From Candidatus Uhrbacteria bacterium (lineage in GTDB: Bacteria > Patescibacteriota > Patescibacteriia > UBA9934 > GWF2-40-263): a stretch of 63,199 nucleotides of DNA. Positions 1 to 63,199 of this stretch are shown here, one piece after another (the first letter of the stretch is position 1; the number at the start of each line of letters is the position of its first letter). The position numbers were made by a program, and so were the translations under genes. The stretch spans positions 1 to 63,199 of the forward strand of contig JACRJU010000001.1 in assembly GCA_016219925.1 (NCBI GenBank). Direction: 5' to 3'. The notes below the pieces were generated by a model. It made no database searches and was not told the DNA's origin. It worked only from the letters and a program-made list of their open reading frames with translations.

Positions 1-129
1 TCGCTCTGTTCTGAATCGTGCTCGTGGTTGTCGGACTCCTGAATCACTCATTCACTGGATTACGGCCTTTCTCTGGTTCCATCCGACAGTGAAATGTCGA
101 CCAAAGTTACCAACAGAAATTAAGCGTTA

Positions 130-597
130 ATGCCGCATATGGAACCTCCTTGTCTTTTTTGTGAAATCGTCGCAAACCGCATAAAGAGTCACCGGGTCTG
201 GGAAGATGAAAACTACCTGGCTTTTCTTACTATTTTTCCAAACACCGAAGGGGTAACGGTTGTGATCGCAAAAAAACATTACTCCAGCAATGTTTTTGAT
301 CTCCCCGAGAATATCCGTCAGGGTTTGATCACAGCCGCAGGCATCGTTGCAAAAAAAATACAAGGATCCTTTGATGATGTTGGCCGGACAGGAATCATCT
401 TCGAAGGTTTCGGGGTTGATCACATCCACGCAAAATTGTTTCCCATGCATGGAACTCGAATGGAACAGTGGAAACCAATCAAATCAAATATCAAAACCTT
501 TTTCTCCACCTATCCCGGGTATCTCTCCTCTCATGATGGAGAACGCGCGGACGATGCTCATTTGGCTGATATCGCAAAACGCATTCGCGAAAATTGA
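130..597 (+). CDS. HIT (histidine triad) family protein
   Basis: 155-aa ORF. It has an N-terminal CLFCEIV motif and a YLAFLTIFPNTEGVTVVIAKKH core typical of Hint-like proteins. The triad region reads DHIHAKLFP, with the third His replaced by Lys. Confidence 0.8.
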   Translation: MPHMEPPCLFCEIVANRIKSHRVWEDENYLAFLTIFPNTEGVTVVIAKKHYSSNVFDLPENIRQGLITAAGIVAKKIQGSFDDVGRTGIIFEGFGVDHIHAKLFPMHGTRMEQWKPIKSNIKTFFSTYPGYLSSHDGERADDAHLADIAKRIREN

Positions 598-598
598 G

Positions 599-624
599 AA
601 AAAAAGACGAGTGGGAAGCTCGTC
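599..624 (-). terminator. intrinsic terminator downstream of the AsnRS-like gene
   Basis: Stem gacgag/ctcgtc (606-611/619-624) with a 7-nt loop. On the minus strand it is followed by a T7 run (plus-strand A run 599-605). It lies between convergent genes. Confidence 0.5.
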
Positions 625-640
625 AGAAGTGTGGGGATCC

Positions 641-1975
641 TTAGGGGCGGACCGGACGGTGAAACACGCGCGGAAAGGGAATCGTATCCCGAACATGAGA
701 GACCCCCAGAAGCCAGCGAATGAACCGTTCGAGACCCATTCCGAAAGCGGCGTGAGGGATCATCCCGTGTTCGCGAAGCTCGCGAATCCAAGCGTAACGA
801 ACGTCGCCAGACTTTCCTTTTTCTTGCATTCGCACGTCAAGCTCTTGAAGATCGATAATCTTCTCGGCTGTACCAAGGAGTTCTCCGAATCCTTCAGGAC
901 AGATCAAATCCGCCGTCCGCGTGAGATCCGAGTCGTGCGGATCGACCACATACGGAAACGGCTCGATCAGTCGAGGGTTGCCTACAATCCAGAAGGGTCC
1001 CTTGAATTCCCGAGAGAGTTCAAGTTCTCCTTGCCCGCTGATCCCCTCGCCGAATTTGATAGGGTTCCCTCTGTGTTGGAGAAATGCCACAGCTTCCCGA
1101 TAGCCGATCTGCTCAAAGGGAGGTTCGCTCGCCTTGCAAGCAAATACCGTTCCCAGAAGTTGAGCAACGCGCTCCCCCTCTTCGCGACAGGTCTGCACGG
1201 TGGAGCGGACCAAATCTTCTGTGACTACCATGATTCCAGGCAAGTCGACATCGGGATATTCTGCCTTGACGTGCCAGTATTCCATCAAATGCCGATTACT
1301 CCTGGAACGCTCCCCTCGAAAACTGGGACCCATATTGTACACGGGGCCCAGCGCATGAACAGCGGCCTCCATGTAGTAGCCCACGCACTGCGTGAGAAAG
1401 ACGGGGCTCTGATCGGGGGCGTCACTTGGCAGGGTGAAAGAGATCGCGGTTCGATCCTCGTAGAGAGGCACTGGCGTCAACACGGGAGCGGTGAACTCCA
1501 TGACGCCGTGGTCATCGAACCACCGTCGCATCGCACGCATCGCAGAGACCCTGAAGGTCATAATGGCCGCGACCTTCGGATGGCGCAGATACAGGTGCCT
1601 ATTTGCCAAGACATGATCGGCATGCACCTGACCAAGCACGTCGAAATCTCCCCTTAACGCAGGCTGAATGACCCCCGTTGCCGCGTTAACGATTTCAACA
1701 TGCGAAGCATGAAGTTCCTCACGATGCTTGCGCGTAACCAGCTGGATCCGACCGCGAACTCGAACGGCCGACTCCACGGGGAGGTGTTTGAACGTCTCCA
1801 GCGTCCCCCCGCCAGTTTCGGATGTGATCACGGTTTGGAGCGTCCGTCCTCCGGTCAAAGCCAGATCCCAAAACAGGATGTTCTTGTGGATCCGTCGAGC
1901 TTGCACCCATCCGAGCAACGCGACTTCAGTCGCCGAAGAGACTCGGAGGCTGGGTTGAGGACTCAAAAAAGACAT
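641..1975 (-). CDS. divergent class IIb aminoacyl-tRNA synthetase paralog (AsnRS/AspRS-like)
   Basis: Motif 2-like FRGERSRSNRHLMEYWHVKAE and motif 3 GMGLERFIRWLLG...IPFPR are present. The substrate-pocket motif QSxQ is replaced by TQCVGYYME. Start placed at MSFLSPQ (1975), preceded by GAGGTG; the ORF is open up to 2041. GC-rich, with a long antisense shadow ORF. Confidence 0.75.
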   Translation of the reverse strand: MSFLSPQPSLRVSSATEVALLGWVQARRIHKNILFWDLALTGGRTLQTVITSETGGGTLETFKHLPVESAVRVRGRIQLVTRKHREELHASHVEIVNAATGVIQPALRGDFDVLGQVHADHVLANRHLYLRHPKVAAIMTFRVSAMRAMRRWFDDHGVMEFTAPVLTPVPLYEDRTAISFTLPSDAPDQSPVFLTQCVGYYMEAAVHALGPVYNMGPSFRGERSRSNRHLMEYWHVKAEYPDVDLPGIMVVTEDLVRSTVQTCREEGERVAQLLGTVFACKASEPPFEQIGYREAVAFLQHRGNPIKFGEGISGQGELELSREFKGPFWIVGNPRLIEPFPYVVDPHDSDLTRTADLICPEGFGELLGTAEKIIDLQELDVRMQEKGKSGDVRYAWIRELREHGMIPHAAFGMGLERFIRWLLGVSHVRDTIPFPRVFHRPVRP

Positions 1976-2075
1976 GAAACACCTCGTATTCTCTTGAGAG
2001 AATCCGTAGAGGATCTTTCCATGCTCCCTTTTTCCTGTCAATGTAAGAGAGCCAGAATCCTTTTAGGAGATTCAC

Positions 2076-3101
2076 ATGAATATTCCGCAAACAGCGTATC
2101 TCGCTTACGCCCAAGACTTTTCCCAAAAAGAGCGCAGTTGGCAAACCGCTCTCATGGAATGGTTGCCCGAATCCATCACGGACGTTCACGCTCATGCAAA
2201 TGCGCGTGAGCATGTTCTTAAAATGAGTTCCCGCACGCGTGGGCACATGCTGTCGACGTTTCCGTTCTTCTCCATCGAAGAATCACGGATAATTCGCACA
2301 CAGTTCTTTCCAAATATAAACAACCGTATTGTACGTTTTGCACAAGTCTTTGGCGGAGTAGACCATAAAGCCGCAAATGACTATCTTCTCAAACAGAGCG
2401 GCGTGAGAGATCGTGTTGCTCTCTATGGCTTACCTGACGACGAAACCTACACCATCAAAGAACTGCAGACACAACGCTATGTTGCGCTTAAGATGTATCC
2501 TTCCTACCAGGAACCTTCAGCCCAGACAATCTACGAATACTTCCGGCCTCCTCTATTAGAAGAGGCCCAATCTCTGGGCATACCGATCATTCTGCACCCT
2601 CCAAGAATCATCACCAATTGCATGGAAGATCTCTTGCGGGTCTTGCGAGATTTTCCAAGACTGAAAGTGGTGTTGGCTCACCTTGGCCTCACAAAAATGG
2701 TCGTCCCAGGACTCCGAGAGTGCTACCGCGAACTGTCTCATCACCAGAACCTATTCACCGATACCTCCATGGTTCCAGATGCGGATGTCGTCGCACTTGC
2801 AATCCAAGAGTTTGGGACACATCGCGTGTTGTTCGGTTCTGACGAACCGCTGTACTTGATCCGTGCTCGCGCCTATGAGCACCCAACCAAGGGGCAACGG
2901 CTGATTACCACCTATCCCTATCATTGGGTGGACCCACAAGAACAGCAGCAATACGGACATCTGGCCACAGGTGTGACACATGCCCTTTGGCCATGCCTGC
3001 AAGCTATCCGGGATGCCATCGGACGTTTGCCCAAATCAGAACAGTCCGACGCAAAAAGCGCTATCTTTAATGATAACGCTTCTGCCTGTTTCCCACTTTA
3101 G
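2076..3101 (+). CDS. metal-dependent amidohydrolase (Amidohydro_2-like TIM barrel)
   Basis: 341-aa ORF with an N-terminal DVHAHAN (HxH) motif and a C-terminal VLFGSDEP metal-ligand motif. Confidence 0.7.
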   Translation: MNIPQTAYLAYAQDFSQKERSWQTALMEWLPESITDVHAHANAREHVLKMSSRTRGHMLSTFPFFSIEESRIIRTQFFPNINNRIVRFAQVFGGVDHKAANDYLLKQSGVRDRVALYGLPDDETYTIKELQTQRYVALKMYPSYQEPSAQTIYEYFRPPLLEEAQSLGIPIILHPPRIITNCMEDLLRVLRDFPRLKVVLAHLGLTKMVVPGLRECYRELSHHQNLFTDTSMVPDADVVALAIQEFGTHRVLFGSDEPLYLIRARAYEHPTKGQRLITTYPYHWVDPQEQQQYGHLATGVTHALWPCLQAIRDAIGRLPKSEQSDAKSAIFNDNASACFPL

Positions 3102-3121
3102 GACCGTAAGGTCCTTTTTTA
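3100..3121 (+). terminator. intrinsic terminator after the amidohydrolase gene
   Basis: aggacc-gtaa-ggtcct hairpin (GNRA-type loop) followed by a T-run. It overlaps the amidohydrolase stop codon and the aspS stop. Confidence 0.65.
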
Positions 3122-4519
3122 TTTCCTCACTTGCAAATGTAAATCTTGCAGTGTTTGCGCGTCCAGTTCGGAAGGAGCATCCATGACGGAAGTGTTGCCT
3201 GAGCTTGTCATCGGGAACGCAACCACTTCACGAAGCGCACTCTCCCCCATCAAATTCATGATGTTACGTTCAACTCCAAGTGCGATTCCGCCGTGTGGGG
3301 GAGCGCCAAAGCGGAAGGCTTCAAGCATGTGCCCTACGGACTGTTGTGTCTCTTCGGGAGAGTAACCCATGGTGCGATACGTCGCTTCCAGCACTTCAGG
3401 CTGATGGGCGCGGATGCTCCCGCCGCCGGACTCGTATCCGTTGCAGACGAGGTCGTACTGCGTTGTTAGAATCTTCTCAATATTATTCCCGGCTAGATGA
3501 TCCGCCAAAAATTCTGGCTTGGGTTGAGAGAATGGATTATGAGTAAACGTCCATTTGCCGGTTTTAGTATCGCGCTCGAAGAACGGAAAATCCACAACCC
3601 AGGCGTAAGCCAGCACGCCGTGTTCTTTATCTTCTGGCGTCCGCAAATCAAACTTATCCGCACCGAATTTCTCCATGACTTCTTGATACGTAAAGCGCGG
3701 GAACGGTTTCTGCTTCACCGTGAACCCAAGCGATTCCGCCGCTTTGATCACCATTTCTTCAATCGTTTGTATCACATCCTCACGTTCAACAAAACTCATT
3801 TCGATATCAATTTGTGTGTGCTCAAAACCGCGATCCGCCCGAGGATCTTCGTCGCGCAAAGCCCGAGCTGTTTGAAAGTACCGCTCAAAGCCCGCCGTCA
3901 TAAGAAGCTGTTTGTACTGCTGGGGACTTTGTGGAAGAGCAAAAAATTGGCCGGGCTGGAGGCGAGACGGCACCACAAAATCTCGCGACCCTTCAGGAGT
4001 GGCTTTGGTCAATAGAGGTGTTTCGATCTCCACGAACCGTTTCTCATAAAGAAAATCGCGACAGGCCCGCACCCACGCGCTACGCGTACGGATCGCACGC
4101 TGAAGGCGCTCGGTGCGCAGATCAAGATAGCGATATTTCAAACGCAAAGCCTCAACCACGTTTGACGTATCTTGATCGATCTCAAACGGCGGCGTCAGGG
4201 CGCGATTGAACACTTCAAGCGCCTTCACCCCCACTTCAATTCGACCGGTCGGCATGTTGGGATTGATCTGTTTTTCTCCGCGCTCATTCACTTGTCCCTC
4301 AACGCCGATCACAAACTCCGGACGCAAGACGTCTACTTGTTCGCAGACTTCCGCCCCAAGTTCGGGTTTATAAAACACCACTTGCGCAATACCGGACCCA
4401 TCGCGCAAATCCACAAACACAAGCTTATCGCCCATGCGACGAATGCGGTGCACCCAGCCGCACAAATACACGGTCTGTCCTATCAAAGAAGGAGTCTGAT
4501 CTATCCATGTTCGAGTCAT
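3119..4519 (-). CDS. aspS: aspartyl-tRNA synthetase, bacterial type lacking the GAD insertion domain
   Basis: Contains LPQSPQQYKQ, GGGSIRAHQPE and PPHGGIALGVERNIMNL...VVAFPMT. Only 466 aa: the sequence runs directly from DKFDLRTPEDKEHG to WVVDFPFFE. Confidence 0.9.
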   Translation of the reverse strand: MTRTWIDQTPSLIGQTVYLCGWVHRIRRMGDKLVFVDLRDGSGIAQVVFYKPELGAEVCEQVDVLRPEFVIGVEGQVNERGEKQINPNMPTGRIEVGVKALEVFNRALTPPFEIDQDTSNVVEALRLKYRYLDLRTERLQRAIRTRSAWVRACRDFLYEKRFVEIETPLLTKATPEGSRDFVVPSRLQPGQFFALPQSPQQYKQLLMTAGFERYFQTARALRDEDPRADRGFEHTQIDIEMSFVEREDVIQTIEEMVIKAAESLGFTVKQKPFPRFTYQEVMEKFGADKFDLRTPEDKEHGVLAYAWVVDFPFFERDTKTGKWTFTHNPFSQPKPEFLADHLAGNNIEKILTTQYDLVCNGYESGGGSIRAHQPEVLEATYRTMGYSPEETQQSVGHMLEAFRFGAPPHGGIALGVERNIMNLMGESALREVVAFPMTSSGNTSVMDAPSELDAQTLQDLHLQVRK

Positions 4520-5745
4520 AGAGGGTTGATCGTAATAGAACCAATATATTCAAATGTTTGATAATCCGGATCTCGGTAATAACCGATGGAGCGACCGAGC
4601 GGCTGAACGCGACGCGTACCGCTATCAAGATAAATAACGTCGTCTTGCCGACGAATGACCATGCCGCTCTCAAACCAATCGAGCAAAGCGCCTTGGGAAA
4701 CCATATCCGCGTTCGCTCTTTGCTCGTGACCTTTTGGCATGATCCATACCGCGCTTCCTTCAATGCCGTAGGCGAACGTTTCTCCGTCTGGCGAAATCGC
4801 AATCGGCTCGAGCGCGAACGAATCATCTTGAAAAACGCGCGTCGCTGAATCATGAGCAAGATCAATTTTATACAAGGTGGTTGGCGCGCCTGGGCTCATG
4901 CCCCCCATCTCGTTTGTGGGATCGTCCACAAGCGCCATTTGGGAAACATACAGAAGCGCTCGATCTGGATCTAAAGTCGTGAAATACGCATGCGGGGTTT
5001 TCGTATCCGCTTCAAGAGCATGAAGCGATACGACTTCTACGACATCGCCGTTTTGTGTAAACAGCTTCCACAGGCGTGGGGCGATAGACCCTTCTCCGGA
5101 AAAAACAGCTGTGAGATAAATCACGGATCCGTCATTGGTGATCGCTGTGGGTTGAAGTTCTCCGGCGTCCAACGCCAATTTTTTATCATCCACGCGAAAA
5201 GTCTGTTGTGTGTCCTGCTCACGATCCCACAAAACAATTGTCCCCGATTTCTGGCTCGCCTCTCCATCGTACACAGAGGCGTAAGCGAGCTCAAATCGGC
5301 CGTTTTTCGAACGCATGCTCCCCCATATTTCAGGAATCTCCTGTACCACGCCATCAAGACTCACGATAGCGGCTCCATTTTTTGAATAGCGATGCACGAG
5401 AAGATCCTCTCCAAAAATAGAAGCGAACACTCCGCCACGTGTACTTTCTGACAAGATCGTGGAAATCACGTGCGGTTCCGACTCGCCAATTTTCCACGCA
5501 TAAAGAGTCGTCTCGTTCACATCATCGTTCGCCCACTCTTGCGAGCCGTAATCCTTCACACGGCCCATTTGATAAATCAGATACGTCCCGGGGTCTCTTT
5601 TCTTTTCTGAAGCCGTCGCGTCCTCAAGCGAAATGGGTTTGATGAATGTAGGCGCATGAAACGATTGCCAGATGAAAAAGGCCACGCCTGCGCTTACTAC
5701 GGCGATCACGAGAAACCCCATCGCTTTTAAAAACTTTATCATCAT
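4516..5745 (-). CDS. hypothetical membrane-anchored protein with beta-propeller-like repeats
   Basis: 409 aa with an N-terminal TM helix (FLVIAVVSAGVAFFIW) and recurring SPDG/TNDGS-type turns. Its stop overlaps the aspS start (ATGA) and it starts 1 nt after the asnS stop. Confidence 0.6.
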   Translation of the reverse strand: MMIKFLKAMGFLVIAVVSAGVAFFIWQSFHAPTFIKPISLEDATASEKKRDPGTYLIYQMGRVKDYGSQEWANDDVNETTLYAWKIGESEPHVISTILSESTRGGVFASIFGEDLLVHRYSKNGAAIVSLDGVVQEIPEIWGSMRSKNGRFELAYASVYDGEASQKSGTIVLWDREQDTQQTFRVDDKKLALDAGELQPTAITNDGSVIYLTAVFSGEGSIAPRLWKLFTQNGDVVEVVSLHALEADTKTPHAYFTTLDPDRALLYVSQMALVDDPTNEMGGMSPGAPTTLYKIDLAHDSATRVFQDDSFALEPIAISPDGETFAYGIEGSAVWIMPKGHEQRANADMVSQGALLDWFESGMVIRRQDDVIYLDSGTRRVQPLGRSIGYYRDPDYQTFEYIGSITINPL

Positions 5746-5746
5746 A

Positions 5747-7099
5747 TCAGGGATTTAATCGATGCATCATGCGTGGAAATGGAATCGTCTCTCGAACGTG
5801 GTGCAAGCCGCACACCCAAGCGACGATGCGCTCGAGTCCATACCCGAAGCCAGAGTGTGGAACCGACCCGTATCGGCGTAAATCCAAATACCATTCAAAT
5901 GGCTCAAGCGGGAGATGATGCTCTCTCATGCGCTCGATAATCACAGACAAATCGTCCTCACGCTGGGAACCTCCGATGATCTCCCCATAACCCTCCGGCG
6001 CAAGCACATCGTTGTTGAGCACACGATCCGGTTCACGGGGATCGCGCTTCATATAAAACGCTTTCACTTCCGCCGGGTACTTCTCGAGAAAAATCGGCCG
6101 GTCATACTGCTCTGTCAAAAGCGTTTCGTCATCAGCTCCCAAATCATCACGTTCGCCGATGTCTGATCCGAGCGCGCGTAACGCAACGACGGCCTGCGCA
6201 TGGGTCAAATGGACAAACGGCGCTTGGACTTTTTTAAGCGGCTCGATATCACGCTCCAAAACCTTGAGCTCGTACGCATTTTTCTCAAGCACGTCTTTTA
6301 CGATTCGGACAATCAAGCCTTCTTGAATCTGCATATTGCCTTCGTGTTCCACAAAAGCGGCCTCGGCATCCATCATCCAAAACTCGGTGAGGTGTCGGCG
6401 GGTTTTTGATTTCTCCGCGCGAAAGACCGGGCCGAAATCAAAACAACGTCCAAAAGACATGATCCCAGCCTCCAAATAAAGCTGGCCGGATTGCGCGAGA
6501 TAGGCCTTGGTTCCCCCATCTTCTCCCTCTCCAAAATAATCCATCTCGAACAATTCCGTCGTACCTTCGCAAGACGTGGGTGTGAGAATGGGCGTATCAA
6601 ATTTGATAAAACCGTTCTCGTTGAAATAGGCGTAAGTCGCGTTGATGATCGTGTTGCGCACGCGCTGGATAGCCCACTGGCTTTCTGCACGCAACCACAA
6701 GTGCCGCTGATCAAGCAGGAAATCTGGACCATGGTCTTTCTTGCCGATCGGATAATCCTCCTGCGCAAGCTGGATCATTTCAAATGTCATCCCCTCCAGT
6801 TCAAAGCCGGTGGGGGAACGATCGTCCTGCTTCACGCGTCCACGCACACGCACGGATGATTCCAGTCGAAGCGACTGAAGGGCCTCCCATTGAACCTGAT
6901 CCATTTCGCCTTTTGAATACACAACTTGCACTTTGCCGGATCCATCACGCAACTGTAAAAAGAAAATTTTTCCGCTGGAACGGAAATTATATGCCCATCC
7001 TTTAAGTTCTACCTCTTCTCCGACGTGCGGAGCGATCGAAGCGATTGTAATCATAGGCGGGACCGTGAGGTTGGTCTGTCTCCGGGCCAACGGACTCAT
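5747..7099 (-). CDS. asnS: asparaginyl-tRNA synthetase
   Basis: Contains LAQSGQLYLEAG, FRAEKSKTRRHLTEFWMMDAE, APEGYGEIIGGSQRE and FGYGLERIVAW...IPFPR. Start at 7099 is preceded by GGAGGG. A start at 7054 (MITIASI) matches homolog N-termini, and the ORF is open to 7180. Confidence 0.9.
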   Translation of the reverse strand: MSPLARRQTNLTVPPMITIASIAPHVGEEVELKGWAYNFRSSGKIFFLQLRDGSGKVQVVYSKGEMDQVQWEALQSLRLESSVRVRGRVKQDDRSPTGFELEGMTFEMIQLAQEDYPIGKKDHGPDFLLDQRHLWLRAESQWAIQRVRNTIINATYAYFNENGFIKFDTPILTPTSCEGTTELFEMDYFGEGEDGGTKAYLAQSGQLYLEAGIMSFGRCFDFGPVFRAEKSKTRRHLTEFWMMDAEAAFVEHEGNMQIQEGLIVRIVKDVLEKNAYELKVLERDIEPLKKVQAPFVHLTHAQAVVALRALGSDIGERDDLGADDETLLTEQYDRPIFLEKYPAEVKAFYMKRDPREPDRVLNNDVLAPEGYGEIIGGSQREDDLSVIIERMREHHLPLEPFEWYLDLRRYGSVPHSGFGYGLERIVAWVCGLHHVRETIPFPRMMHRLNP

Positions 7100-7210
7100 C
7101 GCCGTTGTTCCCTCCGACAGACCAACCTCACAGTCATCTGAATCAGACGGCCTCTCTATCTTCCCTAAAGCCAAAGGCATTGAACTTGACTTTAGCGTAT
7201 TTCCGCCTCG

Positions 7211-7966
7211 CTAGGCAAGGGATGGGCTGATACAGGCGGCGCGAATGGAAACCGAGGGAATAACAGGAAAATGGCAAATGAGATACGACTCCAACACCTC
7301 GTGAAACCATACGATCTGTTCAGCCGCAAGCGTCGGACGCGTTTGATTTGAAAACGACTCTTGAGAGGCGAAGCGCAAAAGTTTGAGGGTGGCATCATCT
7401 ATGCGGCGCGCGCTGAACCACTGTTCCTGATCGCGCACAACGCACGAAGCACAGACCACCCCGCCCTTGAGTGCGTGCCAATAAAAATTTCCAGCCGCGA
7501 TCGCTTCCCGACAAGATAAACACTGCGTTAACTCCGGCCGATACCCACTGATTGCCATAAGCTTGAGCAAAAATGAACCAAGAAGAAACGCGCTTCGCTC
7601 GTCGCTTGGCGATGCGCTCGTTTCGATAAAATCGAGCCAAGAAAGAATGAGCTTATACAAAATAGGATCGCGTTCATGCGGGCGAGTGGCAAGATCAACA
7701 AGGGAGAGGCTGTTTTGCGCGAGCAGAAGTTTTTGAAGATCGTTGAAAATGTGCGGGAACGATCGGCGCCGTTCAACTCCGGCAACGGTTTGAAAAACCC
7801 GTCCTGAAACGAGGAGAAGTTCAACCTCGGCCACGGCCTCCAAATGAGGCGTGAGTTTCGCAAGTGGCTTGTGGCCGCCGCGCGCCAAAAATTCGATCTT
7901 ACCGTGTGTGGGCGTCAGAACCGAATAAAAACGATCGGCTTCGCGAAAGTCGCGCCGTGAGAGCAC
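7211..7966 (-). CDS. recO: DNA repair protein RecO
   Basis: LSRRDFREADRFYSVLTPTHGKIEFLARGGHKPLAKL matches the RecO OB-fold N-terminus, and a Cys-rich Zn motif (CLSC...CASC) is present. The first canonical start is GTG at 7966, but RecO-like residues (TLYSTTGL) continue upstream in frame. Confidence 0.85.
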   Translation of the reverse strand: MLSRRDFREADRFYSVLTPTHGKIEFLARGGHKPLAKLTPHLEAVAEVELLLVSGRVFQTVAGVERRRSFPHIFNDLQKLLLAQNSLSLVDLATRPHERDPILYKLILSWLDFIETSASPSDERSAFLLGSFLLKLMAISGYRPELTQCLSCREAIAAGNFYWHALKGGVVCASCVVRDQEQWFSARRIDDATLKLLRFASQESFSNQTRPTLAAEQIVWFHEVLESYLICHFPVIPSVSIRAACISPSLA

Positions 7967-7992
7967 GAGACCAGTTGTGGAATATAAAGTCG

Positions 7993-8385
7993 CTATAGGT
8001 GATCGATATAACTTTGCACAATCAGCATGGCGGCGAGCGCATCTTCTTGCGCTGGTGATCCTTCTTCGCGTTGCAAGCGGATGCTTTCGGAGGTGGTATA
8101 GGATTCGTCTTCTTCAACGACAGGAATGGATACCGCGCTTGAAAGCGCTTTGATGAACGCGCGGGTCTTTTCAAGTTGTACGGAAGAATAAGGCCCCCCG
8201 GTCGCAAGCGGAACACCAACAACGATTACATCAATGTCTTCAACGCTCGCACGCTTGACGAATATCCGGATCGTCTCTTCGCCCGCATTGGGAACCACCT
8301 CAAGCGGTACAGCCACATGCGCCTCGCTATCCCCAAACGCGAGCCCAATTTTTTTATCGCCAAAATCAATGCCGAGGATGCGCAT
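7993..8385 (-). CDS. ruvX: Holliday junction resolvase-like protein RuvX/YqgF
   Basis: MRILGIDFGDKKIGLAFGD N-terminus; 130 aa. Confidence 0.9.
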   Translation of the reverse strand: MRILGIDFGDKKIGLAFGDSEAHVAVPLEVVPNAGEETIRIFVKRASVEDIDVIVVGVPLATGGPYSSVQLEKTRAFIKALSSAVSIPVVEEDESYTTSESIRLQREEGSPAQEDALAAMLIVQSYIDHL

Positions 8386-10861
8386 ACGCTTCTTTTATTC
8401 GCTCCGTCAATCTTTTCAATCCTTTCTCTGCAAACGCCCCCGGGTTGGAGATCGGTGTCACGGACGGATACGCCGCCTGTGCCACCGTTTGCAAATTCAC
8501 ATCATCTTCCGGTCCAATAAGAAATAAATCAATGGGAATCCCCATCTCCTGCAATCGTTTGGTTGATTGTTTCACCGCACGGGGGTTGTCCGAATCTCCA
8601 TCGGCAGTGGCAATCACAAAACGTCGTGTTTTCCATCCGTGCTTTTGCAAGGCCGGCTTTTGCTTTCGCATCTCATCCTGTTCGCGCAGAGAAACGGCGA
8701 TCTGTTTTTCAATCAGCGCGAGCGCGGCATGATCCGGCGTTGATCCGCCCGCTCCCGCATCCAAAGCACGATAAAGGATCAACTGTTCTTTTGGCCCCCA
8801 ATTTTCCGTTAGAGGAAGAACGATCTCTGTTTCTGCCCCAAGCACAACCACGCTAATCTTAACCGGCATGGGCGCCTTGAGTTTGTGCTGGGACTTTCGT
8901 GCCGTCACCGAGGCGTTCATGCACGAATCAACGAGCAAAAATACCATATCGCGCTGGGCATCAACTTTTTTCACTCCGCCAAGCGTCTCATCCATAGACC
9001 CGCTCATGTCAGCCGACACATAAACCTCATACCCGCCGAACCATTTTTCTTTTTTCCGATCCGTTTCCTCCCGCTTGCCGATCAACGGATCTTTTTCTCC
9101 AGCCAGGATTTCAATATAGCCGGATACAAGTTCGTCTGGATCGATTTCGTCCATTTTGCTCATTTGCACCGGTCCGCGATCAACAATCGCTTCACGGACA
9201 TTTTCACGCACAAGCGTCTGCCACTGACGATCCGCATCCAAAAGAACGCGCGCATACTTTTTGCGAAGCGTCGCGATCTTTTCCAGCACCTCTCGCGCCT
9301 GCTCGGGCGTGCACTCGGCCTCGCGCGCGTAGCGCAAAATGGGATCCTCTTCCTCCTTTTGTTTTAATTCCTCTTGCTCCAACTCCTCAAGTTTCTTATC
9401 CAATGCTTCCTGACTCATGAGCTCGGCCTCCTGCGCCCCATAATCCCCCTCGCCTAAATCTTCCTGTTGCTCTTCTTGATCGACATTTGGATCACCCGCA
9501 GGCGTAGCGTCAAGCCGCACCCACTCGTGTGAACCCGTATCCCAAGCAAACGCCCATGCATGGCGATTGCTCTCAAGTAACAAGGCCTCGCCCGCCTTTG
9601 ACTTTGTGCGCACACTGTGCCCGCCGGCAAACCGCGCGTGCAAACCAAGTTTCGTCAACAGTCGAACGAGGAGCGTATTCGATTCATCGCATTTGGCCTT
9701 TTTGTGTTCCCAAATTTTTTCAAAATACGCGGACGAATCCGCTTTATAAACACCTTCCCACTGAGGATCCTGATCATACTCAAGATGTTTGTGAATGATC
9801 GAAGCGATGCGGCGTGTTTTGATGCCGTCTGAAACATTTTGCGACATCACTTCCTGTGCCGCCTCGAGAAGCTCCGGCGGAAAACGGTCGTTAACTTCTT
9901 CGATCGTTTCATCCGGCGGCGCAAGATCAATCGCATCCGCTGAAGGAGCAATCACAACCGAAAACGTACCCGATGTTTCATCGCCAACGCGCACGCGCAC
10001 AATGCCGTCCTGATCGCTCTCAACAACCGCGTTATCAAACCCCTGAAAACTCGCGACATCCACTCCCCACCTGCGCGGCAGTTTCACTTTTCCGTGACCA
10101 TTTTGCACGCGCGAGCGGTACACGCGTTTGCGCGACACCTCAAGCGATTGGCTCTCCACCTCTTGAAATTGCCGTGGAGATTTTTTCCAGGTGAGCGTTG
10201 CGGGATCATAACGATCATACACATCATCCATCACATACCCTCCCTGAAACGGCGCGATGGTTGCCACCGCCTCGTCCGACAAGCCCTCGCCCTGTTCCTG
10301 CTGTGGCCCGCGGTGTGGGGAGTATTCGTCTTCGTTATTCTCACCGGTCACGTCCGTGCCATCGGCCTTCTCGGTTGATTCAACCGCCTTCTGCACGAGC
10401 CGTCTGTCACGCGAGCGCAAAAATTCCAAGCGCGGCAGGAGCTTGTTCTGAACATAATTCGCTTTAATATCAAAGCCAATATCCGAGTCGGCAAGTGCGG
10501 CAAAAAGGTTTACTGACCCATCGCCGACTTTCATTTTCTGAAGCCCCGCAAGATGTCTTTGGACGATTGGATCTAATCCAAACTCGTTTGCGTCCGCTTG
10601 AGGATCATGAAGCAAACGCCGCATCCCATCAAAAAAATCCCGTTCGCTTGGAAGCGCGTCGCGATCCACTCGAACGGATCGTCCAAGCAGATGTCCCTCC
10701 ACGAGCGAACGCACATCCGCTGGGATCGTCTGTTTCCATTCTTTGTATCCGCGCAGATGTTCTTTAGAAACAACAACATCCGGAGCAGTCTCCTGTTCTG
10801 TTTTGGTTTCCGTTTTAATGCCGAGCGCCTCCAGCGGCACCTGTTGTTCAGGAGTAGGCAT
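8366..10861 (-). CDS. large multidomain protein with a transglutaminase-like cysteine protease core and a C-terminal vWA domain
   Basis: 831 aa. The Cys-His-Asp core is KCDESNTLLVRLL ... NRHAWAFAW ... WVRLDATP. An acidic coiled-coil linker follows. The vWA MIDAS motif is VYVSADMSGSMDE (DxSxS). Confidence 0.7.
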   Translation of the reverse strand: MPTPEQQVPLEALGIKTETKTEQETAPDVVVSKEHLRGYKEWKQTIPADVRSLVEGHLLGRSVRVDRDALPSERDFFDGMRRLLHDPQADANEFGLDPIVQRHLAGLQKMKVGDGSVNLFAALADSDIGFDIKANYVQNKLLPRLEFLRSRDRRLVQKAVESTEKADGTDVTGENNEDEYSPHRGPQQEQGEGLSDEAVATIAPFQGGYVMDDVYDRYDPATLTWKKSPRQFQEVESQSLEVSRKRVYRSRVQNGHGKVKLPRRWGVDVASFQGFDNAVVESDQDGIVRVRVGDETSGTFSVVIAPSADAIDLAPPDETIEEVNDRFPPELLEAAQEVMSQNVSDGIKTRRIASIIHKHLEYDQDPQWEGVYKADSSAYFEKIWEHKKAKCDESNTLLVRLLTKLGLHARFAGGHSVRTKSKAGEALLLESNRHAWAFAWDTGSHEWVRLDATPAGDPNVDQEEQQEDLGEGDYGAQEAELMSQEALDKKLEELEQEELKQKEEEDPILRYAREAECTPEQAREVLEKIATLRKKYARVLLDADRQWQTLVRENVREAIVDRGPVQMSKMDEIDPDELVSGYIEILAGEKDPLIGKREETDRKKEKWFGGYEVYVSADMSGSMDETLGGVKKVDAQRDMVFLLVDSCMNASVTARKSQHKLKAPMPVKISVVVLGAETEIVLPLTENWGPKEQLILYRALDAGAGGSTPDHAALALIEKQIAVSLREQDEMRKQKPALQKHGWKTRRFVIATADGDSDNPRAVKQSTKRLQEMGIPIDLFLIGPEDDVNLQTVAQAAYPSVTPISNPGAFAEKGLKRLTERIKEAYAHPRH

Positions 10862-10912
10862 ATCACTTCTGAAATCTTAGCAAAACTCGATAAGATTTGC
10901 GTAGAAATCTAC

Positions 10913-12040
10913 TTAGAGAACAAAATTCAAATAATTTTCCGGATGAATCACATCAAAAGTTGCGTGCGGGTACGCATCCTGAAATACACCTGGAACACGT
11001 GTTTTCTTTTGAGATGCCCATTTGAATTCGTAAGCGCGCACTTGCCCTTCCCCTTCCTCTATCAAATCAATCTCCTGACCTTCATAAGTGCGCCAAAAAT
11101 ACGGTGTTGCAAAGATACTCTGATAAGAACGTTTTTTCAATCGTTCTATGAATAAGAAATTTTCCCATAGTTCGCCAACATCAGACCGCTGAGTGAGATC
11201 ATTAAATTGAGAAATGATAGCGTTACGAAGTCCAGTGTCATAAAAATAATACTTGCTTTTTCTCACGACTTCACTTCGCAAGTTTCGACTGAATCCTCCA
11301 ACGCGAATAACCACAAAGGCTTTTTCAAGCAGATCGAGATAACGTTGAACCGTCTTGACTGAAAGCCCAAGCTGACGCGCTAACTCTTGATAAGAGACTT
11401 CTTTTCCGATCTGAAACGCAAGCAGTTTCAAAAGATCCAATAGATACTTTGAGCTCTTAATTTTCTCGAGTGCGAGAATATCTTTTAGAAGATACGCCTC
11501 TGAAAGTTCTGTTAATAGTTCTCGTTTTTGCACTTTGGTTTGTGCAGTTAATATCTCCGGATAACTTCCAAATACCAACAAATCCGGTACATGTTCTTTG
11601 AGTTCAAATTGATTCTGCTCAAAATTTAACTCAATCTGTGAAACCGGAAAAAGGGTGAGGGTTCGTTTCCTCCCTGTGAGTGGCTCACCGATTTGGTTTG
11701 AGAGTTCAAAAGATGATGAACCAGTGGCAATGACCCTTATATCCGGTCTTTGATCAACAATGATCTTCAATCCTGTTCCGATGTTTGGTATCTGTTGTGC
11801 TTCATCAATAACAAAAAGATCGTAACCTTCCAGGTATGAAAGAATCGTCGGAAAATCTTGTGATGATAGAATTTGGCGTGTACGAATGTTATCTCCGGAG
11901 TCAAATTTATACTTAAATTTTGTCTGTTTTAAGTAGGCATTTATTATCGTTGTCTTCCCAACACGTCTTGGACCATAAATAACAAGAACACGACCTGGTA
12001 GCAAAAACTGCTCAAAATCTTGATAAATGCGTTGAATCAT
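10913..12040 (-). CDS. AAA-type ATPase (AAA_14/DUF4143-like)
   Basis: 375 aa with Walker A GPRRVGKTT and Walker B LFVIDEAQ, plus a C-terminal DUF4143-like region. AT-rich, about 37% GC on a 60-nt hand count. Confidence 0.75.
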   Translation of the reverse strand: MIQRIYQDFEQFLLPGRVLVIYGPRRVGKTTIINAYLKQTKFKYKFDSGDNIRTRQILSSQDFPTILSYLEGYDLFVIDEAQQIPNIGTGLKIIVDQRPDIRVIATGSSSFELSNQIGEPLTGRKRTLTLFPVSQIELNFEQNQFELKEHVPDLLVFGSYPEILTAQTKVQKRELLTELSEAYLLKDILALEKIKSSKYLLDLLKLLAFQIGKEVSYQELARQLGLSVKTVQRYLDLLEKAFVVIRVGGFSRNLRSEVVRKSKYYFYDTGLRNAIISQFNDLTQRSDVGELWENFLFIERLKKRSYQSIFATPYFWRTYEGQEIDLIEEGEGQVRAYEFKWASQKKTRVPGVFQDAYPHATFDVIHPENYLNFVL

Positions 12041-12048
12041 ACTTAAAC

Positions 12049-12077
12049 ATGGTATCGTAAATCCACATTTTTGTCAA
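12049..12077 (-). promoter_or_regulatory. sigma70-like promoter for the AAA ATPase gene, giving a near-leaderless transcript
   Basis: Minus strand reads TTGACA (12077-12072), a 17-nt spacer, then TACCAT (12054-12049). The -10 element ends 8 nt before the ATG at 12040 and there is no SD. Confidence 0.4.
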
Positions 12078-12100
12078 AATTTATGGATTATGGATTGCGC

Positions 12101-12228
12101 CGGGAGAGCACGAGACGCACGCCCAGATTGTCATTGCGATTGTCTCGATGATCCTTGTCAACGTTCGCGGCTCCACCGTTGTCGCGGTTACCGCCATTGA
12201 GACCATTGCGGTGGCCGTCGTCGTGCGC
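12101..12228 (-). repeat. DGR template repeat (TR)
   Basis: 128 bp aligned without gaps to 13891-14018 (offset 1790). All 18 mismatches are T on the plus strand here, which is A on the coding minus strand. In the VR frame it encodes 8 Asn (AAC/AAT) codons. It is non-coding, with an in-frame stop upstream. Confidence 0.9.
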
Positions 12229-12441
12229 TCCCTGTGTGCGTGGCCAAATATTCCACCAAACGACGACGCATCATCGCTTTGCCTTTCTTCGCCTCGCGCA
12301 CCGCAATCTTCAACATCCATTTGCAAGCGCACGCGATATTGAATCGCTTCTCGCCACACAAACGGACAGGGGTAAACGGCGCAAAAGCAGTCGAAACCAC
12401 TCATGCGTTCTCTAGCCGACCGACTTTATCGTACCCTATAA

Positions 12442-13410
12442 TCACAATAAAAAACAAAAAGACTGAAGGAGCCGCTTATCAAGCTCACGCCTGGCGGTTC
12501 CTATGAGCAGTCCATTGTAACTCGCCAAAGTATCGTGGCTATGGATATGCCGCATCATCCTTTGTCGCGTGGACGGCCGTAAAACCTGATGATCAGAAAA
12601 TAAAACATGACCAAGCCAATCTATTCCCCACGAAGTTTTACGAATAATGATTTTTTTAGGATGTAGTCGCAACTTTAATTTATTTTCCAAACACGACGCG
12701 ATCGGTACAATCAGATCAGTTGCGTCTTTTTTTGTCTGGCAAATCGCAAGGAAATCATCGGCATAACGAACATAATGTCTCAACTTCAAATCGTGCTTTA
12801 TGTGACGGTCGAGTTCATGCAAATACACGTTTGCAAACAGCTGGCTCGTGAGGTTCCCAATAGGAAGACCTCGTCCGGCTTGTGTCGAATAACTTTCAAT
12901 AATCACCTTTAACAAAGCGGATAATCGGCAATCATAGACGTTTCGTGATAAAAGCGAAAAAAGGATAGTGTGATCAACAGAGTCAAAAAATTTCTGTACA
13001 TCACATTTGAGAACCCAGCACTCGCGCGACCAATTTTTTGTTGCCTGCCTCAAAGCTCTGTGAACAGCATGGATGGATCTGTGCTGACCCAAACCCGGAC
13101 GGCAGGAGAATGAACAATCGAGCCAGCGACAATGAAAAGCCGGAAAAAGCGTATTGTAAACAAGACGGTGCACAATTCTATCGCGAACGGCGGCTTTATG
13201 GATCACTCGACGTTTCGGATCATGTACAATAAAGCGACTGTAACTTTCATGAACGTAAGAACCCGTAGAAAGGTCACGCCAAATCGAAATTAATTCGTCT
13301 TCAAGATTCGCGGCAAAAAACTGAACATCTTGTTTTTTCATCTTGCCTTTGCTGAAATCTAACCACGCTTGATAAACATTTTCTATCTTAATTATGTCTT
13401 CAAAACACAT
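12442..13410 (-). CDS. DGR reverse transcriptase
   Basis: 322 aa. RT motifs are DVQKFFDSVDH, LPIGNLTSQLFANVYL (the DGR-specific I/LGxxxSQ signature) and YVRYADDFL. Confidence 0.9.
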   Translation of the reverse strand: MCFEDIIKIENVYQAWLDFSKGKMKKQDVQFFAANLEDELISIWRDLSTGSYVHESYSRFIVHDPKRRVIHKAAVRDRIVHRLVYNTLFPAFHCRWLDCSFSCRPGLGQHRSIHAVHRALRQATKNWSRECWVLKCDVQKFFDSVDHTILFSLLSRNVYDCRLSALLKVIIESYSTQAGRGLPIGNLTSQLFANVYLHELDRHIKHDLKLRHYVRYADDFLAICQTKKDATDLIVPIASCLENKLKLRLHPKKIIIRKTSWGIDWLGHVLFSDHQVLRPSTRQRMMRHIHSHDTLASYNGLLIGTARRELDKRLLQSFCFLL

Positions 13411-13439
13411 ACATCAACAAACATTCATCGAGAACTTAC

Positions 13440-13850
13440 GTGAACTGTCCAGTAACACGCCCCCCCCCCGCTACGGACAAATTATCCGCTATCCCGATCA
13501 TTCATGAGCTCGGTTGTCTTTATCTCATCCTCCACAACGCGATTCGTGATTTTCAAAAGCTTGAGCGATTCACGCTTGGCACGATGATTGAAAAGATACT
13601 GCTTGAATGTATCAAAAACTGTTTTATTTCTACCATGGCTCCACCAGAACAAAAGTTCGATGAACTCATTCACGCGTCTGCGCTGTTTGATACTTTAAAA
13701 CTTTACATCAGAATCGCGGTGAATGTTCACTGCTTAGAACAGAAAACGTACATCAAACTCATCCCGCGTTTAGGAGAAATCGGACGTATGCTTGGTGGTT
13801 GGTTGCAAAAAACAAAATCACTAAATCCAAACACAAGTTCCAAATCTTAA
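13440..13850 (+). CDS. avd: Avd-like accessory protein (four-helix-bundle / 23S rRNA-IVS protein family)
   Basis: 136 aa from a GTG start and predicted all-helical. LYLILHNAIRDFQKLERFTLGTMIEKILLECIKN and a C-terminal IGRMLGGWLQ resemble Avd/four-helix-bundle proteins. It sits between the target and the RT but on the opposite strand. Confidence 0.6.
   Translation: MNCPVTRPPPATDKLSAIPIIHELGCLYLILHNAIRDFQKLERFTLGTMIEKILLECIKNCFISTMAPPEQKFDELIHASALFDTLKLYIRIAVNVHCLEQKTYIKLIPRLGEIGRMLGGWLQKTKSLNPNTSSKS
13460..13469 (+). repeat. C10 homopolymer at the 5' end of the Avd-like gene
   Basis: Ten consecutive C. Losing one C would fuse an upstream ATG ORF (13394) to the Avd-like frame. Confidence 0.9.
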
Positions 13851-13877
13851 TCCAAATTCGATCTCCGATTCCAAATC

Positions 13878-16838
13878 TCATGAAGATTTACGGGAGAGCA
13901 CGAGACGCACGCCCAGATTGTCATAGCGAGCGGCTCGAGGATCCCTGCCAACGCGCGCGGCTCCACCGTCGCCGCGGGAACCGCCAATGAGACCACGGCG
14001 GCGGCCGTCGCCGTGCGCGTAGTAGCCGTCAAAATGAGTCCAGAGGTTTTTGTTGCCGTAGGATTGGGTCTTTGCCGCTCTTGCGTACTCATCATAGCGC
14101 ATGAGACGCAGTTCAAAGTCATCAGGGTTTTGATTGGTGTTTTTAAGAAGTTCTGTGATGACTGCTTTGGCTTGTTGAGATTGGAAACGTTGATCATGAT
14201 TGGTCCAAAGAGCAATGTTTATTCCGTTTCGGGTGATATTTGTGGGGTCTTGGGTGTTAAAGAGGGTTTGAAGAATCTTCTTGGTCTGTGGAGTGAGAGC
14301 CGATTGTTTTTCTTGGTCGTTGGTGTAATCAAATTCAGGGTAATCCATGGCAAGAAGAAAAGCATCTGTGCCGAAGTCTGGGATGTGCTCTTTGGCAATC
14401 TTGAGAAAATCTAGGTCATCATTGTCAATCGTCTGTGCCAGGCGATGCTCCGTAAGAGCTTGAAAGAACCACATGGACTTCTCTGGAATGTTTGGAAGGT
14501 CAGGACAGTTTGTGTTCCATTTGTCTTGAAGAGCTGTTTTGTTTACTTTCCACTTCTCTGTTGTAAGGACCGCGGGCGGAGTCGTTGTGGAGTCAGGATC
14601 TCTATCGCCGATGTTGTAATGAGTGACAAAAGCAGAGTCGCGGTTGTACACGGCCATGAAGATCTCTTGAGCTTTCTCGTGCTTTTCAATCTTGAGTTCA
14701 GAGAAGCCGTATTCTTTTGCTTTGGCTTTGTCGTAGGCAAAGGGAGTGCGGGATTCAGCGTATGCGCCCGGTTCTGGAGTTGGAGGGAGATCAAGATCAT
14801 AAAAATCTCTTAATCTTTCCGGGTCAAAAAAGCTTGGAATGTCATCTTTGGCAACTAAAATGGCTTTGGTCTTGTCCACGGCTTTGGCTGTTTCATCATA
14901 GAGGAATCCCAGAAAGATTCCTTGTTCCGGCATGGTCGCGGGAGCCGTGTCTTTACGCTTGAGGGACATTCCAGGGTCCCAACCGTCCTTGAGTGGCCGT
15001 TTGACGTACTGAAACACGACATCACCCGTGTTTGGATCTAAGAAATCAGTGGCTCGTAAAAGAGGTGGAGGTTCTTTGGCGCGTGGGCGCTCCACATTGG
15101 GATTGAGATAGCCCACGTCTTTTGGAGTCAAAACTCTCGCTCTGGGCTTGCTGACTTCATCAAGATTGAGTTGAGTGGCAAGGATATTGAAAACTTCAAA
15201 GTACTTTCTCACAAGGGTCTGTTCTTCTTGGGGGAATTGTGAGAGGTACTTTTCAAGTTTCGCTTTGAAGAACACGGCAAGGTGCTCTTTGCGGTCGCGT
15301 GGAGAAGCTTTATATTGGTCAATCCAAGAGAGCACAACGCCGGGGTCCAAAATAAAGGAAGAAAGATGAAACTCGGCTTTGGGTTTGGAGGGGTCTTTCT
15401 TATGAAGAACGGTGTCTTGGTGAGAGAATGCTTTAAAGAGTTCTCCCCAAGCCTGTGCAAATCGGTAAAGATACCCCCCGTGTGTGGGGTCTTCATCAAG
15501 ATGGGATTGACCGGTGGCGCCGTCTTTAATCCAAGCCGGTTCTAGCTCATTTGGGGTGACAGCGGTGAGCCGTCCGGTCTTTTGGTCCATGAGGGCGGCG
15601 AGCATCACTTGATACAACTCCGGGTTGTCTTTTGTCTGTTCAAGGTATTCAACATTGATGACGTTTCCGGCAAATTCACGCTTGGTCTCAATACCTGTTT
15701 CCTCTCGGTCGTAGCGTTCAGATGGTGGATTGCCTGCGGCAAGGTAGAGGAACCCCGGTTCAACCGTAACGGTAAGCGGGGTGCCGGGAATAGTCACTTT
15801 ACGTCCGGCTCTGGCTTCTGAAACAAATTTGAGAATCTGTCTTTGAACAGAGGTGGGGCGGGTGTTAAACTCATCGTCAAAAAAGATGCCACCGCCTTTG
15901 GATGGCTGGTCGTCAATGGAAGAGGACTTGCCGGTCATGGCTCGAAGAAGAGGACCGTACTCGTAATAAGTCTTCCCTTCTTGAATGGCCGGGCTTGCGA
16001 GCAAACGCACAAATTTCTCTTGGTCGCCTCCCACCGTGCGTTCTGGCTCTCTTGAGGCGAGCTCCAAAGATGCGGCGCGGGCAAGAGCTGTCTTTCCGGT
16101 ACCGGTTTCCCCCATCATGGCGGCAACCGGACGAGAGGTCAGGGCTCCTTGGAGGACTTCTTGAAGGAGTCTTTGGCGTGACTTAGTCCAAATAAAACCC
16201 GTAGTACGCAGTTGGTCTGCGTAAGATTTTACGGTGTCATATTCAATGAGCGCGGCAACATCGGGATTCTTGTGTTTGATGGCTTCGAGTCTTTGTTCAA
16301 GGTCTTCGACTTTGGATTCGAGAAGCGAACGCTTCATCAGATGCACTGGCTTGGGTTCTTGACCTGAACGTTTGAACATCTCGGAGAGCAGTGCGATGAG
16401 CTTTCCGCGTTCATCATCAAGCTGTTGCTCCAAGGACTTGAACTCTTCGTAGGAGCCGTTCACTTCTTCATTTTCTCTCTCGTGCCGCTTGAGCTCTGAC
16501 CCAAGGGTTTGGGAGACATCGGGATCTTTAAGGAGTCGACGGTATACGGCAAGCGAAAAAGCATAAGATTCATCTTGCTCAAAAATATCTAACAAATCTT
16601 CTCTTTTGACCCGACGTAAATCCTCTTGCAACTGCCGACGTAGAGCATAGGCCCATTCCACTCTCTGCGCTTTGTTTGTGTCTCCATGATCAAATTGTGT
16701 CAAGTAAGCGCTCGCCATCTCTTCGACCTCCTTAGGAACCCCGAGATAATCGACCGGAAGACCCATGATGGTTGAAAAATCATACGCGGGTCGAGCTTCT
16801 TTTGGTTGTTCATGGATTCCTGATGGACGTTCGGACAT
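13878..16838 (-). CDS. DGR target protein: AAA_5/MoxR-like ATPase fused to a C-terminal variable C-type-lectin/FGE-like module
   Basis: 986 aa with Walker A MMGETGTGKT, Walker B GGIFFDDEFN and sensor-like AAGNPP. The C-terminus WTHFDGYYAHGDG...GGSRG...YDNLGVRLVLS carries the VR. Confidence 0.85.
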   Translation of the reverse strand: MSERPSGIHEQPKEARPAYDFSTIMGLPVDYLGVPKEVEEMASAYLTQFDHGDTNKAQRVEWAYALRRQLQEDLRRVKREDLLDIFEQDESYAFSLAVYRRLLKDPDVSQTLGSELKRHERENEEVNGSYEEFKSLEQQLDDERGKLIALLSEMFKRSGQEPKPVHLMKRSLLESKVEDLEQRLEAIKHKNPDVAALIEYDTVKSYADQLRTTGFIWTKSRQRLLQEVLQGALTSRPVAAMMGETGTGKTALARAASLELASREPERTVGGDQEKFVRLLASPAIQEGKTYYEYGPLLRAMTGKSSSIDDQPSKGGGIFFDDEFNTRPTSVQRQILKFVSEARAGRKVTIPGTPLTVTVEPGFLYLAAGNPPSERYDREETGIETKREFAGNVINVEYLEQTKDNPELYQVMLAALMDQKTGRLTAVTPNELEPAWIKDGATGQSHLDEDPTHGGYLYRFAQAWGELFKAFSHQDTVLHKKDPSKPKAEFHLSSFILDPGVVLSWIDQYKASPRDRKEHLAVFFKAKLEKYLSQFPQEEQTLVRKYFEVFNILATQLNLDEVSKPRARVLTPKDVGYLNPNVERPRAKEPPPLLRATDFLDPNTGDVVFQYVKRPLKDGWDPGMSLKRKDTAPATMPEQGIFLGFLYDETAKAVDKTKAILVAKDDIPSFFDPERLRDFYDLDLPPTPEPGAYAESRTPFAYDKAKAKEYGFSELKIEKHEKAQEIFMAVYNRDSAFVTHYNIGDRDPDSTTTPPAVLTTEKWKVNKTALQDKWNTNCPDLPNIPEKSMWFFQALTEHRLAQTIDNDDLDFLKIAKEHIPDFGTDAFLLAMDYPEFDYTNDQEKQSALTPQTKKILQTLFNTQDPTNITRNGINIALWTNHDQRFQSQQAKAVITELLKNTNQNPDDFELRLMRYDEYARAAKTQSYGNKNLWTHFDGYYAHGDGRRRGLIGGSRGDGGAARVGRDPRAARYDNLGVRLVLSRKSS
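13891..14018 (-). repeat. DGR variable repeat (VR) with IMH-like invariant 3' end
   Basis: Forms the last 128 nt of the coding sequence of the 986-aa target (stop at 13878). 14 codons differ from TR. The 34 bp at 13891-13924 are identical to TR 12101-12134. Confidence 0.9.
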
Positions 16839-16869
16839 ACAAGGTCTTTTACAGAGAGATTTCTTTAGA

Positions 16870-17649
16870 TTATACAGGCAATGGCGTCAAAATCTCCACT
16901 CCCGCTTTGGTCACCGCTATTGTCACCTCGAAGTGCGCGCCAACGGAACGATCCTTCATCACAATGCACCAACCATCCTCCCCGGTTTCCACTTCGTGAC
17001 GGCCGCCAAGTCCAAGCATGGGCTCGAGCGCGAGGCACATGCCATCTTGAATTTCTACGCGGGGGTACTGATCGGAAACAAAATTCGGCACATGCGGAGA
17101 CTCGTGCACGGCATGCCCGACCCCGTGTCCCACCAGCGCGCGCACGATGCCATATCCGTACGGCTTCACAGACGACTCGATCGCCGCGCTGATATCTTTT
17201 ATAGTCCCGCCTACACGTGCCGCCTTCACTCCTTCCAAAAGCGAGGCACGCGTTACCTCCATAAGTTTGGCGTGCTCGGGATCCGCTTTCCCTACCGCAA
17301 CCGTTGTCGCCATGTCGGTGCACAGACCCTTGTACCAGCACCCGATGTCTAAACCAACGATATCGCCCTCTTTGAGAGCGGTGTCTCTGTTCCCAAGACC
17401 GTGCACGATCTCTTCGTTGACGGAGATGCACAGCGTGCTCGGAAACGGCATATCTTCAGGATGCGAACGATAGCCTTTAAAGGAAGGCGTCCCGCCGCCA
17501 TCTAAAATCACCTGCTCCCCGGCCACGTTCACTTGTGCGATTGTTGCACCAACCGTTACGGCATCCATGGCGGCTTTCAGAGCGCGCGAGAGAAGGTGCC
17601 CGCCTTCGCGCATTGCAGAAATTTCGTCTGGTGTTTTGATGAGAGCCAT
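16870..17649 (-). CDS. map: methionine aminopeptidase type I
   Basis: 259 aa with MALIKTPDEISAMREGG, DIVGLDIG and HGVGHAVHE metal-ligand motifs. Lies downstream of adk as in the spc cluster. Confidence 0.92.
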   Translation of the reverse strand: MALIKTPDEISAMREGGHLLSRALKAAMDAVTVGATIAQVNVAGEQVILDGGGTPSFKGYRSHPEDMPFPSTLCISVNEEIVHGLGNRDTALKEGDIVGLDIGCWYKGLCTDMATTVAVGKADPEHAKLMEVTRASLLEGVKAARVGGTIKDISAAIESSVKPYGYGIVRALVGHGVGHAVHESPHVPNFVSDQYPRVEIQDGMCLALEPMLGLGGRHEVETGEDGWCIVMKDRSVGAHFEVTIAVTKAGVEILTPLPV

Positions 17650-17697
17650 AATTCAATAACAATTAAACGCGGGATCCCTCGGTCGCTTGAAACTCCA

Positions 17698-18330
17698 TCA
17701 GGATGACAGTGAGGATACGATCCTTTCGAACACCTCGTTCACATTTCCCTGTCCATCTACTCGGCGCACGATACCTTTCTTCTCATACTGAGCAATCACC
17801 GGCGCGGTGTCTTTTTCATAAATATCCAACCGCCGCGCGATGGCCTCGGGAGTGTCGTCGTCGCGTTGATACCACTGTCCGCCACACGCACAGATATCGC
17901 CGGGCTTGATCCCATCGCTGACACTACCCACTTTATTACAGACCTGACAAGTGAGCCGTCCTCCCAAACGCTTGAGCGATTCCTCGCGCGGAATTTCAAT
18001 GACAACCACATGGGTCGGCGTATCAAAATCAAAAGCGGCGTATTGGGATAAATTACGAGGATAGCCGTCAAGGATGTATCCGTTTTGGGTGTCGGGTTTT
18101 TCGAGTCGTCGCTTCAAGAAAAAAGCCGCGTCGACATCCGAGATAAGTTCTCCGCGCAAAATAATTTGGTTTAACTTTTCGCCGAGTGCGGAGCCAGAAG
18201 CCACCTCTTCGCGAATAAGTTGGCCGCTGCCAAAAAAGGGAATGCTAAATTTTTGAGACAAGCGTTCTGCTTGCGTCCCTTTTCCGCTCCCTTGCGGACC
18301 CATGAGGAGAATTTTGTGTGAATTGGACAT
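17698..18330 (-). CDS. adk: adenylate kinase
   Basis: Starts at MSNSHKILLMGPQGSGKGTQ (P-loop) and has a Zn-lid CQVC...CACG. The ORF extension up to 18567 is a GC-rich read-through artefact. Confidence 0.9.
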   Translation of the reverse strand: MSNSHKILLMGPQGSGKGTQAERLSQKFSIPFFGSGQLIREEVASGSALGEKLNQIILRGELISDVDAAFFLKRRLEKPDTQNGYILDGYPRNLSQYAAFDFDTPTHVVVIEIPREESLKRLGGRLTCQVCNKVGSVSDGIKPGDICACGGQWYQRDDDTPEAIARRLDIYEKDTAPVIAQYEKKGIVRRVDGQGNVNEVFERIVSSLSS

Positions 18331-18364
18331 ACGAGGGCTAGTGTAACAGAAGAAGTACGAAATG

Positions 18365-18386
18365 AAAAAAGAGCCTTGGGAGGCTC
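18365..18386 (-). terminator. intrinsic terminator after the 2OG oxygenase gene
   Basis: Minus strand reads gagcc-tcccaa-ggctc followed by T6, 9 nt after the stop codon. Confidence 0.5.
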
Positions 18387-18394
18387 GGGAGAAG

Positions 18395-19519
18395 TCATGC
18401 GACGCGCAGGCGAGCCATGCGCGCGCGGTACTGCGGTGGAACGCGATCGCCACGCGCAAGCTCCGAGGACGGGAAGAGCTTGATCCGTGCGAGCTCGACG
18501 GACTCGAAGTCGCCGGCGTAGATCGGCGGGTACTGCAGAAGCGTCTGTGCGGTCGCGAAGTGGCCAAGCGGACGCATCACCCAACGGGTGGCGAAATGAA
18601 CGAAGAGGTTGGAGCTGACTCGAATGGGCCGTTCGCCGCGAGCGACGATCGCCGCGGCATCGGCAAGCGCCTCCGGAGTTCCCAGCACCTCGTGCTTGCC
18701 CGCGAAGAAGCGGCCGCCCGTCACCCACTCGAGCGACTTGCCGGCCTGGGCGAGCAGGCACCCGTCTGGAACCTCGACCAGGAACGGTTGTCCATCGAGC
18801 GTCCAGCAAACCAGAGCGCGTATGTTCGTCTGGCCGTGCACGGTGATCGCGTTGAAGTCGTAGTGCAGGCCTGCGAGCACCTGACCAAGCTGAACCGTTG
18901 CGAAGTTGCTCCCGGTCGGCCCCAAGATGTGCGGACCGCCCTCGAGCATCCGAGACAATGTGCAGCGCTTGAGTCCCATGCCGATCGAGATGATCTGCAT
19001 GATGTCGTAGGCGGCCGCGAGCATGCACCCGCCCCATGTGTTGAGCGGGCCCGCGATGTGTGCGAACCGTTCGGGGATCTTGGCGCGGGTGTTGACGTTG
19101 GGCCACGGGGTGTTCGTCGGACGGACCCCGAGCGCCCACATAAACCGCGCCTTGAGGTCAGGGCGACCAGCCACAGTCAACGGACGATGCTCGGAAGGCA
19201 GGGTCGCCACCCACGCGGAGTGATCGAGCGGAAGTTCGGTGCCAGGCGGGGTCATCCCGAACTGGTAGCCGACGTCCTTTCCATCGAGCGCCGCCTGCTC
19301 CTGCGGTGAAGCGCCATGAATACCGATCATGGTGCGCCGGAAGTTCTCCTGAATCCGGGACGTGACGCGCGCGTCCCGCAGGCAGATGACCCCGAGGCGT
19401 GCGAACGCTCCCGTAACCTCGACCAGCTCGCGCTCGGTCATCTGGCCGGCTCGAAACCGATCCAGATCTACGACCGGAATTTCCGGCCGCGTGTATCGCA
19501 GGGGAAAGGGTGTCTCCAT
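18395..19519 (-). CDS. 2-oxoglutarate/Fe(II)-dependent oxygenase (isopenicillin N synthase-like)
   Basis: 374 aa with an HxD...H facial triad (GLHYDFNAITVHG ... FFAGKHEV) and an RxS motif (PIRVSSNLF). Strong SD: GGAGGA then 4 nt then ATG. About 68-70% GC on hand-counted 60-nt samples. Confidence 0.7.
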   Translation of the reverse strand: METPFPLRYTRPEIPVVDLDRFRAGQMTERELVEVTGAFARLGVICLRDARVTSRIQENFRRTMIGIHGASPQEQAALDGKDVGYQFGMTPPGTELPLDHSAWVATLPSEHRPLTVAGRPDLKARFMWALGVRPTNTPWPNVNTRAKIPERFAHIAGPLNTWGGCMLAAAYDIMQIISIGMGLKRCTLSRMLEGGPHILGPTGSNFATVQLGQVLAGLHYDFNAITVHGQTNIRALVCWTLDGQPFLVEVPDGCLLAQAGKSLEWVTGGRFFAGKHEVLGTPEALADAAAIVARGERPIRVSSNLFVHFATRWVMRPLGHFATAQTLLQYPPIYAGDFESVELARIKLFPSSELARGDRVPPQYRARMARLRVA

Positions 19520-19617
19520 TTGGTCCTCCTCTATCCGAGATCAGACTAGCATAATAGGAAGCTCAAAAACAAGACAATCAAAAAACCGGGGACATTCCCG
19601 ATTTTTTTCTTTACTTT

Positions 19618-20877
19618 CTAGATTTCGTATTCGCGCATGGTTAACTGCGCTTCTATTTGCTTCACGCTATCAATCACAACGGCCACGATGATCAAAATGG
19701 ACGTTCCGCCAATCACAAGATTTGGGTTGCCTGTCGCGTGTTGAACCAGAAGTGGCAAAACCGCAATGACAGATAAGAACGTCGCCCCGGCAAGCAAGAG
19801 GCGGTTGGTAATCCACCCCAAGTATTCAGATGTATTTTTCCCAGGACGGATGCCGGGAATAAAGCCTCCTTGCTTTTGAATATTCTCCGCCACTTCATCC
19901 GGATGAAATACCACAGCCGAATAAAAATAGGTGAACAGAAACACGAGCAGGAAGTAAGCGATCCCGTAGATCAGTTGATTCTGGAAAAGCTGGAGAACAA
20001 CCGTTGCGGCGTTTCGCAGAATTTCGGTGCGCGCGTTCAAGAAAAACTGCGCGAGCACGCTTGGAAACAAAATGATTGAGATCGCAAAGATGATCGGGAT
20101 CACCCCGCCCATATTGAGTCGAAGAGGAATATGAGACGCCACCCCACCCGACAACCGCGAGCCTTGCACATGGCGTGCATACTGAACGGGAATATTGCGC
20201 TGGGCCTCATTCATGATGACAATTCCGATGATCGTCACAATCGCCGCAACGACAAACAAGATAAGGGTGATGAGCTGACTTCGATCATACACAACCAGCG
20301 ACTGCGAGAGCGTGGTCGGCAAACCGGCAATGATACCCGCCAAGATCAAAATCGAAATACCGTTCCCAATGTTCTTTTCAGAAATAAGCTCACCAATCCA
20401 CATAAGGAAAATGGTCCCTGCGGTCATGCTCAAGATTGCAAAAAATATCGTCAGGGTCCCTGGATGAAAAAAGGTCCCTTTTTGGGAAAGGAGTAGGATG
20501 AGGCCGTAACCCTGAATGAACGCAAGGGGAACTGTGGCCCAGCGCGTCCACTGATTGAGTTTCTGACGGCCTTGTTCTTCTTTTTGCATCTCTTCCATCG
20601 ATGGGATGATCATGGCCAACAGCTGAAAGATAATGGAAGAGGTGATGTAAGGTGCGACTCCCATGGCCACAATAGAAAAATTCTTAAGTGTTCCACCGGA
20701 GAAAATGTTGAGCAGGCCAAAAAATTGATTGCTTGAAAACAAATCTTTAAGAGAGGAAGCGTCAATGCCTGGAACAGGAATGTGTGCTGTGACGCGAAAG
20801 AGCACGAGCATGAGCAGGACGAACAACAAGCTATTGCGAACCTCCTTAGTATGCCAGATGCGAATGAGCGTGTTCAT
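19618..20877 (-). CDS. secY: preprotein translocase subunit SecY
   Basis: 419 aa polytopic membrane protein downstream of rplO. Confidence 0.95.
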   Translation of the reverse strand: MNTLIRIWHTKEVRNSLLFVLLMLVLFRVTAHIPVPGIDASSLKDLFSSNQFFGLLNIFSGGTLKNFSIVAMGVAPYITSSIIFQLLAMIIPSMEEMQKEEQGRQKLNQWTRWATVPLAFIQGYGLILLLSQKGTFFHPGTLTIFFAILSMTAGTIFLMWIGELISEKNIGNGISILILAGIIAGLPTTLSQSLVVYDRSQLITLILFVVAAIVTIIGIVIMNEAQRNIPVQYARHVQGSRLSGGVASHIPLRLNMGGVIPIIFAISIILFPSVLAQFFLNARTEILRNAATVVLQLFQNQLIYGIAYFLLVFLFTYFYSAVVFHPDEVAENIQKQGGFIPGIRPGKNTSEYLGWITNRLLLAGATFLSVIAVLPLLVQHATGNPNLVIGGTSILIIVAVVIDSVKQIEAQLTMREYEI

Positions 20878-20887
20878 AGAGTCACGA

Positions 20888-21334
20888 TTAGCGTGCGGCG
20901 ATCAATGTTCCACCGGCTTTTTCAATTTTTTGTTTGGCAGACGCGGAGACCTGACATCCTTCAATGGTCAGTGCGATCCCAATCTCCCCTTGACCCAAAA
21001 TTTTCACTCCAGTCGAAATATCGCTCACGAGTTTTTTATTCAAGAGCGCTTTGGGTGTCACTTTGGCGCCACTGGCAAATGTCTTAGCCAAATCGGCCAC
21101 ATTCACCACAACGGCGTGTGCTTTCGGACTGCGGAAGCCGCGCTTCTTTGGCGTAGAAAGCATGATCGGGCGCAAACCTTTCAGTTTGAGACCAGATCGG
21201 CCACCGGATCGCGCGCGTTGTCCTTTCACCCCACGACCGGCGTACGAACCCGTCGAACCCAAACCGCGTCCAACACGTTTTTTTGAACGACGAGCTCCTT
21301 TGGCGGAGTGAAGAGTATGGAGTGACAGAGACAT
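20888..21334 (-). CDS. rplO: 50S ribosomal protein L15
   Basis: Sequence and position; follows rpsE directly with no rpmD. Confidence 0.95.
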   Translation of the reverse strand: MSLSLHTLHSAKGARRSKKRVGRGLGSTGSYAGRGVKGQRARSGGRSGLKLKGLRPIMLSTPKKRGFRSPKAHAVVVNVADLAKTFASGAKVTPKALLNKKLVSDISTGVKILGQGEIGIALTIEGCQVSASAKQKIEKAGGTLIAAR

Positions 21335-21339
21335 AGCAG

Positions 21340-21930
21340 TTATTCTGTGGCTTTAGGCGATTCTTCCGCACCAAGTTGCTTAATGGCCTCAAGGGTTGCA
21401 CGGGCCAAATTAATTTTGTTCGATGAATTGAGAACGCGCGAAACAATGTTCGGCACACCGGCATATTCGAGGACCACACGCACGGCGCCACCTGATTTGA
21501 GACCGGTACCTTTTGGAGCCGGGCGAAGCAAGATCGATGCCGAGCCAAACTTAATCCAAACCGGATGCGCAATCGTTTCGTGAACCATCGGTACGGTTAG
21601 AACATTCTTTTTCGCTTGGCGATACGCTTTCTCAACCGCGATCTGCACGTCAGCGCCCTTCGCGACTCCAAAACCGACACGGCCTTTTTTATCACCAATC
21701 ACCAAGGCACAACGAAAAGACATGCGCTTTCCTCCAGAGGTCACGCGAGTTACGCGCGCCAAATCCAAAATCTTTTGTTCATATTCGCGAACTTGCTGAG
21801 TCTTTCCGCGCGCCCGGCCACGGCCGCCGCCTGAACGACCGCCGTCCCGGCGTTGTCCGCCGCGATCGCCGCGTGAATTTGAACGCGCTGGGCGCTCAGG
21901 AGCTTTGGTTGTGATGGCTTCTTCTGTCAT
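21340..21930 (-). CDS. rpsE: 30S ribosomal protein S5 with an RG-rich N-terminal extension
   Basis: S5 core ILDLARVTRVTSGGKRMSF. Start MTEEAI at 21930 lies 4 nt after the rplR stop; the ORF is open to 22014. Confidence 0.93.
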   Translation of the reverse strand: MTEEAITTKAPERPARSNSRGDRGGQRRDGGRSGGGRGRARGKTQQVREYEQKILDLARVTRVTSGGKRMSFRCALVIGDKKGRVGFGVAKGADVQIAVEKAYRQAKKNVLTVPMVHETIAHPVWIKFGSASILLRPAPKGTGLKSGGAVRVVLEYAGVPNIVSRVLNSSNKINLARATLEAIKQLGAEESPKATE

Positions 21931-21934
21931 ACAT

Positions 21935-22291
21935 TTAGAAAATAAGTCCGCCTTCGCGCGCGCCGTCCGCAAGGGCCGCGACGCGTCCGTGATACCGATA
22001 GGCCCCACGGTCAAAAACGGCTTTGGTCAAACCCGCGCTCTTCGCTTTTTCCGCCAACTGCTTCCCAACCTCTTTGGCGACTTCCACCGGCTTTCCTTTT
22101 GCAGAGACTCCTTTATCAGAAGCGGCGGCAAGCGTACGGCCTTTGTCGTCATCAATAAGTTGCGCGTAGATATGTTTCAAACTACGTTTCACCGTGAGGC
22201 GTGGACAATCGGCCGTGCCATGCAAAAGAGCACGCGTACGATGAGCACGGCGAGCGGCTTGAATGCGCTTGTGTTTGATCTTTGATAACAT
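21935..22291 (-). CDS. rplR: 50S ribosomal protein L18
   Basis: Sequence and conserved spc order. Confidence 0.95.
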   Translation of the reverse strand: MLSKIKHKRIQAARRAHRTRALLHGTADCPRLTVKRSLKHIYAQLIDDDKGRTLAAASDKGVSAKGKPVEVAKEVGKQLAEKAKSAGLTKAVFDRGAYRYHGRVAALADGAREGGLIF

Positions 22292-22294
22292 AGG

Positions 22295-22852
22295 TTACTT
22301 CTCGGCTTTTTGCGCCTTACCGGCCTTGCGACGGACAACCTCACCGGCGTATTTAATCCCTTTGCCCTTGTATGGCTCTGGTTTACGAATTTTACGCAAA
22401 TTGGCGGCAACCTCTCCCAGCAACTGCTTGTCAGCCCCTTTAAGCGTAATGACGTTCCCCTCGACCGATGCTTCTATTCCAGCGGGAACAACGACAGGAA
22501 CGTCATGCGAGAACCCCACATTTAAAAGAAGATCTTTCCCTTGCATATTTGCTCGATATCCAACTCCGTTGATCTCGAGCTGGCGCACGAATCCTTCATG
22601 AACCCCTTTCACCATGTGTTGGATAATGGCCCGAACGGTCCCCCACTGGGCACGTGAAGTCTTGTCTTGTTCATCGGCAACACTCACGTTTACCACCGGT
22701 CCTTCTTCCTCTTGACCCAAAGCCATCGAAACACGTGGCGTGAACGTCTGGGTGAGTTCGCCTTTAGGGCCTTTAACCTTCACGGTGTTCTGCTCGATCG
22801 AGACGGTAACACAGGAAGGGATGAGAATGGGTTTTTTTCCTACACGGGACAT
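22295..22852 (-). CDS. rplF: 50S ribosomal protein L6
   Basis: MSRVGKKPILIP N-terminus and conserved order. Confidence 0.95.
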   Translation of the reverse strand: MSRVGKKPILIPSCVTVSIEQNTVKVKGPKGELTQTFTPRVSMALGQEEEGPVVNVSVADEQDKTSRAQWGTVRAIIQHMVKGVHEGFVRQLEINGVGYRANMQGKDLLLNVGFSHDVPVVVPAGIEASVEGNVITLKGADKQLLGEVAANLRKIRKPEPYKGKGIKYAGEVVRRKAGKAQKAEK

Positions 22853-22862
22853 AAGGGTATCA

Positions 22863-23255
22863 TTAAGAAATTTCGCAGATCACTTCCCCACCGAGACGGC
22901 GCACACGAGCCTCTTTGTTCGTCATGAGACCGTTTGGTGTTGAGATAATCGCAATCCCAATATCAGAAAGGACGCGCGGCAAATCCTCAAACTTCGAATA
23001 CACGCGGCGACCCGGCTTGCTGATACGCTTGATCATGCGAATGCGAGGTTCGCGATTGCGATACTTCAAAACCAGACGAAGCTGTGGAAATTTTCCTTCG
23101 GTCACCTGTTCTGCCTTTTCGATGTATCCTTCCGTCTCAAGTATTTTTGCAATATGAAACTTCACCTGCGAGTAAGGGAGGCTCAGTTCCGTTTTTTTCA
23201 CGGCTTGCGCGTTACGGATACGCGCGAGCATGTCAGAGATTGGATCAGTAATCAT
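22863..23255 (-). CDS. rpsH: 30S ribosomal protein S8
   Basis: MITDPISDMLARIRNA N-terminus. Confidence 0.95.
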   Translation of the reverse strand: MITDPISDMLARIRNAQAVKKTELSLPYSQVKFHIAKILETEGYIEKAEQVTEGKFPQLRLVLKYRNREPRIRMIKRISKPGRRVYSKFEDLPRVLSDIGIAIISTPNGLMTNKEARVRRLGGEVICEIS

Positions 23256-23262
23256 ACATTCT

Positions 23263-23448
23263 TTACCAGCTAGACTTTCTTACCCCTGGGATTTCCCCAC
23301 GGTTGGCCAGTTCGCGAAAGCAGATGCGGCAGAGTCCGAAGACGCGCATGAAGCTTCGATGTCGCCCACAACGCCAACATCGGTTGACGATGCGGGTTGA
23401 AAACTTGGCTTTCTTTTTTGATTTGGCGATTTGGTTTTCGGTTGCCAT
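23263..23448 (-). CDS. rpsZ: 30S ribosomal protein S14 type Z (zinc-binding)
   Basis: 61 aa with CWRCGR...CRICFRE. Confidence 0.95.
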
Positions 23449-23453
23449 AGGCC

Positions 23454-23993
23454 TTAAGCTTTTTTGAGAGGAAGTCCAAGAAGGGTTAGAAGCGCACGAG
23501 CTTCATCATCCGTTTTTGCGCTCGTACTGATCGTGACCTGCAAACCGTGCAACAGTTCGATCTCATCGCTCGGGATTTCAGGAAAGGCCATGTGCTCTTT
23601 AAACCCGATCGAATAATTCCCCCGTCCATCAAAGGCCTTCGCGGAAAGTCCGCGAAAGTCGCGGACACGCGGCAAGGTCACATGCAACAGTTTATCGAGA
23701 AACGTCCACATCCGCTTGCCACGTAGTGTCACCTTCATGCCCACAATCATTCCCTCTCTAATTTTGAATGTGGAAATAGATTTGCGCGCCTTGGTTTTCA
23801 CGGGTTGCTGGCCGGAGATACGTGTCAAGGTTTTTTCAGCCGTTTCAAGAAATCGGGCATCCTTTGCCACTTGTCCCAAGCCAATGTTCAGCACAACCGA
23901 AACCACCGTCGGCACCGCATGGACGTTTTTATATCCAAAGCTTTCTTTCAACTTCGGAACGACTTCTTTTTGGTATTGTTCTTTGATACCCAT
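23454..23993 (-). CDS. rplE: 50S ribosomal protein L5
   Basis: Start [15 protein letters not shown] at 23993, 4 nt after the rplX stop; the ORF is open to 24020. Confidence 0.93.
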
Positions 23994-23997
23994 AGGT

Positions 23998-24321
23998 TTA
24001 TTCGATGTCCTCGCTGGCACCCTTTGAACGCAAGACGCGAATCTTTACCGCTTTCCCGTCTTGCTGAATCTTTTTGTATCCCACACGTCCTGTCTTCGCA
24101 CTCTTTGGAGAAACCAGTGTCACATTCGACTGGTGAATCGGAGAGGAAAACTGAATCTTCTGCCCCGGCTGATTGCCTCGAGCTTTCAGATGGCGAGTCA
24201 TGACATTCACGCCTTCGACCACGACACGCTCAAGTTCAGGGAACGTCTGAATGACATTCCCTTCTTTGCCTTTGTCTTTACCCGAGATCACTCGGACCTT
24301 GTCACCAGTTTTGATCTTCAT
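23998..24321 (-). CDS. rplX: 50S ribosomal protein L24
   Basis: MKIKTGDKVRVISGKDKGKEG (KOW motif). Confidence 0.95.
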   Translation of the reverse strand: MKIKTGDKVRVISGKDKGKEGNVIQTFPELERVVVEGVNVMTRHLKARGNQPGQKIQFSSPIHQSNVTLVSPKSAKTGRVGYKKIQQDGKAVKIRVLRSKGASEDIE

Positions 24322-24326
24322 AGACG

Positions 24327-24698
24327 TTAGAGCACTTCAGGTGCAAGAGAAATGATTTTTCCAAAACCCGCTCCACGCAGTTCGCGCGCAATAGGACCAA
24401 AAATACGTGTGCCCTTGGGTTCTTTGGTTTTCTTATCAATAATGACTGCCGCATTTTCGCTAAACCGGACGTACGTTCCATCAGGTCGGCGAATTTCTTT
24501 TCGGGTTCGAACGATGACCGCGGTCACCACGTCGCTCTTTTTCACGGCCGCGTGTGGAACGGCCTCTTTGACCGACGCAACCACAAGATCACCGATCACG
24601 GCATATCGTTTCTTGTATCCACCGAGCACTTGGATGACTTGGAGTTTTTTTGCGCCCGTGTTGTCGGCAACAGCGAGCATCGATCGAAGCTGAACCAT
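24327..24698 (-). CDS. rplN: 50S ribosomal protein L14
   Basis: [19 protein letters not shown]-terminus. Confidence 0.95.
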
Positions 24699-24706
24699 AG
24701 GAGTAA

Positions 24707-24961
24707 TTATGAAGCATTCACAACGCGCCAGCGTTTGGTCTTAGAATAAGGCCGGCATTCTTGAAATGAAACCGTCTCTCCAACATGATGCGCTTTTCCT
24801 TCATCGTGGACATGATACTTTTGGCTACGCACATAGCGCTTACCGTACTTGGGATGCACCACGGTTCGGTCAACGCGAACCACGATGGTCTTTTCCATCT
24901 TGTCGGACACAACGATACCTTTGAAGGTTCGTCGCAGAATTGTGGTTTTTGACGTTGACAT
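24707..24961 (-). CDS. rpsQ: 30S ribosomal protein S17
   Basis: Sequence and conserved order. Confidence 0.93.
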
Positions 24962-24967
24962 AGGAGA

Positions 24968-25153
24968 TTAGGTGGTTGAGGTCAAAAGGGTCTTAATACG
25001 GGCGATGGTCTTTTTGGTTTCACGGATCTCGCGAACCTGTTTGAGCTGACTCGCCGCACATTTGAATTCCAGCTCGCTCAATTGTTTTCGGGCTTCTGTA
25101 AGATCATGAGCCAAACTCTCTTTGGATTTTCCTTTGAGGGTTTTGATATCCAT
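24968..25153 (-). CDS. rpmC: 50S ribosomal protein L29
   Basis: 61 aa helical protein between rplP and rpsQ. Confidence 0.9.
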   Translation of the reverse strand: MDIKTLKGKSKESLAHDLTEARKQLSELEFKCAASQLKQVREIRETKKTIARIKTLLTSTT

Positions 25154-25154
25154 A

Positions 25155-25574
25155 CTATTCCAATTCGCGTGTGATGATCCTAGTTTGAACGGGAAGCTTG
25201 TGTCCGGCCAGTATCAGGGCTCGCCGCGCTAGTTCTTCCGTTGTTCCAGCCATTTCAAACATCACAGTTCCTGGACGAACAATAGCCACGTAATGATCCA
25301 CCGCCCCTTTTCCTTTTCCCATTGGCATTTCAGAACCTTTGGCTGTGACGGGTTTGTCCGGAAAAATACGGATCCAAATTTTTCCGCCGCGTTTGATGGC
25401 ACGCGTCATGGCGCGACGAGCGGCTTCAATTTGTCGAGAAGTCACCCAGGCCCCCGTGGTCGCTTTCAGACCAACCGAACCAAACGCCACCGTCGTCTTG
25501 GTTGTTGCGACACGCTTATTTCGAGCACGGCCTTTGTGCCACTTGCGATGTTTAACTTTCTTTGGAATCAACAT
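25155..25574 (-). CDS. rplP: 50S ribosomal protein L16
   Basis: [17 protein letters not shown]-terminus. Confidence 0.95.
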
Positions 25575-25579
25575 ACGGT

Positions 25580-26233
25580 TTATGACTCACGCTCTGCGAA
25601 AACTTCGCCGCGATTAATCCAGACTTTTACGCCGATGGCTCCCCAAATGGTCCGAGCGGCGACGGAAGCAAAGTCGATGTCGGATCGCAGGGTGTGAAGA
25701 GGCGTTTTGCCTTGAGCGATAGCTTCCTTTCGAGCGATATCGGCTCCATTGAGTCGTCCACTCACGCGCACTTTCACTCCAAGAGCTCCAGCTTTCATCG
25801 CGCGCTCGATAGCCCCCTTCATCACACGACGAAACGGCATACGCTTTTCAATATCTGCCGCGATCTGTTGAGCAATCACGCTCGCGCTCAAAGAAGGGTG
25901 CTGAAGTTCTTTCACGTTGATGTTGATGTTCACGCGCTTGCCGCGGAAAAACTCTTGTTTTAATTTCTTCACCAACTCCTCGATACCGGCGCCTGCGCGT
26001 CCAATCACAATACCGGGCTTGGCGGCATGGATCCAAATTTTCAAATCCTGGCGAGAGCGCTCAACTTCGATGCGGTCAACCTGCGCCTCTTTGAGCGTTT
26101 TCAAAAGAAAAGCGCGAATGCGAACGTCTTCACGCAAAAGCGTGCGATACAATTTGTTGTTCGCAAACCACGCGCCGTCCCAACCGCGCGTGATGCCAAT
26201 ACGGAATCCTCGTGGATGTACCTTGTTTCCCAT
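25580..26233 (-). CDS. rpsC: 30S ribosomal protein S3
   Basis: [15 protein letters not shown]-terminus and a KH domain. Confidence 0.95.
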
Positions 26234-26238
26234 AGATC

Positions 26239-26589
26239 TTATGTAGTTTTTCGAGTAGCTTTTTCTCCAAGAACAATCGCAATGTGCGTTGTGCGCTTGC
26301 GAATCGGCGTCGCGCGTCCTTGGGCACGAGGCATGACGCGATGGATAATCGGTCCGCCATCAGCCGTGATGGATTTCACAAACAGTGTGGACACATCAAG
26401 CTTGAAGTTATGTGAAGCATTCGCGGCCGCGGAATTTAACAGTTTCAAAACCGGAAGGGCCGCGGCCTTTTTCATAAAGCGCAATTGCGTCTGCGCATCC
26501 GCCACACACTTCCCGCGAATCACGTCAATGACGAGACGAACTTTCTGCGGAGACATGTGGATGTGTTTTGCTGTAGCTTTGACGTCCAT
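26239..26589 (-). CDS. rplV: 50S ribosomal protein L22
   Basis: HIHMSPQKVRLVIDVIRG. Confidence 0.95.
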   Translation of the reverse strand: MDVKATAKHIHMSPQKVRLVIDVIRGKCVADAQTQLRFMKKAAALPVLKLLNSAAANASHNFKLDVSTLFVKSITADGGPIIHRVMPRAQGRATPIRKRTTHIAIVLGEKATRKTT

Positions 26590-26592
26590 ACG

Positions 26593-26913
26593 TTAGGTCT
26601 TTTTGGATGGCGTGTTTGTGGCTCCTCCGGTCGCACCAGCTTCTGCCTCTTTTTGGATCTTTCCCCCATGACGCGTAAATTTACGCGTCGGTGAAAATTC
26701 CCCAAGTTTATGACCGACCATGTTCTCCACTACACGCACCTTCACAAAATCTCTGCCGTTGTGAACGGCAAATGTGAAGCCAACCATCTCCGGAGTGATC
26801 GTGGAAGATCGTGCCCATGTTTTGATAGGGGTCGGATCTCCCTGTCGCACCTTGGAGAGTTTCTTCAGAATACTTGGATGAATAAATGGTCCTTTTTTGA
26901 GACTACGTGACAT
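26593..26913 (-). CDS. rpsS: 30S ribosomal protein S19
   Basis: [19 protein letters not shown]-terminus. Confidence 0.95.
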
Positions 26914-26927
26914 ACAGTCGTGATCAG

Positions 26928-27776
26928 TTAAGCTCCAACAAATCGCCCCTTCTTTCGACGCTTCACAATCAATTGATCAGAAGCTTTTTTGTGACGCGTT
27001 TTCACACCCAGAGCAGGCTTCCCTGTTGGAGTCTTCGGTCGTTTCAGTCCAATCGAGTTTCGACCTTCTCCCCCTCCGTGCGGGTGATCTACAGGGTTCA
27101 TCGCTTTTCCGCGCACGGTTGGACGGAATCCACGATGGCGCGTCCGGCCGGCTTTTCCCCATCGAATGAGACGACGATCTGGATTTGAAACTTGTCCAAT
27201 GGTCGCCATGCAGGCCTTTGGCACCATGCGCATTTCTCCCGATGGGAGCTTGACCGTGGCGTAAGAACCTTCAACGGCCATCAACTGTGCCCCTGTTCCC
27301 GCTCCACGAACTAACTGAGACCCTTTGCCGGGTTGTAGTTCAATATCGCATACCTGAATACCGATAGGAATATTTTGAAGCTGAAAACGGTTGCCGGTCT
27401 GGATTTCACCCTTCCCCATTGAAGAGACAACTTGGTCTCCGACTTTGAGTCCCAAAGGGGCAATCATGTAGCGCTTATCACCATCGGTATACTGTAAAAG
27501 CGCAATGCGCGCCCCGCGGTTTGGATCGTATTCAATGGTGGCGATCGTTGCGGGAATCTCAAACTTGTCGCGCTTAAAATCGATCAAACGAATACGTCGA
27601 TCCGCCCCACCTCCGCGATGACGAACCGTAATTTTTCCTTGATTCGAACGGCCAGCAAACTTTTTTCGATGAATCGTCAATTTGCGTTCTGGCTTCTGAC
27701 GTGTGACATCTTCAAAGGTATCGACACTTGAGATGCGTCGTCCGGCCGTTGTTGGTTTGTAGCGTTTGACTGGCAT
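26928..27776 (-). CDS. rplB: 50S ribosomal protein L2
   Basis: Start [10 protein letters not shown] at 27776 (ORF open to 27794); contains [12 protein letters not shown]. Confidence 0.95.
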
Positions 27777-27793
27777 AAGACAAATGGAAATCA

Positions 27794-28177
27794 TTAAACC
27801 CCTTCGTAGACCTCAATCGTTTTTCCTTTTGGAAGGGTCACCAGAGCTTTCTTCCAAGACTTTCGTCGACCCGACACCCGGCCTCGGCGGACCGCTTTTC
27901 CCGCTCGAGCTTGCATATTCACTGAGGTTGGCGTGATCCCATAAAGAGCTCGGATCGCATTTTTGACTTGAATTTTATTGGCACGGGGATTCACTTCAAA
28001 AACATACTGTCCCGTACTGGCAAGATGGGCAGCCTTCTCGGTCACCAGCGGACGCAGAATCACTCCAGAAGCCAACCCCGGTGATGGCCGCGTGGATTTC
28101 TTGGCAACCTTCGTCGAAGCTTGAGAGGCCGTCGTTGCGGGTTGTGCGTCTTCTTTTTTACGATTAAAGATTCCCAT
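27794..28177 (-). CDS. rplW: 50S ribosomal protein L23 with an N-terminal extension
   Basis: L23 core [22 protein letters not shown]. Confidence 0.92.
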
Positions 28178-28182
28178 ATTGT

Positions 28183-28818
28183 TTAGGCGCGTTTGTAGAG
28201 TTGTGTCAACACATCAATGCCGTCTTTAGAAATGACGAGACTGGCGGGCTTGAGCAAATCAACGATATTCAAAGCATTGATCGGCAGAGTCGTGACGTTT
28301 TGAAGATTTCGAGCGGCGGTTGAAACTGCTCGATTCGTCGGTTCAACGAGAATCAGTGTTTTCTTAGTAGAGATAGGAAGCTTCTTAAGGAGAGCTCCAA
28401 GCGTCTTCGTCTTGCCAGCTTCCGCTTTGAGTTGTTCAACCGCGATCAACTTACCGTCCTGAACTTTATCGCTCAAAACCATTGCCAAAGCCTTGCGTCG
28501 CGCTTTCTTATTCAACTTCACAGAAAAATTACGATCGTTGCGAGGGCCAAAAGTAATTCCTCCCCCCACCCAAATGGGTGAACGGCGAGATCCGTGACGA
28601 GCGCGACCGGTTCCTTTTTGCTTCCACGGCTTTTTTCCCGTCCCCGCAACTTCCCCACGATTTTTTGTATGAGCCACAGCCGCACGAGCATTGGCCGTCT
28701 GAGCAATGACAGCCTCATGAACGAGAGCAGGCTGAATCTCAACATCAAACAACGAGGCATCAAGTTCAATCTGTCCAACCTCTTTGCCGTCCTGATTGTA
28801 GAGGGTTACGCGAGCCAT
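28183..28818 (-). CDS. rplD: 50S ribosomal protein L4
   Basis: Sequence and conserved S10-operon order. Confidence 0.95.
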   Translation of the reverse strand: MARVTLYNQDGKEVGQIELDASLFDVEIQPALVHEAVIAQTANARAAVAHTKNRGEVAGTGKKPWKQKGTGRARHGSRRSPIWVGGGITFGPRNDRNFSVKLNKKARRKALAMVLSDKVQDGKLIAVEQLKAEAGKTKTLGALLKKLPISTKKTLILVEPTNRAVSTAARNLQNVTTLPINALNIVDLLKPASLVISKDGIDVLTQLYKRA

Positions 28819-29432
28819 ATCGATGTGCTTTCGGTTGACTTGATAAAGATGAGACCTCCGCGAGCTCCTGGAATCGCGCCCTTAATGGCAATCTCATTTT
28901 TTGCAGGATCAATGGAAACCACTTCCAGATTCTTCACCGTCACGCGTTCGTCTCCCATATGACCACCCATGCGTTGCCCTTTAATCACCTTTCCTTGACG
29001 TTGAGAGGCGATGGATCCCGGCATGCGCTGTTGATCTTTGTTTCCATGCGTCATCTTGCCTCCTTTGAATCCATGACGCTTCATAACACCCGCAAAACCA
29101 TGTCCCTTAGAGAACCCCACGACGTCAACTCGCATTCCCGGAGTAAAGGCATCTACGCGCACTTCGTCTCCTCGATTCATCGATGTTTCAGGAATACGAA
29201 ATTCCTGGAGGGTTTTCACCTGTGCAATACCTTTGAGGTGACCCTGCTCGGCCTGGTTCAACCGAGTCGTAACCTCGGCTCCAAGCTGGACGGCGACATA
29301 CCCATCTTTTTCTTGTGTTCGAACCTGTGTGACCACATTGGGCTCTGCTTTCACAAGAGTAACAGGAACAACTGTCCCATCTTCCTTAAACTGCTGGGTC
29401 ATTTCAATTTTTCGCCCGATGATGAATGGCAT
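28806..29432 (-). CDS. rplC: 50S ribosomal protein L3
   Basis: Start MPFIIGRKIEMTQ at 29432 (ORF open to 29450). Confidence 0.95.
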   Translation of the reverse strand: MPFIIGRKIEMTQQFKEDGTVVPVTLVKAEPNVVTQVRTQEKDGYVAVQLGAEVTTRLNQAEQGHLKGIAQVKTLQEFRIPETSMNRGDEVRVDAFTPGMRVDVVGFSKGHGFAGVMKRHGFKGGKMTHGNKDQQRMPGSIASQRQGKVIKGQRMGGHMGDERVTVKNLEVVSIDPAKNEIAIKGAIPGARGGLIFIKSTESTSIWLA

Positions 29433-29455
29433 AGATATCTGAAGTCTCAACTAGC

Positions 29456-29509
29456 AAAAAGCTAGAAGTCGAACGTACACCCCCTTCGGGTAAACGACCG
29501 GCTTCTAGC
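29456..29509 (-). promoter_or_regulatory. terminator/attenuator-like compound hairpin upstream of rplC
   Basis: Outer stem gctagaag/cttctagc (29461-68/29502-09) with inner stems gtcg/cgac and a ccc/ggg stem capped by c-ttcg-g on the plus strand. On the mRNA (minus) strand it is followed by U5 (29460-29456), about 24 nt before the rplC ATG. Confidence 0.35.
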
Positions 29510-29783
29510 CTCAAACGGATCCAACCGAACAAAAAACGGCTGGTGGAGTTTTGAGGAATGCAAAATGGAATGAATAAACGAGAACTCCTCTCTGATGGGC
29601 CAAAGCGCGGGAAGGTTTTCGTATAGATCTTTCTTCCTGGTTCGAGCATCAGCGATATGAACGCGTCTCAAAATTGGATGGAATATCGGCGCGCACCGAG
29701 GACGTCGCCGAGCCGTACGAAAATGTACGGTGAGGCGGCGCCCAGAGGCGCAAGCTGATAGATTACCAATTTTGAAGCGTGTT

Positions 29784-30116
29784 CTAGGTTTTAATTTCGA
29801 CGTCCACCCCAGCCGGCAAGTTCAAACTCATGAGTGAATCGATGGTCCGGTCCGTGGGCTCGGAGATGTCAATGAGACGTTTGTGCACGCGCATCTCATA
29901 CTGTTCGCGCGAATCTTTGTGAACGAAGGTGGAACGATTGACCGTATACTTGCGCTTCTCAGTAGGAAGCGGCACAGGTCCGACCACTTTCGCTCCAGAT
30001 CGCTCGACCGTCTTGATGATCGTTTGCGTGGCCTGATCGATAATTTTATTATCGTAGGCCTTGATCTTAATGCGAATGCGTGACTTCTCTTCTTCAGTTT
30101 TCTTCTGGTCCTTCAC
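29784..30116 (-). CDS. rpsJ: 30S ribosomal protein S10
   Basis: [16 protein letters not shown] core, directly downstream of tuf. Confidence 0.95.
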
Positions 30117-30147
30117 AGAGTTAAAGAAAGAACGATGAGGCCATTAG

Positions 30148-31341
30148 TTACTTAAGGATCTTTGTCACCACACCCGCTCCGACCGTGTGACCACCTTCGC
30201 GAATGGCAAACGACATTTTCTCTTCAAGCGCAACAGGTTGGATGAGTTTGATGGTCAAATTTACGGTATCTCCAGGCATGACCATTTCCGTTCCTTCTGG
30301 AAGCGTCACTTCGCCTGTCACGTCAGTTGTGCGAATGTAAAACTGTGGTTTGTATCCTTTGAAGAACGGTTTGTGGCGTCCACCCTCTTCCTTGGCCAAA
30401 CAATAGACTTCGGCTTCAAACTCTGTGTGAGGGGTGATGGATCCTGGCTTGGCAAGCACCATGCCGCGCTCAACATCCTCCTTCTTAATGCCACGCAAGA
30501 GCACACCGGCGTTATCACCCGCACGACCTTCGTTTAACTGTTTGTTAAACATTTCGATTCCGGTAACGATGGTCTTGACGGGATCTTCTCTTAATCCAAC
30601 AATCTGAACTTCTTCGTTGAGTTTGACGATACCGCGTTCGATACGACCCGTGACGACCGTTCCGCGACCTTCGATCGAGAACACATCTTCAATAGGCATC
30701 AAGAATGGCTTTTCGATGTCACGGACAGGCTCTGGAATATATGTGTCCAACGCGTTGATAATGTCCATGATTGGCTTGCTTGCCGCTTCATCGGAAAGAT
30801 TCTCAAGAGCTTTCAAAGCGCTTCCACGGATCACTGGCACTTCATCGCCAGGAAATTCGTACTTCTTAAGCAGATCGCGCACTTCCTCTTCGACTAAATC
30901 AATAAGCTCTGGATCATCAACCATGTCGACTTTATTCAAGAAAACAACAATAGCTGGCACGCCCACCTGACGCGCAAGCAAAATGTGTTCGCGGGTCTGA
31001 GGCATCGGACCGTCGGCAGCGGACACAACCAAAATGGCACCGTCCATCTGGGCGGCTCCGGTAATCATGTTCTTAATATAGTCGGCGTGTCCCGGACAGT
31101 CGACGTGCGCGTAGTGGCGCTTGTCGGACTCATACTCACAGTGAGCCGTGGCAATGGTAATGCCGCGTGCCTTAGACTCTGGGGCTTTGTCGAGATCATC
31201 GACGCCCTTGTGTTGAGCGATCATGCCCTTGGCAGCCAAAACCGCCAAGATCGCCGCCGTGGTCGTGGTTTTTCCGTGGTCAACGTGACCGATCGTACCG
31301 ACGTTCACGTGCGGCTTGTTGCGCTCGAAAACTTCTGCCAT
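30148..31341 (-). CDS. tuf: elongation factor Tu
   Basis: 397 aa with [17 protein letters not shown] and NKVD motifs. Confidence 0.97.
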
Positions 31342-31467
31342 ACAAAAAGATAATTAGATGTTGATAGTTAGAATTATAGGGAATTTCAGACGAGCGAAAG
31401 TTTAACAGAACCCTTTAAAATATGCAAGTATTAAGGGGCACAGGTTATTAACACAGGAAAACAGGCT

Positions 31468-31866
31468 TTATTCGATTGGTTCCAGATAAAATTGCTCCTC
31501 ACCGAATTGATCTGAATCTGGCTTATTTTCCTCTTTTTTTGGCTCCTTTTCATCCTGGATTGTCTCGGGGGTCTTTTTCTCAACAAATTGTCTGTACTGA
31601 TCCTCCAGATCAGCAAGCTCTCCGGCATCCATTTGGTCCATGTCCCAGGTTTCTCCTTCTACGCCAGCTGGTTTCATGGTATGCCAGACATCTGGCTGAG
31701 ATTCCTCGGCCTGGTCTTCCTCATAGACCGCTGATAGATCTAAAAGAGCCTCATATTGATCCAGATCCATGACCACAAACACCTTTTCGCCATCAGGATC
31801 CGTAACAATAAGCGTGTCTCCTGTGCGACGAACAAGCTCTAAAATGCGATGAAATTGGTCTTTCAT
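31468..31866 (-). CDS. hypothetical protein with a Phd/YefM-like N-terminal fold and a highly acidic C-terminal tail
   Basis: The start at MKDQFHRILELVRRTGDTLIVTDPDGEKVFVVMDLDQYEALLD resembles antitoxin-type beta-alpha folds. The remainder is D/E-rich. The ORF is open to 31965. Confidence 0.45.
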   Translation of the reverse strand: MKDQFHRILELVRRTGDTLIVTDPDGEKVFVVMDLDQYEALLDLSAVYEEDQAEESQPDVWHTMKPAGVEGETWDMDQMDAGELADLEDQYRQFVEKKTPETIQDEKEPKKEENKPDSDQFGEEQFYLEPIE

Positions 31867-32068
31867 AAAAAGTGGCAATGAATAGAATAGAAAAGTAACA
31901 AACAGACAAGCAGGAGTCAAACTTGACAAAAAAGCCAATTTCTGGTATCCTACTGTCTTGTGCAATATCGCGATAGCGTCTGAATCTTATCAGCACAAGG
32001 ACGAAGCGGTCGAACAGGATAAATCAACATTGTTACGCCTGAAACACACTTCAATCATTCAGATGCTC

Positions 32069-32100
32069 AAAACACCCCTGCGAGTTTGCTCGCGGGGGTG
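32069..32100 (-). terminator. intrinsic (possibly bidirectional) terminator after the kinase-like gene
   Basis: 12-bp stem cacccctgcgag/ctcgcgggggtg (32073-84/32089-100) with a tttg loop. It is flanked by an A4 run on one side and TTTGTTTT on the other. Confidence 0.55.
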
Positions 32101-32106
32101 TTTGTT

Positions 32107-33126
32107 TTATCCAACAACTTTTTTCATTTGAGCGATCTTCTTTTTGTAATCGACAAATTCTTTGAGCTGCCCACGACAACGAGCAAGATTATGCGCCCGT
32201 CGTGATGGATATCTTTTTTTGTCCCAGCCGAAATACGAGTCATCAAAATAATCTGTCAAAAATCGCGCCGCGAGTTCTAGAATAATTGTTCCAACTGCAC
32301 GAACCACAAGCGAACGCTCTTGTTTCGTCAGAAACCCGGCGGCTCCTTTTTGATATCCCTGCCACGCCGCCTTAAACAGCGGAAGAGAAAAGGTATTATG
32401 TGGATCATCTTCTTGTTTACCGCACCACGAACGAAACGCATCTCCGAGTTCAACCAAAACAGGCATACGACTACAGGTATCCAAATCAATAATTGCCGCC
32501 GCTCGACCTCTTATAAATAGAATGTTGGATATTTTTGGGTCTCCGTGAATAACGCGGAGAGGAAGGGTGCGCGGCAAGAGATAGTGTGACATTTCTTTTT
32601 TCAACAAATGGATTTCTTCTTTGACCGCTCCCGCACAGGAATCAGAAGCATACGCGTTAATCGTCCGCAAAAATTTCTCGTAAACTTTTTGTGTCTGATG
32701 CAAAACAAGCGTGGAATGAAACGGACTTTTGAGATCCGCCATGGCTAAATGAAACGCCCCAAAAATTTCTCCAGCTTGTGCGGCCATAGAAACTCCGGTA
32801 AGCCGATCAAACGTTTTACCCGGTAATTTTGTTTGAAGCCGCCAAGCGCGCTCTCCCAAACGAGCGTGAATTTTTCCCAAACGTGTTTTAATTATTTCTG
32901 AACTGCGAAACCCTTTGGCAAGCAAATGAGTGGTAACGTGAACAGCATCCTTTCCCACTCCCTCTGAACACAATAAGGGATGAAGCTCTTGCATGATATA
33001 CTGTCCTCGATGGGTCTCTAGCAAAAACGTCTTGTGGATGAGTCCAGAAGTTAACGGGATAAGATGTTTTATCTTCCCAAGATCATACTGGGCCAAAACG
33101 GCCTTTGGAATTATTTCTTTTTTCAT
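32107..33126 (-). CDS. aminoglycoside/choline-kinase-like phosphotransferase (APH family)
   Basis: 339 aa with catalytic loop VIHGDPKISNILF and IIDLDT (DxD). Confidence 0.7.
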   Translation of the reverse strand: MKKEIIPKAVLAQYDLGKIKHLIPLTSGLIHKTFLLETHRGQYIMQELHPLLCSEGVGKDAVHVTTHLLAKGFRSSEIIKTRLGKIHARLGERAWRLQTKLPGKTFDRLTGVSMAAQAGEIFGAFHLAMADLKSPFHSTLVLHQTQKVYEKFLRTINAYASDSCAGAVKEEIHLLKKEMSHYLLPRTLPLRVIHGDPKISNILFIRGRAAAIIDLDTCSRMPVLVELGDAFRSWCGKQEDDPHNTFSLPLFKAAWQGYQKGAAGFLTKQERSLVVRAVGTIILELAARFLTDYFDDSYFGWDKKRYPSRRAHNLARCRGQLKEFVDYKKKIAQMKKVVG

Positions 33127-33663
33127 ATGGACTATATATTTATCCTACTCGTCGGCGGTTCCCTTGTCATCCTCTCGTGTTTGGCTTCGATTTTTTGGTT
33201 TGGAGGATTTCTTCTCCCGCTCATTTTTAACGGCGCTCCGTTTGTGCCGACATCCAATAAGACAACCTCTCTGATGATCGAAATGGCAAAAGTTTTACCG
33301 ACAGATACGGTAATTGATTTGGGAAGTGGTGATGGACGTTTGCTCATTGCCGCCGTCGAAGCCGGGGCACAAAAAGGGATCGGCTACGAAATTCATCCCG
33401 GACTTGTTTGGCTTTCACGCTTGCGGGTTCATCTCAGAAGGTTAGATGACCGCATCACGATTCTTCAAAAATCTTATTGGCAAGCCGACCTCGAGGGCAT
33501 CTCGCTTGTCGTGCTCTATCAAATTCCCGATTCGATGCAACGTCTGGGCGATAAACTCAAACGCGAGCTCCCCAAGGGAGCTCGCGTCGTGTCTCATGCG
33601 TTTCCGTTTCCCGGTTGGGCGCCGGATGAAACGCGTGGAAAAATTTTGCACTATACGCTTTAG
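33127..33663 (+). CDS. class I SAM-dependent methyltransferase with an N-terminal TM helix
   Basis: Motif I VIDLGSGDGRLL. The ATG at 33127 abuts the kinase start codon (CATATG). An alternative start lies at 33064. Confidence 0.7.
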   Translation: MDYIFILLVGGSLVILSCLASIFWFGGFLLPLIFNGAPFVPTSNKTTSLMIEMAKVLPTDTVIDLGSGDGRLLIAAVEAGAQKGIGYEIHPGLVWLSRLRVHLRRLDDRITILQKSYWQADLEGISLVVLYQIPDSMQRLGDKLKRELPKGARVVSHAFPFPGWAPDETRGKILHYTL

Positions 33664-33665
33664 CG

Positions 33666-35753
33666 TTAGGCCGTCTTCCCGCCCCGCTTTTCAATAATTT
33701 CTTTGGCCACGTTTGTCGGAACAGGTTCGTAGTGATCAAATTCCATCGAATAACTCGCGCGTCCTTGAGTAATTGAACGCAACGAAGTTGCGTAGCCGAA
33801 CATTTCCGCAAGCGGAACGAAAGCATCGATCACTTTTGCTCCGGAACGATCATTCATTTGCTGAATCTGTCCGCGCTTGGAGTTGAGATCGCCCACAACC
33901 GTTCCCATAAAATCTTCTGGGGTCACCACCTCGACTTTCATCATGGGTTCGAGCAGTTCGAGCCCGGCTTTGCGTGCAGCGGCTTGAAAAGCCATGGAAC
34001 CCGCAATCTTAAATGCAGCTTCTGAGGAGTCCACTTCGTGAAAAGATCCATCATACAAGACGACTTTAACGTCCAGGAGCGGATAACCAGCAAGCACCCC
34101 ACGATCTGCGGCTTCACGAGCGCCCTTTTCAATTGGATTAAAGTATTCTTTCGGGATGGCTCCGCCCTTAATTTCTTCTTCAAACTCCACACCAGATCCT
34201 GCGGGAAGTTTTTCAATGCGCACCCAACAGTGCCCGTATTGCCCTCGACCACCAGACTGGCGAATATACTTTCCTTCTCCTTCCGCATTGCCTTTGATCG
34301 TCTCGCGATAAGACACCTGTGGGGCACCGACATTACATTCAACGTTAAACTCGCGTTTCATACGATCCACGATAATATCCAGGTGCAATTCACCCATTCC
34401 TGAGATGATCACCTGGTTGGTCTCTTCATCTGTTCGTACACGAAACGTTGGATCTTCTTCTGCCAACTTCTGCAACGCAATACCCATCTTTTCTTGATCG
34501 GCTTTGGTCTTGGGTTCAATCGCGATGGAAATAACCGGCTCAGGAAACACAATGGATTCAAGCAAAATCGGCTGGTCGGGATCGCACAGCGTGTGGCCCG
34601 TAAACGTTCCCTTCAGACCAACCATCGCCGCGATGTCTCCCGAAAAAACTTCGCTCACTTCTTCACGCGCGTTGGCGTGCAAACGCACAATACGGCTGAC
34701 GCGTTCTTTCTCGCCGGTCGAAGAGTTCAAAATGTACGAACCGGATTTCACCGTTCCAGAATAGACGCGGAAAAACGCCAGCTTTCCTACATACGGGTCA
34801 GCCGCGATCTTAAACGCGAGCGCAGCAAACGGCTCTTCGTCGCTCGCATGACGCTCAAGCGCCTTTTCTGGGTCTTCGGGATCTGTTCCTCTCACCGCTG
34901 GAACATCAAGAGGGCTTGGCAGATAAGCAACCACCGCATCAAGAAGCATCTGCACTCCTTTGTTTTTAAGCGCACTCCCGCACATCACGGGCACAAATTG
35001 GTTTGCGATTGTGGCTCTGCGAATGACGGCCTTAACTTCTTCTTGCGTCAGCTCTTCGCCACCTAGATATTTGTTCATCAACGCCTCATCATTTTCCGCA
35101 ACGGCTTCGATCAGTTTACCGTGCCATTCCTTCGCTTGCTCCGCATATTCTGCGGGAATATCTGACTCTTCGATTTCTTTACCCAAATCATCGTGATAAA
35201 CGAATGCGCGCATGCGGATCAAATCAATGATCCCTTTAAAATTTCCTTCCGTACCTATGGGGAGCTGAATCGGATAGGCATACTTCGTCAGCCGATCATG
35301 AACGGATTTCAAATCTTTAAAAAAATCCGCACCGGTACGATCGAGCTTATTGATAAAACAAATACGTGGCACGGCATAATCGTCCGCGTAGCGCCAGTTG
35401 GTTTCGGATTGTGGTTCCACACCCGCAACCCCATCAAACACCGCGACCCCTCCATCGAGCACGCGCATGGAGCGCTTCACTTCAACGGTAAAGTCGATGT
35501 GTCCAGGAGTATCGATAAGGTTGAGCCGATGATCTTTCCAAAAACACGTTGTCGCGGCGGCGGTAATCGTAATGCCGCGCTCGCGCTCTTGAGCCATCCA
35601 GTCCATGGTTGCTTCTCCTTCGTGCACTTCCCCAATTTTGTGTTTGCGTCCGGTGTAAAAAAGCACGCGTTCGGAAACGGTTGTCTTGCCGGCATCAATG
35701 TGAGCAAAAATTCCAAAGTTACGAGTCTTCTCAAGCGGATATTCACGGGGCAT
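33666..35753 (-). CDS. fusA: elongation factor G
   Basis: 695 aa with AHIDAGKTT and DTPGHIDF. Confidence 0.97.
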
Positions 35754-35767
35754 ATGGAGAACAAGAC

Positions 35768-36235
35768 TTAACGAGCAAAATGAGCGAACGCGCGGTTGGC
35801 TTCAGCCATCTTTTGCACGTCCAGTTTTTTCTTTACGGCATCGCCTTCATTATTGGCCGCGGCAATTAACTCATCAGCGAGCTTCAAAGCCATCCGACGA
35901 CCCTTCTTGGAGCGAGCCGCGTTAAGAATCCATCGAAACGCCAAAACGGAACGGCGTTCGCCGCGCACAGGCATCGGAACTTGATAGTTGGCTCCTCCGA
36001 CGCGCTTACTTTTCACCTCCAAAGAAGGCATGACATTTTTGAGAGCGTTATCAAAAATATCGATCGCGTTTTGTTTCGTCTTTTCGGCAATCACTTCAAA
36101 CGACTCATACACAACGGCTTGTGCCGTCGATTTCTTACCGTCTTTCATGATGTGATTGATGAGTTTTGCAACCAAAGGACTCCCAAACTTTGGATCGGGG
36201 GTGAGTTCACGTTTTGCAATGGGTCTTCCGCGCAT
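35768..36235 (-). CDS. rpsG: 30S ribosomal protein S7
   Basis: Sequence and str-operon order. Confidence 0.95.
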
Positions 36236-36299
36236 AGTTTGATGGATACGAGTCGGTTATCTTCCTCCCTGCGTTGAGAGTACTCCGACTCTTCATGAG

Positions 36300-36731
36300 T
36301 TATTTTTTCGCTGTTTTCTTTCCGCGTTTAGCGCCGTACTTGGAACGACCTTGCTTGCGGCCATCAACACCCTGGGTATCATATACGCCGCGGACGATGT
36401 GGTAACGCACACCTGGCAAGTCTTTCACACGCCCGCCACGAATCATGACGATGGAGTGTTCTTGCAAGTTATGACCCTCGCCAGGAATATAGGCGTTAAC
36501 CTCCATACCGTTTGAAAGGCGCACGCGCGCAATCTTTCGAATGGCGGAGTTTGGTTTCTTTGGGGTCATGGTTGTCACCTTCACGCACACCCCGCGCTTA
36601 AACGAGCTTCCTTTGGGATAGTCCGTGCGCTTGCGGTGTAACGAGTCGTAAGTGAACTGCAAAGCCGGCGACTTGGATTTGGTCGACTTGGACTTGCGTC
36701 CTTTGCGGATCAATTGATTCACGGTTGGCAT
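36300..36731 (-). CDS. rpsL: 30S ribosomal protein S12
   Basis: Start [13 protein letters not shown] at 36731 (ORF open to 36797). Confidence 0.95.
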
Positions 36732-36804
36732 AAGAAAAAACAAATGAAAATGCGAGCGAAGGTTATCATTTGTCCCAAAAAGCGTCAAGAAGGTCACTCC
36801 TCAA

Positions 36805-37482
36805 CTAAAGAGTGGCAAAAAGTGAGGAAAAATAGTCTAAACAGGTTTTTCCAGTTAAGGCGTCGCAGGTGCGATAGGCCGGAGCGGCAATAAAAAAGAA
36901 GACATCGATGTTGGTGAGGATCGCAACGAACACGGCAATCATGAGAATTTGTGGACCCCGAATCGCGACAAAGGCGCGCAGGCGCGCATATTGAGGTTGA
37001 TCAAACAGAGCAAAAAACAACTTTGAGCCATCAAGCGGATGGATTGGAATAACGTTGAAGAACAGGAGGAACAGATTTAACAAAATCAGAAGAAAAAAGA
37101 AGACGGTGAGCGCGTTGAACGATCCTAAGCTGGCAGAGGTCAGACGAAAACCAGCAGCGCTGATGATCGCAAGCGCGAGATTTGCCGCAGGGCCGGCAAG
37201 CGCGATTGACACCGAATCCCACTTTGGGTTTTTCAAATTGTATGGATTAAACGGCACCGGCTTAGCCCATCCAAAACCAAATAACAAAAGCGGAATAAAT
37301 CCAATCAGATCAAGATGTGCAAGAGGATTCAGCGATAAACGACCTTCGCGTTCAGCCGTTTTATCTCCAAGCAGACCTCCGACGAACGCATGGGAAAATT
37401 CATGAATCGTCAAAGACAACAAAATCGCAACCAACCAAACCAGACCAAGAAGAGGTGAGGAAAAAAGAAGCGTCAAAAACAT
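36805..37482 (-). CDS. site-2 protease family (M50) membrane metalloprotease
   Basis: HEFSHAF (HExxH) in a TM helix and a later PLDGSK motif; polytopic. Confidence 0.8.
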   Translation of the reverse strand: MFLTLLFSSPLLGLVWLVAILLSLTIHEFSHAFVGGLLGDKTAEREGRLSLNPLAHLDLIGFIPLLLFGFGWAKPVPFNPYNLKNPKWDSVSIALAGPAANLALAIISAAGFRLTSASLGSFNALTVFFFLLILLNLFLLFFNVIPIHPLDGSKLFFALFDQPQYARLRAFVAIRGPQILMIAVFVAILTNIDVFFFIAAPAYRTCDALTGKTCLDYFSSLFATL

Positions 37483-37484
37483 AC

Positions 37485-38789
37485 CTATGAATTTATGCGT
37501 TCAATGACCGCACCGACTCCTCGGAGTTTTTCTTCCAAACGCTCATACCCGCGATCCAAATGTTCAATACCGGAAAGGGTCGAGGCTCCGCTTGCAACCA
37601 AAGCGCCAATCACAAAGGCGAGACCCGCACGAATATCAGGAACCACAATGTTTGCCGCGCGCAAAGCGGTCGGTCCCATAATCACAGCCGAGTGACGATA
37701 ATTCTCTCCTTTAAACCGACATTCCACTTCACCCAAACAGTTGCTAAAGAGCGTGATGTTAGCCCCCATTTCATTTAACGTCTGCGTGTAACCGAAACGT
37801 TCCTCATACACCGTCTCGTGCACCACAGAAATTCCTTCCGCTTGTGTGAGCACGACGACAAAAGGCTGTTGCCAGTCTGTCATGAATCCGGGATGCGTGT
37901 CTGTTTCAACCTCAATGCCGTGATAGGTTTTGGAACCTTGGAAGACGATGCCATCTTCTTGCACACGGTACCCTCCCCCAATTTTCCGCACCGCATTTAA
38001 AAAAGTAATCATGTCGCGATGCTGGGCGCCTTTCACAAAAATTTCCCCGCGCGTCCCAAGCGCCATGCACGCATAAGAAGCCGCCTCGATACGATCCGGA
38101 ATCACACGGACATCCACGCCATGTAGACGATCCACTCCAATAATTTCTATCAAACGCCCGGCGTTGACTTGAATGATGGCTCCCATATTTTGAAGCATCA
38201 TCATCAGCGCACGCACCTCTGGTTCATCCGCACTATTGCGAATCACGGTGCGACCCTTTGCGAGGACCCCCGCGAGCAAAATCGTTTCTGTTGCACCAAC
38301 AGAAGGATAGGGCAAGGTGATGACCGCTCCATGCAGTCCGCGCGGAGCCGTTGCGTGATACCCCTCTGGGGTTTGCGAAATGGTTGCCCCCATTTTTTCC
38401 AGAGCCTCCACATGAAAATTCACCGGTCGTGGACCGATGGCGTCCCCACCGACAAGCGGAACAACCGCCTCCCCCGCACGATGCAACAAGGGCGCGAGAG
38501 TCAAAATACTCAAACGATTTTTGCGCGACAATTTTTCGACGGAAGTGCTCGCCACTTGTGAGAGGGTGCTCTCAAGAGTGTGTTCATCGATCCAACGCGT
38601 CTGAGCGCCGATCATCGAGATGATCTCACTGGTAATGTGGGTCTCTTGCTGACGCGGAATGTTTCTGATCACAACCGCTTCATCGGTCAAAAGACTGGCG
38701 ATCATCATTTTTGAAGCGGCATTCTTTGCTCCAGATACCTCCATCTGGCCGTGGAGAGCATTTTGGCCGGTGATGCGAAATTGTTCCAT
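37485..38789 (-). CDS. murA: UDP-N-acetylglucosamine 1-carboxyvinyltransferase
   Basis: MEQFRITGQNALHGQMEVSGAKNAA N-terminus (ORF open to 38804). Confidence 0.92.
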   Translation of the reverse strand: MEQFRITGQNALHGQMEVSGAKNAASKMMIASLLTDEAVVIRNIPRQQETHITSEIISMIGAQTRWIDEHTLESTLSQVASTSVEKLSRKNRLSILTLAPLLHRAGEAVVPLVGGDAIGPRPVNFHVEALEKMGATISQTPEGYHATAPRGLHGAVITLPYPSVGATETILLAGVLAKGRTVIRNSADEPEVRALMMMLQNMGAIIQVNAGRLIEIIGVDRLHGVDVRVIPDRIEAASYACMALGTRGEIFVKGAQHRDMITFLNAVRKIGGGYRVQEDGIVFQGSKTYHGIEVETDTHPGFMTDWQQPFVVVLTQAEGISVVHETVYEERFGYTQTLNEMGANITLFSNCLGEVECRFKGENYRHSAVIMGPTALRAANIVVPDIRAGLAFVIGALVASGASTLSGIEHLDRGYERLEEKLRGVGAVIERINS

Positions 38790-38844
38790 AGGAAAACGCC
38801 ACAAGTGTACGCCTTTTTTCTATCACGTCAATAAAAAACCAATC

Positions 38845-39201
38845 TTAAGAAACGAGAACGCCGGTAAAATAAATCGTGCCCAAAGCAAGAAACATTGGAA
38901 AAATCCAATCAACATAATTCAAAAACCAACGCTCGCCGCTGTACAAATAGCCGAACACCATCAACTCAAGAGCGCAGACGGTTGCCATGGCAATCGCCGT
39001 CACGGCAAAAATCGAAAACGTCTGATGGTGCAAAAAATAAAAATCAAAAACACCGAAAAAAACCGCAATCACACAGACGTAGTGGAAAAAAATAAAATGC
39101 TTCCGTGAAAGTCGGTGAGCATTATTCACAAATACCTCAATGAGCACCCAGGCCACCAGGGCATAGAGCAAGATCGTTAATGTGGGTGCAACAAGAGGCA
39201 T
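38845..39201 (-). CDS. small polytopic membrane protein (paralog of 39944-40345)
   Basis: 118 aa with about 4 TM helices. C-terminal FLNYVDWIFPMFLALGTIYFTG matches FLNFPDWIFPIFLMATTVYAAG in the paralog. Confidence 0.6.
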   Translation of the reverse strand: MPLVAPTLTILLYALVAWVLIEVFVNNAHRLSRKHFIFFHYVCVIAVFFGVFDFYFLHHQTFSIFAVTAIAMATVCALELMVFGYLYSGERWFLNYVDWIFPMFLALGTIYFTGVLVS

Positions 39202-39210
39202 GGGATTACT

Positions 39211-39972
39211 CTACACCTTGAAAAAAGTGTCATCAAATGTCAAAACCAAAAGATCAATCAAAAGAAGATACCATAATGACCATTGGCCCAACCATCCAAG
39301 AATCATAAGCCATAACAGCACATAGGCCGCGCCCCAAAAACGCAAGCGGCGCGGCGCCAATAGCAGAAGTGCAAAGATGAGGTGAACGAAGGAAAGGAAA
39401 ACAGATGAGGGATGTAGTGCCAACAAAAAAACAAACAACACCATTCGATCCAACACAAGTCCCACACCCGCACCTACAATGACCCAGAGCGCCAGCAGAC
39501 CGGTGGCCGACAAAACGATCTCTTGATGAGAAAACAAAAGAGCCACGACAAGTGTCAGGCTCGTCAGGCCAAAAAAGAATCGTCGAGCGAGAATGTAAGA
39601 CGATGGTTTAGGATGAACGCCGAAGAGCCACATGGTCATCTTTGCCGCACAGCCACGACAACGCGAAACTTGGTGATAGGCCCATTCGCTTAAAAGAGAA
39701 ACGAATCTGACATGCGTATAGAACCAGAGCAGCCACGATCTGTGAGGAGCAAACGACAACAGCTTGACAATGCCATACGCTCCGCGATAAACACGTCCAT
39801 CAATATCGAGGAGCTGCGAAGAAAATTGATCCGTTGTCGACGATGCAAAAGGACGGTAGACCACCCGATCTGTCGTAAGCTGTTGCCAATACTGCGTCCA
39901 GTAACGACACAGCCCACAGTCCCCATCAAATAAAAAAACGGGTTTAGCGGGAATGCTTTCGTCCTGCGGCAT
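39211..39972 (-). CDS. DCC-family thiol-disulfide oxidoreductase (DUF393) fused to a membrane domain
   Basis: N-terminal FDGDCGLCRYW motif and a hydrophobic C-terminal half. Confidence 0.7.
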   Translation of the reverse strand: MPQDESIPAKPVFLFDGDCGLCRYWTQYWQQLTTDRVVYRPFASSTTDQFSSQLLDIDGRVYRGAYGIVKLLSFAPHRSWLLWFYTHVRFVSLLSEWAYHQVSRCRGCAAKMTMWLFGVHPKPSSYILARRFFFGLTSLTLVVALLFSHQEIVLSATGLLALWVIVGAGVGLVLDRMVLFVFLLALHPSSVFLSFVHLIFALLLLAPRRLRFWGAAYVLLWLMILGWLGQWSLWYLLLIDLLVLTFDDTFFKV

Positions 39973-40345
39973 AAACGGTCGTCGCCATCAAAAAGATCGG
40001 GAAGATCCAATCTGGAAAATTCAAAAACCGTGCGGGATTCTCAACGAAAAATCCGAAAAGGATCGCGTCAAAAACGAAAACGCTCACCAGAACAAAAATC
40101 GTCGTGGGATAAGGTCGGGCCTGATGGTGGACGTCATAGAAGGCGCGAAAAACGAACCAATAAATCCCAACGGTCGCGGCGATATGAATCGCAATAAACG
40201 CCGCCCTCGGCCACGTCAAAGAAAGACTCAACAAAAATAAAACAGCAACCCAAGCCACAAAGGCATACAAGACTAAGGGAAAAACGCGTATGAGTTGAGC
40301 GGTTGTCATAAAGTTAGGATCGAAGAAAAGAGACGAGTCGGGCAC
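39944..40345 (-). CDS. small polytopic membrane protein (paralog of 38845-39201)
   Basis: 133 aa with the same topology and C-terminal motif as its paralog. Confidence 0.6.
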   Translation of the reverse strand: MPDSSLFFDPNFMTTAQLIRVFPLVLYAFVAWVAVLFLLSLSLTWPRAAFIAIHIAATVGIYWFVFRAFYDVHHQARPYPTTIFVLVSVFVFDAILFGFFVENPARFLNFPDWIFPIFLMATTVYAAGRKHSR

Positions 40346-41054
40346 GCATCGGCCAGTGCATCACCTTCTGCCACAGATGATGGCCACCTGTCTTGTAAAA
40401 TCGATGAGGACACCCCACATGTTCCACAAACGTCCGAATGGGATCGATCGGCACCACGCGATCATCCTGCGCATGCGCGACAAAGATCTTGTGAGGATCA
40501 AATGTTTTAACGCAAGCCATTGGTTGGAAGAAATCTCCGCGGGAAAGTTTTAACCAATCCTCGTGAGAAAAACGATAGGCCCCCATGTAACCACGCCGAA
40601 CAATATCCTCAAGCACATCCATCGGTTCGTCCGATTCCGCCGTCCAATCAACCACGGGTGAAAGAGCAATGACTCGGTGAACCAGAGTGGAACGCGAGGC
40701 CATGAGCGCGGCCGTCCCCCCAAAACTTGCCCCCACAATCCCAACGCGCTTCGGTGTCACTTGGAATGTCTGATGGCTCCAAATATCACTCACCCCATCG
40801 GAAAGGGCCTTAATCAGATCCAGAAGATCCTGCTCGGGTGAATGATCAAGAAAATTTTCGCCGCTCTCCCATGTCCCGCGATAACGCAAATGAAACGTCC
40901 AAAAACCTTGTCGCGAAAACCATTTCACAAGCGCATCCTTTGAGGATCCTGATGGCAACCCATCACAAATAATAAGAACGTCACTCGAATCCTGCTCTGA
41001 AGGAAGAAAATCAACAACGATATCGCCAGCCACTCTGGCACGGAAAAGAGACAT
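40314..41054 (-). CDS. alpha/beta hydrolase (dienelactone hydrolase / S9 peptidase-like)
   Basis: Nucleophile elbow GASFGG, with later AQDDRVVP and GGHHL. Confidence 0.7.
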   Translation of the reverse strand: MSLFRARVAGDIVVDFLPSEQDSSDVLIICDGLPSGSSKDALVKWFSRQGFWTFHLRYRGTWESGENFLDHSPEQDLLDLIKALSDGVSDIWSHQTFQVTPKRVGIVGASFGGTAALMASRSTLVHRVIALSPVVDWTAESDEPMDVLEDIVRRGYMGAYRFSHEDWLKLSRGDFFQPMACVKTFDPHKIFVAHAQDDRVVPIDPIRTFVEHVGCPHRFYKTGGHHLWQKVMHWPMRARLVSFLRS

Positions 41055-41057
41055 AGA

Positions 41058-41366
41058 TTACAGCACCGGAGGAAGAGACTGAGTGGATTCTAGTGCATGG
41101 TCAAAACGTCCGCGTTTGGCGCGAAGAGTCTTCATCAACGCGCGCAACTGCTCTTCAAAATTGCTGATCTGACTTTCGAGTTGTTCTACAAGATCAGGAT
41201 CATCCCAGTGTTCAGCAAGTGTTGTACGTAATTCCGCAAGCTGGCGAATGACCAAATCTCGGGATTCCTCAAGCCTACGCACTTCATGATCTCCAAAAGT
41301 CCGCTCAATTTCTTCGCCGGTTAAATGAAGAGGACGTTTTGTTTCACTCATATTTTTAAGATTCAC
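41058..41366 (-). CDS. hypothetical coiled-coil protein
   Basis: 102-aa charged helical ORF that overlaps its upstream neighbour by 11 nt. Confidence 0.5.
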   Translation of the reverse strand: MNLKNMSETKRPLHLTGEEIERTFGDHEVRRLEESRDLVIRQLAELRTTLAEHWDDPDLVEQLESQISNFEEQLRALMKTLRAKRGRFDHALESTQSLPPVL

Positions 41367-41904
41367 GCTTCTGTTTTAGCGCTTCGGCAAGCCAGACGAG
41401 TTCGTCGAGCATTGTTTGGGTCATCTCAACGTAACGGTCATCTGTGATCTGACCCTCCGCATCAAATAACGTTCCGACGTTTGGAAAATAAAGCGCGTTT
41501 CGAATGGGATACATCTTGAGGGTATGAACAATCCCAACCAATTGTTTCACCACGCGAACGCCTCCTGTCCATCCCTCCGAGACACCGCAAATGGCAACAG
41601 CCTTTTGGGCGTATTCGGAATAGAGTTGATCGAGCATGAGCTTGAGCTCACCCGGATAACCATGATTGTACTCTGGAGTGACTATGACGAGACCGTCCGC
41701 GCGCGCCATGGTCTGTGACCATCGTTTCGCGGCTTCTGTCGGCATGGCTTTTGTTTGGGCTGAACCTAAAAAATCGCGCGGATCTATCAGCAGAGTTTCG
41801 ATCCCTTCTCGTGCCTGCATGTGCTCGAGCACAAAACGCGCGGCTTTTTCAGACTGACGGCCCTCACGAGCCGTTCCAAGCAGAATCGGAATAACAAGTG
41901 ACAT
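41356..41904 (-). CDS. NAD(P)H-dependent FMN reductase
   Basis: Start MSLVIPILLGTAREGRQSEK at 41904 and signature LVIVTPEYNHGYPG. The ORF is open to 42042. Confidence 0.8.
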   Translation of the reverse strand: MSLVIPILLGTAREGRQSEKAARFVLEHMQAREGIETLLIDPRDFLGSAQTKAMPTEAAKRWSQTMARADGLVIVTPEYNHGYPGELKLMLDQLYSEYAQKAVAICGVSEGWTGGVRVVKQLVGIVHTLKMYPIRNALYFPNVGTLFDAEGQITDDRYVEMTQTMLDELVWLAEALKQKRES

Positions 41905-42237
41905 ATGGGATAAGTGTAACACAAAAATGAAGTCACTCTCCAAAACAAAACCAGGCCTCCATGGCCTGGGGATGTTTTTTGGTGCCTCACAGCGAGCGGG
42001 TGGCCCAAAAACATGAAAGACGTTAATCGGCACACACTTCAAGCGAAGCGTGAGAGGCAGATGATCCGCCTATTCGTTTCGTCCTGAAGCTTCAACCGTA
42101 CGATCCTCAATCGGACCATTCCGACTCAAGAGGATCAAAAGATCGCTTGTAATGATGGACACACCCGCCCGTCTGTCAGGCAATACCACTGTACCACCCT
42201 GACAGAACGATTCAAGTTTGCAAACACGCGTCATCCC

Positions 42238-43035
42238 CTATCTTTCCACAGAGTTATCCACTTTGTTTTCCACCCCAACGGTTTGTACGCATACCGAAGG
42301 TCCAAACAATTGATGAACGGTCTTTTCAAAAACAGCTGACGGCTTAGAAACAAGGACGAGAGTTTTTCCCTGCCCGTCTGTGTTAAACACGGCCACCGCT
42401 TGTTCCGCCACCGCCTCACTGGGATCAAAAAACCGCATAGGCATTTGTGCATGCGCAAACGCGCGCGCAAAAGCCGCGCGCGCAAACGGGTACTGCGTGC
42501 ACCCAAATACAAGCGTATCCGCTCCGATCTCTTGGGCGCGTTTAACGGCTGGCAAGATGAGGTGATTGAGCTCTTCCGGCGAAGCCTCACGTTCGATCGC
42601 ACTGGCCAAATCAGCAAGGGCGATCATCTCCGTTGCAATGCCTTGAGCGCCAAAAGCCCGTTCGTACAATCCAGATCGCACGGTTGCAAGCGTCGCTGCC
42701 ACAAGAACTTTTTTTGGGGACAACTGGTAAAGGGCATGCGTCGCCGGACCGACCATCTCAATCACCCGCGCATGAGATGACCCAAACAAATCCAGCATGG
42801 GGGCAAGCACAGCAACAGAAACACTGTTGCACGCGGCCACAAATTCCGTGGCGCCCGCCTGGCGCAAGCGCGTCATGGCATCGAGGGTCAGAGTGAATAA
42901 TTCATGAACAGGTCGCGGACCATACGGCATGTTGGCCAAATCGCCAAAATAAACCAAATCCGCCCGAGGAGCTTTTTTGCGGATCTGACTTGCGGCGCCT
43001 AAACCGCCAATCCCTGAATCAAAAATCCCAATCAT
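42238..43035 (-). CDS. murI: glutamate racemase
   Basis: MIGIFDSGIGGL N-terminus with ACNS and GCTQYP catalytic Cys motifs (ORF open to 43080). Confidence 0.9.
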   Translation of the reverse strand: MIGIFDSGIGGLGAASQIRKKAPRADLVYFGDLANMPYGPRPVHELFTLTLDAMTRLRQAGATEFVAACNSVSVAVLAPMLDLFGSSHARVIEMVGPATHALYQLSPKKVLVAATLATVRSGLYERAFGAQGIATEMIALADLASAIEREASPEELNHLILPAVKRAQEIGADTLVFGCTQYPFARAAFARAFAHAQMPMRFFDPSEAVAEQAVAVFNTDGQGKTLVLVSKPSAVFEKTVHQLFGPSVCVQTVGVENKVDNSVER

Positions 43036-43985
43036 AGCGAAAGATGCGCTGTGAGCACGCGCGCCGCGTTTTGGTAGCACAATTTTTCCATCGTCATCTC
43101 GGTGATGCCAGCCTGCCGAAGCGCCTGAAAAAAATCCGGCAATTTCTCAAGCGATTCAAGCCCATCTACAAAGCCAGAAATGATCCCACCAAAATCTGTT
43201 CCAAGAGCGATATGCTCGTCACCGATGGTTTTTAGAAGATGTTCCACATGAGCCACAACATGGGAGATCGTACCGGGTTTTTCTTTCCCTGTCACGAATG
43301 TCTTAGCGAAGAAAAGGCCGATCACTCCCCCAGAGTCAGCAAGTGCGCGAAGTTGAGCATCGGAATAGTTGCGTGGGTTCTCGCACAGCGCCCGACAGTT
43401 TCCGTGGCTGATATAAATGGGGCGATCCATAATCTTGACCACGTCCCAAAATGTTGGCTCGTTCATGTGAGCAAAATCAATGACCATCTGTTTTTCTTTA
43501 GCCCACTCAATGACCTGTCGACCCAGAGGCCTGAGCCCTTGGGTCGGATCTTTCGTTCCCCCACCAAGAGGATTGGTGAGATTCCAAACGATCCCGAGCG
43601 AGCGCCATCCTTTCTGATACCATTGCTCTAGACGTTCGAAGCTGTTTTCATCAACAACATTAAGCCCTTCGATGTGCATAAGGATTCCAATCGGACCCTC
43701 GAGCGCCAATACGCGCGCGATATCGCTGGCCTGTGTAACAAGCATCCAACCTGGTTGGGTGCCTTGCAGGCTATACGCATCGAATTCTTTTTCGATGAGG
43801 TCGTTTGAAATCGGATTAAAATAATTCTCCTCCGACGGAACCGGAAAAGCTGTAGCCACCACCAATTTGAGGCCCGCGCGTTTGATCATTTCAAAATTCG
43901 TCTGCCACTGTCCCTGCGGATAGAGATCCCGCCGAGTGATGTGCAGAAGGAGGTCTTGGTGCGTGTCGATGATGGGGTATGTCAT
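43032..43985 (-). CDS. membrane dipeptidase (peptidase M19)
   Basis: IIDTHQDLL, ISHGN and GTDFGG motifs. Confidence 0.8.
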   Translation of the reverse strand: MTYPIIDTHQDLLLHITRRDLYPQGQWQTNFEMIKRAGLKLVVATAFPVPSEENYFNPISNDLIEKEFDAYSLQGTQPGWMLVTQASDIARVLALEGPIGILMHIEGLNVVDENSFERLEQWYQKGWRSLGIVWNLTNPLGGGTKDPTQGLRPLGRQVIEWAKEKQMVIDFAHMNEPTFWDVVKIMDRPIYISHGNCRALCENPRNYSDAQLRALADSGGVIGLFFAKTFVTGKEKPGTISHVVAHVEHLLKTIGDEHIALGTDFGGIISGFVDGLESLEKLPDFFQALRQAGITEMTMEKLCYQNAARVLTAHLSL

Positions 43986-44017
43986 AGGAGGAAAAGAAAG
44001 AAAAAGGAGGGAGGGAG
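43986..44017 (+). repeat. 32-nt pure polypurine near-mirror repeat
   Basis: aggaggaaaagaaagaaaaaggagggagggag. On the minus strand it is a polypyrimidine leader abutting the dipeptidase ATG. Confidence 0.9.
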
Positions 44018-44078
44018 CCGAACGAAAACGATCAGCTCCCTGAAGTCGGTCATCAGACTGCCCGAAAGCCTGCTGACC

Positions 44079-45209
44079 TTAAGGAAGGAAACGCCGAAGA
44101 GTCCTGACGGCTTCGGTCAAGTCGTGAAAGGACGTCTCAAGCGCCCAAGGGTGAATGTACAAACCTTCGGGATGATCGAGCAGATCGTACTGACTCAAGA
44201 AGGTGCCATCGGAGATATCGTAAAACGGATCCGAGCACTCCGCCACCGCCGCGCGCAGATGCTCATGAAATCCGGAGCGTTGATCGCGCACCTGCTGAAT
44301 GAGCGTCCGTTTGTCCGTTGCCACCCGCATGCGCTCTCCAACAGACGCTTCGAAGTACTGGGTAGAGAGCCAGAGGTCAACGAGATGGTCGAGGGCGGAA
44401 CGGCGCGCGGGTGGAACGACAAACCGCATGTCCGCCACCGGAACGAGATGAAGCGTCATCACTTCAGGGAGTCCCCAGTCGAGCGTCCGACGCACCAGAT
44501 CGTAGAACGCGCTCAACTTAGGCATCATCTCGTCGATGTAGCGGTACATGTCCGGACCGGAAAGTTCATAGACATCACCGGCCCCTCCAAAACACGAAGG
44601 ATCAATCGTCACATCCATGAGGATGTTGGCGATGTTGGGAGAAAGCCAGCCCGCGCGCGAAGCGTTGGTGCCCACGACTCCGGCCACCTCAACAGCCGTC
44701 CATGTGTGGACTCCGCGGTTCTCCGTTGTGCCGTTTTCGTACGCGTACCGTTGCCAGATTGTGTGATCCTCACGCGTGAGCACTTCCAAAAGAGCCATCA
44801 CGCGCTGGGCATGTTGGTGTAGATAGGCGCACAAAGTCTGAGTCTGTGCTTGAGGAACCGCGCGCTTGAGCGCGTCCATGTGGACGTCAACGGTCGCGGT
44901 GTCTCCGAGGGCCGTCACCACATCAGAAACGTAGGGATGGGTAACCCGCGCGTGGCTCGTGAGCACGTCGTCACGCGCGATTTGCATGCGCTTCCCTGCC
45001 CGGATGATGCAATGGGGATGGAAATTGCGATCCAAGGATCCCTTGGTCGCATCCACCACCTTCATCGGGATGCCAAGCTGCGCACACGCCAGGTTATTGG
45101 GATACCAATTGCCAACGTGAGGCGTCTTGAATACAGGAAAACCTGCCCGCTGGAAACCAGCGAGATCATTCAGGGTCAAGTCCCAACGAACCTTCAGTTG
45201 AAGCGGCAT
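44079..45209 (-). CDS. hypothetical protein (GC-rich island, partner of the RelA/SpoT-like gene)
   Basis: 376 aa from MPLQLKVRW, preceded by GAGGAG; the ORF is open to 45269. I recognise no family motif. About 65% GC on a hand-counted sample. Confidence 0.6.
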   Translation of the reverse strand: MPLQLKVRWDLTLNDLAGFQRAGFPVFKTPHVGNWYPNNLACAQLGIPMKVVDATKGSLDRNFHPHCIIRAGKRMQIARDDVLTSHARVTHPYVSDVVTALGDTATVDVHMDALKRAVPQAQTQTLCAYLHQHAQRVMALLEVLTREDHTIWQRYAYENGTTENRGVHTWTAVEVAGVVGTNASRAGWLSPNIANILMDVTIDPSCFGGAGDVYELSGPDMYRYIDEMMPKLSAFYDLVRRTLDWGLPEVMTLHLVPVADMRFVVPPARRSALDHLVDLWLSTQYFEASVGERMRVATDKRTLIQQVRDQRSGFHEHLRAAVAECSDPFYDISDGTFLSQYDLLDHPEGLYIHPWALETSFHDLTEAVRTLRRFLP

Positions 45210-45273
45210 GAATCTCTCTCCTCTTCGTTGTTGCCGATTCTGGTGCCCTGTTCGCGACAAGGACACCACCCTG

Positions 45274-45310
45274 ACAAAAACGAAAAACCCGGGCTGGACT
45301 GCCCGGGTTT
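45274..45310 (-). terminator. intrinsic terminator between the two island genes
   Basis: 10-bp stem aaacccgggc/gcccgggttt (45285-94/45301-10) followed on the minus strand by TTCGTTTTTG. Confidence 0.6.
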
Positions 45311-45444
45311 CATGGTTTTCGCGACAAATTACCTACGCAAAAATCCATGGGCAGTCCCAGGCTCATTCCAGCGGCGGTAGGTGTGATGGATTTGTTGCAC
45401 GATGACTTTCATAACTCTCTTAGCATACGCTTTTCTAAAGCCTT

Positions 45445-45474
45445 GTCAAATAAAAGAGACCCGAAGTCGGGTCT
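45445..45474 (-). terminator. intrinsic terminator overlapping the stop of the RelA/SpoT-like gene
   Basis: 7-bp stem agacccg/cgggtct (45457-63/45468-74) followed on the minus strand by CTTTTATTT. Confidence 0.5.
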
Positions 45475-46630
45475 AGGAGGAAGTATTGTGCTCGCCCTCG
45501 ACGCGCCAGCCAAGCTGGGCGATCTTTCGAGAGGACACAAGGTGGCGCACATGAGGGTTGCCCCAGTCGATCTCGTAAATCTCCACCGGCCACAAGTGCG
45601 GGAAGTGGATGTCGAGCGCTTGACGAAGCTTGTACAGAGCGTGATTGGCGCCTGTGAGCGAACGCGCCGCGTTGAAGTAGTCGTGAAAGGCAATGAACTG
45701 GAGTTCGTACTCCCTGCCTCGCCAGCGCAGGCGCATCTTGGCAACTTTGTACTGCGATGACGAGTGACCATTGTCCGGATCGACAGAGCCGGACGTCGAG
45801 AAGTTCGCCGCCAGAGGTTCGGTCATGACCGCGTTTTTTTCGATCAGGAGATCCGTGATCCGCTTGGCAAGCTGGGAAACATCATCACGGCCTTCAACAA
45901 CGAACATGAGACCGCATCGGTCCGGCACGACAAACGGATCGTCCAGTCCGTTGTGCACCCGTCGTTGCATCTTGAGCCAAACTCCAAACGGGTCTTTGAT
46001 CCGATGGTGGAGAAACACCAGGCCGTTGTCGCGGACCCGCCGGCACATCAGACGCGTCTTGCGACGAATCTTCCCGATAGCCCGATGACTGAGGTGCTTT
46101 CCGATCCCGACGTCGTTGGGCCCGACCAGGTACTCGTGTTCGGGATCGTGATAGACAAAAAAGTCTGTGGGCTCGAAGCCGCCGACGAACAGTCGATCGC
46201 TTAACAAGTCAATCAACGCTTCGATTCCTCGCCCAACAAGCTCGACCGGATCGGCTTTCTCGATCTGGGTGAGCGCGAGAGCTTGGTCGAACAGGCTGAT
46301 GGCATCAAACCAGCGCTGGGGATCCGGCTTGACCCGAGGCTGATGCTTCAGCGCAAGCTGGAGCAGACGATCCATATGCGGGGTTGTCGCAACCGAAGAG
46401 TCGCGCTCGAGCCGATCCCCAAGCCCTGGCGCATAGTTCTGAATGAGAGCACGTTGTCCGGCCCGCACACGCTCAAGCGCATAGACGAACAGTTCACGAT
46501 CTCGGCTGGTCACCTCGTTGAGTAATGACCGACGCCAATAGATCGTATCCGAATGAACGCGCAGCCAATCGTCCTGACGAAATTGCAATTCGTTCCAAGA
46601 AATCACGAGCCCTCCCTGATATGGCCGCAC
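45473..46630 (-). CDS. RelA/SpoT-like (RSH synthetase-fold) nucleotidyltransferase with an N-terminal helical domain
   Basis: 385 aa. The motif order HHRIKDPFGVWLKMQRR ... PDRCGLMFVV ... YKVAKMRLRWRGREYELQFIAFHDY ... ANHALYK mirrors RxKxxxSxxxK / DxxGxR / EIQIRT / AHWxYK of alarmone synthetases. The assignment was made by eye. The start is uncertain: GTG at 46630, or GTG at 46606 after GGGAGGG. Confidence 0.5.
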   Translation of the reverse strand: MRPYQGGLVISWNELQFRQDDWLRVHSDTIYWRRSLLNEVTSRDRELFVYALERVRAGQRALIQNYAPGLGDRLERDSSVATTPHMDRLLQLALKHQPRVKPDPQRWFDAISLFDQALALTQIEKADPVELVGRGIEALIDLLSDRLFVGGFEPTDFFVYHDPEHEYLVGPNDVGIGKHLSHRAIGKIRRKTRLMCRRVRDNGLVFLHHRIKDPFGVWLKMQRRVHNGLDDPFVVPDRCGLMFVVEGRDDVSQLAKRITDLLIEKNAVMTEPLAANFSTSGSVDPDNGHSSSQYKVAKMRLRWRGREYELQFIAFHDYFNAARSLTGANHALYKLRQALDIHFPHLWPVEIYEIDWGNPHVRHLVSSRKIAQLGWRVEGEHNTSS

Positions 46631-46664
46631 TCAATTCTCACTTACGGCACCCGCAAAGATACAT

Positions 46665-46692
46665 AAAAAAACGCGAGGCGTCAACCCCGCGT
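46665..46692 (-). terminator. intrinsic terminator after ndk
   Basis: Stem acgcg-gg/cc-cgcgt (46671-78/46685-92) followed on the minus strand by T6. Confidence 0.6.
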
Positions 46693-46704
46693 CCTTCGAA
46701 CCGG

Positions 46705-47172
46705 TTAAATTCCCTCCCCAACGTGATATCGATCCGTAATTTTTTCGTAAGCGAACAATTCATCCTCGTTGAAAAATCGTTTAATTTCAGTTTGCGCGGA
46801 TTCGGGTGAATCAGAAGCATGAATCAAATTTGATGGGACGTTCATTGAAAGGTCGGCCCGAATCGTTCCAGCATCCGCTTCGCGTGGATTGGTAGATCCC
46901 ACCAATTTACGCACTTCCGAAACCGCGTCATATCCTTCAAGCACCAATCCAGCCACAGGCGTCTGCATCATGAATTCTTTAAGAGCAGCAAAAAATGGTT
47001 TGTCGGAAAGATGCGCATAATGCTCATCCAGCATCTGCGAAGTCAGTCGAATAAACTTCATCCCGATAATCTTCATGCCCTTTCGTTCGAAGCGAGAGAC
47101 GATCTCCCCTAAAAGATCGCGCTGAAGCGCGTCGGGTTTGAGCAAAACAAGAGTGCGTTGTGTTTGTGGCAT
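46705..47172 (-). CDS. ndk: nucleoside diphosphate kinase
   Basis: RTLVLLKPDALQR and NLIHASDS active-site motifs. Confidence 0.93.
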   Translation of the reverse strand: MPQTQRTLVLLKPDALQRDLLGEIVSRFERKGMKIIGMKFIRLTSQMLDEHYAHLSDKPFFAALKEFMMQTPVAGLVLEGYDAVSEVRKLVGSTNPREADAGTIRADLSMNVPSNLIHASDSPESAQTEIKRFFNEDELFAYEKITDRYHVGEGI

Positions 47173-47208
47173 AGGAATAATCTTTGCGCGCAGACTATCA
47201 GTTTTCTC

Positions 47209-48153
47209 TTAAAATGGCAAGAACCTGGGACGAGTCGTGATCGTATGACCGTCTGAAAATATCTCAATATCCCCATCCAAGTCCGTGCGCCAGACCTGCA
47301 CCCCTGCTTGTTTCAGTCGCGAAAGGACGATCGGGTGTGGGTGACCATAGCGATTGTTCACCCCATCTGAAATGATGGCGACCTCCGGTTTGATCTGTTG
47401 CAAAAAGGTGACGCTCGTCGAGGTCTTACTGCCGTGATGACCCGCCTTGAGCACATCCACATCGCCGACAGCGCGAGCAAAATCCGGCTCAATCGCGCTG
47501 GTGGCATCGCCGGTGAGCAGAAGCGATGTTTGTCCATAACGCACACGCACGACAACGGACGTATCATTGCGATCCTTTTTTGTGACGACCGCCTGGTCCG
47601 TCGGCCACAGAATATCCAAAGAGACTCCATCGAAAACGAACGAGTCCCCTTTGCGCACCAAACGAACCGAGGCTCCTTCCTCGGCTTCCGCGCGCGCGAA
47701 TTCATCGATCACCTGCGTCCCCCCGCGCACCCCAGTCTCAAAAATATTTTTCACCTCATACCGCTCGAGGACTCCGACAGAACCGGTGATGTGATCGGCG
47801 TCCGGATGGGTGATCACCACGGTGTCGATATGATGATCCCAAGGCCACATCACTTGCGGCAATTTGCGCAAGATCGTCTGATCGGGTCCGCCATCCACAA
47901 CAATCTGCTCTCCATGCGGCGTCAAAATCAAAATGCCATCGCCTTGGCCAATATCAAAAAACCAAACGCGTAATCCCGGGACAAAAAAAGCGGTAAGCGG
48001 TTGAAACAAATAAAGAGTCAAGAGCAAACAGAAAAAAAGACCGAGAACAAGAAACTTCGTGGAGGGTGAAGCGGCTTTAAGAGGAGTGGCGCGGTGGATG
48101 TGCGAGGTCATGGCGATGAATGAAAAGCCAACACAGCACTCCGGCTCCAGCAA
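47209..48153 (-). CDS. comEC: ComEC/Rec2 C-terminal metallo-beta-lactamase domain protein (split comEC)
   Basis: A TM helix followed by an MBL fold (VITHPDADHITG ... KAGHHGS). Overlaps the upstream ORF by 77 nt in another frame. An alternative start lies at 48111. Confidence 0.8.
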   Translation of the reverse strand: MLEPECCVGFSFIAMTSHIHRATPLKAASPSTKFLVLGLFFCLLLTLYLFQPLTAFFVPGLRVWFFDIGQGDGILILTPHGEQIVVDGGPDQTILRKLPQVMWPWDHHIDTVVITHPDADHITGSVGVLERYEVKNIFETGVRGGTQVIDEFARAEAEEGASVRLVRKGDSFVFDGVSLDILWPTDQAVVTKKDRNDTSVVVRVRYGQTSLLLTGDATSAIEPDFARAVGDVDVLKAGHHGSKTSTSVTFLQQIKPEVAIISDGVNNRYGHPHPIVLSRLKQAGVQVWRTDLDGDIEIFSDGHTITTRPRFLPF

Positions 48154-49570
48154 CCCCAGCGATCAGATGCGCTGATGTCACAGAAATGCTGGCAAAAGAA
48201 AGATCCCCTAAAACGCGAACGACGCTTAGGGCATAGAACGAAAGAGCTAAAGCGGGGAGAGCAACCACCGAAGCCAAAAGTGGAGACAACAAACTTACGG
48301 CAAGGACGAGAGCTCCAAGCGCCATCAAAAAAGGCACGACTGGCAAGATCAACACGTTGGCAACGGGAGCGATAAGAGAAAGGGAACCGAAGTGCCACAA
48401 GGTGATTGGGAGCGTAAAAATAATCGCGGTGAGTGAAGAGGCGGCGGCTTCGCGCAAACCAAGCGTGGTTGGAATCATCTTTAATGGCTCAGTCCATAAT
48501 GGAGAAATGAACAAGAGTGCCGCCGTCGCCACAAAAGAAAGTTGAAAACCAACATCGTTTAATAAGAGAAGCGGATTAGCCAGAAGCATCAGGGCAAGGG
48601 TGAGCAGAAAAATGTTGAGCATCTGTGCCTTGCGCCGCAACGCCATCTGCAAAATAAGAAGGCCGCCCATCAAGCCCGCGCGAATAATCGAAGCGGTCGC
48701 GCCGGCAATCAAAACATATCCAAATAGAATGAACGAGCTCGTGAGGAGTCCTGTGCGACGACCAAGCGGACTGCGCAACAGCCACGCCAAAAGCATCAGA
48801 GAAAAAATAGAAACATTATAGCCGGACGCAGCCAGGACATGGGACGTTCCTGTTCGAGAGAAGTCATCGCGCATGGTTTTGGAAAGTCCGGCGTTGCCGC
48901 CGAAGAGCAAGCCTGCAACAAATGAACCATGAGGTTCGGGCACGATCTGCTTAAGGCGAGCAACCAACCGATCCCGCCATCGCAACAGATGGGTCTGTAT
49001 CGGCACGTCCGTCGACATTTTCACATCGGTAAATTGCGGAAAAGAACAGACAGCCAAAATACCGCGCGCAAAAAGCGCCCGATCATAAGCAAACCCCTCG
49101 ATGGGTTGCGGCTTTTCAAGCGCACAAGAAAACGTCACCCAATCGCCAGGCTGTACGGATGGATATAATCCAAATCGAACCAACACGTGTCCCGCAACAG
49201 ATTGAGAGGCGATGACGACATCGGAAACAGTCGCTTGTCGAAATGCTAAACGTTCCTCTACATCCTGAACAAGGCCGCTTACTCGCACGGCTGCTCCTAT
49301 GCGATCGCTTACGTCTGCGACGCGCGGCGGTAAAAAACTTTGCTGATACCGGAAGAGTCCAAATACGAAAACACCAGCCAGCAAAAATCCGAGTCTCGTG
49401 CCCCGAGAAGTCACCAGCGCACATCCTCCAAAAATAAGCGCCGCACCTCCTAATAAAAAACGCATCGCTCCAAAAAAGAGAGGTCCCGCGAGAATTCCCA
49501 AACAAAAAGCGACCAAAACCGCGCGGAGTGTTTTGGATGGGGAAAACGATAAAGATGCAAAAGAGATCAC
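48077..49570 (-). CDS. comEC: ComEC/Rec2 competence membrane-channel domain protein (split comEC)
   Basis: 497 aa polytopic protein with an OB-like N-terminal region and a competence domain. Confidence 0.8.
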   Translation of the reverse strand: MISFASLSFSPSKTLRAVLVAFCLGILAGPLFFGAMRFLLGGAALIFGGCALVTSRGTRLGFLLAGVFVFGLFRYQQSFLPPRVADVSDRIGAAVRVSGLVQDVEERLAFRQATVSDVVIASQSVAGHVLVRFGLYPSVQPGDWVTFSCALEKPQPIEGFAYDRALFARGILAVCSFPQFTDVKMSTDVPIQTHLLRWRDRLVARLKQIVPEPHGSFVAGLLFGGNAGLSKTMRDDFSRTGTSHVLAASGYNVSIFSLMLLAWLLRSPLGRRTGLLTSSFILFGYVLIAGATASIIRAGLMGGLLILQMALRRKAQMLNIFLLTLALMLLANPLLLLNDVGFQLSFVATAALLFISPLWTEPLKMIPTTLGLREAAASSLTAIIFTLPITLWHFGSLSLIAPVANVLILPVVPFLMALGALVLAVSLLSPLLASVVALPALALSFYALSVVRVLGDLSFASISVTSAHLIAGVAGAGVLCWLFIHRHDLAHPPRHSS

Positions 49571-50892
49571 AGGTGCTGATCCGGGATCCCAATCCCGAAG
49601 TAGCGAAATCCTTGTGCAGGTAAATCAAGATCACACAAGGCGTTACGCCCGTCGAAAATTACGGGGTCAACCATGTGAGTTTTGAGTGTGGCAAAAGAGA
49701 CCGCGCGTAACTCGGGCCATTCCGTCAAGACGACGAGAGCATCAGCTCCGGACGCGGCATCAATGGCTGTCGGCGCATACGACACCGTGTCAGGCAGGAC
49801 GCGCGCGGCGTTCGTTTGCGCTTTGGGATCAAACGCCACCACTTCGGCGCCGTGCGCCACTAGCGCTTGCACAAACACAATCGCGGCAGACTCGCGAATA
49901 TCATCCGTATCCGGTTTAAAGGCCAGTCCCCATACGCCAATGCGACGTCCTTTGAGAGGCCCAAGAACGCTCTGCATTTTTTGAAAAAATCGTTGCCACT
50001 GACGATTGTTGACATCAATAACGGCGCTCAACAATTTAAAATCGTATCCATTGATTCCCGCGTATGATTTCAATGCGCTCACGTCCTTGGGGAAACACGA
50101 TCCGCCAAATCCGATCCCCGCGCGCAAGAACTGTGGGCCAATGCGACGGTCCAAACCAATGCCATGGGCGATCTCGCGGACATCTGCACCGGTCCCCTCA
50201 ACAATATTCGCCACTTCATTGATAAATGAAATTTTTGTTGCCAAAAACGCATTCGCACACACTTTGATGAGCTCCGCCGATTCGATGCTCGTGCGCACGA
50301 CAGGACTTTTAATCCCTTGATGCAATTGTTCAGCGGTTTGAAAAACCACGTCGTCATCCGCTCCAATGACGATGCGGTCTGGATGCATGAAATCATCAAG
50401 AGCACTGCCCTCGCGCAAAAATTCTGGAATTGAAGCGATGTGAATGAGCGCGGCGAGATCCGTTTTCCCCTGCTTACACATACGTTCATGAATGCGCGAA
50501 AGAACGTGGCGGTTGGTTCCCACAGGAACGGTACTTTTTACGACGACCAACGCTTCGTGCGTTAAGAACTCACCGATCTGATCTGCCGCTTTGAGCACAT
50601 AAGAAAGGTCGGCCTGTCCCCGCGCGGTCGGAGGAGTTTGAACCGCAATCATAATGACATCGGCTTGATCAATCACGCTTTTCAAGTCCAACGTAAAAAC
50701 AATCTGTCCCTGCTCTTGAAGCGACTTGAGCGTTTCTTCAAGTCCGGGTTCATAAAACGGCGCTTGACCCAAATCCAGTTGAGCCATTTTGGCGCTGTCG
50801 GTATCCACACAGGCTACGCGGTGCCCCAAAGAGGCAAAGCCAAGACCCGTGGTTAACCCAACATATCCCGTTCCAATCATGACGATATTCAT
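49567..50892 (-). CDS. ugd: UDP-glucose 6-dehydrogenase
   Basis: MNIVMIGTGYVGLTTG Rossmann motif and GGSCFPKD catalytic Cys. Confidence 0.9.
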   Translation of the reverse strand: MNIVMIGTGYVGLTTGLGFASLGHRVACVDTDSAKMAQLDLGQAPFYEPGLEETLKSLQEQGQIVFTLDLKSVIDQADVIMIAVQTPPTARGQADLSYVLKAADQIGEFLTHEALVVVKSTVPVGTNRHVLSRIHERMCKQGKTDLAALIHIASIPEFLREGSALDDFMHPDRIVIGADDDVVFQTAEQLHQGIKSPVVRTSIESAELIKVCANAFLATKISFINEVANIVEGTGADVREIAHGIGLDRRIGPQFLRAGIGFGGSCFPKDVSALKSYAGINGYDFKLLSAVIDVNNRQWQRFFQKMQSVLGPLKGRRIGVWGLAFKPDTDDIRESAAIVFVQALVAHGAEVVAFDPKAQTNAARVLPDTVSYAPTAIDAASGADALVVLTEWPELRAVSFATLKTHMVDPVIFDGRNALCDLDLPAQGFRYFGIGIPDQHL

Positions 50893-51446
50893 AACAAACC
50901 CAATAATCGTTTGAGGCCCTCCTTGGCTGGTGCGTGATATTTTGCCCGAACAAGTTCTAAACGCAAGTCCTGTTCAATCCAAGCCAACTTTCCCCCATCA
51001 ACCAAATCAATGAGTTCATCAAGCGTGACCCATTCGATTTCAATCCACTCACCGGCATCCAAATGGGGAACTTGTTGGTATGTCACGTTCCGAGCGACAT
51101 AGACAAAAATTTGCCATTCCATTTTTGAAAGCGGACGCGTCTGACGATACAAAATCCACTCAGGGGAAACAAAACCTGTCTCCTCAAGAAGCTCCCGCTT
51201 GGCGCCATCAAGACTCTCCTCCCCTTTTTCGATACGGCCGCCGGGTAAACAGTAAAACAGCGGCTTGCGAGGTTGTTCTTGTTTTTGCAACAGGATTTTT
51301 CCCTCTTTAATCGCAAGAACCTCGGCGGTATCTTGACGCGCGAGCATCTCAAAGGTCTCCGTTGTCCCATCAAACATTTCTTGCGGCCACTGGTAAACAT
51401 CAAACAGCACACCGGAAAAAACTTTTTTTGCGTTTTCAGGAATCAT
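50889..51446 (-). CDS. NUDIX hydrolase
   Basis: Nudix box GGRIEKGEESLDGAKRELLEETG. Confidence 0.85.
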   Translation of the reverse strand: MIPENAKKVFSGVLFDVYQWPQEMFDGTTETFEMLARQDTAEVLAIKEGKILLQKQEQPRKPLFYCLPGGRIEKGEESLDGAKRELLEETGFVSPEWILYRQTRPLSKMEWQIFVYVARNVTYQQVPHLDAGEWIEIEWVTLDELIDLVDGGKLAWIEQDLRLELVRAKYHAPAKEGLKRLLGLL

Positions 51447-51459
51447 ACACGTCGTCCCA

Positions 51460-54216
51460 TTACACTATCAGATTGATAATGCGGCCAGCCACATAAACGG
51501 TCTTGCGAATCGTCTGGCCTTCGAGATGTTTTTGCACGTTGGGTTCTCGCAGAGCACGCGCTTGGACCTGTTCTTGTGGGGCATCAGGAGCCACGTCGAT
51601 GGTGGCGCGCATTTTTCCATTGATCTGCACGCCAATGGAGACGACTTCTGCTTGAGCAATTTTTGGATCGAACATCGGCCATGGCAAAGTCTCAAGCAAT
51701 TCTTTTCCTCCAAACGACTCGTGAAGTTCATTTGAAAGATGAGGGGCGAACGGACACAAGACTCGCAAAAATAAGAAAAATGATGTTGAACGGATCCCTC
51801 CCATCTGCTTGACCCCGTTGATAAAAATCATCATCTGCGAGACCGCTGTATTGAATCGCATGGCTTCGACATCTTCGGAAACTTTCTTGATGGTTTGATG
51901 CAAAAGTCGTGTGACTTCCGCGTCTTCTGCGTCTACGATTTTTTGTCCTGCATCTATGACCTTCTCCAAAAATCTCCGCATGCCCACCAGGCCGTTCAGG
52001 CTCCATGGCACTGGCTCTGCAAACGGTCCCATAAACAATTCATAAAGTCGCACCGCATCCGCGCCGTACTGCTCAACCATCTCGTCGGGATTTACGACGT
52101 TGCCTTTAGACTTGGACATCTTCGTGCCATCTTCGGCCAAGATGAGCCCGTGACTGGTGCGTTTGGCATAAGGTTCGCTCACCGGAACATGACCACGATC
52201 GAACAAAAATTTGTTCCAGAACCGAGAGTAAAGCAAATGAAGCGTGGTGTGTTCCATACCGCCGTTATACCAATCCACCGGCATCCAATATTTTAACTTT
52301 TCTGGGGCGGCGAACGCGGTGTCGTTGTGCGGATCGATGTAACGCAAAAAGTACCAGCTTGAGCCGGCCCAGTTCGGCATCGTATCTGTCTCGCGTTTGG
52401 CCGGACTTCCACAAGTTGGACACGAGGTATTCACCCAATCAGCCATCGCGGCAAGTGGCGATTCTCCCGTATCTGTGGGCTCATATTTTTCGACAATCGG
52501 AAGCACGACTGGCAGGTGTTCCACAGGGACCGCAACCCAACCGCACGTTTGGCAAAACACCAGCGGGATCGGCTCGCCCCAATAGCGCTGGCGCGAAAAC
52601 ACCCAATCACGCAGTTTGTATTGAACCTTTTTTTCTCCGCCGACTTTTTTGGGAATCGCTGATTTGGCCTGCTCATTTTCCATGCCGTCAAACTCCCCAG
52701 AATTCATAAGCACGCCGGGTTGGGTGTGAACAATCAGCGGTTGATACCACGTGTTGCGAGCGAGGGCCCCGTTAATATAGTTCCCTGGATCTTTGGGATC
52801 GTACGGCAGATGATTGAACTCGCAAGCAAGCTCATCAATGCGCGCCATAGTCTGCGCGTTCATGACCAAACGTTCGATGTGGCCATCGGTATGCTTGAAC
52901 AGAAAGACGGTCTCATCGCCGACGTATTCGTTCCAAAACCCCGGCGCCATTTTTTCACTCATGAGCCGCTCAAACTCTTTTTCTCGCCCGCGTGGAATCT
53001 CCACCTCATAATCACCATCCGCGGTCTTGCGTGCAATCGTCACACCGATATTTTCAAAATCAGCCGGTGAGATTCCATCGGCTCCCATCACATAACTGCG
53101 CACGGGTGCATTCGCCAGACGAATCACTTGCCGGACCGGTAGATGAAACGCCGTCGCAAACGCGAAATCACGCTCATCATGAGCCGGCACTGCCATGATC
53201 GCCCCTGTGCCATAACCACCCAACACATAGTCCGCAACCCACACAGGAATCTCTTCCTGATTGGCCGGATTGATCGCACGCACCCCGGTATCGACACCGG
53301 TTTTTTCGCGATCCTCCGCGCCGCGATCAATCTCACTTCGCTTGAGCGCCGCAGACACATAAACCTGAACCTCGTCGCTGGCCTTCCATCCGACTTGAAT
53401 CCACTCTTGAGCTTTTTCAGGCGAGACCACTAAAAAAGTCGCTCCAAACAACGTATCCGGACGGGTGGTGAAAACCGTAACGTGATGTTTGCCGTCAGGC
53501 TGTCCTGGGACCATCAGCGAAAAATTAATCTGCACGCCCTCGCTCCTGCCAATCCAGTTGCGCTGTTGTGTTTTGATCTTCTCTAAATAATTCACGCTTT
53601 CCAAATCCTCCAACAACCGGTCCGCATATTTTGTAATCGCAATCATCCATTGTTCCTTGTGACGTTTTTCCGTCGGTCCCCCGCAACGTTCACACTTCCC
53701 ATCAACCACTTCCTCATTAGCCAAACCGATCTTGCATGACAGACACCAATTGATCGGCATGCGGGCTTTGTACGCGAGGCCTGCTTTGAAAAATTCCAAA
53801 AACATCCATTGGGTCCACTTATAATACGAGGGATCTGTGGTGTTCACTTCCCGTGACCAATCAAAACTGAACCCGAGCGATTGCAGTTGACGCTTGAACG
53901 TTGCGACGTTTTCGTTCGTTACTTCTTGAGGCGGCCGGCCGGTTTTGATGGCATAGTTTTCCGTGGGCAAACCGAACGCATCCCATCCAATCGGGTAAAG
54001 CACGTTATACCCCTCCATTCTTCGCTTGCGCGCCACCACATCGAGCGCCGTGTATGAGCGCGGATGACCAATGTGCAAACCTGCGCCAGAAGGATAAGGA
54101 AACTCGATCAGGCAATAAAACTTTGGCTTGATTGAATTGTCTTTAGCATGAAACACACCGGCTTGTTGCCAACGTTCCTGCCATTTTTTTTCCACGTCTT
54201 GATGATTGTAGGGCAT
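51460..54216 (-). CDS. leuS: leucyl-tRNA synthetase
   Basis: Start MPYNHQDVEKKWQERW (ORF open to 54261). Contains a HIGH-type motif (LHIGH), KMSKS and a CP1 editing domain. Confidence 0.95.
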   Translation of the reverse strand: MPYNHQDVEKKWQERWQQAGVFHAKDNSIKPKFYCLIEFPYPSGAGLHIGHPRSYTALDVVARKRRMEGYNVLYPIGWDAFGLPTENYAIKTGRPPQEVTNENVATFKRQLQSLGFSFDWSREVNTTDPSYYKWTQWMFLEFFKAGLAYKARMPINWCLSCKIGLANEEVVDGKCERCGGPTEKRHKEQWMIAITKYADRLLEDLESVNYLEKIKTQQRNWIGRSEGVQINFSLMVPGQPDGKHHVTVFTTRPDTLFGATFLVVSPEKAQEWIQVGWKASDEVQVYVSAALKRSEIDRGAEDREKTGVDTGVRAINPANQEEIPVWVADYVLGGYGTGAIMAVPAHDERDFAFATAFHLPVRQVIRLANAPVRSYVMGADGISPADFENIGVTIARKTADGDYEVEIPRGREKEFERLMSEKMAPGFWNEYVGDETVFLFKHTDGHIERLVMNAQTMARIDELACEFNHLPYDPKDPGNYINGALARNTWYQPLIVHTQPGVLMNSGEFDGMENEQAKSAIPKKVGGEKKVQYKLRDWVFSRQRYWGEPIPLVFCQTCGWVAVPVEHLPVVLPIVEKYEPTDTGESPLAAMADWVNTSCPTCGSPAKRETDTMPNWAGSSWYFLRYIDPHNDTAFAAPEKLKYWMPVDWYNGGMEHTTLHLLYSRFWNKFLFDRGHVPVSEPYAKRTSHGLILAEDGTKMSKSKGNVVNPDEMVEQYGADAVRLYELFMGPFAEPVPWSLNGLVGMRRFLEKVIDAGQKIVDAEDAEVTRLLHQTIKKVSEDVEAMRFNTAVSQMMIFINGVKQMGGIRSTSFFLFLRVLCPFAPHLSNELHESFGGKELLETLPWPMFDPKIAQAEVVSIGVQINGKMRATIDVAPDAPQEQVQARALREPNVQKHLEGQTIRKTVYVAGRIINLIV

Positions 54217-54276
54217 AAAAGAGTTCCAACCGATCTTATCAAACCGCAAGGCGCTGTGCAAAACGGGTATTCAAGA

Positions 54277-54305
54277 TTGACAAAACGATCTCATCAAGCT
54301 ATCCT
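54277..54305 (+). promoter_or_regulatory. sigma70-like promoter for the orphan plus-strand gene
   Basis: TTGACA (54277-82), a 17-nt spacer, then TATCCT (54300-05), 31 nt upstream of the ATG at 54337. Confidence 0.45.
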
Positions 54306-54336
54306 TCCCGTCTGTCCGCAATCAAGCGAGGTTCTC

Positions 54337-55191
54337 ATGCTGGACGGATTCGCTCTCTCCCATCGCCAAATCGCTCTGAACGGCAATCCCCGGATTCTCG
54401 GGGATGAATTGATGGGCCTAAAGGTCTTCGCGGCCTGTACACGACCGTTTGCTCCCATGCCCCTGGACGTATTCGCCCGATCGCGACTGGCGCGCGTGCA
54501 AGTTCTGCATCTGGAGGCCTTCCTCGAAGAAGCCACACATTCTTTCGAACCCATGCAGGATCATGAAAGACGTCTGATCGAAGCGGTGATCTTGCATCGC
54601 ATGGGGCATGGATTCCGTCGTTCGAACGATGGAATGAAGGTTCGCTACAAAACCGTCGTCGGAGCGATGGAACAAGATCGCCTGACTCTGCTTCTGCTCG
54701 ATCTGCATCCCAACGAGGCTCGGCGCGTCGTTGGGATCGCAAAGATGCCACACATCTACGAAGCCCAGTGGCGCAGAGAGTTCTTCGGTGCCGCGGCGAC
54801 GGTAAGGACGATCAAGTCCCTGTGTCGCCTGAACGCCATCCACGTCGTCCTCCCGACGATCCATGAAGATGTCGACCTCGGGGTCGACCTGTTCGCTCTC
54901 AACGGGGTCTCACGCCTGGCCATCAGCGTGAAGTCCACAGCGATGGTCCAGCACACTACTGCTGAAATCGTCATGGACCGATACTTAAGAAGAACGGACA
55001 CAAAAGCCTTCGACGCTCACGACCGCCAACGCATCTTCGACGGAGCGCGCACAGTCTCTGTGCGCTACCAACGTCCCTTCACGCCCGCGCGAGTCATGGT
55101 TGCTCGATCTTCCACGGTGTTGACTGCGACCTCGCCGTCCGACGCCGATCTGACCGTGGTCAAACACATCGTCACATCCCTTTCTCAGTGA
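54337..55191 (+). CDS. hypothetical protein (GC-rich orphan)
   Basis: 284 aa from MLDGFALSHRQ; the ORF is open upstream to 54148, inside leuS. It is the only plus-strand gene between 33.7 and 59.7 kb, with its own promoter-like and terminator elements. About 62% GC on a hand-counted sample. Confidence 0.55.
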   Translation: MLDGFALSHRQIALNGNPRILGDELMGLKVFAACTRPFAPMPLDVFARSRLARVQVLHLEAFLEEATHSFEPMQDHERRLIEAVILHRMGHGFRRSNDGMKVRYKTVVGAMEQDRLTLLLLDLHPNEARRVVGIAKMPHIYEAQWRREFFGAAATVRTIKSLCRLNAIHVVLPTIHEDVDLGVDLFALNGVSRLAISVKSTAMVQHTTAEIVMDRYLRRTDTKAFDAHDRQRIFDGARTVSVRYQRPFTPARVMVARSSTVLTATSPSDADLTVVKHIVTSLSQ

Positions 55192-55213
55192 GCCATCTGG
55201 CTCTTCTTTTTTT
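55190..55213 (+). terminator. intrinsic terminator after the orphan gene
   Basis: gagcc-atct-ggctc hairpin overlapping the stop codon, then TTCTTTTTTT. Confidence 0.6.
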
Positions 55214-55215
55214 GA

Positions 55216-56436
55216 TTAAAAAGGGCTTGCTTGCTCCAAACGTTCAAGTGCGATCACAAAAGCCGCACGGCGCAAATCTGTTTTGAGGATTTGAGATCGC
55301 TCAAAAATGGCTTGGGCTTGGATCTGGATAGTTTTTTTGAGTTTCTCAACAACATCCGCTTCGCTCCAGTGCTCCCCTTTCTTATTTTGTTCCCATTCGT
55401 AAGCAGAGACCGTCACTCCGCCTGAGTTCGCCAAAATATCCGGGATAACAGGAACGCCTGCCACAAACAACTCATCATCCGCCTCCGGCGTTGTCGGACC
55501 ATTGGCAAGTTCCAAAATTATTTTTGTTTTGAGACGCGAGACGTTCTCTTTTGTGATTTGATTTTCCAGTGCCGCCGGAACAAGAACCTCATTCTCCACT
55601 TCTAAAATACTTCCGACGAAATCCTTTCCTCCCGCAAAGCCAGCGACGGATCCCGTCTGATGTTTGTGTGCACTCAAAGCGGCAATATCAAACCCATCGG
55701 GATTTACCACTGCTCCTTTGGAGTCCGACACTCCAACGATCTGATGACCCGCATGAAAGAAAAATTCTGCTGCATGTTCGCCGGCATTGCCAAATCCTTG
55801 AATCACTAAACGGCACCTCTGCGGAAGTTCAAGCGATTCACGAAGCGCTTCAAACACCTCGAACCCGCCCCGCGCGGTTGCACGGTCGCGTCCAAGAGAA
55901 CCGCCGTGCTCTACCGGCTTGCCGGTAATCACGGCGCCTGAACGGTCACCGGTTATTGTGGCATACTCATCAGCCATCCAAGCCATGATTTGTGGGGTGG
56001 TGTTGACGTCCGGAGCGGGAACATCCTTGTCTGGTCCGACCACATCCACAAGCGCGCGCATCCACGCGCGCGACAAACGCTCAAGCTCACCGCTCGAGAA
56101 TTCTTTTGGATTGATCGTCGCACCCCCTTTGCCACCTCCCATCGGAAGATCTGCCACCGCACATTTAAGCGTCATCCAAAACGCGAGAGCTTTCACCTCT
56201 TCTATATCCGTCTGTTCATGAAACCGAATCCCGCCCTTGTACGGTCCACGCCAGTTGTTGTGTTGGACCCGGTAATACTCAACCATCTGTAATGTCCCAT
56301 CGTCACGTAACAAGGGGATGTGTCCGCGAATCTCGCGATGAGGAAATGAAAGACGTACAATGAACGCCGGGTCAAATGATTGGACGGCAACTGCACGCTT
56401 GAGTTGCAAAAGGGCGTTTTCAAATAGAGTCTTCAT
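55216..56436 (-). CDS. gdhA: Glu/Leu/Phe/Val-family dehydrogenase (glutamate dehydrogenase)
   Basis: PYKGGIRFH and LPMGGGKGG motifs; 406 aa. Confidence 0.88.
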   Translation of the reverse strand: MKTLFENALLQLKRAVAVQSFDPAFIVRLSFPHREIRGHIPLLRDDGTLQMVEYYRVQHNNWRGPYKGGIRFHEQTDIEEVKALAFWMTLKCAVADLPMGGGKGGATINPKEFSSGELERLSRAWMRALVDVVGPDKDVPAPDVNTTPQIMAWMADEYATITGDRSGAVITGKPVEHGGSLGRDRATARGGFEVFEALRESLELPQRCRLVIQGFGNAGEHAAEFFFHAGHQIVGVSDSKGAVVNPDGFDIAALSAHKHQTGSVAGFAGGKDFVGSILEVENEVLVPAALENQITKENVSRLKTKIILELANGPTTPEADDELFVAGVPVIPDILANSGGVTVSAYEWEQNKKGEHWSEADVVEKLKKTIQIQAQAIFERSQILKTDLRRAAFVIALERLEQASPF

Positions 56437-57401
56437 ATTTTTTCACGAAGCCAACGCTCGCAATCAAGAGCGGCCATGCATCCAGTTCCCGCGGCCGTCA
56501 CCGCTTGGCGATAGATATGATCGGCCACATCGCCGCCGGCAAAGACGCCTTCGACACTTGTCTGTGTCGTGTGAGGCTTGGTGACCACATAGCCCTTTTG
56601 ATCCAGCTCAAGTTGGCCTTCAAAAATTTTGGTATTCGGCATATGACCAATGGCCACAAATAATCCGTCTGCCGAAAAATCCGTCGTTTGATTCGTTTGA
56701 TGATTAAAGAGTTTAACGCCAGTCATCCGACTTCCGTCTCCCAAGACCTCCTTCACTTCCGTGTTCCAAACGAACGCAATTTTCGGATGATTCATTGCGC
56801 GCTCCTGCATAATCTTGGAAGCTCGAAGAGTGTCACGTCGATGGACGACCGTTACTTTACTCGCAAACGTTGTTAAAAAGAGGGCCTCTTCCATGGCGCT
56901 ATCGCCTCCCCCCACGACAATAATTTCTTTATTCTTGAAAAAAAACCCATCGCAGGTCGCGCATGCACTCACCCCATGACCTTGATACTGGTGCTCACCG
57001 GGGACACCGAGCCAAACCGCCTGCGCGCCTGTGCACGCAATGACCGCTTGCGCATGAACCTCCTGCGTGGCCGTGCGAATCACAAACGGTCGTTTGGAAA
57101 AATCGACAAAAATGACATCCTCGCTCACCATCCGCGCATCAAAACGCTTGGCCTGTTTCTTAAACAGGGCCATCATTTCTGGACCTTGAAGTCCCTCTGG
57201 AAATCCGGGGAAATTTTCCACCTCGGTCGTAAGCATGAGTTGTCCACCAGGACTCCCGCCCAAAGACTGTCCTTCAAACAAGATCGGAGCGAGCTGTGCC
57301 CGTGCGGCGTAAATGGCCGCGGTGTACCCCGCAGGTCCCGAGCCGATAATCACGAGTCGCTCGACCGGCGTATCTGACATATGGTTAGAGATAGCGCTCA
57401 A
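56433..57401 (-). CDS. trxB: thioredoxin-disulfide reductase
   Basis: IIGSGPAGYTAA FAD motif and redox CATCDG. Confidence 0.93.
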   Translation of the reverse strand: MSAISNHMSDTPVERLVIIGSGPAGYTAAIYAARAQLAPILFEGQSLGGSPGGQLMLTTEVENFPGFPEGLQGPEMMALFKKQAKRFDARMVSEDVIFVDFSKRPFVIRTATQEVHAQAVIACTGAQAVWLGVPGEHQYQGHGVSACATCDGFFFKNKEIIVVGGGDSAMEEALFLTTFASKVTVVHRRDTLRASKIMQERAMNHPKIAFVWNTEVKEVLGDGSRMTGVKLFNHQTNQTTDFSADGLFVAIGHMPNTKIFEGQLELDQKGYVVTKPHTTQTSVEGVFAGGDVADHIYRQAVTAAGTGCMAALDCERWLREKI

Positions 57402-57696
57402 GGCGTGCGCGAAGCGAGGCTTTATCTATGGTGCCGGAAAACTGATCCACCACTTGCCCTCCTTTAAAAAGGATAAACGTTGGAATGGAAAGAATGTTGT
57501 ACTGTTGAGCCAAATCAGTTTGTTCGTCCACATTCACCTTTCCAATCACGGCTCCAGCGACCTCCGTGGAAAGCTCTTCGATAACCGGAGCCATCACTCG
57601 ACAGGGTCCGCACCACGGCGCCCAAAAATCTACGAGCACCGGCTTAGCAGATTGCAAAACGGTTTGATCGAAATTTTCCGTGGTAAACGTGGTCAT
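57385..57696 (-). CDS. trxA: thioredoxin
   Basis: WAPWCGPCR active site; 103 aa. Confidence 0.95.
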   Translation of the reverse strand: MTTFTTENFDQTVLQSAKPVLVDFWAPWCGPCRVMAPVIEELSTEVAGAVIGKVNVDEQTDLAQQYNILSIPTFILFKGGQVVDQFSGTIDKASLRARLERYL

Positions 57697-57698
57697 AA

Positions 57699-59729
57699 TT
57701 AGCGCAAATGAATGCCGGCGATTTTTAGATGTTGTTTTTTGACTTCTTCGGTGTAGGCCTCCAAAAGATCACCTTCTTCTGGCTTGATGCGTCCCTTATA
57801 ATTCATCCCAATCTCTTGCCCTTCGGTCGCTTCTTTAAGCGTAGATTTGCCGAGCTGAATTTTTTCAATCTGTCCTTCTCCGATATACTCTCCTCCTCGA
57901 GACAAACGAAGTTTGGCTCCCGGGGCGATCACCCCTTTTTTCACACGCCCTCCGATAATCCATCCGGAATCGGTGCGACGAAAGTTTTTCATGACCCCAA
58001 ACGTTCCGCGCTCGGTCAGTTCCGTCTGGCTGGGCAACAATTTTTGCAAATCTTCAATGATCGCCTCAAACAACTTATAGATAATGGCGTACTGACGGAT
58101 TTCAACTTTTTTATCACGCGCCAACTCTTCAGCTGTCGTGGTTGGATGCACATTAAAACCGATGATGATCGCATGCGTGGCTTCGGCACTCAAAATATCG
58201 GCATCAGTGATGTTGCCCAACCCTTTTTGGGTCACCTTCACGCCCACTTGTTCATGCTGAATCTTATCAAGCATGCCCAAAATCGCTTCGAGTGATCCTA
58301 AGACATCGCAACGGATAATCAGATTGATCATCTGTTTGGCTTCGTGACCTTCTGACTCTTCTGTGGGTTGAGTGTGACGGATCGAGGCCACTTCTTCGGT
58401 GGCTTTCATCGAGCTATCGGTTGCGCGAATGCGCTTGAGCTCTTCGGAAGGATCCGGCACGTCCATGATATCTCCAACCGCTGGAGCAATTTTCCATCCA
58501 ATAATTTCTGCCGGGGTCGAAGGGATGGCTGTCTTAAGCGCATCGCGCTTCCAATCGTGCATCGCGCGAACGCGACCATACAAGGTCCCGCGCACCCCAA
58601 GGGTATCCCCCACATGAAGGGTTCCACTTTGCACCAAAACGGTCGCAATCGGACCTGAACCCGAATCCACATGCGATTCAATCACGGTGCCCAAAGCACG
58701 GTGATCCGGATCAGCAACGATACGATCCTTTTCCATATCGGCTACGAGCAACAGCATGTCAAGAAGCGTCTCAATGTTTGTGCCTTGCTTGGCAGAAATC
58801 GGAACCACAATTGTTTTGCCTCCCCAATCTTCCGGCACCAGCCCAGCCTCGGACAATTCACTTTTAACTTTGTCGATGTTCGCTTGTTCGCGATCGATTT
58901 TGTTCAAAGCAACCAAAAACGGGAGGCCGGCGGATTTGATAATATCAATCGCCTCTTTTGTTTGAGGTTGAACACCATCGTCGGCGGCCACAACCAAAAT
59001 CGCGATATCCGCCACCTTGGCTCCACGCGAACGCATGACCGTAAACGCTTCATGTCCCGGCGTATCAATAAAAGTGATCGGCTTGTCTTTGCGCACCACT
59101 TGATAAGCTCCGATGTGTTGAGTGATGCCGCCGGCTTCTGTATCCACGACATTGGTCTGTCGGATGGCATCTAGAAGTTTTGTTTTTCCATGATCCACAT
59201 GCCCCATCACCACCACCACCGGGGCACGCGGTTTCATCGCCTCGGCGTCGGCGTGTTCAACACGCTCGCGGATTTTTTCCAAACCTTCCGTATCTTCCGA
59301 AGCTCCTCGTTCTTCCCGGGTCGCTTTGAATCCCAAATCTTCCGCGATAATGCTCGCGGTATCAAAATCAATTTTTTGATTGATGGCGGCGAGGATGCCG
59401 TTGTGCATGAGTTCCTGCATGACTCGCGGCACAGGCAGTTCCAAACGAGACGCAAAATCACGCACGGTGATGGTCGAAGGAACTAAGACGACTTTTAGAT
59501 CTTCCGGCTTCATCTGCGCTCGACGCTCGGCCGCAGACTTTTGTTGCTCAACTTTCTCTGCCAATCGCTGTTTGCGCGACATCTCTGCCCAGGCCTCGAT
59601 AATTTTTTGCGCTTGCCGATTATCAATTTTGATGGCTTTATGGCCAACGCTAAAACCCAGCTCTGGCAATTTATCACGCAAGAGGTTCGGGTGGACTCGA
59701 AGTCGTCGGGCTAATTCAGTAATGTTCAT
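57699..59729 (-). CDS. infB: translation initiation factor IF-2
   Basis: [20 protein letters not shown] and NKID motifs. ATG at 59729; a TTG at 59735 is also in frame. Confidence 0.95.
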
Positions 59730-59753
59730 AAACAAGTGAATGTTCTGACCGTA

Positions 59754-59881
59754 GAGACTTCTGCAAAACTCGATGAGATTTGCTTGAACGGGCTGACATC
59801 CTCTGAAAACGTCCTCAAACGGACGTTGAAGAGGTGTCTGGGGCCCGTGAAAGCAAAGAACGCGAGTTTTGCAGAGGTCTC
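59754..59881. repeat. 128-nt near-perfect extended hairpin (candidate structured RNA or processing site)
   Basis: There are 48 nested base pairs. P1 is 19 bp (59754-72/59863-81), P2 is 7 bp (59779-85/59851-57) and P3 is 6 bp (59788-93/59843-48). P4 is 4 bp (59795-98/59835-38), P5 is 5 bp (59800-04/59830-34) and P6 is 7 bp (59808-14/59821-27). The apical loop is tcaaac. Confidence 0.7.
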
Positions 59882-59965
59882 CGTATCAACGAAAGTGACA
59901 AACTTCTGCAAGCATAGTAAAAAAGAGCAGATCGGTCAATTCTGAATAGTTGATCGCATGGCCTT

Positions 59966-60673
59966 ATGACGGGATTTCTTCTTTTGGATAAACCAGCCGG
60001 TCTGACGTCGCATGACGTCGTGAATCGGATCCGCCGTCTCACGGGAGAACGGCGGGTCGGACACGCCGGAACGCTCGACCCGTTTGCAACGGGCTTATTG
60101 ATCGTCGGTGTTGGGCGAGAATCCACGCGCGAATTTCCCAAACTGGTTGGCTTGGATAAAACCTATCAGGCGACTTTCGTCTTGGGGGCCACATCGGATA
60201 CGGATGATCTCACCGGCGCGACCATCCCGCTTTCAGAAAACCGCCTGTCCACACTGAGAGCATTGACGCTCTCGCGCGTTCAAGAAGCCCTCCAAAAATT
60301 CGTAGGCCCTATTGAACAAATTCCTCCGACCTATAGCGCAATCAAAATCGGCGGGAAAAAAATGTATGAAGCCGCCCGCGCGGGAAAACCGCTTGAAGCC
60401 AAACCGCGACCTGTCATCATCTATTCGATCGAACAGATCGCCCTTGCCGAAAACTCACTGAGCGACAAAACCCGAGTGGTCACGCTCGTCATTCATTGCT
60501 CCTCTGGTACCTACATTCGTGCAATCGCACGCGACCTTGGACAAGCTCTCGGAGTCGGAGGATATGTCAGCACTTTACGTCGAACACACATCGGCCCGTT
60601 CACGATTGAAGAGTCCACATCCATCGATACCCCGCACCTCATCGCGATAAATACGTTTCTTTCACGGCTTTGA
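59966..60673 (+). CDS. truB: tRNA pseudouridine(55) synthase
   Basis: [15 protein letters not shown] and GHAGTLDP catalytic Asp motif. Confidence 0.93.
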
Positions 60674-60891
60674 CAAAAACCGCTTCTTTTGCTAAGTTAA
60701 GCGCGTCCTTTACTTAATGTATCCTGTTTCGATGAAGACGACTCGGACGTCGCGCGTGGTTCTTATGCATATTCTGCTTCGCAATTTTTCTTTAATTTTT
60801 CCCAAAGCTTTCATTCTGAAGGCTCTTTTGGCGTAAGCATTGCACCAGACCATCTCTCCGTTTCGGCTTCTTCAAACAAGACGCCAACTTT

Positions 60892-62457
60892 ATGTCTATA
60901 CCCCTTCTGATCGGTCTCCTGATCGTTGGGCTTGCTCTCGGAGCCATCATGGGCTACTGGTATCGCCAAACACTTGGCAAAAAAGCCGCGAACCAAGCGG
61001 AAGCCAAGGCCGAAAAGATGCTCTCCGAGGCTAAGTCCAAACAACAGGAAATCCTTCAACACACGAAAAACGAACAGCAACAGCTTCTTCTTGAGGCGAA
61101 AGAAAAATCCATCGCGCTTATCGAGGAGGCCAAGCGTGAAGAACAAACACGCCGCCACGATCTTCAAGAACAGCAACATCGCCTGGAAAAACGCGAAACG
61201 CTTTTTGATGCCAAGCTCTTAGAGGTTGAAGAAAAAAAAACGAAGCTCGAGGAAAAGACGGTTGAGATTGAAAACATAAAAGAGTCCATCAGAACCATCA
61301 AAGAAGAGCAGGTCGTGAAACTTCAGGAAGTCGCAGGCCTTACTCGTGAACAAGCATTGGAACACTTGCTCCAAAAAGTTGAACAGGAGTCGCAAGAGGC
61401 CCTTATGAGCCGACTGCGAAAAATGGAACAGGTCACGGAAGAAGAATTGGAGGTAAAATCGCGTAAAGTGCTTTCACTCGCGCTCACACGTTTTGCCTCG
61501 TCGGTTTCAACGGATACGACCACCACAAGCGTCGAATTGCCAAACGACGAAATGAAGGGTCGGATCATCGGAAAAGAGGGGCGCAATATTAAAGCGATCG
61601 AAATGCTCACAGGCACAGAAATTATCGTGGACGATACGCCCCAAGCCATTACCATCAGCGGCTTCTCCCCCATCCGACGCCAAGTTGCCAAGCGCGCTCT
61701 GGAAGCCCTCATCAAAGACGGACGCATCCATCCTGCGCGTATCGAAGAGGCTGTACAGGAAGCGAAAAAATCGCTCGCGCAAGATTTGCGCAAAGCGGGT
61801 GAAGAAGCTCTCTATCAACTAGGCATTCCCGTTTCCTCGATTGATCCCAAGCTCATCTCCATTTTGGGACGCATGAAGTACCGCACGAGCTACGGACAAA
61901 ACGCTTTGCAACACTCGATCGAAGTGGGGACGATCTCCGGCATGATCGCCGAGGAACTGGGCGCGGATGTCTTTGTCTGTAAGAAGGGGGGCTTGTTTCA
62001 TGACATTGGCAAAGCGGTCGATCATGATATGCAAGGCGCGCATCCGGAGATCGGCTATAACATCATGAAAAAATTTGGTTTCCCAGAAGAAATTTGTTAT
62101 CAATCCATCGCGCATCATGAAGATCATCCGCGCACCATTGAAGGGGCCGTTGTAAAAGCGGCCGATGCCATCTCTGGAGCTCGACCCGGTGCACGCAAAC
62201 AATCCCTTGAGCAATTCATCCAACGTATGGAAGAGTTGGAACGTACGGCCAGCACGTTTGACGGCGTGGAAAAAGCTTATGCCATCCAAGCGGGCCGAGA
62301 AATCCGCGTGTTCATCCAGCCTCAAAAAATCGACGATCTTTCTGCCTTCAAACTCGCAAAGGACATCGCCAACAAAATCGAAGCCGAGCTATCCTACCCT
62401 GGGGAAATTAAAATCACCGTTATTCGCGAAACCCGCGTGATCGAGTACGCCAGATAG
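60892..62457 (+). CDS. rny: ribonuclease Y
   Basis: N-terminal TM helix, a coiled coil, a KH domain (GRIIGKEGRNIK) and an HD domain (HDIGK). Confidence 0.93.
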   Translation: MSIPLLIGLLIVGLALGAIMGYWYRQTLGKKAANQAEAKAEKMLSEAKSKQQEILQHTKNEQQQLLLEAKEKSIALIEEAKREEQTRRHDLQEQQHRLEKRETLFDAKLLEVEEKKTKLEEKTVEIENIKESIRTIKEEQVVKLQEVAGLTREQALEHLLQKVEQESQEALMSRLRKMEQVTEEELEVKSRKVLSLALTRFASSVSTDTTTTSVELPNDEMKGRIIGKEGRNIKAIEMLTGTEIIVDDTPQAITISGFSPIRRQVAKRALEALIKDGRIHPARIEEAVQEAKKSLAQDLRKAGEEALYQLGIPVSSIDPKLISILGRMKYRTSYGQNALQHSIEVGTISGMIAEELGADVFVCKKGGLFHDIGKAVDHDMQGAHPEIGYNIMKKFGFPEEICYQSIAHHEDHPRTIEGAVVKAADAISGARPGARKQSLEQFIQRMEELERTASTFDGVEKAYAIQAGREIRVFIQPQKIDDLSAFKLAKDIANKIEAELSYPGEIKITVIRETRVIEYAR

Positions 62458-62508
62458 TTGTTCTCTCGGCAAAAAAATGCTATAGAGATAGTAGAAATCG
62501 TTACTCCT

Positions 62509-62799
62509 ATGAATAAATCCGAGCTGGCCAACACCATGGCCGAAAAACTCCAAGTGTCGAAAAAGTTGGCGGAAGACTTTATCGCCGCTTTCGAACAGAT
62601 CGTCACGCGCACGCTCCAAAATGGGCAGGAGGTGACAATTGCGGGTTTTGGCACGTTTAGCGCGCGACAGCGTAAAGGGCGCATGGGAGTCAACCCCCAA
62701 AAACCATCCGAACCTATTGAAATTCCAACGGTTGTCGTCCCGAAGTTTAAAGCGGGCAAAGCGCTCAAAGACACGCTAAAAGGAAAACGTAGCATCTAA
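62509..62799 (+). CDS. hup: HU family DNA-binding protein
   Basis: MNKSELANTMAEK ... GFGTFSARQRKGRMGVNPQ ... PKFKAGKALKD (ORF open to 62458). Confidence 0.92.
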   Translation: MNKSELANTMAEKLQVSKKLAEDFIAAFEQIVTRTLQNGQEVTIAGFGTFSARQRKGRMGVNPQKPSEPIEIPTVVVPKFKAGKALKDTLKGKRSI

Positions 62800-62800
62800 A

Positions 62801-62831
62801 AAAATCGGGCCACTCGGCCCGATTTTTTTTC
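62801..62831 (+). terminator. intrinsic terminator after hup
   Basis: aaaatcgggcc-actc-ggcccgatttt hairpin followed by a T8 run. Confidence 0.8.
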
Positions 62832-63199
62832 ACAACAAAAACGATACATCCTAATAAAAAACGCCAGCGGAACCCCGATCGCTGGCGAAAGAAGAAAACG
62901 TTCACTTGTGGATGGGGCGACTTCGCAAGGCGGCGGGGATCTCGAAATCCCGGGTTTGGATCTCTCCCGCGACGAGGAAGAAGACGATGCCGATCACGGC
63001 GCAGGACAGAGCCCACGCATGTATCGAGAGATGTGCCAGAGCCAGTACAGCTCCGATACATATGCGGGATACACGCCGAATTTCTGTTGGTGACCAACTC
63101 AGAAATACAGCTTAGTATAGAGACGAATTAACTGTTTAAAGGCAGGGTTCGTGGTGTATGAACCACGACACCGCGAACTCGGCCTGTAAACACATAAAA

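Follow-up and report, generated by a model that had tools for sequence, protein, structure and literature searches.

In CPR bacteria, AAA-ATPase-fused variable proteins are reportedly the commonest DGR target architecture (Dore 2024, PMC10907252, citing Paul 2017 Nat Microbiol; Wu 2018 NAR, PMC5758913), and those with CLec domains have been suggested to transduce signals sensed by their C-terminal region (PMC10907252). The 986-aa DGR target in the window—the whole 63,199-nucleotide stretch analyzed here, a contig of an uncultured, groundwater-type Candidatus Uhrbacteria bacterium—belongs to this class (‘UVR4’/category g1 in Wu et al.). It shares with the described members their host organisms, a P-loop/Midasin-like AAA domain ahead of a C-terminal VR, and a CPR-type cassette whose avd/TR/RT arrangement is unlike that of the Bordetella phage.

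Three further groups of systems are related. MoxR–vWA(DUF58-type)–YebA/TgpA operons, predicted to be ATP-dependent degradation or protein-processing systems (Zhang and Aravind 2012, PMC3495828), combine the same three domains, which are strictly associated in genomes. However, they place the transglutaminase-like domain in a multi-TM protein, use three separate genes (with MoxR and vWA sometimes fused) and lack a DGR, whereas the window has a soluble fusion of transglutaminase-like and vWA domains and a MoxR subunit that bears a hypervariable domain. The vWA-MoxR-VMAP systems with DGR-diversified FGS/CLec domains (Kaur 2020 eLife, PMC7159879; Dore 2024 PNAS, PMC10907252) combine MoxR, vWA, peptidase and DGR as here, and their targets are likewise predicted to be cytoplasmic and read as diversified recognition. 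In those systems transglutaminase-like peptidases are rare, the variable domain lies on the vWA protein or a separate target, a third VMAP protein bears the effector, and the hosts are multicellular cyanobacteria, gammaproteobacteria and actinobacteria; here, by contrast, it is the ATPase that bears the variable domain, the loci have no conserved VMAP gene, and CPR bacteria are the hosts. Finally, NorQ/NorD, CbbQ/CbbO, RavA/ViaA and Rea1(Midasin)–MIDAS have the same AAA+ fold class and vWA/MIDAS partner fold, and the ring-plus-plug geometry of such characterized couples, a binding mode proposed to be general (PMC9976466), would be expected for the window pair. These couples differ in serving one fixed client with a vWA subunit that has no enzymatic domain, in lacking a hypervariable domain, and in sharing 11–21% sequence identity with the window proteins.

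AAA-fused CPR DGR targets, MoxR-vWA-transglutaminase operons and DGR-linked MoxR-vWA conflict systems are thus already published, as is the notion of MoxR/vWA-linked DGR targets as sensors (Kaur 2020, PMC7159879; Dore 2024, PMC10907252), and the first-pass annotation of this DNA overestimated the novelty of both the fusion and the sensor idea. The accessible text of Wu 2018 and Dore 2024, and Paul 2017 as cited by the latter, contains no mention of an obligate transglutaminase-vWA partner, a post-map Uhrbacteria locus, or DGR-less pairs.

The window carries a complete DGR (12101-14018), comprising an RT, an Avd gene in reversed orientation and a TR/VR pair of 128 nt. The RT gene (12442-13410, reverse strand, 322 aa; RVT_1 E=5e-21 by Pfam, PADLOC RT E=1.6e-51) shows the motifs YADD (12754-12765) and IGNLTSQ (12841-12861) in its translation; the TR (12101-12228, reverse strand, 128 nt) sits 3′ of it, and the VR (13891-14018, reverse strand, 128 nt) covers target codons of about 941-983. 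A 107-aa ORF spanning the TR (12081-12404) was rejected as a gene. VR and TR are 86% identical, with all 18 mismatches at TR adenines and at codon positions 1 or 2, and variation is confined to the last ~40 residues of the target. Adenine is present in 22 TR codons, of which 19 are recodable to give about 10^16 possible variants, and reading the TR in the VR frame yields 8 AAY Asn codons. This DGR is described here from one sequence of its population, and no second VR was found in the whole window; the A-biased TR/VR relation recurs in eight other loci (L003, L005, L006, L008, L009, L010, L015, L016). The avd gene (13440-13850, forward strand, 136 aa; bAvd E=9e-15 by Pfam, NCBIfam DivGenRetAVD E=1.9e-14), a cassette part missing from the first-pass annotation, is convergent with the target gene, a reversed orientation common to every related DGR locus. 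Directly 3′ of the target stop lies a degenerate TTGGA-type short-repeat array (13805-13865, reverse strand) that overlaps the final avd codons; clean arrays with conserved spacing occupy the equivalent site in L003, L005, L006, L010 and L016. The array may be a DGR cis element.

The target gene (13878-16838, reverse strand) encodes a helical/coiled-coil N-terminus, a MoxR-class AAA+ module, a conserved middle and a C-terminal variable domain. The N-terminal region (16143-16784, reverse strand), defined from the homologue alignment consensus, a listing of N-termini and model secondary structure, carries the short conserved motif (Y/F)D(L/F)STI.G at residues 19-26 followed by long helices at residues 36-232. 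Within the AAA+ module (15429-16133, reverse strand, about residues 236-470) lie Walker A GETGTGKT (16089-16112, residues 243-250), Walker B FFDDEFN (15864-15884, residues 319-325) and sensor-1 AAGNPP (15723-15740, residues 367-372), all on the reverse strand; Pfam AAA_5 matches residues 241-377 (E=3e-7, passing the curated cut-off), which together with the TR/VR, RT and Avd bears out the earlier claim of a DGR diversifying an AAA_5/MoxR-like fusion. The motifs proposed in that annotation are not degenerate: G243/E244/G246/G248/K249/T250, D321/D322/E323, N370 and R375/R378 are unchanged across 36 target homologues, and G248, K249, E323 and N370 are kept in 100/100 cluster representatives with 19-60% identity to the window protein. 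In the AF2 model (pLDDT 85.9), beta-hairpins precede Walker B (residues 281-294) and sensor 1 (residues 347-358), and the best Foldseek matches are NorQ (TM 0.74), CbbQ, Rea1 and McrB, with phage MoxR/CobS-like ATPases also matched structurally. None of the 36 homologues has a TM segment or signal-like N-terminus, as had been claimed for the window protein itself, and the target is a cytoplasmic AAA+ protein of the MoxR type, its catalytic motifs intact.

The variable domain (13881-14258, reverse strand, about residues 861-986) is alpha/beta in the model and ends ...LGVRLVLSRKSS. It had been called lectin-like, a label that gained no support, as no CLec/FGE match was returned by Pfam, a PDB-sequence search or the Foldseek top 50; Wu et al. 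(PMC5758913) likewise left the VR fold of such targets unassigned. A CLec-like fold is therefore an assumption, and since these searches gave the fold no match, the predicted ligand-binding role of the domain is taken from DGR precedent.

The partner gene (8366-10861, reverse strand, 831 aa) encodes a transglutaminase-like core (9506-9859, reverse strand, residues 335-452; Pfam Transglut_core E=7e-8) with the triad C391, H434 and D451, and a C-terminal vWA domain (8378-9049, reverse strand, residues 605-828) with the MIDAS motif DMSGS (8996-9010, reverse strand; D618-x-S-x-S...T708...D754). In the AF2 model (pLDDT 84.2), the best Foldseek match for the core is TgpA (E=1.3e-9, TM 0.65), the protein of the operon described in PMC3495828. 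The vWA domain is weak by Pfam (VWA_2 E=0.095) but clear by fold and MIDAS motif, matching the NorD vWA domain (NorQD complex), the Rea1/MDN1 MIDAS domains and CMG2, and the earlier description of a transglutaminase-vWA neighbor holds. The catalytic triad is invariant across 33 partner homologues; in a wider set of 61 ORFs reaching about 24% identity, the cysteine and histidine are each kept in 60/61 and the aspartate in 61/61, with the MIDAS motif essentially invariant. No TM segment or signal-like N-terminus was found in 32/33 homologues, and the exception (P0049, N-terminal maximum 19-residue hydropathy 2.04) looks like a mis-called start. The partner is a cytoplasmic transglutaminase-like/vWA protein whose triad and MIDAS motif are intact. 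Domains of the transglutaminase-like type may cleave peptides, form cross-links or simply bind; the invariant triad argues for catalysis, of either kind.

Gene neighborhoods revealed an obligate pairing of the two genes, in line with their earlier proposal as one module: the partner is present in 17/17 target-seeded loci with usable flank, and an AAA5-family gene lies within 3.3 kb in 15/15 partner-seeded loci whose flanks reach 3.5 kb or more on each side. The pairing spans several CPR lineages, down to 24-35% identity, and occurs in two gene orders, the target preceding the partner in Uhrbacteria and the partner directly preceding the target in Peregrinibacteria/Peribacteria. Across 11 loci, the pairwise identities of target and partner correlate (r=0.96). 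These sequence patterns support a functional coupling of target and partner. That the target acts alone beside a mere syntenic neighbor is a reading we consider close to refuted. It could appeal to the roughly 3 kb (RT, Avd, TR, DUF4143) separating the genes in the window and to the weak Pfam detection of the vWA domain, but every informative locus shows the adjacency, whichever of the two genes seeds the search, and it survives low identity, order inversion and relocation; a vWA protein is also the classical partner of a MoxR-class ATPase.

In Uhrbacteria-type contigs (window, L001, L003, L005, L007, L008, L009) the pair occupies one slot after secY-adk-map, also beside ruvX-recO (the L011 contig ends after the target), with mean identities of 0.67 and 0.61 against 0.75 for secY. 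In the window, 31 nt separate the end of map from the target downstream, and none of infA, rpmJ, rpsM, rpsK, rpsD or rpoA was recognized on reading the ORF list, agreeing with the first-pass placement of the block directly after map in lieu of the alpha-operon genes. Given the fixed slot and near-secY conservation, however, the earlier label of accessory insertion is misleading: the pair is no recent arrival. In L001, L007, L014 and L018 the pair has no DGR cassette near it, the first being an Uhrbacteria-slot pair from which the DGR is wholly absent; the variable parts of the Uhrbacteria locus are the RT/Avd/TR cassette and the DUF4143 gene only. Such constancy would suit a lineage-specific MoxR/vWA maturation factor, modeled on NorQD, CbbQO, RavA-ViaA, Rea1 or an archaeal virus tail chaperone, in which the DGR adapts the pair to a variable client: a cellular complex, which might be a host-attachment structure or, because the pair follows the ribosomal superoperon, something ribosome-related. 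Conservation nearly matching secY and map, persistence of the pair without a DGR in several loci, and the fact that every experimentally characterized MoxR/vWA couple is a maturation/remodeling factor (PMC9976466) all favor this housekeeping chaperone. We nonetheless judge it improbable, as about 10^16 receptor variants would be superfluous for a housekeeping client, the invariant triad suggests enzymatic output over pure chaperoning, and outside Uhrbacteria (L010, L012, L013, L014, L015, L017, L018) the pair is located elsewhere, so that the ribosomal neighborhood is lineage-specific.

The DUF4143-type gene (10913-12040, reverse strand, 375 aa) encodes an AAA_14/DUF4143 ATPase with an HTH (Pfam; PADLOC PDC-S01 E=7e-147) and does lie between target and partner as annotated, but it is not a conserved component. 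It is missing from most loci, sits in three different positions where present, and has plasmid-borne homologues in unrelated bacteria as a PDC-S01-type stand-alone gene; its patchy presence and shifting position rule it out as a module member, and it is an unrelated low-GC passenger. Computed GC is 39.1% for this gene and 42.2% for the RT gene, above the 33-37% earlier estimated for both. DUF4143/PDC-S01 genes lie near the pair in the window, L005, L007 and L025, other defense-type or mobile neighbors include a PhdYeFM-type pair (L003), PDDEXK_3 (L001) and AbiEii (L017), and in L019 integrases adjoin a distant relative. Some lineages carry an extra short target consisting of the variable module alone, resembling clade 5A loci (Dore 2024).

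The recurrence of such neighbors and the short second target can be read as signs of an immune sensor-effector, NLR-like or abortive, in which the variable domain is the trigger: a phage or invader ligand would switch the ATPase, releasing or activating the vWA-tethered enzyme, which would then attack own or invader proteins generally and not the bound ligand. DGR-diversified sensors with MoxR and vWA are the published reading of VMAP ternary systems (PMC7159879, PMC10907252). This account is possible but tentative: a third VMAP-like component and a recognizable toxic effector are both absent, the fixed chromosomal slot and near-housekeeping conservation in Uhrbacteria are unlike typical defense islands, and the observations fit trigger and substrate roles alike.

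The reading we prefer, with confidence about evenly balanced between acceptance and doubt, is a conserved cytoplasmic two-protein machine of CPR bacteria, in which a MoxR AAA+ motor with DGR-retargeted client choice works with the transglutaminase-vWA partner. Modeled on the solved NorQ/NorD and Rea1-MIDAS couples and the predicted MoxR-vWA-transglutaminase degradation operon, the ATPase would assemble as a ring onto which the partner’s vWA domain docks, a physical complex suggested by gene order and analogy. The C-terminal domain would grip a client, ATP would be spent on remodeling it, and the remodeled client would pass to the transglutaminase-like active site for cleavage or cross-linking. 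By rewriting about 19 codons of this domain through adenine-specific mutagenic retrohoming, the DGR would change the client or ligand engaged, with intracellular foreign (phage) or host-derived proteins as likely clients. In the classical MoxR/vWA model it is the vWA protein, not the ATPase, that recruits the substrate; as the variable domain here is on the ATPase, the division of labor may differ. Counting against this machine, an anti-phage system would not usually show the fixed synteny and near-housekeeping conservation seen in Uhrbacteria.

While the fusion of a motor to a variable domain was itself already known, no description of the obligate two-gene form with a constant transglutaminase-vWA partner was found in the accessible literature; with the motor constantly beside this partner, the pair resembles a re-targetable protein-processing or sensing machine.

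In the window, a long ribosomal superoperon (rpsL ... rplO, secY, adk, map) on the minus strand lies upstream of the open reading frame for the 986-aa AAA+ protein diversified by the DGR (13878-16838, minus strand; hereafter the target), which is followed by avd (13440-13850, on the strand opposite to the target), a reverse transcriptase gene (12442-13410, minus strand), the 128-nt template repeat (TR; 12101-12228, minus strand), an AAA_14/DUF4143 ATPase gene recognized by Pfam and PADLOC (10913-12040, minus strand), the gene for an 831-aa transglutaminase-like protein (8366-10861, minus strand; hereafter the partner), and then ruvX, recO and asnS. The variable repeat (VR) paired with this TR occupies 128 nt within the target (13891-14018), and across the 128 nt compared, 18/18 TR-VR mismatches fall on adenines of the TR and affect the first or second codon position. 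The TR has 8 AAY codons when read in the frame of the VR; adenine occurs in 22 TR codons, of which 19 can be recoded, so that about 10^16 different proteins are possible. TR and VR, examined for an IMH/IMH* boundary, have a GC-rich 3' end in common and diverge directly after ...CTCTCCCG, and alignment of homologues reveals that the positions templated by TR adenines vary freely. DGR-type reverse transcriptases are marked by a YxDD catalytic motif together with an [I/L]GxxxSQ motif, and the enzyme found here (RVT_1, E=5e-21) carries YADD at residues 216-219 and IGNLTSQ at residues 184-190. The accessory protein Avd matches Pfam bAvd (E=9e-15) and DivGenRetAVD (E=1.9e-14, with a score under the NCBIfam equivalog cut-off). 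No second VR for this TR was found in the window, where Rfam and tRNA searches likewise had no matches, and A-biased TR/VR pairs were recovered from eight further loci. With adenine-only TR/VR differences, reverse transcriptase and Avd all present in the window, the DGR reported in the first-pass annotation is solid.

Directly behind the target stop codon, on the side of the convergent avd, we additionally found 5-8 short repeats of the TTGGA type in an array (window 13805-13865, minus strand), which recurs in loci with homologues on other contigs (L003 12725-12775; L005 13021-13070; L006 ~4705-4755; L010 12829-12880; L016 4722-4756; L007 11940-11962; L018 5014-5048). The spacing of TTGG starts is kept (6,7,6,12,7,6), an analogous TTTGRHC array is found in L008 and L009, where the C-terminal VR module is of type B, and TTGGA-type arrays also stand behind targets in two loci with neither reverse transcriptase nor Avd nearby. 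Tandem Repeats Finder gave no result on the array. In the Bordetella phage DGR the corresponding position holds an inverted repeat; a search for a hairpin 3' of the VR yielded weak structures at most, the spot being occupied by the TTGGA-type array, itself no hairpin. This array may be a putative cis element for retrohoming.

In a 50%-identity representative library, the target family counts 614 clusters with a cut-off of E<=1e-3 and 164 with one of E<=1e-30; the target itself matches Pfam AAA_5 over residues 241-377, above the curated threshold. Walker A (GETGTGKT), Walker B (DDE), sensor 1 (N370) and the arginines R375/R378 are invariant in the alignment of 36/36 target homologues, and K249, E323 and N370 remain invariant in 100 cluster representatives with 19-60% identity to the window protein. 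A PDB sequence search with the target family profile returned matches at P-loop level at most and the corresponding search with the partner profile returned none, so we turned to fold comparison. The AlphaFold2 model of the target, for which the family alignment served as input, has high confidence (pLDDT 85.9) and places beta-hairpins before Walker B (residues 281-294) and before sensor 1 (residues 347-358), in keeping with the helix-2 insert and pre-sensor-1 hairpin that characterize the helix-2-insert clade of MoxR-class ATPases. Its top Foldseek match in the PDB is NorQ (E=1e-6, TM 0.74), followed among the best matches by NorQ bound to the NorD vWA, CbbQ, Rea1/Midasin, McrB and dynein; its matches in the viral set are phage ATPases of the MoxR/CobS-like kind. 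Based on the AAA_5 match, the invariant catalytic residues, the hairpins in the model, and the NorQ, CbbQ, Rea1 and phage MoxR fold matches, the ATPase is MoxR-class and very likely active, and by analogy we predict that it forms a MoxR-type hexameric ring that binds a vWA domain. NCBIfam and PADLOC searches with target and partner gave nothing beyond noise, and a crude hydropathy scan found a TM segment or signal-like N-terminus in no member of the target family.

The model also contains an alpha/beta domain at the target C-terminus, around the VR, whose motif ELRLxxxDEYxRAA...G(V/F)R(L/P)V presumably recalls FGE-type targets. The C-terminal VR types of the target family number at least four, and the C-terminal module is also found alone or on other AAA_5 proteins. 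In a search for a C-type-lectin (CLec) or FGE-sulfatase fold, none of six C-terminal types had a Pfam match at E up to 10, the profile of the C-terminal alignment (A4) had no PDB sequence match, and no CLec structure appeared in the top 50 Foldseek matches against the PDB and viral models, a set dominated by the AAA+ domain. The "lectin-like" description that the variable module had been given therefore stays an assumption, with the last ~125 residues lacking any Pfam, PDB-profile or listed fold match. The VR fold of the CPR "UVR4" class was likewise hard to assign (Wu et al. 2018; PMC5758913).

In the partner, Pfam Transglut_core matches residues 335-452 (E=7e-8), and the C391/H434/D451 triad is invariant in the family alignment, being kept in 60-61 of 61 full-length partner ORFs that reach down to about 24% identity. 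The MIDAS residues (D618-x-S620-x-S622, T708, D754) are conserved in the same 61 ORFs, with T708 present in 55/61, even as Pfam is nearly blind to the vWA domain of the window protein (VWA_2, E=0.095) and records PF00092 for several homologues. The best fold match of the AlphaFold2 model (pLDDT 84.2) is the transglutaminase domain of P. aeruginosa TgpA, and its C-terminal domain matches CMG2, the NorD vWA in the NorQD complex, the Rea1/MDN1 MIDAS and BatB. Transglutaminase-like and vWA domains are fused in a single polypeptide. This polypeptide is devoid of hydrophobic segments in 32/33 homologues (19-residue hydropathy maximum <1.6); the exception, homologue P0049, reaches 2.04 at an N-terminus that is probably a mis-called start.

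The first-pass annotation had proposed surveying whether homologous targets co-occur with vWA or transglutaminase genes, and the two adjoin in all informative loci. Scanning annotated contigs and GTDB genome contigs locally with family HMMs, we found target and partner side by side in 17/17 target-seeded loci with enough flank. Conversely, 59 metagenome loci were recovered from a partner seed, and an AAA5-family gene lies within 3.3 kb in 15/15 of those flanked by 3.5 kb or more on either side; in each partner-seeded locus without such a gene, the contig ends on at least one side. As the two sets overlap (L030=L001, L034=L010, L040=L017, L029~L013, L058=L062), these counts together represent roughly 27 distinct informative loci, with zero exceptions. 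Pairing holds across two gene orders, target - (avd, RT, TR) - partner in Uhrbacteria-type loci and partner immediately upstream of target in Peregrinibacteria/Peribacteria, and a vWA protein is still present upstream of a 25%-identical target relative in a mobile element. Pairwise identities of target and partner co-vary across 11 loci (r=0.96). Chance adjacency is effectively excluded, and a two-subunit MoxR/vWA machine, argued by analogy with characterized relatives, is the best-supported reading of the pair.

Several loci depart from the simplest layout. The sole arrangement not obviously fitting either usual gene order is L069 (3-3920), in which the partner is followed by avd and RT with 1.2 kb between and no AAA5 gene there; the contig ends upstream of the partner, where the ATPase may lie. 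A ~325-aa protein stands between partner and AAA5 target in a more distantly related lineage (L058 10412-11392; also L052, L059, L066 and L067) and consists of the C-terminal variable module alone (type B, ending ...LGVAFSRSL), so that each of these loci has one short and one long target. Tandem paralogous targets were also observed. Those of L008 (4279-7050 and 8087-10804) are 100% identical over the last 280 nt, and a single TR corresponds to both, with mismatches at A alone; those of L007 (8980-11934 and 13247-16267) have 3' ends only 76% identical, with no RT nearby.

We also examined whether the module is core or accessory. The pair follows secY-adk-map in all Uhrbacteria-type contigs (window, L001, L003, L005, L007, L008, L009), the contig of L011 ending after a target in the same slot, and is followed by ruvX, except in L003, where ruvX comes before and recO after. 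Mean pairwise identities among Uhrbacteria-type loci are 0.67 for the first 620 target residues and 0.61 for the partner, compared with 0.75 for SecY and 0.72 for map. In L001 the pair occurs with nothing between the two genes and without RT or Avd, and L007, L014 and L018 likewise have no DGR cassette (RT, avd and TR) nearby. Given the fixed slot, the near-secY identity and the DGR-less copies, the pair is an old, vertically kept feature around which the DGR cassette and passenger genes vary. The ribosomal neighbourhood itself is lineage-specific, as the pair is located elsewhere outside Uhrbacteria. The view that the block is an accessory insertion in the ribosomal operon consequently holds for the DGR cassette and the DUF4143 gene and fails for the pair. 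A housekeeping chaperone role would agree with this synteny, but is at odds with the hypervariability of the target, and a two-subunit MoxR/vWA machine remains our preferred reading.

Further observations concern these contigs. Several records with this locus bear the labels Gammaproteobacteria, Methylomirabilis or Eisenbacteria (L006, L007, L016, and homologue P0008), which are probably binning or naming errors; L007 scores very highly and has the secY-adk-map synteny of Uhrbacteria-type contigs, and the cassette in L006 and L016 is of the same CPR type. Within the window, a 374-aa ORF between secY and adk (18395-19519, minus strand) has 65% GC against a window average of 51% and weak 2OG-Fe(II) oxygenase matches (Pfam E=0.004; PDB 3oox E=1.8e-5). 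Since adk directly follows secY in related Uhrbacteria loci, the ORF has the appearance of foreign DNA inserted into the spc operon, specific to the window. The mechanically called adk ORF (17698-18567, minus strand; 289 aa, TTG start) has ~80 extra N-terminal residues overlapping the high-GC insert, and Pfam ADK starts at its residue 88; the true start is probably the Met before SNSHKILLMGPQGSGKG.

The DUF4143 gene between TR and partner, noted in the first-pass annotation as lying between the two large proteins, is a recurrent passenger. It is a full-length match to PADLOC PDC-S01 (PDLC04789, E=6.7e-147, residues 1-374), a candidate defence family of AAA_14-DUF4143 architecture, and has a GC content of 39%, compared with 51% for the window. 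Besides the window copy, we found copies in L005 (8811-9965), L025 (10510-10815) and L007 (6533-7714, 7726-8973 and 12080-13237); these genes have GC below their surroundings, and three copies are 75-81% identical to each other. A role as third component was rejected in view of the absence of the gene from most loci, its three different positions (before the target in L005 and L007, between tandem targets in L007, after the TR in the window), its lower GC, and its relatives on hundreds of plasmids in unrelated bacteria. This pattern suggests a mobile or hotspot-seeking gene.

Comparison with published systems places the target in the known group of AAA-fused CPR DGR targets and sets the pair apart from two related architectures. 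In the VMAP ternary systems (Kaur et al. 2020), a third protein, VMAP, carries an effector at its N-terminus and the vWA protein bears the variable FGS domain, whereas here the variable domain is on the ATPase and the neighbourhoods compared share no third, VMAP-like gene either between target and partner or next to them. In the MoxR-vWA-YebA/TgpA operon (Zhang and Aravind 2012), the transglutaminase-like domain resides in a multi-TM protein and the three components are separate genes, whereas the partner is soluble and has its transglutaminase-like domain fused to vWA. Because of the VMAP gene missing from these neighbourhoods, the VR on the ATPase and the soluble, vWA-fused transglutaminase-like domain, the module belongs to neither the MoxR-vWA-transglutaminase operon nor the DGR-linked MoxR-vWA conflict systems, and a full-text literature search, the scope of which excludes Paul et al. 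2017, returned no description of the two-gene form.

How the pair might work can be drawn from two precedents. In NorQ/NorD, one vWA monomer sits as a plug in the pore of the hexameric MoxR ring, a mode proposed as general (PMC9976466), and for the MoxR-vWA-transglutaminase operon Zhang and Aravind proposed that vWA recruits, MoxR unfolds and the peptidase cleaves (PMC3495828). On the basis of this docking mode and division of labour, the ATPase ring would dock the vWA domain of the partner and hand a bound client to its Cys-His-Asp site, with client specificity set by the DGR-written C-terminal domain of the ATPase. Should this re-targetable processing scheme hold, the system would also be a candidate programmable protein-recognition scaffold. 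The main rival, equally compatible with the present data, is a model in which the pair acts as sensor and trigger, already published for DGR-linked MoxR-vWA-VMAP systems (PMC7159879, PMC10907252). The observation as a whole was confirmed, and the interpretation first attached to it, a programmable sensor-effector module, is supported only in part. As a tentative extension of the docking-and-transfer scheme, one that we consider rather improbable, CPR may carry a vertically inherited, DGR-programmable machine for targeted protein processing, in which the hypervariable receptor of a MoxR ring captures any given protein inside the cell, of phage or host origin, and delivers it to a docked transglutaminase-like enzyme, the two-gene form being the ancestral minimal version of larger MoxR-vWA conflict systems. 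If true, adaptive protein-level recognition would be coupled directly to enzymatic destruction or cross-linking.

CPR DGR targets rank with the most abundant hypermutated proteins of groundwater microbiomes, and earlier work on them stopped at "AAA ATPase fused to a variable domain". Our findings turn this bare annotation into a testable two-protein system, a MoxR-class ATPase with a constant, specific partner whose triad and MIDAS are intact, and connect three literatures, those on CPR DGRs, on the unexplained but widespread MoxR-vWA-transglutaminase operon, and on DGR-linked ternary conflict systems. Collectively, they indicate that the pair is stable and conserved in its lineage, with gain or loss confined to the DGR cassette and passenger genes, and they bring experiments on function within reach for a very common class of hypermutation targets in CPR.

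Follow-up and report, generated by a model that had tools for sequence, protein, structure and literature searches.

A diversity-generating retroelement, very probably functional, with a MoxR-class AAA+ ATPase as its target in a Candidatus Uhrbacteria bacterium

Results

The window analysed here, that is, the whole stretch of 63,199 nt (positions 1-63,199 of the forward strand of contig JACRJU010000001.1, assembly GCA_016219925.1, Candidatus Uhrbacteria), carries between positions 12101 and 16838 a reverse transcriptase (RT) gene, a gene for an accessory variability determinant (avd) and two copies of one repeat, the non-coding TR and the VR, the latter within the end of a large ATPase gene, the target (Table 1). 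The target and partner genes are a conserved pair that comes straight after the ribosomal-protein-secY-adk-map cluster; the cassette sits inserted between the two.

Table 1. Features of the retroelement and its neighbourhood (window coordinates)
Feature	Position	Strand	Remarks
Partner gene, 831 aa	8366-10861	-	Transglutaminase-like core and C-terminal VWA-like region
TR	12101-12228	-	Non-coding; 30 adenines, 28 at VR-frame codon positions 1-2; 8 AAY codons
Spacer, RT stop to TR	12229-12441	-	Non-coding, conserved, structured; may act in cis as part of the DGR RNA
DGR reverse transcriptase, 322 aa	12442-13410	-	IGNLTSQLFANVY at aa 184-196; YADD at aa 216-219; RVT_1 match
avd, 136 aa	13440-13850	+	Head-to-head with RT; PF22296 bAvd
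C10 homopolymer	13460-13469	+	avd codons 7-10 (PPP); candidate slipped-strand on/off switch
TTTGGA-type short periodic repeat	13821-13890	-	Directly 3' of VR; spans target stop and antisense of avd 3' end
Target gene, 986 aa, MoxR-class AAA+ ATPase	13878-16838	-	AAA_5 at aa 241-377, E 3e-7
VR	13891-14018	-	Target codons 941-983; 18 substitutions vs TR in 14 codons
Adenine-free 27-nt 3' block of VR	13891-13917	-	TCTGGGCGTGCGTCTCGTGCTCTCCCG; identical in TR (12101-12127); IMH-like invariant end

A repeat search returned TR and VR as a single 128-nt direct repeat (offset 1790 nt, 86% identity), reproducing the gapless alignment and the 18 differences of the first-pass annotation; no further copy was found in the 63-kb window, even with all adenines wild-carded and 3 mismatches allowed. 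On the coding minus strand, the TR base is A at 18/18 mismatches and the VR base is G at nine, C at six and T at three, so that the claim of adenine-only divergence holds (P = 2.3e-14 for 18 random mismatches all falling on the 30 adenines of the 128-nt repeat). The template adenines had been put at 28; the count is 30 (26 as far as the last mismatch, four in the final 34 nt), of which 18/26 or 18/30 are substituted. Six substitutions lie at codon position 1, 12 at position 2 and none at position 3, and the VR is, as annotated, in frame with the 986-aa ORF, with 14 codons altered. The TR is likewise non-coding, its eight AAY codons specifying Asn, with in-frame stops 14 and 27 codons upstream. 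Because nearly all of its adenines lie at codon position 1 or 2, at most 21 codons can be recoded from the 30 template adenines, giving at most ~3.5e16 proteins, and a single codon is able to become a stop. The 34-nt 3' end had been taken as an IMH: its identity in the two copies stands for this locus, but only the last 27 nt, being adenine-free, cannot vary, and the adenines just 5' of them, inside the identical stretch, do mutate in relatives.

The best relative of the RT among solved structures is 8ub7 (135 bits, E 3e-38), a 328-aa RT with IGSLTSQLFANVY and YMDD, and both proteins have the motif IG(N/S)LTSQLFANVY. The depositors name it only 'Reverse transcriptase'; from its length and its motifs we take it to be the Bordetella phage bRT. 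Group II intron and retron RTs reach at most 67 bits against the window RT, half of the 8ub7 score or less, and matches to NCBIfam/PADLOC group II intron, Drt and retron models are sub-threshold. Together with the RVT_1 match and the two motifs in Table 1, these scores bear out the assignment to the DGR type. The Avd-like gene reported on the opposite strand belongs to the bAvd family, scoring above the Pfam gathering cutoff (55.5 bits, cutoff 40); against NF033474 DivGenRetAVD it scores 53.8 bits, below the cutoff of 80. The C10 tract within it is the sole G/C run of at least 8 in the window and, at this length, keeps avd in frame with its GTG start (ON); the tract length varies between near-identical genomes, and we infer that it is a candidate on/off switch.

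The spacer between the RT stop and the TR measures 213 nt, not 214 as first given, and contains blocks conserved in sequence. Its predicted fold has 68 pairs (90% paired). Compensatory change is seen at 29 of them, where shuffles gave 12 and slid controls 4-7; no Rfam family matched the spacer, which was found only in the five type-I loci. Behind the VR, the short repeat has a period of 7-8 nt, and TTG density over 48 VRs is 4.6 per 70 nt after the VR; after TRs, and equally at random, it is 1.5 (p 2e-26). This makes the short repeat a candidate VR-specific cis element able to tell recipient from donor.

The target comprises a long helical N-terminus, an AAA+ module with Walker A (GETGTGKT, aa 243-250) and FFDDE (aa 319), a middle region and the C-terminal VR-bearing domain, and has 40 homologs in Uhrbacteria/Patescibacteria MAGs. 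Its best Foldseek matches are NorQ, CbbQ and McrB, the first two being MoxR ATPases that act with VWA partners. A fold of C-type-lectin (CLec) type, suggested for the VR domain, came up in neither fold nor profile searches. The partner has a Transglut_core match (E 7e-8), and its C-terminus appears VWA-like, to judge from sub-threshold hits to VWA_2 and VWA (E 0.012 and 0.021) and an invariant, MIDAS-like DxSxS motif (D618, S620, S622). Segments resembling a signal peptide or a TM segment are missing from both proteins (maximum KD(19) in the target 1.09), and a PADLOC search matched neither.

More than 567 relatives of the RT are present in metagenomes, from Uhrbacteria/Patescibacteria MAGs and groundwater metagenomes, and 80 of them were retrieved for locus comparison; where TR/VR pairs were detected, they are adenine-biased. 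Among these loci avd is reversed beside the RT in 53/53 cases in which both avd and TR were detected: 45 have the layout TR-(avd)-RT, and 8 (five distinct, RT at least 55% identical), in this sample all from the window's subclade, have the TR after the RT, at a distance of 212-263 nt. The non-canonical gene order noted earlier thus does differ from that of Bordetella, but the reversed avd is the rule in CPR DGRs, and only the TR downstream of the RT is unusual. In every relative the partner comes after the target or after the cassette, and in five distinct relatives the cassette occupies the same slot between map and the partner gene. Four loci with the window's layout and slot have TR/VR mismatches at adenines in 12/13 (L003), 16/18 (L005), 23/23 (L008) and 12/12 (L012) positions; L005, like L006, has a stop codon inside the RT, and at two of its 18 mismatches the template base is not an adenine. 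In L001 and L009 the target is kept, with no RT, avd or TR nearby. Between L012 and L016, 9979 aligned nt differ at 18 positions, all 18 in the VR and none elsewhere, and at TR-adenine positions if one BLAST gap pair is allowed; with such VR-only differences in a near-identical genome pair, this type of cassette is active in nature. Only one other copy of the window locus itself was found (L007), which is identical and ends inside the TR, and a wild-carded TR pattern had no match in JGI metagenomes.

Discussion

Each component named in the first-pass annotation is present and passes an independent test, and the locus is a genuine diversity-generating retroelement (DGR) of an ultra-small, Uhrbacteria-like CPR bacterium: a complete chromosomal element that is very probably functional. 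The RT would partner with Avd and copy an RNA carrying the TR into cDNA, random nucleotides being put in opposite the template adenines; the cDNA would then replace the VR, that is, the C-terminal 43 codons of a cytoplasmic ATPase, leaving the scaffold residues and the adenine-free final 27 nt unchanged. The RNA intermediate and its priming are presumed, as are the parts that the structured spacer and the post-VR repeat may play.

A duplicated gene fragment of the ordinary kind that had diverged through normal mutation or gene conversion, next to an RT unrelated to it (from a group II intron, a retron or a defence system), would agree with the sub-threshold matches to such models, which are however expected of any RT. 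Against it stand the adenine-only spectrum confined to codon positions 1-2, the doubled score against the 8ub7 RT, the adjoining Avd gene, an Rfam search without any group II intron or retron ncRNA, and the recurrence of the pattern in five independent relatives; we consider this explanation effectively refuted, with a negligible chance of being right. That the DGR is a fossil, formerly active (hence the adenine-only differences) and no longer mutagenising the target in the window genome, is improbable. Such an ending would fit the lack of observed VR polymorphism for the window locus in L007 and JGI, the decay or loss in L001, L005, L006 and L009, and, if the poly-C tract is a switch, the many relatives in the OFF frame. 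However, the window RT retains all motifs over its full length, avd reads in frame through C10, the 128-nt repeat has 0 non-adenine mismatches vs two at the broken-RT locus L005, and the sister element of the same layout (L012/L016) is demonstrably variable.

A different question is what the protein diversified by the DGR does. CPR bacteria are episymbiotic, hence the option that the target is a host-cell attachment or interaction factor; alternatively, it could be a housekeeping MoxR-type chaperone with a varied substrate-binding tail. To either role, which would make the target no conflict or immune sensor, we give an appreciable chance, though well short of even. It would suit the core syntenic position of the gene pair by the ribosomal-protein operon in all relatives, the recognition of a transglutaminase-like core but of no effector domain (TIR, nuclease, caspase-like), and the empty PADLOC search. 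A surface adhesin is at odds with an ATPase that needs the cytoplasm and with the missing export signals, and MoxR + vWA systems whose sensors are diversified by a DGR have been put forward as conflict systems (PMC10907252). In keeping with that proposal, the target most likely acts inside the cell as an ATP-driven ligand sensor or remodeller, and the DGR would reshuffle its binding specificity. Like those 'ternary conflict systems' of multicellular bacteria, such as Thiohalocapsa PB-PSB1 (PMC10907252; Kaur et al. 2020, PMC7159879), our locus joins a DGR with an AAA+ ATPase of the MoxR class and with a vWA-like protein, and there too the diversified C-terminal domain is proposed to sense intracellular ligands. 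It differs in that (i) the ATPase itself carries the VR, which there usually lies on the vWA protein or a separate sensor, with MoxR as a separate gene; (ii) only the transglutaminase-like core is recognised, and no effector of VMAP, peptidase or TIR type; and (iii) the RT is of the CPR clade, not clade 5.

The prototype DGR is that of Bordetella phage BPP-1 (mtd-avd-TR-brt), and our element resembles it in the adenine-specific TR-to-VR transfer, the Avd accessory protein, an RT homologous to the presumed bRT and sharing the motif IGxLTSQLFANVY with it, a VR placed 3'-terminally in the target ORF, adenines in the first two codon positions with AAY codons, and a 3' block that is GC-rich and invariant. 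In spite of these similarities there are clear differences: (i) avd is on the opposite strand and the TR comes after the RT. (ii) The last 34 nt of TR and VR are identical, with no IMH/IMH* difference, and donor and recipient are therefore not distinguished within the repeat. (iii) No GC-rich hairpin was found after the VR. (iv) Downstream of the TR, where Bordetella has a 140-nt Sp with the priming adenosine (bioRxiv 10.1101/2023.10.23.563531), no conserved or unusually stable RNA was found. (v) The target is a cytoplasmic ATPase and not a phage tail fibre.

DGRs of CPR bacteria were reportedly first described by Paul et al. in 2017. An AAA-ATPase with a C-terminal VR is their commonest target, in the account given in PMC10907252 (citing Paul et al. 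2017), and Wu et al. 2017 (PMC5758913) describe a 'CPR set' with typically reversed avd (architecture B3, TR-(avd)-RT), a VR class 'UVR4' in Midasin/AAA proteins, and ribosomal-protein genes near some CPR DGRs; RT clade 2 of Roux et al. 2021 is listed among the CPR DGR counterparts (PMC8144416). The window locus agrees with these in its avd, reversed directly upstream of the RT, its P-loop/AAA ATPase target with C-terminal VR and its ribosomal-protein neighbours, and departs from them in that its TR is placed after the RT, with a conserved structured spacer in between, rather than upstream of avd; this layout may still be among the 48 architectures in the supplement of Wu et al.

Taken together, an element and a kind of target already known to be common in CPR bacteria are present here, and the locus is a good example of them rather than a new system. 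Three of its features may nevertheless be new: a TR that comes after the RT, with a conserved structured RNA of 213 nt between them, the TTG-rich repeat that follows the VR, and the poly-C tract in avd that resembles a phase-variation switch.

Results

Adenine-only divergence of the template and variable repeats

A repeat search of the region returned one long direct repeat, made up of two 128-nt copies that align without gaps at an offset of 1790 nt, and the alignment agreed with it in giving 18 mismatches, just as the first-pass annotation had described. Read on the minus strand, the template repeat (TR) carries A at every mismatched position and the variable repeat (VR) carries G (9), C (6) or T (3). 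The repeat holds 30 adenines (not 28, as initially counted; 26 of them precede the final 34 nt), and for 18 of 18 mismatches falling on adenines P = 2.3e-14, which upholds the claim of adenine-only divergence. The VR lies in frame within the target ORF as codons 941-983, and its substitutions, confined to codon positions 1 and 2, alter the 14 codons previously reported. In the same frame, the TR adenines occupy the three codon positions 9, 19 and 2 times, respectively, and TR-templated recoding could generate a stop in one codon only. The TR would encode AHDDGHRNGLNGGNRDNGGAANVDKDHRDNRNDNLGVRLVLS, with eight AAY codons, and in-frame stops close its frame 14 and 27 codons upstream, in keeping with the earlier proposal of a non-coding TR rich in Asn codons. 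No third copy of the repeat was found within the 63-kb window, even when the adenines were wild-carded.

Both copies had also been said to share an IMH-like end of 34 nt. These nucleotides are indeed identical in TR and VR, but the part unable to vary comprises the last 27 nt only, a GC-rich and adenine-free block that is invariant and identical in the two copies; the adenines directly upstream of it are mutated in relatives. Identity between IMH and IMH* has been described for some DGRs (PMC5758913). Because TR and VR share one and the same 3' block, discrimination between donor and recipient must rest on the sequence after them, which diverges at once and has a TTG repeat on the VR side only.

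Coordinates of the features described in the window and in the loci of relatives (L-numbers)
Feature	Location	Strand	Remarks
831-aa partner gene	8366-10861	-	
DUF4143/AAA_14 ATPase with HTH domain	10913-12040	-	PADLOC candidate PDC-S01, E 7e-147
TR	12101-12228	-	128 nt
107-aa ORF over TR and spacer	12081-12404		spurious
RT-to-TR spacer	12229-12441	-	
Reverse transcriptase (RT)	12442-13410	-	322 aa
avd	13440-13850	+	
Poly-C tract (C10)	13460-13469	+	avd codons 7-10
Post-VR T/G-rich repeat	13821-13890	-	
VR	13891-14018	-	128 nt
Target ATPase	13878-16838	-	986 aa
374-aa ORF	18395-19519	-	weak 2OG-Fe(II) oxygenase match, E 0.004
Spacer equivalent	L003:12497-12710		conserved, covarying structure
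Spacer equivalent	L005:12124-12326		conserved, covarying structure
Spacer equivalent	L008:6139-6350		conserved, covarying structure
Spacer equivalent	L012:11321-11564		conserved, covarying structure
RT with in-frame stop	L005:11166-12125		
23S_rRNA_IVP gene	L001:17127-17492		
Two target paralogs	L009:5989-8937, 10259-13270		no cassette
Post-VR TTG repeat	L009:8938-9010		after one target paralog
Two identical VRs	L010:6937-7049, 10691-10803		in two targets
Stem-loop after TR	L024:4111-4180		TR-(avd)-RT locus
Stem-loop after TR	L038:4090-4159		TR-(avd)-RT locus
Stem-loop after TR	L010:11105-11174		TR-(avd)-RT locus

Reverse transcriptase and Avd

The RT ORF matches RVT_1 (E 5e-21) and contains the motifs IGNLTSQLFANVY and YADD. 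When compared with all solved structures, its top match (E 2.9e-38, 135 bits) was 8ub7, a 328-aa RT carrying IGSLTSQLFANVY / IPIGSLTSQLFANVY and YMDD, which its depositors name only 'Reverse transcriptase' and which we take, from its length and motifs, to be the Bordetella phage bRT. A cryo-EM study of bRT-Avd has been presented (bioRxiv 10.1101/2023.10.23.563531). That the gene might instead encode a group II intron or retron RT has some similarity in its favour, with up to 67 bits for group II intron RTs and 65 for retron-type RTs among the solved structures, and with NCBIfam scores of 137 bits for TIGR04416 (cutoff 300) and 58 for the retron model (cutoff 235). However, the NCBIfam group II intron, retron and Drt models all score far under their cutoffs, and Rfam gave no match at gathering thresholds across the window, nor, with the limit relaxed to E 1, around the cassette, so we reject this alternative for want of both a family assignment and an associated RNA. 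The two motifs, together with 135 bits against at most 67, argue for the DGR-type RT originally proposed. The identity of the opposite-strand gene described as Avd-like also holds: its product belongs to the bAvd family (PF22296, 55.5 bits; Pfam cutoff 40), and scores 53.8 bits with the NCBIfam model DivGenRetAVD, under the cutoff of 80.

Chromosomal context and layout of the cassette

The window is a piece of chromosome, and along its coding strand the order is ribosomal-protein genes, secY, adk, map, target, avd (reversed), RT, spacer and TR, followed by the DUF4143 ATPase, the 831-aa partner and recO. The synteny common to loci L003, L005/L006, L008 and L012 is target, avd(-), RT(+), TR and then the partner gene, and two further loci (L001 and L009) keep target and partner with no RT, avd or TR nearby. 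The DUF4143 gene, a phage-defence candidate (PDC-S01) located in the window between TR and partner, precedes the target in L003 and is present three times around the two targets of L009; because its position and copy number differ among relatives, it appears to be a variable or mobile insertion that does not belong to the DGR. The 374-aa ORF sits between secY and adk, in the window's highest-GC stretch (0.57), and looks like an operon insertion, because relatives have adk directly after secY. L001, whose target has no adjacent DGR cassette, carries a 23S_rRNA_IVP gene (an Avd-like four-helix bundle) between two aspartyl-tRNA-synthetase-like genes.

A metagenome scan with the RT alignment yielded more than 567 relatives, and the family counts come from 80 retrieved loci. 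Among these, avd, where detectable, invariably sits in reversed orientation immediately upstream of the RT (53 of the 53 loci with both avd and TR detected). The TR is upstream of avd, in the order TR-(avd)-RT, in 45 loci, and lies 212-263 nt downstream of the RT in the window's subclade only (8 loci, five of them distinct, with RTs at least 55% identical). In the window itself, the TR follows the RT stop after 213 nt, one fewer than first stated, and outside it this (avd)-RT-TR layout, here called type I, is seen only in the subclade of L003, L005, L008 and L012.

The target ATPase and its partner

The target has an AAA_5 domain (E 3e-7) with the Walker A sequence GETGTGKT and an FFDDE motif. 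Its full-length AlphaFold model (pLDDT 80) gave Foldseek matches to NorQ, CbbQ and McrB, those to NorQ and CbbQ with probability 1.0 and E 4e-4 to 5e-3, as well as MoxR- and CobS-like matches in a viral library. NorQ and CbbQ belong to the MoxR class of ATPases and have VWA proteins as the partners on which they act. We found 40 target homologs, 69% down to 25% identical, whose source names are Candidatus Uhrbacteria or Patescibacteria. The variable columns of the alignment are the TR-adenine codons, set in a conserved scaffold (YELRLxRYDEYARAA...NLWTHFDGYY...GL.GG.R..GGA..V....R......L.VRLVLSRK). The C-terminus reaches pLDDT 76-94 in the full-length model, for which Foldseek gave AAA+ matches only; modelled by itself, it is poor within the VR (pLDDT 28-47) and had no structural matches. 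No CLec/FGE match was obtained with the full-length model against the PDB and the viral library, with the C-terminal model against the PDB, by HMM profile against PDB sequences, or when 16 C-terminal fragments were scanned against Pfam at permissive settings. In FGE-type CLec domains, RLPTEAEWEYAAR and GFRxV are the counterparts that the motifs ELRLxRxDEYxRAA and LxVRLVLSR resemble, which we take as a lead only.

The target family is modular: the homolog P0002 has two tandem C-terminal VR modules, and P0013 and P0015 have a second, different VR-like C-terminal module, ending in LGVSLSR, which is also the module of the TR-(avd)-RT loci L010 and L011. Two target paralogs occur in L009, and the two targets encoded in L010 have identical VRs.

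A transglutaminase-like core is present in the 831-aa partner, whose last 249 aa resemble VWA_2 (E 0.012) and VWA (E 0.021), both below cutoff; a DxSxS motif is invariant in 6 homologs. PDB sequence and profile searches with the partner gave nothing useful, and neither it nor the target has a TM-like segment. Among relatives, the partner always comes after the target or the cassette.

Cis-acting elements around TR and VR

The 213-nt spacer between RT and TR is conserved across loci whose RTs are 55-76% identical. Its RNAalifold structure, which includes a long 3' hairpin, has 68 pairs, with 90% of cells paired (78% in shuffles, 30-45% in slid alignments), and compensatory changes affect 29 pairs (12 in shuffles, 4-7 slid). 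Covariation thus supports a secondary structure that we regard as provisional, because the support comes from five distinct sequences. Since the indels of relatives are not multiples of three, the spacer is unlikely to be coding, and the 107-aa ORF that covers it and the TR, which has no family match and is disrupted in relatives by frame-breaking indels (for example, 26 nt in L012), was dismissed as spurious. Rfam has no family for the spacer, and neither a covariance model of the 3' hairpin nor a whole-spacer nhmmer profile found it in TR-(avd)-RT loci; both returned the five type-I loci only.

The layout differs from that of Bordetella, where an essential RNA with a priming adenosine lies downstream of the TR (bioRxiv 10.1101/2023.10.23.563531), whereas the conserved RNA of the window lies 5' of it. 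A Bordetella-like RNA after the TR was rejected: none of the sequence downstream of the TR is conserved among the compared loci, and its folds are unremarkable (z +0.4 to +0.7, with one locus at -1.8). A hairpin does follow the window's TR, but it overlaps a 10/12 promoter-like site of the next gene and was discounted. A helix joining the two ends of the TR (5' edge with 3' end), although 85% formed, was likewise set aside: its covariation does not exceed chance, being reached by 67 of 500 shuffles, and its bases are under coding constraint. In most TR-(avd)-RT loci, a clean 9-12-bp stem-loop is visible by eye 10-20 nt after the TR, consistent with either an Avd-binding stem-loop as in other DGRs or a bidirectional terminator shared with avd.

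On the VR side, about a third of DGRs carry a GC-rich inverted repeat 3' of the VR, which is hence not obligatory; in the window and four relatives, the 60 nt that follow the VR hold no conserved GC-rich hairpin. Directly after the VR lies a short-period T/G-rich repeat, whose unit is TTTGGA in the window's subclade; in TR-(avd)-RT loci, the units are YCTTGA or CCTTTG. TTG occurs 4.6 times per 70 nt after VRs (48 non-redundant), against 1.6 after TRs and 1.5 in random sequence (p 2e-26), with a spacing peak at 7-8 nt. This repeat tracks the VR and not avd, and is absent after TRs; in the cassette-free locus L009, it persists after one target paralog.

A poly-C tract at the start of avd

The C10 run near the start of avd is the window's sole G/C homopolymer of at least 8 nt. 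A C9-C12 tract occupies the same position in 25 of the 71 avd genes of the RT family, in both layouts (L003, L005, L006, L010, L011, L012, L015, L016 and L024 among them), and of the 37 such runs counted in 651 kb of loci, most are these avd tracts. Twelve of the 25 genes have a start codon upstream of the tract and in frame, so that the N-terminus reads, for example, M...PPP...IPIIHELG; the other 13 lack one and also have no start in the stretch that separates the tract from the conserved Avd core. Tract length varies between close relatives: L003 (G12) and L015 (G10) show 4 differences in 4990 nt, 2 of them in the tract, and the near-identical genomes of L005 and L006 have G11 and G9. In a short-read assembly of the window's own strain, the contig break falls precisely at this tract. 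These sequences make the tract a candidate slipped-strand phase-variation switch of Avd, bearing in mind that homopolymer lengths in assemblies are error-prone. We found no literature linking DGRs to such homopolymer tracts.

Signs of activity

An NCBI MAG (L012) and a JGI metagenome contig (L016) carry an element with the window's layout and target family and an RT 55% identical to that of the window. Over 9979 aligned nt the two differ at 18 positions, all inside the 131-nt VR at TR-adenine positions, with zero differences elsewhere; the lone apparent exception was an artefact of a gap pair in the BLAST alignment. Because L012 and L016 differ solely in the VR, at TR-adenine sites, this cassette type is, as judged from the two genomes compared, active in nature. 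TR/VR mismatches fall on adenines in 12/13 cases in L003, 16/18 in L005, 23/23 in L008 and 12/12 in L012. For the window's own DGR we infer activity, because RT and avd are intact and non-adenine mismatches are absent. L005 and L006, from contigs of two samples, share an in-frame stop after YADD in the RT (AQM*KFL), and the L005 repeats combine 16 adenine with 2 non-adenine mismatches, so that this element may be a decaying DGR.

The window's strain is present in the sample SRR12113407. The TR with every adenine wild-carded had no matches in JGI metagenomes. An exact RT look-up retrieved one Logan contig (1367 nt, 100% identical), which ends inside the TR and therefore offers no independent VR.

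Discussion

The repeat observed in the first-pass annotation is real, and its interpretation as a DGR is supported as a whole. Because the literature on CPR (Patescibacteria) DGRs reports its features, we assign the element to a group already described: these DGRs form their own RT clade (Roux et al. 2021, PMC8144416); architecture B3, TR-(avd)-RT, was reported for 90% of a CPR set, in which UVR4 is a VR class of Midasin/AAA-ATPase proteins and ribosomal-protein genes lie inside some cassettes (Wu et al. 2017, PMC5758913); and the commonest CPR target, according to Dore et al. 2024 (PMC10907252), who cite Paul et al. for it, is an AAA-ATPase with a C-terminal VR. The window shares with this group an opposite-strand avd directly upstream of the RT and an AAA-ATPase target. 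The element is thus one of the well-described CPR DGRs with a reversed avd and such a target, and will not surprise a specialist. Of the gene order once called non-canonical, the reversed avd is usual in CPR DGRs and only the TR deviates, being downstream of the RT and not upstream of avd as in B3; this is the one clear structural deviation of the window's element.

As to what the target does, the most likely role, drawn by analogy with NorQ-NorD, CbbQ-CbbO and DGR-linked MoxR/vWA systems, has three steps. The MoxR-like ATPase would form a ring, as in the NorQ hexamer, bearing variable C-terminal binding domains; it would recognise a ligand through these domains; and it would then act through the VWA/transglutaminase partner. 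DGR-linked MoxR/vWA systems are discussed in PMC10907252.

A bolder reading is that the window's subclade is a re-wired DGR, in which three departures operate jointly: (i) the cis-acting RNA would be the structured element of ~210 nt 5' of the TR, its Bordetella equivalent (Sp) being 3'; (ii) the TTG-periodic repeat found after every VR of the family would separate donor from recipient, in place of IMH/IMH* or a GC hairpin; and (iii) slipped-strand changes of the poly-C in the first avd codons would switch hypermutation on and off stochastically. We consider it rather unlikely that all three hold together; if they did, a single gene would be the substrate of a phase-variable mutator.

To our knowledge, DGRs are the sole natural means by which prokaryotes hypermutate proteins in a targeted way, and they are particularly abundant in CPR bacteria. 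The present locus is a clean, intact example in a fixed context, running from the ribosomal operon and map through target and cassette to the VWA/transglutaminase partner, and what it adds is the evidence of natural activity, the MoxR/VWA-like synteny, the relocated TR with its 5' RNA, and the post-VR repeat and poly-C tract. Its relatives provide natural comparison cases (cassette-free loci, a stop-bearing RT and a near-identical pair differing only in the VR), which allow tests of the MoxR/VWA pairing and of the sensor hypothesis. If they hold, the RNA 5' of the TR, the TTG repeat after the VR and the avd poly-C tract would bear on the recognition of DGR RNAs and on the regulation of hypermutation, and could aid DGR engineering.

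Follow-up and report, generated by a model that had tools for sequence, protein, structure and literature searches.

RelA/SpoT-type (RSH) synthetase domains are found in the Rel, RelA, and SpoT enzymes, in small alarmone synthetases (SAS) such as RelQ and RelP, and in the toxSAS and CapRel proteins (FaRel, FaRel2, PhRel, PhRel2, CapRel, and Tas1), which use non-guanine acceptors (ATP or the tRNA CCA end). The toxSAS gene pairs are arranged in tight, frequently overlapping operons (PMC7229694). Small alarmone synthetases are reported to share a highly conserved acceptor-stacking Tyr, whose counterpart in FaRel2 (Y128) is essential, and RSH enzymes have been found to pyrophosphorylate tRNA (bioRxiv 10.1101/2021.04.30.441581). 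Nucleoside diphosphate kinase (Ndk) belongs to the classical GDP/GTP-(p)ppGpp cycle (bioRxiv 10.1101/350843). Here, we examined two adjacent genes, geneA and geneB, in a 63,199-nucleotide stretch of DNA from a Candidatus Uhrbacteria bacterium (GCA_016219925.1 JACRJU010000001.1:1-63199; referred to as the window). The original prediction was that geneA encodes a RelA/SpoT-like enzyme, which plausibly forms a toxin-immunity or defense pair with geneB on a horizontally acquired island. We concluded, with moderate confidence, that geneA is a housekeeping gene for a stand-alone and very diverged RSH-type pyrophosphokinase that is specific to the CPR, vertically inherited, and independent of geneB.

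As expected, both genes were located on the minus strand, between the nucleoside diphosphate kinase gene ndk (46705-47172, minus strand; PF00334 in homologous loci) upstream of geneA and, on the opposite side of the pair, an M19 dipeptidase gene (43032-43985) followed by murI (42238-43080). The 385-aa open reading frame (ORF) reported for geneA was recovered mechanically (45473-46630, reaching up to the GTG at 46630); however, the called product (45473-46606, minus strand) has 377 aa and starts at the GTG at 46606, which is preceded by the Shine-Dalgarno sequence AGGGAGGG at a distance of 5 nt. The 376-aa partner, geneB (44079-45209, minus strand), was present from the ATG at 45209, as were the expected long shadow ORFs on the opposite strand, located at 43941-44822 (293 aa), 44850-45380 (176 aa), and 45764-46204 (146 aa). 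The GC content of positions 44079-46630 had been put at about 65%, but the measured value was 0.569, with a highest 60-nt value of 0.72. Because windows of equal size had a mean GC content of 0.507 (standard deviation, 0.026) across the whole window, the patch was about 6 points, or about 2.4 standard deviations, above the mean. It was the second GC-richest patch after the one at 16.9-19.4 kb (0.587), and the neighboring genes had values of 0.46 to 0.54. Intrinsic terminators had been proposed to bracket the pair. We found a terminator-like hairpin with a T-run after ndk (46697-46666, minus strand), whose loop contains a TTGACG -35-like box and which precedes a candidate geneA promoter, and another directly 3' of the geneA stop codon (45474-45457, minus strand), but the terminator search called none directly 3' of geneB. 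The region between geneA and geneB contains a third hairpin (45311-45284), which is part of the conserved geneB leader described below.

The RelA/SpoT-like reading of geneA was upheld by structural, profile, and residue-level comparisons. When the geneA AlphaFold (AF2) model (pLDDT, 91.1) was compared with the PDB via Foldseek, ranks 1 to 6 and 8 were Rel, RelSeq, or SpoT structures and FaRel2 (8pu4) was at rank 13; the top matches included 7oiw, 24io, 1vj7, 7qpr, and 8pu4, with probabilities of up to 1.00. The E values were weak, ranging from 3.6e-3 (best) to 0.4 over about 130 aligned columns, and the TM-scores were low because about 130 residues alone align. The remaining matches were Pol-beta-type nucleotidyltransferases (GrpB, CCA enzyme, Pol X, TdT, and OAS2). 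In a search of the PDB with the A3 family profile, the best matches were Bacillus subtilis Rel (E, 9e-7), RelSeq (E, 1.7e-5), and Mycobacterium tuberculosis Rel (E, 2.9e-5), followed by Staphylococcus aureus Rel, Escherichia coli RelA, and small synthetases, and the alignment placed RvKdpfsillKm on RPKHIYSIYRKM and DDrrGlrfV on YDLLAVRIL. Similar results were obtained when alignments of 76 and 158 family sequences were compared via hhalign with an alignment of EcRelA, EcSpoT, and BsuRel, as the probabilities were 91% (E, 1e-6) and 96.5% (E, 8.6e-10), respectively. The hhalign match covered aa 151-331 of geneA and placed every motif in a single register, which was the one originally proposed. 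With geneA itself as the query, nothing was found in Pfam, NCBIfam, or PADLOC, and PF04607 (RelA_SpoT) was missed even at an E value of ≤1; 7 of 91 distant relatives matched PF04607 at the correct position with 18 to 21 bits (gathering cutoff, 27). Neither geneA alone nor geneA with its 20 closest relatives (the A1 family) reached RSH proteins at significance, so the case for RSH homology is built on evidence that is transitive, structural, or obtained at the profile level. These searches placed the protein within the RelA/SpoT synthetase fold and supported the presence of a diverged RelA/SpoT-type synthetase-like domain in geneA.

The four peptides that led to the original prediction were all found in the stated order, and we used an alignment of 158 geneA relatives to determine how well their residues were conserved (numbering according to the 377-aa product). 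The peptide HHRIKDPFGVWLKMQRR (aa 200-216; 45959-46009, minus strand) corresponds to the RxKxxxSxxxK ATP-phosphate binding motif and was aligned to RPKHIYSIWRKM of RelA/Rel by both the profile and hhalign. Its R202, K204, and K212 were present in 149, 158, and 150 of the 158 relatives, respectively, and the Ser position was variable. PDRCGLMFVV (aa 228-237; 45896-45925, minus strand) corresponds to DxxGxR and was aligned to FDVRAVRIV. D229, the equivalent of the Mg2+-coordinating Asp (D264 in RelSeq and D90 in FaRel2), was invariant (158/158), and the Arg position of this motif (234) was Met in geneA and Arg, Lys, or Met in 38, 34, and 30 relatives, respectively. In the hhalign register, DPDNGHSSSQYKVAK (45737-45781, minus strand) corresponds to the acceptor-binding loop PKPNGYQSIHT; N279 was found in 146/158 and S282 in 139/158. 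The position of the acceptor-stacking Tyr (281) was His in geneA, His in 52 and Phe in 14 of the 158 relatives, and otherwise variable, although the loop alignment could be shifted. Position 286 was aromatic (Tyr or Phe) in 129/158, and this residue might substitute for the missing stacking Tyr. YELQFIAFHDY (aa 300-310; 45677-45709, minus strand) was aligned to EIQIRT via hhalign. E301 was present in 157/158, so the catalytic Asp and Glu equivalents are both essentially invariant, and Q303 was present in 122/158; position 305 (the Arg of EIQIRT) was never Arg, and position 306 (the Thr) was Ala in geneA and Thr in 72/158. Finally, ANHALYK (aa 320-326; 45629-45649, minus strand) was aligned to AHWxYK via hhalign, with H322 in 143/158, Y325 in 154/158, and Lys or Arg at position 326 in 134/158. 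Because the stacking Tyr and the Arg and Thr of EIQIRT are absent, the catalysis or the substrate of geneA may differ substantially from those of canonical enzymes.

In the model, the geneA product is divided into an all-helical N-terminal domain (aa 1-138; 46193-46606, minus strand), which is acidic (pI 5.9), and an alpha/beta C-terminal domain (aa 139-364; 45515-46192, minus strand), which is basic (pI 9.25), carries an additional beta hairpin at its N terminus, and is the part matched to RelA/SpoT synthetases by Foldseek, the profile, and hhalign. Thus, the unrecognized helical N-terminal domain that had been noted previously was present, but it spans about 138 aa rather than about 190 aa; residues 140-203 were modeled as beta strands of the catalytic domain. 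The N-terminal domain showed no match to the HD hydrolase domain via hhalign, and its profile had no match in the PDB. This domain is specific to the family and was also retained by its distant members, for which the profile match begins at positions 30 to 40. The protein ends about 13 residues past the last helix of the modeled catalytic domain.

The genomic neighborhood of geneA was examined in its relatives. The block UGDH-ComEC-(MBL)-ndk-geneA recurred in relatives down to 29-33% identity, the ndk-geneA order was conserved in relatives of 29-60% identity, and the ndk-geneA linkage was found in three or more genomic contexts that differ in other respects. A same-strand ndk gene was located ≤1.3 kb upstream of geneA in 19 of 28 distinct loci, and the entire Falkowbacteria-like clade (L035-L043) was without this link. 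In most relatives, the ndk-geneA spacer had a strong, terminator-like hairpin with a T-run and a TTGACA box following or inside it; ndk and geneA were neighbors rather than a demonstrable operon. Three distant members of the geneA family carried a NUDIX pyrophosphohydrolase domain fused to their C terminus. The gene downstream of geneA varied (murI, geneB, an M20 peptidase gene on the other strand, an EPSP synthase gene, and others), and geneB was found beside geneA in 3 of 29 distinct settings, namely, this window and two other loci. The GC content of geneA orthologues (0.43 to 0.59) tracked that of the host genome and was often slightly above that of the neighboring genes, which indicated that the elevated GC content is a property of the gene and not a sign of recent transfer. 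No att-like or flanking repeats were found around positions 44079-46630, and no tRNA genes were found near the pair. No geneA relatives were found in phages, plasmids, or the viral contigs of IMG/VR, the PHROGs search yielded one weak match to a family of unknown function, and the PADLOC defense-system models yielded no matches. Among named records, the geneA family was confined to the ultra-small Patescibacteria (CPR). The idea of a horizontally acquired island was not borne out by the conserved position after ndk, the host-like GC content, and the lack of repeats, tRNA genes, and phage relatives; geneA is a vertically inherited chromosomal gene of an Uhrbacteria-like genome, not the cargo of a mobile island.

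The spacer of about 260 nt between geneA and geneB contains the geneA terminator and, between this terminator and the geneB start, a conserved geneB leader (45210-45449, minus strand). The leader begins with a putative promoter (45449-45422, minus strand; -35 TTGACA and -10 TATGCT), which is followed by a small ORF of 27 codons (45412-45329, minus strand), a region 1:2 stem, a predicted terminator (45311-45284, minus strand) with an alternative antiterminator pairing, a second hairpin, and the Shine-Dalgarno sequence. It is 79% identical at the nucleotide level to the leaders in loci L005 and L025, the latter of which lacks geneA. The 27-codon ORF was conserved in all three loci, and its predicted translation would have a very short 5' untranslated region. 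Based on RNAalifold and pair counts in the three sequences, the termination-state helices were 96.6% paired with 5 compensatory pairs, a result matched in 1 of 500 shuffles, whereas for the 9-bp antiterminator pairing was 96.3% and the single compensatory pair was not significant. The fold z-score of the leader was -2.8. In Rfam, it reached no family, and the Leu and rnk leaders were matched weakly, below threshold. As in the attenuators of the trp, leu, and thr operons, a putative promoter is followed by a short ORF, predicted mutually exclusive 1:2, 2:3, and 3:4 pairings, and a candidate intrinsic terminator in front of the gene; unlike those attenuators, the small ORF showed no conserved run of a single regulatory codon in the 3 to 4 sequences compared. 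Judging from these predicted elements, geneB has a promoter, a leader, and a terminator of its own, all of them conserved, and is regulated separately from geneA.

The geneB protein belongs to a family of more than 100 clusters, all of which are annotated as hypothetical and come exclusively from CPR phyla, and it had no match in Pfam, NCBIfam, or PDB sequences. Foldseek with its AF2 model (pLDDT, 95.9) yielded weak matches to class I aminoacyl-tRNA synthetase (aaRS)- and PanC-like proteins (PanC, GluRS, ArgRS, GlnRS, and CysRS; probability, ≤0.23; TM-score, ≤0.28). The residues H31, D60, H64, H110, S217-G218-P219, Q340, and D342 were invariant, as was a P-H-x-G-N sequence after the strand at 26-28, which may resemble the HIGH/TIGN signature of class I aaRS/PanC-like (HUP) proteins. 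The gene also occurs without geneA, adjoining ndk or the ProRS gene. Thus, geneB is an orphan, enzyme-like CPR gene that is unrelated to geneA and is located downstream of it by chance in a few genomes.

These results bear directly on the idea that geneA is a toxSAS or CapRel-like defense enzyme with geneB as its antitoxin or immunity partner on an acquired island. Such an enzyme would also be a stand-alone RSH-like protein with an additional domain, the basic catalytic part and the acidic N-terminal part recall tRNA-binding toxSAS and fused neutralizing domains, and the GC content is moderately raised. However, each gene is widespread without the other, their adjacency is limited to the three loci noted above, and the spacer that separates them, with its terminator and separate conserved promoter and leader, is unlike the compact arrangement of toxSAS operons. 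The position in a housekeeping block, which is kept even in the most distant relatives, the outcome of the defense, phage, plasmid, and viral searches, and the lack of border repeats and tRNA genes also argued against this idea, and we considered it very improbable. The original prediction was to fall if the pair lacked synteny in other genomes, which is what the loci showed. The variant in which geneA is a CapRel-type fused defense protein was rejected, as PADLOC yielded no matches and the protein has no C-terminal extension that could serve as an antitoxin-like sensor domain.

Alternatively, geneA could be an RSH-type pyrophosphokinase of an RNA 3' end (e.g., tRNA CCA, as for FaRel2, CapRel, and PhRel2) that acts as a chromosomal, regulated brake on translation rather than as part of a toxin-antitoxin system. 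The basic catalytic domain, the remodeled acceptor loop without a guanine-type site, the presence of FaRel2 among the Foldseek matches, and the established pyrophosphorylation of tRNA by RSH enzymes are consistent with this explanation, but the tRNA-targeting toxSAS retain the stacking Tyr that is missing in geneA, the ndk linkage and NUDIX fusions point to free nucleotides, and no antitoxin-like partner is conserved. We therefore regarded an RNA acceptor as unlikely. It seemed more doubtful still that geneA keeps the RSH/Pol-beta fold with a different chemistry, be it nucleotidyl transfer or just the binding of nucleotides, or is a non-catalytic regulator. Three canonical losses (the acceptor-loop Tyr, the DxxGxR Arg, and the Arg/Thr pair of EIQIRT), the failure to reach PF04607, and the Pol-beta-type enzymes among the Foldseek matches would fit such a protein. 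In contrast, the ordered set of RSH motifs (R-x-K...K, a single Asp, E-x-Q, and H-x-x-Y-[KR]) was nearly invariant in the 158 sequences, which speaks for conservation of an RSH-type active site; Pol-beta transferases have D-x-D in place of the single Asp, and Rel structures ranked above all other transferases.

Under our preferred explanation, the housekeeping RSH-type enzyme, the geneA protein would be catalytically active as a Mg2+-dependent pyrophosphokinase, with R202, K204, K212, D229, E301, and Q303 binding ATP and the beta,gamma-pyrophosphate of ATP being transferred to the 3'-OH of an acceptor. A purine nucleotide is the most likely acceptor because of the ndk linkage, the NUDIX fusions, and the role of Ndk in the classical cycle; with its remodeled acceptor loop, the enzyme may make something other than canonical (p)ppGpp. 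Regulation of the basic catalytic domain probably falls to the acidic N-terminal domain, and in the fused family members the NUDIX domain would supply a built-in degrading activity. A more specific proposal, which we offer tentatively and consider less likely than not, is that the family is the CPR's own and hitherto unseen synthetase of an alarmone-type second messenger. This RSH-derived pyrophosphokinase with its remodeled acceptor site would make a non-canonical 3'-pyrophosphorylated nucleotide; its function would be tied to that of Ndk, and some lineages would have it fused to a degrading NUDIX domain. If so, these minimal, host-dependent bacteria control their growth by something like the stringent response, which present annotation overlooks entirely. 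The geneA family was so far unannotated.

Compared with the toxSAS and CapRel proteins, geneA has a similarly diverged RSH synthetase domain, but it has no conserved, tightly linked antitoxin gene and no mobile or defense context, it is vertically inherited across a phylum-level radiation, and, unlike FaRel2, it is without the essential Tyr. Like the housekeeping synthetases RelQ and RelP (5dec, 6ewz, 6fgk, 2be3, and 3l9d), geneA has a single catalytic domain and is stand-alone, chromosomal, and without an antitoxin. However, these SAS proteins were matched weakly by the family profile (E, 0.03 to 0.2), are about 210 to 250 aa in length, have no N-terminal domain, and retain the Tyr and the EIQIRT motif; RelQ and RelP are not known to be linked to ndk. 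In the case of Rel, RelA, and SpoT, geneA is without the HD hydrolase domain and the TGS/ACT-type C-terminal regulatory region and has an unrelated 138-aa helical N-terminal domain and the extra beta hairpin; conservation does not extend to the stacking Tyr, the DxxGxR Arg (in this clade), or the Arg/Thr pair of EIQIRT. Even so, the SYNTH domain of these enzymes (7oiw, 1vj7/24io, 6yxa/8acu, 5xnx, and 7qpr; PF04607) provided the best structural and profile matches to geneA, which shares with it the alpha/beta nucleotidyltransferase-like core and the order of the motifs, from RxK...K through the Mg-binding Asp, the N-G-x-x-S loop, and ExQ to HxxY[KR].

Two minus-strand ORFs were located between ndk (46705-47172) on one flank and the M19 dipeptidase (43032-43985) and murI (42238-43080) genes on the other, as originally predicted. 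The upstream gene, geneA, had been described as coding for 385 aa. This length holds for the mechanical ORF (45473-46630), and the product called in public data begins at GTG 46606, with AGGGAGGG 5 nt ahead of the start, and has 377 aa. The downstream gene, geneB (44079-45209), has an ATG start and codes for 376 aa. All four peptide strings that had been quoted for the upstream protein were found in geneA in the order given, and the opposite-strand shadow ORFs were present in the two-gene region. Terminator-like hairpins were found 3' of ndk and 3' of geneA, and a third hairpin lay between geneA and geneB. Neither gene was duplicated or had a paralogue within the window, and the whole window had no Rfam match at the gathering threshold.

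The GC content of the geneA-geneB stretch was 0.569 instead of the roughly 65% estimated before, compared to a window mean of 0.507 (sd 0.026, windows of equal size). The stretch ranked second in GC among the patches of the window, and its GC3 was 0.67-0.68 versus 0.45-0.60 in the neighbours. The most GC-rich patch (0.587) contained a 374-aa ORF (18395-19519, minus strand) between secY (19618-20877) and adk/map (17698-18567, 16870-17649). This ORF had no Pfam or NCBIfam match; in the PDB, its sequence weakly resembled those of 2OG-Fe(II) oxygenases and of a thymine dioxygenase (E 1.8e-5 to 3.5e-3).

The pair had been interpreted as a foreign, horizontally acquired island. Homologue look-ups, a one-genome-per-species scan, and tblastn of neighbouring window proteins gave concordant pictures of the geneA context, and further loci came from a collection scan with a single distant clade profile (A5). 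The order UGDH-ComEC-(MBL)-ndk-geneA was recurrent in Candidatus Uhrbacteria and other Patescibacteria (CPR) MAGs, and it persisted from geneA identities of 60% down to 29-33% (loci L019 and L021). In distant geneA clades (L030, L031, L032, L033, and L045), ndk stayed immediately upstream although the other neighbours differed; the surrounding genes coded for MgtC and a beta-propeller protein in L031 and for NusB and RNase III in L032. A same-strand ndk was found ≤1.3 kb upstream of the geneA family gene in 19 of 28 distinct loci. The loci that had no ndk link were those of a Falkowbacteria-like clade with variable contexts, those of a NUDIX-fused form, and two single loci. The GC content of geneA orthologues tracked that of the host (0.43-0.59) and was often a few points above that of the neighbours; therefore, the compositional offset was a property of the gene. 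Searches for signs of mobility yielded no phage or plasmid tblastn matches, no IMG/VR relatives, no flanking repeats, and no tRNA genes. Thus, the conserved gene order, the host-tracking GC, and the lack of mobile signs spoke against horizontal acquisition, and the geneA locus is not a foreign island.

In most genomes, a strong terminator and then a TTGACA box stood between ndk and geneA, and the two genes are linked as neighbours rather than as a proven operon. Spacers with this terminator-promoter arrangement were found in the window (46607-46704) and in L004, L009, L012-L015, L017, and L019. Almost every ndk in these genomes ended in a strong hairpin and a T-run, with a TTGACA-like box in the loop or directly after it. 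In two Uhrbacteria loci, L011 and L018, about 1.26-1.29 kb separated ndk from the geneA homologue. Unannotated ORFs were found between ndk and the RSH (RelA/SpoT homologue)-like gene in L030 (134 aa, 4553-4957) and L031 (61 aa, 4819-5004, overlapping the start of the RSH-like gene), and between geneA and geneB in L006 (161 aa, 7249-7734); these small ORFs were not conserved across the family. Loci L008-L012, L016, L017, and L020 came from TPA_asm MAGs labelled "uncultured Gammaproteobacteria bacterium." The labels were probably mistaken; the gene order in these MAGs was that of Candidatus Uhrbacteria MAGs, and they encoded a family otherwise seen in CPR only.

Direct searches revealed little about either protein. 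Pfam, NCBIfam, and PADLOC scans of geneA and geneB gave zero matches, the single PHROGs match was weak and linked geneA only to a function-unknown family, and single-sequence PDB searches returned nothing. When the close-family profiles A1 (the 20 closest geneA relatives) and A2 were run against the PDB, all matches were at chance level. An AlphaFold2 model of geneA built from the 20 closest relatives was confident (pLDDT 91.1, pTM 0.88) and combined a helical region at aa 1-138 with an alpha/beta region at aa 140-364. When this model was compared to the PDB with Foldseek, catalytic fragments of Rel, RelSeq, and SpoT occupied ranks 1-6 and 8, the toxic small alarmone synthetase FaRel2 was at rank 13, and other Pol-beta-type nucleotidyltransferases were lower. 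The E-values were weak (best 3.6e-3), as the alignments extended over no more than about 130 residues.

An exhaustive HMMER search with the geneA family profile yielded 285 clusters at E<=1e-3, many with proteins of 400-740 aa, which puts the family at 285 or more clusters at 50% identity; the few source names seen were all "hypothetical protein." A profile that included 90 distant family members matched B. subtilis Rel (E 9e-7), RelSeq (1.7e-5), and M. tuberculosis Rel (2.9e-5) in the PDB, as well as S. aureus Rel and E. coli RelA, and it matched small synthetases more weakly. In these alignments, R-x-K...K fell on RPKHIYSIYRKM and the invariant Asp fell on the catalytic Asp. The family escapes Pfam, NCBIfam, and PADLOC at their curated thresholds; against Pfam PF04607, 7 of 91 distant members scored 18-21 bits, short of the cut-off (27), and their matches fell in the homologous region. 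We also used hhalign with a reference RSH alignment (E. coli relA and spoT, plus the B. subtilis Rel domain from the PDB alignment). The probability was 91% (E 1e-6) with 76 geneA-family sequences and 96.5% (E 8.6e-10) with 158, and a single register took in all the motifs named in the original prediction.

Residue conservation was counted over 158 family members. The putative ATP-phosphate-binding residues R202, K204, and K212 were conserved in 149, 158, and 150 members, respectively. The equivalents of the catalytic Asp and Glu were both present: D229, which corresponds to the Mg2+-coordinating Asp, in 158/158 members and E301 of the ExQ motif in 157/158. Q303 of the same motif was found in 122 members, H322 and Y325 of the HxxYK motif were found in 143 and 154, and N279 of the acceptor loop was found in 146. 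The Foldseek ranks, the PDB profile matches, the hhalign results, and the conserved catalytic residues backed the proposal that geneA is RelA/SpoT-like. Membership in the RSH superfamily was supported at the levels of fold and profile and by most catalytic motifs, and transitive profile and predicted-structure evidence supported the view that geneA codes for a diverged RelA/SpoT-type synthetase-like protein. Neither the window nor the flanking sequence that was fetched, which covers a small part of each genome, contained a canonical RelA/SpoT.

The acceptor side differed. The acceptor-stacking Tyr is reported to be highly conserved in small alarmone synthetases (SAS) and essential in FaRel2 (bioRxiv 10.1101/2021.04.30.441581); its position was occupied by His in geneA in the hhalign register, in which the loop alignment could be shifted. 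The Arg of DxxGxR was Met in geneA and Arg or Lys in 72 of 158 family members, and the Arg and Thr of EIQIRT were lost. The profile of the N-terminal domain had no PDB match. A degenerate HD hydrolase was considered for this helical domain and rejected, as hhalign paired just the synthetase part with SpoT/RelA. Because the motifs were kept, the Tyr, Arg, and Thr were lost, and the N-terminal domain was unmatched, the catalytic core is RSH-like and looks active, and the acceptor site and accessory domain appear to be new.

We propose that the geneA protein is a Mg2+-dependent pyrophosphokinase that would use ATP as the donor. The acceptor would most likely be a nucleotide because Ndk, which interconverts NDPs and NTPs, is part of the classical (p)ppGpp cycle (bioRxiv 10.1101/350843), and because NUDIX fusions occur in the family. 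Specifically, three distant members of about 735 aa (P0235, P0257, and P0274 [L029:5001-7220]) bear a C-terminal NUDIX domain, which would provide a degrading activity. In one fused member, a weak PRTase-like stretch was seen in between. A stand-alone NUDIX gene was also present between LeuRS and UGDH in the window (50889-51446) and likewise in L001, L005, and L025. We gave lower weight to an RNA 3' end as the acceptor, a reading with which the basic catalytic domain (pI 9.25) is consistent. Changed chemistry or a pseudo-enzyme was likewise given lower weight. Given its remodelled acceptor loop, the enzyme may make a non-canonical product.

The original idea that geneA and geneB form a toxin-antitoxin or defence pair also received lower weight. 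Besides the window, geneB was downstream of geneA only in L005 and L006/L016, and geneB occurred without geneA. The closest homologue of geneB, with 64% identity, was in L025, where geneA is missing and the gene lay directly after ndk and ahead of the same M19-murI pair. In Moranbacteria-type genomes, geneB overlapped the ProRS stop codon and was followed by genes for a methyltransferase, an unknown 432-aa protein, a Mur ligase, and an ATP-grasp enzyme. Thus, geneB is not a partner of geneA. The geneB family comprised >100 clusters from CPR phyla, named only "hypothetical," with invariant residues H31, D60, H64, H110, S217-G218-P219, Q340, and D342. Foldseek searches of two libraries with the geneB model (pLDDT 95.9) returned only low-probability class-I aaRS, PanC, and RuvC-like folds, none of them convincing. 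The ProRS, Mur ligase, and ATP-grasp neighbours, and the M19 dipeptidase and murI genes here, suggest that geneB functions in the metabolism of amino acids, peptides, or the cell wall.

The 260-nt spacer ahead of geneB showed 79% nucleotide identity among the window, L005, and L025, compared to 62-64% for the geneB proteins. The leader (45210-45450, minus strand; L005:7135-7407; L025:4731-5000) contained, in order, an invariant TTGACA box, a small ORF of 27 codons (45412-45329, minus strand; MKVIVQQIHHTYRRWNEPGTAHGFLRR), a stem in which region 1 pairs with region 2, an intrinsic terminator (45311-45284, minus strand), and, ahead of the SD sequence, a second hairpin in which four pairs were compensatory. 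The 5' arm of the terminator may instead pair inside the small ORF over 9 bp (9/9, 9/9, and 8/9 in the three loci), and this antiterminator pairing showed one compensatory change. The stem, antiterminator, and terminator pairings exclude one another. The leader in L006 (7735-8100) had another sequence and the same logic. A known riboswitch or T-box was rejected, as no Rfam family matched. Judged from three to four sequences, the leader looks like a transcription attenuator belonging to geneB and is a candidate new attenuator or cis-regulatory RNA.

Patescibacteria account for much of bacterial diversity, and their growth regulation is almost uncharted. Because the RSH catalytic core is kept and ndk is nearby, the geneA family is a concrete candidate for nucleotide second-messenger synthesis in CPR, and its altered acceptor loop would be a natural experiment on RSH substrate change. 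The analysis also removed a false lead, as the locus is neither a defence nor a toxin-antitoxin island. With its conserved attenuator-like leader and its ProRS, Mur-ligase, and dipeptidase links, geneB merits separate study.

The closest known relatives of geneA were the SYNTH domains of long RSHs, followed by the small synthetases, whose reported hallmark Tyr geneA did not share. The published RSH classification comprises 30 SAS, 11 SAH, and 13 long RSH subfamilies and does not mention CPR (PMC7229694), and our literature search found no paper linking CPR to (p)ppGpp signalling. Because geneA agreed with RSHs in fold, profile, and motifs, but not in the Tyr or the Pfam threshold, and because CPR are absent from both the classification and the (p)ppGpp papers, we place geneA in an RSH-like family that apparently spans CPR, is associated with ndk, and combines a novel N-terminal domain with a putatively remodelled acceptor site.
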